Source of the DNA: Piedraia hortae CBS 480.64
Taxonomy: Eukaryota
NCBI GenBank assembly: GCA_010093745.1
Contig: MU006019.1
Span: 62,001-82,164, forward strand
DNA: 20,164 nucleotides
Direction: 5' to 3'
How positions within the stretch are numbered: the stretch's first letter is position 1; each line of letters starts with the position of its first letter. Below, piece by piece: positions 1-20,164 of the stretch. The translations under genes were made by a program, and so were the position numbers. A model generated the notes under the pieces. That model worked only from the letters and a program-made list of their open reading frames with translations. It ran no database searches and was not told the origin of the DNA.

Positions 1-101
1 GGAACCTACCGCACTGATCCTGTGTGCTTCGAGGATTGACAAGATCCAACATCACGGTGACACGTGTGAGTTGTACCTCACCTAGTATAACACTGCCTGC
101 G

Positions 102-1568
102 ATGACTCTTGCACTCAATGCACCTGACATACCTTCAGAGATCCTACTTGAAATCCTAGGAAATTTGAGGGATGATCGTGATGCATTGTGTCGAATCGTC
201 TTGGTCTGTAAAATCTGGGCAGATCTAGGCACAGAATTACTATGGCATGATGCCCCTGAAGACGCCTTCCAGCTCGTCTCTAGTGATCGAAAGCAATACT
301 ATGCCGACAAGGTCCAGGAGCTGGCAGTGTCTTCTCCCGTCTCGCTCCATCTCGAGGGACTTGCGTTTCCGCGTCTCAGACACCTCAGAGTGTCTCCTAA
401 CAGCCACAGGATCCCCGAAGGTGAAAGTTTGCCTTTTGAGCATTACGCCCAGCTCTTGATGCCGCAGCTGAAATCGCTGCATGTACGCTCCGGACGAGGG
501 AGGTGTCATTTTCTTTCGTATATACCTCTCAAGTGCCACAGCTTGCAGCAATTGAGGATCTATGGCTCAAGCAATTACTTGGTAGGTGATGACCTGCTAA
601 GATGTCTCGAACAGCTTCAAGATCTCCACACCCTGTGCCTCTCTTGGGATGATAGAGTGTATTCGTTTCCGTCAGGGAATGAACTGGTCATACACCTAGC
701 CCAGCGGCGCAAGCTGGTGATGCTTGAAATTGACTACAGTATCACCCTCGGCTCTCTAAAACTGCTCGTACCTCGCGCCGAGCCACTATTCTGCGATCTC
801 CAATCTCTGGAGATTATGCTGGATTCCAACGCAGTATCGACATTGGCCCAGCTCATGCCTGGTCTTGTTGAGCTCAAACTAACATTGAAGACCTGCGAAT
901 CAACATCGTTTCTCATTGGGATCGGTACTCATCTGACCAACCTTCGAGGCTTGAGCATCGCATTTCACATCGTGAGAAAACTCCAAAAGCGTGAAATTGT
1001 GTGTCTCGGATCTTTGACGTCGCTGAGGCGCTTGAGTTTGACCTACGACCACACCCTCAATTACGACATCGTCATAGCAATGGAACTAGATGAGTCCCTA
1101 GCAGAGCTTGACTTTAAATTGCTTTTCTCCAACCTTAGTCAGCTGCGAGAGTTTGTCTTCCACGCCAACACAGACTTGACGTTTGACATACTGAGAATGC
1201 TCGGGAAGCATTGTCGTAACCTCATGTATTGCGCAGTTCTTATGAAGGAGTTTGAACTCTTGACTCTGATGCTAGAACCGGTAGTGCTCTTTCCGAATCT
1301 AAAAGGACTTGAGATCGGAAATTGCTTATTTAAGGAAAGGCTCGGTGACTTCGCAACACAGCCCTTGACGGTCACAGCCATTCTTGCTCATTTGATGGAC
1401 ATGACCCTGAAGCATCATGCACCTAAGCTCGAAGATCTGGCATGTGCACTGATTCCAAGCGAAGTGTCACGGGCACTAACAACTTCATTCGAGGCACGTA
1501 CGAGGCCGTCATCACCTCTTCCGTCTTGGCGATATTGGCCAAAGCTGTCCCTGCTCGACAACCTCTAG
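102..1568 (+). CDS. F-box domain protein with C-terminal leucine-rich-repeat-like region (intronless, ~488 aa)
   Basis: Long uninterrupted ORF; first ATG at 102 (the track starts at GTG 24). N-terminal DIPSEILLEILGNL...ALCRIVLVCKIWADLGTELLW matches the F-box pattern (LP.EIL..I...L...L..V.K.W). It is followed by repeated LxxLxL units (FPRLRHLRV, LKSLHV, LQQLRI, LHTLCL, LQSLEI, LRGLSI, LRRLSL, FPNLKGLEI). Confidence 0.8.
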   Translation: MTLALNAPDIPSEILLEILGNLRDDRDALCRIVLVCKIWADLGTELLWHDAPEDAFQLVSSDRKQYYADKVQELAVSSPVSLHLEGLAFPRLRHLRVSPNSHRIPEGESLPFEHYAQLLMPQLKSLHVRSGRGRCHFLSYIPLKCHSLQQLRIYGSSNYLVGDDLLRCLEQLQDLHTLCLSWDDRVYSFPSGNELVIHLAQRRKLVMLEIDYSITLGSLKLLVPRAEPLFCDLQSLEIMLDSNAVSTLAQLMPGLVELKLTLKTCESTSFLIGIGTHLTNLRGLSIAFHIVRKLQKREIVCLGSLTSLRRLSLTYDHTLNYDIVIAMELDESLAELDFKLLFSNLSQLREFVFHANTDLTFDILRMLGKHCRNLMYCAVLMKEFELLTLMLEPVVLFPNLKGLEIGNCLFKERLGDFATQPLTVTAILAHLMDMTLKHHAPKLEDLACALIPSEVSRALTTSFEARTRPSSPLPSWRYWPKLSLLDNL

Positions 1569-2756
1569 ACCATCCCTGCCACTCATCACAAAGACAACTC
1601 TACTTTCCCGTTTCCAGATAACGACAAGTAGAGTAGCGTCGATCTGTAAAGAATGAAGTGGCACATTCGAAACATTCCAATAGAATATAAAGTAGGCTTA
1701 CACATGCTGAATTGGTTTATGACTTCAAAAAAAGGCCGTGATGCCACTTATTGTTCAATACCTGGAAGACTGCTTGCAAGAACATGATTAGTCTACATGT
1801 AATAGGTCTGAATGCATCTAATAGGTGGCGTCATTCCTGAGAGGGCAAATGAAGGGACATTAGTGGCTGAGAAGGAGTAGTGCGGTTTGGACATCTGTAT
1901 TCTCTCTGGTTTCCCAAGCGAAGAGAGTGCCGAAGAGATGGGTATATTGCTGAGTTCTGACACTTCGGCTCGAGTGACACTGCGTGTATATAAGACGTTG
2001 TCGACAGTGATCTACGTGGTACAACGCGGTGCAGCAAGGAGCGTGCCAAGTTCTACGGGGTACAAATCAGCACAGCTGGAGAGGGACAATCACATGCAAC
2101 TAACGGAGAACGTTTGATTGTCAGGAATGGGCAGTTGACATCTTCATGACTCTCCAAACATGTCATCGGCCGTCAGGCGGCCCAGCGTATAGGGTTCGCT
2201 CAAGCGACGTTCTTTGGTCTATTCATGGCTCGCCTCTACATTCAGCATGAAAGCGATAATAATTAGAATACGCAAAGTGGCAGGGGTCAAGAACGCGTGT
2301 CGGCAGATGTGACGTTGGTTGGGGAGGCTAACCAGGGTACCCTGCCGTCTGGCTTGATTGAGTGCGTGTTTGTTTTGGTGGGTACTTCAAGTCGCTGGGA
2401 GCGGGGAAGTGGGCATGAAGAGGGTGGGACATGCAAATGTGGCGGACAGTTAATGCCACATACGGGGAGGACAAGAGGCTGGCCATCGCCCAAGGAACAC
2501 CGGCGACCGGCCAACAGTGCCGGAGCTTTCCATTTCTGTGTCCCGGGCCAATCAGCGGCCACAAACAATCAAAGGCGTTGCCACTGCAAGCCGTTAGCGG
2601 CGCGCGGCGAGACGGCGCCAGGGGCAGGCTGGGGATCCGGATGAATAGAAAGCCACATCTTTTTCTCATTCTTCTTTCACTTCTTCATTCTCATCCGTCT
2701 CTGACTCTTTGAACGACATCTTCTACACCAGTTTCTACCCTTAACACTTTGAAATC

Positions 2757-3880
2757 ATGCGTTACTTCATCTCTGCCCTGGCCCTCAGCGGCTCTGCTTA
2801 TGCCTACATGGACAATGCGGCCAACTTCAACGCCGATACTGCTCCTTCATATGGCGTAGTCTCACAAATTTCTGACGGTAAGAGAATCTCGCGGCACAAA
2901 CGGTCCAAAATTTAACGTCTGTAGGCCAAGTCCAAGCACCCACCGGTGCTGCCTCTTCTGTACCTGCTGCGGTGCCTGCCTTGTCAAGTGCAGCGTCCAG
3001 TGCCGTCGCATCTGCTACGGGAGCCGCTTCCGGCAGTGCTTCCGCCGTTGCCTCCGCTGCGTCTGGTACTGCCTCTGGCGAAGGCGTCTCTGGAACTGGT
3101 GGTGCTACGGGTACGCATTCCTCAAGTGCCGAAGCTGGAGCTGGAGCTACTTCTGCGGCCGGTGCCGGTGCCGGGGCTGCTTCGTCTAGCGCAGCCGGCG
3201 CTGAGTCCTCGGCCTCTGCCGTCCCTCCTCTCTCCAGCGCTGCTGCCAGTGCAGCCTCGGGAGCTGGTGAACCCGCCACCGCGCCCGCTGTATCCAATGC
3301 GTCGAGCGCTCCCATTTCTGTCGCCTCCTCTTTGTCTGTTGTTGTGCCGGTACCGGTTACCACCAACAGTGCTGGCGGACTTGCCCCCGTTGGCTCAGGA
3401 GTTGGCGTTCCTGCCACTGTCGTGACTCCTGGAGCTTCCCCTACTTATGGTGCTGGCAACGGAACCGAAACTGGTGCTGGCGCTGGCTCTGGTGCTGGTG
3501 CGGCTGGTGCTAGCGGCTCCTCAGGTGCAGGTGCCGGCGTTGCTGGTACGACTGGCTCCTCGGGCACGGGTGCCGGTGCTGCTGGTGCTAGTGGTGCCTC
3601 CGGTGCGACCGGCAGCGGCGTTGCCGGTGGTGTGAGCACTGGCTCTGGGTCTTCCCCAACAACTCTCAGCTCTGCCGTTGGCTCTGGCGCTGGCTCCGAG
3701 TCTTCTGCCGCCGTCTCTGGTGCGGAAGGTTCATCTGAATCCGGCTCTGGTGGAGCTGCTGCCACGTCCAGCTCTGGTAGCGGTTCTCAGCAGTCTAGCA
3801 CCCCTACATCTGGTGCCAGCGCTCTCCGACTGACCAGCGGTCTCGCCCTTGTCGGCTTCTTCTTTGCACTCTTCGCTTAA
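2757..3880 (+). CDS. Secreted Ser/Ala/Gly-rich GPI-anchored cell wall protein with one Pir repeat; exons 2757-2877 and 2925-3880 (~358 aa)
   Basis: ATG 2757 opens a signal peptide (MRYFISALALSGSAYA). Removing the 47-nt intron 2878-2924 (GTAAGA...TTTAAC...TAG) gives VSQISDGQVQA (Pir repeat) in frame with the 2972..3880 ORF. The body is low-complexity S/A/G/T. The C-terminus SGASALRLTSGLALVGFFFALFA is a typical GPI signal. Confidence 0.88.
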
Positions 3881-4399
3881 GTTTCAAAAAGTGGGTGAAT
3901 AATTCATTGGAGTTCTGGGATTTGTATACGGACGCCCAGCGGCTCGTAGATAATGGGTGGCGTGACGAAATTACATAGCTCGTAGCTTTTAATCATTATG
4001 AACATCTTCATTATGCTCCTTCGGTCTGGTTGTTGTTGCCTTCGAGTGCTGGGTCGCTTCCGGGAATATGCAATCCTACAGTGCAGGGTCAGTAGACTGC
4101 AATGTTTTCTCACCAGACACCTCGTTGACAGTCTGCAGACGTGTTACAGAAGGCCATCCTTTTCGTGCCCAAGCATCTGTTGTTGAGTTTGTGAGAATAT
4201 CGGAACTTCCCGGGGACCGAGGCCAGATTTGTTCAAACAAGGCTGAAGCCATGATGGATGGTACTTATTATGTAGACCCGGGCTGATCCTCATCCAATCT
4301 TCAGTGCTCTCGCCATCCGTCAACCCAAAATTCCGTAGCCACTGGGGCATGAGCAACCAAGGCCGTTTGGCATAAGCAAATTCATACCTTAGCGCTGAA

Positions 4400-5980
4400 A
4401 TGGGAGTTACTTATGATGATAGTCCCGTCACTTCACTATCGACAGGCGCGCCGATTCCACTTTCCTCAGAAAAAGAGCTTGATGCAAGAGCGCGGCCTGC
4501 AGGGAACAGAGCAACTTCAGGTCTCATCCCTTTTCACTCGGTGCATACGGAATCCGCGGAAAAGGAAGCTCTCTACAACCCCATCTACCCGAATGGATAC
4601 CCTTACAATGGTCAACCACCAGATCAGCAAAGAAAGAAGAAACAGATATGCGGCATATCAAGGAAATTATGCCTAAGTTTGCTCCTTCTCTTATTGATAT
4701 TGATCGGACTCGGAGTAGGGTTGGGAGTAGGGCTAGGGACCAAGAAAAGTTCCGAGTCATCCACAAAGTCTTCGTCTGGATCGCCAGCTTCAACGCCCTC
4801 TGCTGGTACGGCATCTGTTTCATCTTCGCTATCCAGCTCAGCCTTGCCTACAGCAAAACGGTTTGATTGTGGGTCTAGGCCAGCTTCCTCACGGAAGGCC
4901 AAGAGCGGTACCGGAATTGCCTTTGCCTCTCAGCCTCAGGGCCAAGTGTCTTCTGATGGAAGCCAGACCGTTGCCAACTTGTACTATCAGAATTCAAACA
5001 GTAACGCTCTTCGTGCTCACCAGCTCTGGGGAAATGGATCCTGGACCGACAATGAAATCCCTATCGGTTCTTCTGCCATGTCGAAAACACCTCTGGCTGC
5101 AGTCTCGATTAAAGATAATGACACGGTGACCTGGAACTTATTCTGTAAGTAACGAATTCCCGGAAAGTGTTGACGATCATAACAATCAGCAGATGTTGAT
5201 GCTGGCAATTTCGTACAACATTTTTCCTACCAAGATCCAGGGTTCAAATCTCATTCCACGATTTATCTTGACTTCACGGCAAGAACTCAGGCATACACTG
5301 AGGGAAGAGCGGGCATCACAGTCTGCCCCATCTATTACAGCTTCGAGACGCTCAATGCCACTTTTTCATCCACATCCACAGACTCGCCTCTCGACAGACA
5401 AGGGATGGTTTTGTGGCATGGTACAAACTCAACAAGGTTTGTCCAGTGGTTATGGAGAACAGAAAGCGATGCGAAACCCACGTGGGGTCTTGAGACAGAT
5501 GCAGACGGATCATTCGTACAGAAAGGTATGGGATGCGCCAGCTCATTGAATAGTTCCATCACGGGCACCATGTTTGTGAACACAACATGGGATTGGTTTC
5601 AATTCTATTCCGAGGATATGAACAGCCAATTATTAGGCGTTCCAAACAATTGCGGGTACACCTCCTCAACGTATCTAGGCGAAGAATTTGTTAAAAACGA
5701 CGGCGAACTTTTCTACACGCAGAACAACGCCGGCATCATTAACGTTCATACTATTGTGAACGCTTGGGATTGCTCCAGTACCAAGCGTGATGGCAAAGTT
5801 TCTCAACTTGGGAGCCAGCCAGCAATAGCGGGAACTCGTCTGGATGCTACGACGGTATACAACGGTAGCGACGTGGGTGAGTCTGTCGTTGTCTTTCAGT
5901 CAAAGCAGGGCAACATTATCGGCTGCGAACGCGACAAGGAGGGCAATTGGTCGGGAGGTGCAGATGTTTTGCAGTGCTAG
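4400..5980 (+). CDS. Single-pass (type II) membrane protein, Ser/Thr stalk plus probable fucose-specific-lectin-like beta-propeller ectodomain, paralog A; exons 4400-5144 and 5193-5980 (~510 aa)
   Basis: KKKQICG followed by hydrophobic LLLLLLILIGLGVGLGVGLG. The 48-nt intron 5145-5192 (GTAAGT...TTGAC...CAG) joins WNLF to YVDAGNFVQHFSYQDPGF, open and in frame with the 5405..5980 ORF. Blade-like motifs are GTGIA, LYYQ, WxxGSW, TPLAAVS, GTRL and VVFQ...G.I...GNWS. The fold call is inference. Confidence 0.78.
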
Positions 5981-7051
5981 CTTTTATCTAAAGCTAGGAC
6001 ACCACGTGCGAATTCGAGAGGCATGCCTCTCTCATCATGCACGTTTGTAAGATCATGGAGTTTTCGGTGGGATTTTATGATGGTTGTCAGATGAAGATGG
6101 AACTGCTTCAAGTAAATAACTATCCGTATTGTCTAATAGGGCATCAAAAGTATGGTAAAGGGAAAGCTGGTATATGACATAACCTTCGTGTAATTTGAGT
6201 TGACGTGTGCCAAGATATTGTTTACCCGCACCCATTTTAGCTTTCACATCTTGTTACTATAGATTGTGCCTGAAATAGCGGGCGATGGCTATAGTTAGCT
6301 GCGGGGTCATATCCCGCCTTTGCACCCCAATCTAATAGGGCAATGTGACAAACACTTTCATAGCCGAGTTAGCGCACATTTTTGGCAGGCTTATGTCTAA
6401 AGCTTGACTTCTGAACACCCAGCAAAATTGCCTGTAGACATGGACCTCCCTCGCTTCTTCCACTTCGCAAACAATATCCATTTGGGGGGGTGTCATGTCT
6501 GTAGTCATCCGCAGCCAACCTTTTCTTTTTTACCCCTCATTTACGCGAATGCACAAAGATAGTAGCATGCAAATATGGCATCACGAGTATTGTTCACGTA
6601 CTACATATCCGCAATACTCGCTGTTCTTGCGTCGATGACCACCAAACTTGGTGGAAAACCGGCACTTCAAGTCCAGTTGATCGAGGCATAATGGAAGAGT
6701 TGCGGCTGCGTTATAGTATAAGTCACATCAACTGCGATGACTCACATTTAAGGCGGGGTTTGGAGAGCTCAGTGCAGTAGTGAACGCCAGTCATGCCTTC
6801 AAATCGACAAGGCTTAGACCCTATCACGTTGAAGACACTAAACCATCCAATAGCAAAATCCGAGTTATGTACTTCCATCAGCACATTCACCCGACTTGAG
6901 GGCTTCAGCCCCAAGATGTGCAGGAAGATATAATGCAGGGTCCAGATGCAAAGCTCAGCCTCATACCAAACCGGCGACAAGCTGCAGAAACAAGGCTTAA
7001 TAAAGGCCATGCTCACCTCTGATTCTCGACTTTTTCAGAACACAGTTGACA

Positions 7052-8578
7052 ATGGAATCCAGGTCATTAGTCAGTCCGGTCAGTTTTGAAAACCATGTCT
7101 CACGGCTTTCCTGTGATCGGGCCACAGGGAGCCCTGGGATGGAGGAATCTGTAGGCAGCCTTGGGCGGCCGACACAAGAGCCTGACGGATTAGAGTTGGA
7201 CAGCTCATCCGCGGGATTGATTCCTGTACACTCAAAGACATCCGAGGATCGGAAGGCGTTCCCTTACGAGCCAAATTCTGATCAAGAGCGAGCAAAGCTT
7301 TACACTTCCCCAAGGAAGAAAAGGATTTGTGGCTTGCCGAGACTTACGGTAATAGGCCTGCTCATACTACTGCTGTTAGGTATTGGGCTTGGTCTTGGGC
7401 TGGGTGTTGGATTAGGAAGAAGGAAACGCAAGTCCGACAAAGTGCTCAACTGCCCAAACCGAAATGCGCCTTCTTCCTTAAATGCCCTGGTCGGTACAGG
7501 GCTCGCATTTGCCGCTCGACCTAAACGGCTGCCTTGTACCTCCAAGAAATGCACAGTGGCAAACCTGTACTATCAGGAACCAGCTCAAAACAAGATTCGC
7601 GTACATCAACTCTGGGGAGATGGGTCTTGGACCGATAAAGAGCTGCCGACCAGTTTCGTTCCCATGTCAAAAACACCGCTATCTGTAGTATCACTTACAA
7701 TTGACCAGGATCTGACATGGCTTGTGATGTGTAAGTTTGGCTCAACACCTAACTCCCTCGAGTGATGATGACACTGACCGGAGAATGAATATATAGTCAT
7801 TGACGAGGATAATCACGTTACCTCCTTCACCTACCAAGACCCGGATTTCGAAGAGCAAGTTACCCTGCACATCGAACCCTCGAACGGACTTTCCCCATAC
7901 AATACCGATAAGCCCGCTAGCTTCCAAGCATGCCCCTATTACTATGATTCTCGAACTATCGGCGGTACTCCGCCGAAGGATTACACACCTGTTACAAATG
8001 AAACCGGTGCAATAATATGGTACCCTACCAGTGCGACTACATATACTTATCTTATGAACAACGCTTTGGGCTGGTCACAAGAAGGGCACGTCAACAATAC
8101 ACCCACAAACAAAGGTGTATATTGCCACAGCAGCGAGTACAGCTCGAAATTTCATGTCATGTTCGTGAACACCACTACAGTGAGCAATGATACATACGAA
8201 GTCTACACAATGGATACGCTCTCAGATGATCCCTTGCAAACGTGTCCATATGGTTACACTATACCCCACAACTCGACCTTTCTGAGCAGCGACGGTGTTT
8301 ACTTTTACTTTCAGGCGCAAGCTGGGTTTGAAGAAGGGATTTATGTACACAACAGTACATCGCTGTGGAGTTGCAAAAATACGGGACATCGAGACACGAC
8401 TTGGCGGAAGATATCTCGTGGACTGTCCGGAACGCGTCTGGGCAGTGCAATCATTCATGGCAAAGACGACAAGGAAACTCATGTCATTGCTTTTCAAAAT
8501 GCGTCTGGAGAGATCATTGGCTATGAGATCTCTGAGGGCAATATCTGGTCGGAGAGTGTCAACTTGTTATCTTGTTGA
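7052..8578 (+). CDS. Single-pass membrane protein with probable lectin-like beta-propeller ectodomain, paralog B; exons 7052-7730 and 7797-8578 (~486 aa)
   Basis: RKKRICG followed by TM (LLILLLLGIGLGLGLGVGLG). The 66-nt intron 7731-7796 (GTAAGT...ACTGAC...TAG) has the same position and phase as in paralog A and gives WLVMFIDEDNHVTSFTYQDPDF, in frame with the 8054..8578 ORF. It shares TVANLYYQ, HQLWG.GSWTD, MSKTPL, YQDP, MFVNTT and GTRL with paralog A. Confidence 0.78.
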
Positions 8579-9057
8579 CTGTCTGTTTATGTAATTGATG
8601 AGTTTTTGAGCTTTGCTTAATGGGGCTTCGAAATATAATTACGACTATCTCATGACTGGTGCTGTTCATTTTAAGCTTCAACTACTCAATTCCCTCTTCC
8701 GGCATTCAAATCCTCACCCACTGATTGATCCACTCTCATCACTTGACTCATTGAAATCCATCGACCCACTCTAATCACGAAATCACTCTAAGTATCCACT
8801 GGGCGCGAGGTGTGTAATTATGAGGCGATTGGGTCGGTGGTTGAGGTTTTTCTGGGGGTTATGCGAGTTTCAAGCGGAAAGTAGTGCATTTCAATTGTGC
8901 TGCGGAACTTGTAGTGGTAGGATGTAGTGTGATGCTTCGAATCAGGGATCTTCGACGGGGTGGTTTGTCTTATGTTCTGGAGGATTCAGGATGAAACAAT
9001 GGCAACCCTGTACCGCTTTTGGCCAGGACCGGAGTTTAAGGAGTTTGAGTTTGATGA

Positions 9058-9100
9058 GGGGCGTGGTTGTGGGCTGGCATCGTGGGCTGGCATCGTGGGC
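9058..9100. repeat. Short 13-bp tandem duplication (GTGGGCTGGCATC x2 plus partial)
   Basis: gtgggctggcatc gtgggctggcatc gtgggc read directly at 9069-9100. Confidence 0.7.
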
Positions 9101-9451
9101 CAGGCGTTGTTTGAGCGGGGTAGAAGGATCCCTATCCTCAAGCTTCAATTTAAGAAATTTGAGGCTTGAACGTGGTGTTACCATCTGAATAACGGCGGCG
9201 TGGGATGACAGATGAAACAGGGCCACATACTCACGTGTGATGTGCATCATCGGCCCGGACGTGGGGGTTCTCCAACGGGAGGCCTTGGCAGCTAGCTAGG
9301 TGACTGAGAAATTATCAAAGTGCTGTGAAAGCCTTTCGTTGCAAAGACAACTTTGTCAAAAACTGCAGTCTTACTGACAGCATTGACAGGGACATTGAAA
9401 ATCTTCCGAGCGATGACGTCCATCGGCATATTTGGAGAAGCCAAAATTCTC

Positions 9452-9533
9452 GCAGCTATTACCATAGTTGGGCCTTTTTTGGCTGCTAATTCCATAGCTA
9501 GGCGCTTTTTTGGCAGTTAGTCCATAGCTGGGC
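9452..9533. repeat. Degenerate 30-bp tandem repeat, ~2.7 copies
   Basis: Units: accatagttgggccttttttggctgctaat (9461-9490), tccatagctaggcgcttttttggcagttag (9491-9520) and partial tccatagctgggc (9521-9533). They are preceded by a partial unit end, gcagctatt (9452-9460). Confidence 0.8.
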
Positions 9534-9561
9534 ACGCGCTGCTCGATTGCTGTGCGTCATA

Positions 9562-10137
9562 ATGTCCGACGAACAGCTCAGCACCCGCAACGATCAGCTC
9601 TGCATCGAGATCTTTCAACGAGGCATCGCGATAAACAATTACAATTTCCTACACTTTGGGCCCAAGCTTTTCCATTGGGCAATCTTGTTGCGACCAAAGC
9701 CGGATGTGCATCTAGACAAAAGTCTGGCTATTGATGTCGATAATGGGCCCTGGACCACTTCAGACGGGACCAGAGAACCAAATGAAACAAAGATATGGAA
9801 TTTCAGAACGCGCAGGCCGGTAGATCCACTTAAATCGAAAAGTTTCCACGCTGCTGTGGCCATCGGAAAACTCCCGCCAGGGACTGGGGAAGATGATGTT
9901 GTGGAGATTCTGCGCCATATTCCACTGCCCCGTCCCGGTAACTTTGACGATTCAAATTGCCATACTTGGTTGATGCTTGCCATTGAGAAGCTGCAGGCAG
10001 AAAAGGTAGTGTCAAAAGCCTGCAGCGCTGGGGAAATCATCGAGATGGTAACTAGAGAAGGACTTCGTCTGCAGAGCGACGAAGCAGAACGCAACGCACA
10101 ACAAAGATTCTTGATTCACCCAAAACTTTATAGCTAG
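9562..10137 (+). CDS. Fungal hypothetical protein (~191 aa) with HW...NC motif, possible permuted papain-like/NlpC-P60-type fold
   Basis: Intronless ORF from ATG 9562. It looks globular, with FHWAILL, AVAIGKL, LRHIPLP and SNCHTWLMLAIEKL, a pattern common in small fungal hypothetical proteins. Confidence 0.7.
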   Translation: MSDEQLSTRNDQLCIEIFQRGIAINNYNFLHFGPKLFHWAILLRPKPDVHLDKSLAIDVDNGPWTTSDGTREPNETKIWNFRTRRPVDPLKSKSFHAAVAIGKLPPGTGEDDVVEILRHIPLPRPGNFDDSNCHTWLMLAIEKLQAEKVVSKACSAGEIIEMVTREGLRLQSDEAERNAQQRFLIHPKLYS

Positions 10138-10574
10138 AAGCTAAGAAGCTTGGATGAGTTGACATGGATTGTGACTGGTTCGGGGAAAAGGACAGGTATG
10201 GAGATAGAAATAGAACTGAATTGTAAGATGCGTTACTCAATCTTGGCCAGCTAACCTACAGCAAAAGAAGCCTACGCAGACAACAGCAACTTCTGATATT
10301 AATGTATCGCCGCTTTACGACCCACTTGCCCATTCTTTGGACAAGCGGGAGATACAGGACGAGTTCCTCTCAGTCACATTTTCAATCTCAATGAAGAGAA
10401 GGCGGACACCTGGATGTCGAAAAGGGGCACAAGCAAGTGCGTGATGTGACGTGGAGAATCGGAGTCGTTGGGGGCATTTGAAGTGGAGGCTCTGTCCACG
10501 ACTTCTGGCCTGTGACAACCACGACTTTTAGCTTCCTGTTACATCGGGAATTTCTCGGCCACGGACAATTTCTC

Positions 10575-12215
10575 ATGGACACACTTCAAGACACGGACTG
10601 GGACCTCGTAATCTCTGGAACAGGAGTCCCCCAGTCTCTGCTCGCACTGTAAGCATTTTGTGTCTTCTGTCATTGGCTATTAAAGTACGCAAGTGCTCTC
10701 TCTCGCCGCGGACTCAGGATATTGCATCTTGACCGCAACCCTTACTACGGCCAGAATGAAGCTGCCTTGACGCTGAACGAGGCCCAAGAATGGGCACAGA
10801 GACACACTTGTGACAACTTCTCGCCCTTTACCCAAGCTTCGGTTTCCACACCGGCGACAGACGGCAAGCTTGGTTCTTCTCGCGCCTATGCCTTGGCACT
10901 GGCACCGCAGTTCGTCTACTCGTGGTCCCAGCTGGTACCGGCCCTAATCAGCTCTCAAACGCACAATCATCTGGAGTTTCAAGCTGTTGGGTCTTGGTTC
11001 ACTTTGCCAAAGTCTGGGTCGAGCCTTCTGCACGTGCCCAATGGTAGAGAGGACATTTTTCAAGACGAGTCGCTAAACCTGCGCACTAAACGATCTCTGG
11101 TAAAGTTTCTGCGCTACGTTGCCGACTACGAGGGCCAAGGAGATTGGTCGGAGAAGAAAGGCAGAAGCTTCGTGGAGGAGCTCAGCGAATCGTTTGGCTT
11201 ATCCGATGTCTCGTACAGTCCCCTCTTGGCTCTTGCCCTGAGTTCTGAGCCTGCACATGACACCACATTTGGCTCCATCATCCCCAAGATTGCTTGTCAT
11301 ATACGCAGCATGGGCGCCTTTGGAGCTGGCTTTGCTGCCGTGATGCCTAAATGGGGCGGTTTGGCGGAATTGGCCCAAGTTGCATGTCGAGCTTGTGCCG
11401 TTGGTGGTGGGGTTTATGTCCTGAACAGGGGAATTGAGTCGGCCACGCAACTGTCTACCGGGCAGCTCTCGCTGGAGCTTGCGGGTGGTGATAGAGTGAC
11501 GACCAAGTGGCTGGTTGGCTCATCAGCAGACATGCCGCAAGAACTTCAACCCCAAGGCGAAACCATCAGCACAGCCGACTACGCCAAGAGCATTTGCATC
11601 GTCTCCTCGCCGCTGCCTACATTGTTTCCACCGACATCCGATGGTGTTGTGCCTGCCGGGGCCGTTGTGTACGTCGAGACTGAAAGGGCGCCAGTTCGCA
11701 TTCTCGCACACTCCGGTGAAGCGGGCGAATGTCCCTCTACTCAATGTAAGTGTCTTCAAATTTCCGTGGTGAAATGATGATCACAATATTGAATACTTAT
11801 CTACATTGTCTGAACGATAATGACGATGAAATCTCTGACAAGCTGAACATCACCTGGACACACTATGTAAGCAGTGGAAGAATGAACGGTGCTGACAGGA
11901 TTAGGCGTCCTATATGCTTCTACCTTGGCTGAAGACGGGTTTGAAGTTCTCGAACAGGCTGTGCAATGGTTACTTGCAAGCCTCAATGAGCAGGCTGAGG
12001 TTCTGTGGAAGGTGCAATACCGGCATTGTGGTGCGACATTAGCAGCTCCAACTTTCGGGGACGGCGTATGCTTGCTGCCAACTGTATCACCCGACGTTAC
12101 GTTTGATGATAAAGTTCTGGATCAAGTCAAGGCTGCTTGGCTCCGAGTGAGTGGGGAAGACGAGGAAATGTTTATGCAGCTGGAGGCTCGGCAGGATAAT
12201 GTGGCAGAAGGCTGA
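10575..12215 (+). CDS. MRS6: Rab proteins geranylgeranyltransferase component A / Rab escort protein (GDI/REP family); exons 10575-10648, 10694-11745, 11905-12215 (~478 aa)
   Basis: Spliced N-terminus MDTLQDTDWDLVISGTGVPQSLLALALSRRGLRILHLDRNPYYG is the GDI/REP signature. Other motifs are HLEFQAVG, VPNGREDIF, KRSLVKFL, WGGLAELAQVACRACAVGGGVYVL and GECP..QCVLYAS. Introns are 10649-10693 (GTAAGC...AAG) and 11746-11904 (GTAAGT...GCTGAC...TAG), and both restore frame. Confidence 0.9.
11770..11842 (+). ncRNA. snR62: Intronic box C/D snoRNA, snR62/U34(SNORD34)-like, guiding 2'-O-methylation of a U in LSU rRNA
   Basis: Box C ATGATGA 11774-11780; guide CTTATCTACATTGT 11796-11809; box D' CTGA 11810-11813; C'-like ATGACGA 11820-11826; box D CTGA 11835-11838. 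The guide is complementary to the conserved LSU rRNA segment ACAAUGUAGAUAAG (recalled). The D'+5 rule points to the U, the site modified by yeast snR62 and human U34. The host intron is about three times longer than its neighbours. Confidence 0.82.
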
Positions 12216-12482
12216 ACGACGAGCGGTGGTGTAGGTACAGTAGGCTGTCACCGTTTGCTCGGCGTTCGGGTCCCGAACGGACCATACGATAGCCAAGTGA
12301 ATAACCCGAACAACCCGAACAGACGCAGGCTCGGATCCGAGCGAACAATCCATCCTGTTTTGGCTCCTTCGGGGATTTTGAAACTGCACGTCCGTTTATC
12401 AACGACGTCATAAGGGTTTTCAGCATAATCGCTGCATTCGGTCATATTCTTCGCAAATCCCTAACACCAGACCTACGACATC

Positions 12483-15400
12483 ATGTCCGCGTTGAAAAAG
12501 GCTTTGAGTCTCCGTAAGCCGCGTAAACATGAGGCCGACGGCGAAGGGGCCAAGAGTCCGCCGCTGAATGCGCGAGAAACCCGCCTCTCGTCGCTGACGG
12601 GCGCCAACTTGCTGGGACGCGCCAGCATGGACAGCTACTCGTCAGACCCGCACCACCCGTCCAAGGATGTCCACGGTCGCACCGTCAAGGACCACAGCCG
12701 CACCCACAGTCCGCTGGCCTTTCTCCGCCGCAAAGTGCGCCGCGACTCGGAGTCGTCCTTTTCTTCAACTGAGGACATGATGCTTGACCAGAACGGCCGG
12801 GTTATGAACCCGAGCCAGCAACACAAGCAGGAGATGCAGGCGGAGAAGGAGAAACACCGCAAGGAGGCAGCCGAGCGCATGGCGGCGGACAGACAGAGAA
12901 AGGAGGACATGATGAAGCGTGCAGAGCTGGAGGAACCGCCGGAGCAAAAGGCAAAGTACGGCACGCTGCCACCCAACTCTTATGCCGGCACTCCACGCGC
13001 CGACCCCCGCATTGACATCCGCTCCCTGACTCCCACCATGGCTGGCCAGGTGGTTAGCTTCCGTGCACGTATCCATAACCTGCGCAAGATGAGCGCACAC
13101 ATGATGTTCATAGAGTTCCGCCAGCACATGGCCACCATACAGGGCGTGCTGCTGGAACATGCCAATATCTCGCAGTTTTTCCTTTACTGGGCCGAGCATC
13201 TGCACGTCGAGAGCGTGGTCCATGTAATTGGAGTGGTGCAGGAGCCCAAGACAAAGCAGGGCGAAGTGCGCGGCACGACGATACACAATATTGAGATTCA
13301 CATCCATGACATGCACGTCGAGGCCGAGCCGTCGGTTCCCCTCCCGTTTACCGTACATGAGGCCGAAGTGACCAAGGCAGAAGCCGACAGGGAGGGAGAT
13401 TCACGCCACTGTCTCTCGGACCGCGCGCGGCAGACGAGCCGCATCCTAGACCTCCGGACTCAGGCATCCCAGGGCATCTTCCGCATTCAATCAGGCATCT
13501 GCCAAGCTTTTCGCGCACATTTACACGAGCTTGGCTTCATTGAAATCCACACTCCAAAGCTGCAGGGTGCGGCGTCAGAGTCTGGTGCAAGCGTCTTCAA
13601 GGTGGAATACTTTGGACGACCAGCGTTTCTGGCACAGTCGCCGCAGTTGGGTAAGCAGATGGCCATCGCTGCGGATATGCGCCGAGTGTTTGAAATTGGT
13701 CCCGTCTTCCGTGCAGAGAACAGCAATACGCATCGCCATTTGACCGAGTTCACTGGTCTGGACTTGGAAATGGCCATTGACGAGCATTATCACGAGATCC
13801 TTCGCGTCTTGGACAGCACCTTCAAGGCCATCTTCAGCTTCATCTACACCCGCTACCAGCCAGAAATTGCGGCGGTCAAGCGGCAATTCCCCCATGATGA
13901 CCTGGTGTGGCTGGAAAAGACTCCGGTCATTCCCTTTGCAGAGGCTATCCGCATGCTGAACGAGACGGGCTGGACCGATGAGGATGGGAAGCCGCTCTCG
14001 GAGAATGAAGACCTAGGCACGCGTGACGAGATTCAGCTGGGCACAGTCATCAAGGAGCGGCTGGGAACCGATTACTATGTCTTGGACAAGTTCCCGACCT
14101 CTGCCCGCCCCTTCTATGCCATGCCTGATCCCAACGATCCCAAGGTGACCAACTCATTTGATATTTTTGTCCGCGGCCAGGAAATTCTCTCTGGTGGTCA
14201 GCGCATTCACGACGCCAATATGCTGAAGGCGAAGATGGAGAGCTTGAAGATGGATCCTTCTACTTTGGAGGAATACGTGGAGGGCTTTGAATGGGGAGCT
14301 CCTCCCCACGGCGGCGGCGGCATTGGTCTGGAGCGTATCCTGATGCTTATGCTGAAGCTGAACGACATTCGCCAGGCATCAATGTTCATGCGTGATCCGC
14401 GCTCGCTGCCTTACACGCCCCCAACACGGCAACTGCGTCACCCTGAAGCCAGCACTCTGCATCCGCCGTGGGAAAAGGACCCGGAAGGTGAACACGAGAT
14501 GCAGCCGATTGAGAAGCTCATTGCCAACTACGGAGACGCTTCCAATACGTCGTGGTTGGAACCGCGTTTCGAGACTTGGCGTGATAGACATACGGGGGCC
14601 GCTGTGGGATACGTGCCCCATCAGGGCTACGCAATCATCATCGGTGATCCGCTGTGCCACTCGACTCAGCTAGGCAAGACGATTGGCGGCTTCCTAAGGT
14701 TTGTAAAGAAGGAGCTGCACCTGAAGCCGCTGTGGCTGCTCTGTAACCATAAGGTGGAGGAGTTGCTCGGCGACAGACACGACTGGCGCACGTTTTCGGT
14801 CGTGGCAGAGCAGCGAATCGATCTGGTAGACAATGTCGCGGGACGGGACAAGGAGCTTGAGCGCAAATGTCGCCATGCGGAGAAGGAGGGCATCAAAATC
14901 CACACCGTGCCCCTGGGCTCGGAAATGTCGCCCGAAGTGCGGAAGCAGATTGACGTTCGCGTGCAAGACTGGCTGAGGAACCGAAAAGGCAAACAGGTGC
15001 ATTTGACAGACGTCCATCCGTGGCAGGATATGCCTCACCGAACCTATCACTACAGCGTCACACCAGACGGCACCATTGCCGGGCTCATAATCATGGCCCA
15101 GCTCTCGCCTGAGAACGGTTTGCAGGTCAAGTTCTCACTAGACTTTCCTGGCGCGCCGTCTGGTGCCATAGAATATCTTGTCGTGCATGCATTGAGACAG
15201 GCTTCGGCCGCGGGTGAGACGCGAGTCACGTTCGGCGCGGGAGCAACGGGCAATTTTACCGTTGGACGCAATATGAAGGGTGCTCGGGTGCGCGTGCTGA
15301 CCAGGGCTTACCTCGCCATTGCGTCGGAGCTGAAGCTCACCAACAAGAGCGAGTTTAGGCAGAAGCTGGGAGCCAAGGAGGATCCGGTTTACAGTGAGTT

Positions 15401-15531
15401 TTGGCGATCCGTTTGGTTTATAGCAAAAGCTAACAGGAACAGTCTGCTATCCTCCACGAGGCTTGGGGGCGGGGGGGGTAAGGGCCATCATGTCCTTCTT
15501 CGAGGACGGCGACGGGAACAGCACAGTCTAG
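12483..15531 (+). CDS. erdS: Ergosteryl-3beta-O-L-aspartate synthase: aspartyl-tRNA synthetase fused to a C-terminal DUF2156 (MprF/aaPGS-like) transferase domain; exons 12483-15393 and 15443-15531 (~999 aa)
   Basis: It has an OB-fold anticodon domain (VSFRARIHNLR...FIEFRQ) and class IIb AspRS motifs (FIEIHTPKL, LAQSPQL.KQ, GPVFRAENSNTHRHLTEFTGLDLEM, GQEILSGGQRIH, PPHGGGGIGLER, RDPR). A further ~330-aa domain carries LIANYGDASNTSW, IIGDPLC, WL..RKG.Q, PGAPSGAIEYLV, VTFG and K.EFRQKLG. The 49-nt intron 15394-15442 (GTGAGT...GCTAAC...CAG) gives the ending VYICYPPRGLGAGGVRAIMSFFEDGDGNSTV* and removes the overlap with the convergent gene. Confidence 0.92.
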
Positions 15532-15575
15532 AGACCTTTGCGGGTTACTCAACGTTTTTCTCAAATGACATGAAC

Positions 15576-16742
15576 TCAAGTACTAATTCTATCCAGAGCT
15601 TGCTGGACATCTTTGACCAGGTCTTGTCCGTCTTCGATTCCACATGAGAGACGGACGAGGTTATCGTAGACGCCAGAAGCCTCACGAGCTTCCACCGGAA
15701 TGCCCATGTGTGTCATAGCAGCCGGGACTTCGCAGAGAGACTCGATGCCACCCAGAGACTCGGCCAGTATGAAGATTTTGGTGGACTGGCAGAATTTGTG
15801 AGCCGCCTCTTTTCCGGCTTTTAGGCGGAAAGAGAGCATGCCGCCTCCGAGGCCGTCTCTGTGCTGTGCCTTGACCAATTCCCGCTGCGGGTGAGTCTCT
15901 AAACCAGGGTAGTTGACAAGGGCTACGTGCGGATTGTTCTGCAATGCCTTTGCGACCAAAGCAGCGTTTGCGCTGGCCTCACGCGCGCGCAGGTGCAACG
16001 TTTTGAGACCTCTGTGGGCGAGCCAGCAGTCGAACGGCGAGGGAACAGCACCAATCGCGTTTTGCAAAAACGCTAGTTTTTTATGCAAGACATCACTGTT
16101 GTAGGCCGCAACACCCATGCAAACATCCGAATGGCCGTTAATGTATTTTGTGACTGAGTGCGTAACGATATCCGCGCCAAGAACCAGCGGATTTTGAATG
16201 TAAGGTGAGAGGAAAGTATTGTCTACGACGACGATGATGCCCCTTCCATGTGCAATCTGGCAGACTGCACGAATGTCGACGAGGCCCAAGGTCGGATTGG
16301 ACGGAGTCTCGATCCAGACCATTTTTGTCTCTGGCCGGAGAAGCTCCGCCAACTCCGATCCGATGGCTTTGCTAAAAGTCACATTCACATTATGCGCCGA
16401 GGCTACTTGGGTGAAGTAGCGGTGAGTACCGCCGTAGACGTCCGCTATGGACACCACGTGGCTGTTTGGAGGCAGACTCTGGAGGATAATAGCCGTTGCT
16501 GCGGAACCAGAGGAGAAAGCGGACGCGTATTTTGCCTTTTCCAACACCGCGATGCTCGCTTCGAACGCACTCCGGTTCGGGTTTGAAGACCGTGTGTACT
16601 CAAACGCCCCTACAGGTTGACCAACGGCCGTCTGGGCAAAGGTAGTGCTGAGGCATATGGAAGGAATCACAGCGCCAGTCACCCGATCAGGCTCTGATCC
16701 GGCGTGCACCGCTTGTGTGCCGAAACCGTCCCCGTCCACCAT
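15576..16742 (-). CDS. CYS3: Cystathionine gamma-lyase (Cys/Met metabolism PLP-dependent enzyme), 388 aa, intronless
   Basis: GFGTQAVHAG, LSTTFAQ, YTRSSNPNR, FSSGSAAT, DVYGGT.RYF, WIETPSNPTL, VVDNTF, HSVTKYINGHSD (PLP lysine), LAESLGGIESL..VPA.MTH, LVRLSCGIED. Confidence 0.95.
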   Translation of the reverse strand: MVDGDGFGTQAVHAGSEPDRVTGAVIPSICLSTTFAQTAVGQPVGAFEYTRSSNPNRSAFEASIAVLEKAKYASAFSSGSAATAIILQSLPPNSHVVSIADVYGGTHRYFTQVASAHNVNVTFSKAIGSELAELLRPETKMVWIETPSNPTLGLVDIRAVCQIAHGRGIIVVVDNTFLSPYIQNPLVLGADIVTHSVTKYINGHSDVCMGVAAYNSDVLHKKLAFLQNAIGAVPSPFDCWLAHRGLKTLHLRAREASANAALVAKALQNNPHVALVNYPGLETHPQRELVKAQHRDGLGGGMLSFRLKAGKEAAHKFCQSTKIFILAESLGGIESLCEVPAAMTHMGIPVEAREASGVYDNLVRLSCGIEDGQDLVKDVQQALDRIST

Positions 16743-16852
16743 TTCAAATTCCTGATGGACTAGGGCAGAGGGGATGGAGATGGCTGACCTGAAGGAGCCT
16801 AGCGCCGGCTGAGGCAGTCCTCGGGCTAGCCACCAGTCGTTGCGACACCCAC

Positions 16853-16979
16853 AACGTGCCCAAACGTCCGATGCTGATTGGCCGAAATCGACAACCGATA
16901 AACACGACCTAGGTTAAACAATGGATATTTTTTTTCCAAAAACTCCCGTCCAGTGACTGCAAGATCAGCTCCCACGTGC
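16853..16979. promoter_or_regulatory. Divergent promoter elements: Pho4/NUC-1/PalcA-type E-boxes and a CCAAT box
   Basis: CCCACGTGC at 16971-16979 (reverse complement GCACGTGGG), AACGTGC at 16853-16859 (reverse complement GCACGTT) and ATTGG at 16877-16881. All lie in the 339-bp gap upstream of a phosphate-transporter-family gene. Confidence 0.5.
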
Positions 16980-17081
16980 ATTGTGTGAGGCGCGCCTCAG
17001 GCGTACCGATAGGTTCCTCCCTCCCTTCAAATTGCTGCAGCTTCTTGCACAAACCTGCAACCTGCAGATTGGAGGCAAACC

Positions 17082-19025
17082 ATGAATAGTTCTATGCGTG
17101 ACTATGGCCTCGCTGCCCCCCATGGACCAAACCTCACGGGCGGCCATGTTGCCACGGCCAGCCTGGCGGATATGTCGCCCGGCGAGGAGTCGGGTTTCCG
17201 TCAGATCTTGCAGCCAAACGACAGTTATGACGAGACGGGCACGTATTGGGCCGATATGGGACTGATGAGACGCGCCAAATTCACAACAAAAGTCGACTCC
17301 AAAGAGGCGGCTGCTGAGCTCAGATCGATTGGGCAGATGATGAAGAGAGATCCCCTCAGCCCGGTTTCCTACTACTTCCGCAACATGGTCCTGCCCGGCA
17401 TGGGCCTCTTGCTCGAAGGATATGTCCTTTTTTCGATCGGTATCCTCGAGTCTCTGTACAAAGCGGCATATCCCGAGTGCTGGGACAAGCACAAGGTGTG
17501 TGACAAGCAGTGGACGCAGGCCGTTGTCTACATGGAAATCGTCGGCATCATGGTAGGCCAGATCCTCGTCGGCTTCGTTGGTGACTGGATGGGTCGTCGT
17601 TGGGGTCTCATCCAGGATGCCGTCATCATGTTCCTTGGACTGATTCTGCTCATTTCTGCCTGGGCGAGCACGCTTCAGGGCTGGGTTATTTTTTACGCCT
17701 GGGCCCTGTTCTTCTACAGCATCGGTGTTGGTGGCGAGTATCCTATGACGGCCACGTCTGGCATGGAAAACGCCGTTGGGTCTGGCAAGATTTCGACGCG
17801 CGAGGACCGCCTGCACCGTGGCCGCAAGGTCGTCTCTGCTTTCCTCATGCAGGGCTGGGCGCAGTTGCTGAACCAGGCCGTGCTCATCATCCTCCTCCTC
17901 ATCTTCAACCACGGTGGTTCTCCCCCTTACAGCCGCCAGACAGTGCAGCTCACCTACCGCGTCTCGTTTGCGTTCCCGGCCATTGGCACCCTCTGGCTCA
18001 TCTACTACCGTACGTGGAAGATGAAGTCTGCGTCCAAGCAACTGGAAATCGCCAAGCGGAAGCAGCACGTTACCGGCTACGATGCAACCTCCCTGAAACT
18101 CGTCTTCACCAAGTTCGGCGGGCGCGTCATCGCCACTGCCTTTGCGTGGTTTGCCAACGACGTCTTCTTCTACGGCAACAAGCTCTTCCAGGCGCAGTTC
18201 ATCGCCGCTCTCTACCCTGGCTCTCACTCCGTCATGGTCTCCTGGTCGTGGAACATGGTCAACTGCGTCGTCAGTCTGGCGGGCTACTATCTCGCCTCTT
18301 TCCTGATCGACAACAAACTGTACGGCCGCAAATGGATGCAAATGGTCGGCTTCCTAGGCGATTTCATCTGCTTCATCATCCCGGCCTACAACTACGACTA
18401 CTACGCCAAGGGCCCCGGCGTTCACTCCTTCATGGCAATGTACTTCATCTCTTCCTTTTTCAACCAATTCGGGCCCAACTGCGTCAGCTTCCTCGTCGCG
18501 GCAGAAGTCTTCCCCACCCCTGTCCGCGCCACAGCCCACGGCTTCGGCGCCGCGGCAGGAAAAGCGGGTGCCCTCCTCGCCGCCGTCCTCTACAACTACA
18601 TCGACATCCGCATGCGGTACAAGGTCGTCCCGTGGTTCGGTCTCGCCGGAGCCCTCGTCACCTGGATCTGGCTCCCTGACACTACCGGTCTCGACCTCAA
18701 GGAACAAGAACGTCGCTGGAACTATATCCGCCAAGGCAGGGAGAAGGAATACCATGGTGTTGCCGTCCATCCGAAACATCTCTCCCTCTGGGAGCGCATG
18801 CGCGGGGTCGGGAAGCAGTATAACCCCCAGCTCGACTATGAGCAGCGTCTTGAGGAGCTCAGGGGTGATTGGGAGGAGTCGATGAGGAGACGCGCGCAGG
18901 AGAAGGGTGCGTTTGAAGAGGATGGCGAGGATGATTGGTCTTCGGAGGTTAGCCAGTTTTTTGAACGCACGAGAAATGTCCATCCCCAAGGACGGAGCGT
19001 TATGAGTGATGAGAAGGTGGAATAA
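17082..19025 (+). CDS. MFS transporter of the phosphate:H+ symporter (Pho84/Git1-like) family, 647 aa, intronless
   Basis: About 12 hydrophobic segments; GMGLLLEGYVLFSIG, GQILVGFVGDWMGRR (MFS motif A), GVGGEYP (PHS signature), RG..V..AFLMQGW, WFANDVFFYG, GRKWMQ.VGF, FNQFGPN..SF..AAEVFPT.VRAT.HG..AA.GK.GA. Confidence 0.9.
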   Translation: MNSSMRDYGLAAPHGPNLTGGHVATASLADMSPGEESGFRQILQPNDSYDETGTYWADMGLMRRAKFTTKVDSKEAAAELRSIGQMMKRDPLSPVSYYFRNMVLPGMGLLLEGYVLFSIGILESLYKAAYPECWDKHKVCDKQWTQAVVYMEIVGIMVGQILVGFVGDWMGRRWGLIQDAVIMFLGLILLISAWASTLQGWVIFYAWALFFYSIGVGGEYPMTATSGMENAVGSGKISTREDRLHRGRKVVSAFLMQGWAQLLNQAVLIILLLIFNHGGSPPYSRQTVQLTYRVSFAFPAIGTLWLIYYRTWKMKSASKQLEIAKRKQHVTGYDATSLKLVFTKFGGRVIATAFAWFANDVFFYGNKLFQAQFIAALYPGSHSVMVSWSWNMVNCVVSLAGYYLASFLIDNKLYGRKWMQMVGFLGDFICFIIPAYNYDYYAKGPGVHSFMAMYFISSFFNQFGPNCVSFLVAAEVFPTPVRATAHGFGAAAGKAGALLAAVLYNYIDIRMRYKVVPWFGLAGALVTWIWLPDTTGLDLKEQERRWNYIRQGREKEYHGVAVHPKHLSLWERMRGVGKQYNPQLDYEQRLEELRGDWEESMRRRAQEKGAFEEDGEDDWSSEVSQFFERTRNVHPQGRSVMSDEKVE

Positions 19026-19148
19026 ACATTGGTAATTTCTTGATAGGGAATTGACTTTTTGTCAGGCTTTCAGTAACTGGGGAGGTGTATTCATAGCGTG
19101 CAGGTTCATGTTTACGTTTGAGGAGGATGTCGTGGAGGTGTAGTCACC

Positions 19149-19164
19149 GTGTGTGTGTGTGTGT
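19149..19164. repeat. (GT)8 microsatellite; a second (GT)6 tract lies at 19358-19370
   Basis: Read directly from the sequence. Confidence 0.85.
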
Positions 19165-19437
19165 AGTGGGATCGCATCATTGATGAAGGTACCGCCGTGA
19201 TACAATGTAACAGCGTGAAAACCGTACCACCATCATGCATCAACCAAACCTTGCAACATTCGTTGTACATAGCCATATAAAATACACGTGGAACTATCAT
19301 CCACCTCACGCAGGAAGTATCTAGCGCTGAGAAGCAAGAATATTCCCCAACAATGGCGTGTGTGTGTGTGCCCCACCATCCCACCATCCTACCAACCCAT
19401 CCAACCCGTCCAACCCATCCCACCAAATCCATCCAAC

Positions 19438-20164
19438 ATGTCCCCCCAAGGACCAACCCTCGAATCCCTAATCCAATCATCCATCTCCGCAAAATCAAAA
19501 GCTTACTGTACCTCCCCCCAACAATCCAATCCTCCCTCGGGGTTCTCCATCTACCCTCACAACTAACAATTACCAGGCCCCTACTCGAAATATAGAGTCG
19601 GCTGTGCAATCCTCATCGATCTGAACGGAAAAAAGGAGGTAGTGATAGGTGCGAATGTGGAGAATGCGTCTTATCCTGTTGGGACGTGTGCGGAGCGTGT
19701 AGCCTTGGGGGCGGGAGTGGTGAATTTTGGGGTGAGGGGGCCCTGGGGTGAGGGACAGGGAAGACAAGGGGAGGAGATGGGGGCAAATGGGGACAAAGAG
19801 GGAGGTGAGTTCATTTTTCTTTTTTTCTCTTCTTTTCTTTGGATAAGTTGGGGGGTGGGAAGGTACGGAGAGGGGTAGGGAGGAAACACTCACCCCTACC
19901 TCGACAGATGGAGAGCGAGGAAAAAGTCATGATCTTACGGAGATACGGGTGAAGCAAGTTCGAGTTTCAGAGGAATATTCACTGAAGCACAAACCTTGAA
20001 TTTTAAGAGGGATTCGATTGACGGTTTTCTAAGGGACAGTCGAAGCCATCGCCATATCCTCTGACTCGGAGGTTCCGGCTTCGCCATGTGGGATGTGTAG
20101 ACAGTTTTTGAGGGAGTTTTGCGATGTACGTTCAACATTTTTCACAACCCGCCCTTTGCTTTTT
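19438..20164 (+). CDS. CDD1: Cytidine deaminase (homotetrameric CDA type), multi-exon, 3' end beyond window; exons 19438-19507, 19577-19804 (or -19747), 20034 (or 20040)-20125
   Basis: MSPQ...AKSKAY plus intron 19508-19576 (GTACCT...ACTAAC...CAG) gives AYCPYSKYRVGCAIL...GANVENASYPVGTCAERVAL. A downstream exon missed by the ORF track encodes VEAIAISSDSEVPASPCGMCRQFLREFCD, followed by donor GTACGT at 20126. Both Zn motifs (CAE and PCxxC) are present. The intron 2 boundaries are uncertain. Confidence 0.88.

Follow-up and report, generated by a model that had tools for sequence, protein, structure and literature searches.

The DNA considered here, a window of 20,164 nucleotides from Piedraia hortae CBS 480.64 (GenBank assembly GCA_010093745.1, contig MU006019.1, positions 62,001 to 82,164 of the forward strand), carries a gene that very probably codes for an orthologue of ergosteryl-3β-O-L-aspartate synthase (ErdS). 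From sequence comparison we give this assignment a probability of about 0.93. To our knowledge, ErdS is the only eukaryotic system that diverts aminoacyl-tRNA to lipid modification. The enzyme is under discussion as an antifungal target. The system itself has been described, and what the Piedraia gene adds is modest: it is a misannotated member of the family whose start we correct, its tRNA-clamp motif is degenerate, and erdH is not linked to it; nothing about it is new in kind.

The gene, erdS, occupies positions 12483–15531 of the window on the forward strand, exactly where an earlier note on this DNA had placed it, and consists of two exons separated by a single 49-nt intron at 15394–15442. 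The spliced product of 999 residues also fits the stretch of residues ~670–999 to which that note had assigned the C-terminal domain. In the open reading frame translation, the frame starting with the ATG at 12483 stays open to 15647 (1054 codons). The coordinate 15531 differs from this end and so implies an intron; removal of 49 nt shifts the frame to a TAG at 15529–15531. The gene model comprises the following parts.

12483..15393, forward strand: exon 1 (codons 1–970 and the first base of codon 971), from the open frame beginning at ATG 12483 and the match to the MSxLKKAL start of orthologues.
15394..15442, forward strand: phase-1 intron of 49 nt (GTGAGT...CTAAC...CAG), from the sequence, the CTAAC branch site, a contig joint and relatives.
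15443..15531, forward strand: exon 2 (the last 29 codons, completing codon 971, with TAG at 15529–15531); the spliced translation ends like the public protein P0002.

The C-terminal junction and tail of P0002 are identical to those of the spliced 999-residue model. Past a conserved EDPxY, 19 of 24 relatives carry the peptide encoded by exon 2 (xCYPPHGLG...FFED), and the remaining five are gene calls that read into the intron at the same point. In addition, the public run X1, the type of which is only guessed to be RNA, contains a contig that joins position 15393 directly to 15443, with GT and AG flanking the skipped part. This joint probably reflects splicing, although it falls short of proof. 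We conclude that erdS is a real and intact gene, and that it is probably expressed.

Translation from the ATG at 12483 yields the N-terminus MSALKKAL..., which matches the N-termini of 24 relatives. The public model P0002 (882 residues) is an exact suffix of the 999-residue product; it starts at M118 (nt 12834) and is 117 residues short at the N-terminus. This methionine falls within the stretch of tRNA-clamping helices, and truncation of A. fumigatus ErdS by 30 to 84 N-terminal residues lowers the synthesis of ergosteryl-aspartate (Erg-Asp) 12- to 18-fold, as reported in sections of PMC13219428. It is therefore very probable that a functional part of the protein is missing from the public model, and we correct the start to 12483.

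The earlier note had also claimed that an AspRS continues in frame into a DUF2156 domain, and this is what the Pfam profiles return: PF01336, PF00152 and PF09924 all match within a single frame, which runs for 970 codons without interruption and contains no stop between the AspRS and DUF2156 domains. E-values of 8.7e-72 for tRNA-synt_2 and 1.1e-14 for LPG_synthase_C (DUF2156), the latter at residues 698–943, are far outside chance. From N- to C-terminus, the polypeptide thus consists of a long, basic extension, an anticodon-binding domain of the OB-fold type, the class II catalytic core of AspRS and a DUF2156/LPG_synthase_C domain, which in ErdS is called ATT. The corresponding segments and sites are listed below.

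12483..13022, forward strand: N-terminal extension, residues 1–180, rich in R, K, S and E, from composition and the N-terminus conserved in 24 relatives.
12804..12932, forward strand: residues 108–150, aligned to A. fumigatus ErdS 59–102 (tRNA-elbow helix pair), from HMMER alignment, PMC13219428 and column comparison.
13053..13316, forward strand: OB-fold anticodon-binding domain, residues 191–278 (PF01336 tRNA_anti-codon, E = 1.3e-6).
13422..14393, forward strand: class II AspRS core, residues 314–637 (PF00152; 435 bits to yeast AspRS 1ASY).
14529..15531, forward strand: ATT domain (DUF2156, double GNAT), residues ~683–999, interrupted by the intron (PF09924; alignment to the ATT domain of 9W9F).
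14862..14876, forward strand: basic patch of the α(+) helix, R794, K795, R797 and H798, aligned to A. fumigatus R749, K750, R752 and R753.
15000..15002, forward strand: codon of H840, whose A. fumigatus counterpart, H795, has been proposed as general base, from alignment and translation.

The AspRS core contains motif 1 (IEIHTPKL), a QSPQ loop, motif 2 (FRAENSNTHRH) and motif 3 (GGGGIGLER), and these columns are invariant among the aligned relatives. Yeast AspRS has exactly the same FRAENSNTHRH stretch and, in motif 3, the same GGGIGLER core. The high-scoring alignment to the solved ATT domain suggests that the C-terminal domain adopts a double-GNAT fold.

A search with the product against PDB sequences gave 70 matches at E ≤ 0.001, headed by the three chains of A. 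fumigatus ErdS: 9w9f with 1071 bits, 9w9e with 1060 bits and 9w9g with 1047 bits. Residues 83–970 of the query align to residues 35–925 of the ErdS chain. The next matches are yeast AspRS 1ASY (433 bits) and then human AspRS. According to sections of PMC13219428, 9W9E represents the ErdS tetramer, 9W9F the enzyme with tRNA on AspRS, and 9W9G the enzyme with tRNA on ATT. The chain index corresponds to the numbering used in that paper, as judged from R749, K750, R752, R753, W785 and H795 at their stated places, so that the published functional residues can be mapped. We mapped these residues through the PDB alignment and verified each in the translation of the window. The 1071-bit alignment and the retention of the functional residues tested bear out the identification as ErdS made in the earlier note; an ErdS orthologue is a described system rather than a new one, as that note had also stated.

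In the 9W9G variant, nine AspRS residues (Q334, S335, N362, S363, N364, H366, R367, H368 and Y494) were mutated to weaken the AspRS site, as stated in excerpts of PMC13219428. The Piedraia protein has the wild-type residue at all nine positions (Q385, S386, N413, S414, N415, H417, R418, H419 and Y545); together with the agreement of motif 2 and the motif 3 core with yeast, this upholds the claim of intact AspRS catalytic motifs. The pocket that receives the CCA end on the ATT domain contains eight residues at which mutations cut activity (W785, R789, K790, G791, Q793, H795, F913 and K916; PMC13219428, in part), and all eight are identical here (W830, R834, K835, G836, Q838, H840, F958 and K961). 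The same sections of PMC13219428 propose H795 as general base and R914 as the oxyanion arginine that stabilizes the ester carbonyl; the latter is kept as R959. On the α(+) helix between GNAT I and GNAT II, three of four basic residues are kept (R794, K795 and R797). The fourth position, R753 in A. fumigatus, is H798 here and histidine in 25 of 25 aligned sequences. K795, R797 and H798 are invariant in this set, and R794 is nearly so (90% or more).

Conservation of the sterol pocket is less complete. PMC13219428 (in part) proposes 16 pocket residues, five of which show a measurable effect when mutated (S644, W645, D647, Q836 and K838); for the other 11 the effects are slight or non-significant. 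Nine of the 16 are identical in the Piedraia protein, including four of the five effect-bearing residues (S690, W691, Q881 and K883). The seven differences, in A. fumigatus numbering, are T641S, S642N, D647E, N677D, E712K, C728V and E798D. Six of them fall among the 11 residues of slight or non-significant effect, and the seventh is the exchange of D647 for glutamate (E693).

Taken as a whole, the Piedraia protein shares with A. fumigatus ErdS (AFUA_1g02570; 9W9E, 9W9F and 9W9G; PMC7334510, PMC13219428) the order of N-terminal extension, OB fold, AspRS core and ATT domain, and all AspRS, CCA-pocket and proposed catalytic residues that we checked. It differs in an N-terminus that is about 48 residues longer, in a shorter and divergent linker between AspRS and ATT, in the exchange of R753 for histidine, in a degenerate xSKxxLKKxx motif, and in the fact that erdH (AFUA_1g02580 in A. 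fumigatus) is not divergently adjacent.

This motif belongs to a helix that clamps the tRNA elbow in A. fumigatus ErdS, with M. oryzae as a natural exception (sections of PMC13219428). A basic, helix-like stretch is present in the Piedraia protein, yet the motif reads MNPSQQHKQE, and of the defined motif residues only K115 is kept in this region of less certain alignment. The same caution applies to the tRNA-contact residues of A. fumigatus, two of ten being identical (K65, here K115, and E81, here E131). The motif serine, invariant in the other 24 sequences, is replaced by N109, and the residue that follows it, arginine or lysine in 24 of 24 relatives, is P110. In total, the protein carries 14 private substitutions at columns where the 24 relatives do not vary, a count that ranks second among the 25 sequences. 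None of the 14 coincides with a position for which a strong effect has been reported.

Searching with the ATT region, we found 929 proteins of fused length (533–1698 residues) at E ≤ 0.001 among 4974 candidates, and the best 120 of these all contain both PF09924 and PF00152. The top match is P0002, which is 100% identical and named 'aspartyl-tRNA synthetase [Piedraia hortae CBS 480.64]'. It is followed by proteins from Dothideomycetes (among them Lecanosticta, Teratosphaeria, Zasmidium, Cercospora, Hortaea and Zymoseptoria) with 60–73% identity over 970 residues. Dothideomycete ErdS proteins such as P0007 from Lecanosticta acicola, P0058 from Zymoseptoria tritici and P0029 from Hortaea werneckii have the same start, the same C-terminal peptide flanking the intron and the same histidine at the fourth α(+) position; the Piedraia copy stands apart from them by its 14 private substitutions, including S109N, and by P110 in place of arginine or lysine. 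The name ergosteryl-3β-O-L-aspartate synthase appears on only three of the best 120 ATT-region matches. The prediction that automated annotation would take the gene for a mere aspartate-tRNA ligase was thus accurate, and the public name masks the function. Our literature search found, among the matches listed, no paper that connects Piedraia hortae with ErdS or ergosteryl. The names Piedraia, Dothideomycetes and Zymoseptoria do not occur in the supplement of PMC7334510, nor does 'Piedraia' in the main text of PMC8913301.

A divergent gene for the partner hydrolase ErdH, an α/β-hydrolase of family PF07859, sits beside erdS in A. fumigatus, A. oryzae and N. crassa, as in 'most' of the species surveyed (sections of PMC7334510). 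The same sections mark some species as interspaced, so that this adjacency is typical rather than obligatory. In the Piedraia window, Pfam found no PF07859 domain in any of the 129 open reading frames of at least 60 residues outside erdS, and tblastn with three ErdH-like reading frames from related loci returned no match in the window (best E = 0.71). The neighbours are a GDI-family gene upstream on the same strand (10653–12215) and a convergent gene for a Cys/Met-metabolism PLP enzyme downstream. These two genes, a sugar transporter gene and a DUF6914 gene, all from the window, found no match at E ≤ 1e-5 in 18 related metagenome loci, and no tRNA genes were found in the window.

Six of these 18 ErdS loci (L011, L013, L014, L015, L017 and L024) contain an ErdH-like sequence upstream on the opposite strand, and their ErdS proteins are 50–55% identical to the Piedraia copy. 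No ErdH-like sequence was found at the other 12 loci, which include the ten nearest (L001–L010, 55–70% identity); upstream DNA covers the full 10 kb at L004, L009 and L016, and 0.2–2.7 kb at the rest. The missing erdH linkage therefore looks like a trait of the lineage and not like an oddity of Piedraia hortae.

The divergent clamp, the 14 private substitutions, the seven sterol-pocket differences and the missing adjacent erdH are points against the assignment as ErdS, and we weighed what else the gene could be. One could take the protein for a housekeeping cytosolic AspRS with a C-terminal appendage, serving translation mainly or in addition. The AspRS core is fully intact, and the degenerate clamp motif could favour release of Asp-tRNA. 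Moreover, yeast AspRS can be replaced, if weakly, by A. fumigatus ErdS, and the replacement works better once the N-terminal helix is shortened (sections of PMC13219428). Against this stands the affinity of the AspRS domain, which scores 661 bits to ErdS, 435 to yeast and 427 to human cytosolic AspRS. The retained catalytic residues of ATT likewise argue for a function in lipid modification, and the canonical enzyme, exemplified by Dps1 (1ASY/1ASZ) of S. cerevisiae, a yeast that has no ErdS, lacks a DUF2156 domain. Finally, every ErdS-bearing fungus examined also has a separate canonical AspRS, as stated in passages of PMC7334510 and PMC13219428. By analogy with these fungi, Piedraia hortae probably contains a separate housekeeping AspRS as well, and we consider the housekeeping role of this gene very unlikely.

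A shift of the transferase to another acceptor, either a different sterol or another lipid, is a slim prospect. This idea draws on the seven sterol-pocket residues that differ from A. fumigatus and on H878N and W880L, two exchanges next to the essential Q881 that none of the other 24 aligned sequences shares; a heading in PMC13219428 also terms sterol aspartylation by ErdS highly promiscuous. However, every residue at which mutation acts most strongly is kept. The equivalents of positions 878 and 880 are F and M in A. fumigatus but H and W in the Dothideomycete-like relatives, so these positions vary within active ErdS. That the gene has decayed or lost its activity, or that two adjacent genes were misread as one, has next to no probability. 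The relatively many lineage-specific substitutions could be seen as signs of decay, but the long uninterrupted coding frame, the end-to-end alignment to a single solved chain, the intactness of all catalytic residues checked and the contig that bears the intron-free junction speak for one intact gene. We therefore retain the reading as an ErdS orthologue.

As an ErdS, the Piedraia protein would be expected to follow the mechanism worked out for the A. fumigatus enzyme (parts of PMC7334510 and PMC13219428), each step of which we infer from the conserved sequence. A dimer would bind tRNA-Asp through the OB-fold anticodon-binding domain and the basic N-terminal helices, and the AspRS core would consume aspartate and ATP to form Asp-tRNA-Asp. 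The acceptor end would then swing by about 23 Å and reach the ATT domain of the other subunit, where H840 may deprotonate the 3β-hydroxyl group of ergosterol, while R959 may stabilize the ester carbonyl as aspartate is transferred to form ergosteryl-aspartate. By analogy, the protein is presumably active, and Piedraia hortae presumably produces Erg-Asp.

The degenerate clamp (N109, P110) and an ErdH that is unlinked, and perhaps lost, could point to a loosened mode of action. The enzyme would then hold tRNA-Asp more weakly and release Asp-tRNA-Asp to translation in addition to aspartylating sterols, and Erg-Asp would accumulate without turnover. We regard this combination as unlikely. Nonetheless, the protein offers a natural variant, with its degenerate motif and without linked erdH, on which the 'entrapped tRNA' model could be tested.

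The ATT domain also connects this protein to transferases outside the ErdS family. It shares PF09924 (E = 1.1e-14) with bacterial MprF and other aminoacyl-phosphatidylglycerol synthases, which likewise use aminoacyl-tRNA as donor according to excerpts of published descriptions. No MprF chain occurs among the best 60 of the 70 PDB matches at E ≤ 0.001. In contrast to MprF, ErdS acts on a sterol rather than a glycerolipid, has no membrane flippase domain and carries its own fused aminoacyl-tRNA synthetase. Closer in acceptor is ErgS, a free-standing fungal DUF2156 protein that makes ergosteryl-glycine (sections of PMC8913301). No second PF09924 domain was found among the 129 open reading frames of the window outside positions 12400–15700. 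ErgS and the Piedraia protein have in common the transferase family and a sterol acceptor; according to the same sections of PMC8913301, ErgS lacks a fused synthetase and draws on Gly-tRNA-Gly, whereas the Piedraia transferase is fused to AspRS.

The erdS gene lies in the window among genes that can be listed as follows.

18-1568 (+), F-box-like protein
2882-3880 (+), low-complexity frame of 332 codons, rich in Ser/Ala/Gly/Thr
4376-5980 and 7004-8578 (+), tandem pair of paralogous genes, neither with a match in a Pfam search
9502-10137 (+), DUF6914/DUF6540 protein
10653-12215 (+), GDI-family gene, Rab GDI or Rab escort protein-like (PF00996, E 7e-24)
15576-16913 (minus), Cys/Met-metabolism PLP enzyme gene (PF01053, E 5.7e-137)
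17013-19025 (+), sugar-transporter-family (MFS) protein
19567-19875 (+), cytidine/dCMP deaminase fragment

On the 5' side, the GDI-family gene is transcribed from the same strand as erdS, whose ATG follows after a gap of 267 nt; it apparently contains one intron, at about 11777-11886. The GDI-family gene occupies the slot that, according to the published ErdS work, is usually taken in the species studied there by a divergent erdH, the gene for the partner hydrolase.

On the 3' side, erdS (TAG at 15529-15531) converges with the PLP-enzyme gene, and only 44 nt separate the two stop codons (region 15529-15578). Given this spacing, the 3' untranslated regions of the two genes must overlap. A single 2697-nt contig from X1, a public sequencing run whose type is only guessed to be RNA, extends from the 3' end of erdS past this gap to at least 15800, the limit of the compared stretch. 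The F-box-like, DUF6914/DUF6540, MFS and deaminase-fragment genes are not known to have a tie to the ErdS pathway.

In the metagenome locus L004, an Abhydrolase_1 reading frame (7988-8692) lies directly upstream of erdS on the same strand; its hydrolase family is not that of ErdH (PF07859). The public protein P0065 (1380 residues, labelled Quercus suber) combines the ErdS domains with alpha/beta-hydrolase domains (PF00561, PF12697 and PF12146); it is probably a fungal contaminant with a merged gene model.

The tandem paralogues, apparently of two exons each, share 38% identity in their first exons (E 1.8e-27) and 29% in their second (E 1.5e-29). Each encodes a membrane-spanning stretch rich in Leu and Gly and a C-terminal part containing Cys. 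The low-complexity frame, for which a Pfam search returned no match, falls in the kilobase where the GC content of the window is highest (GC 0.62, AT skew -0.34). Its product terminates with a hydrophobic tail, resembling that of GPI-anchored fungal wall proteins.
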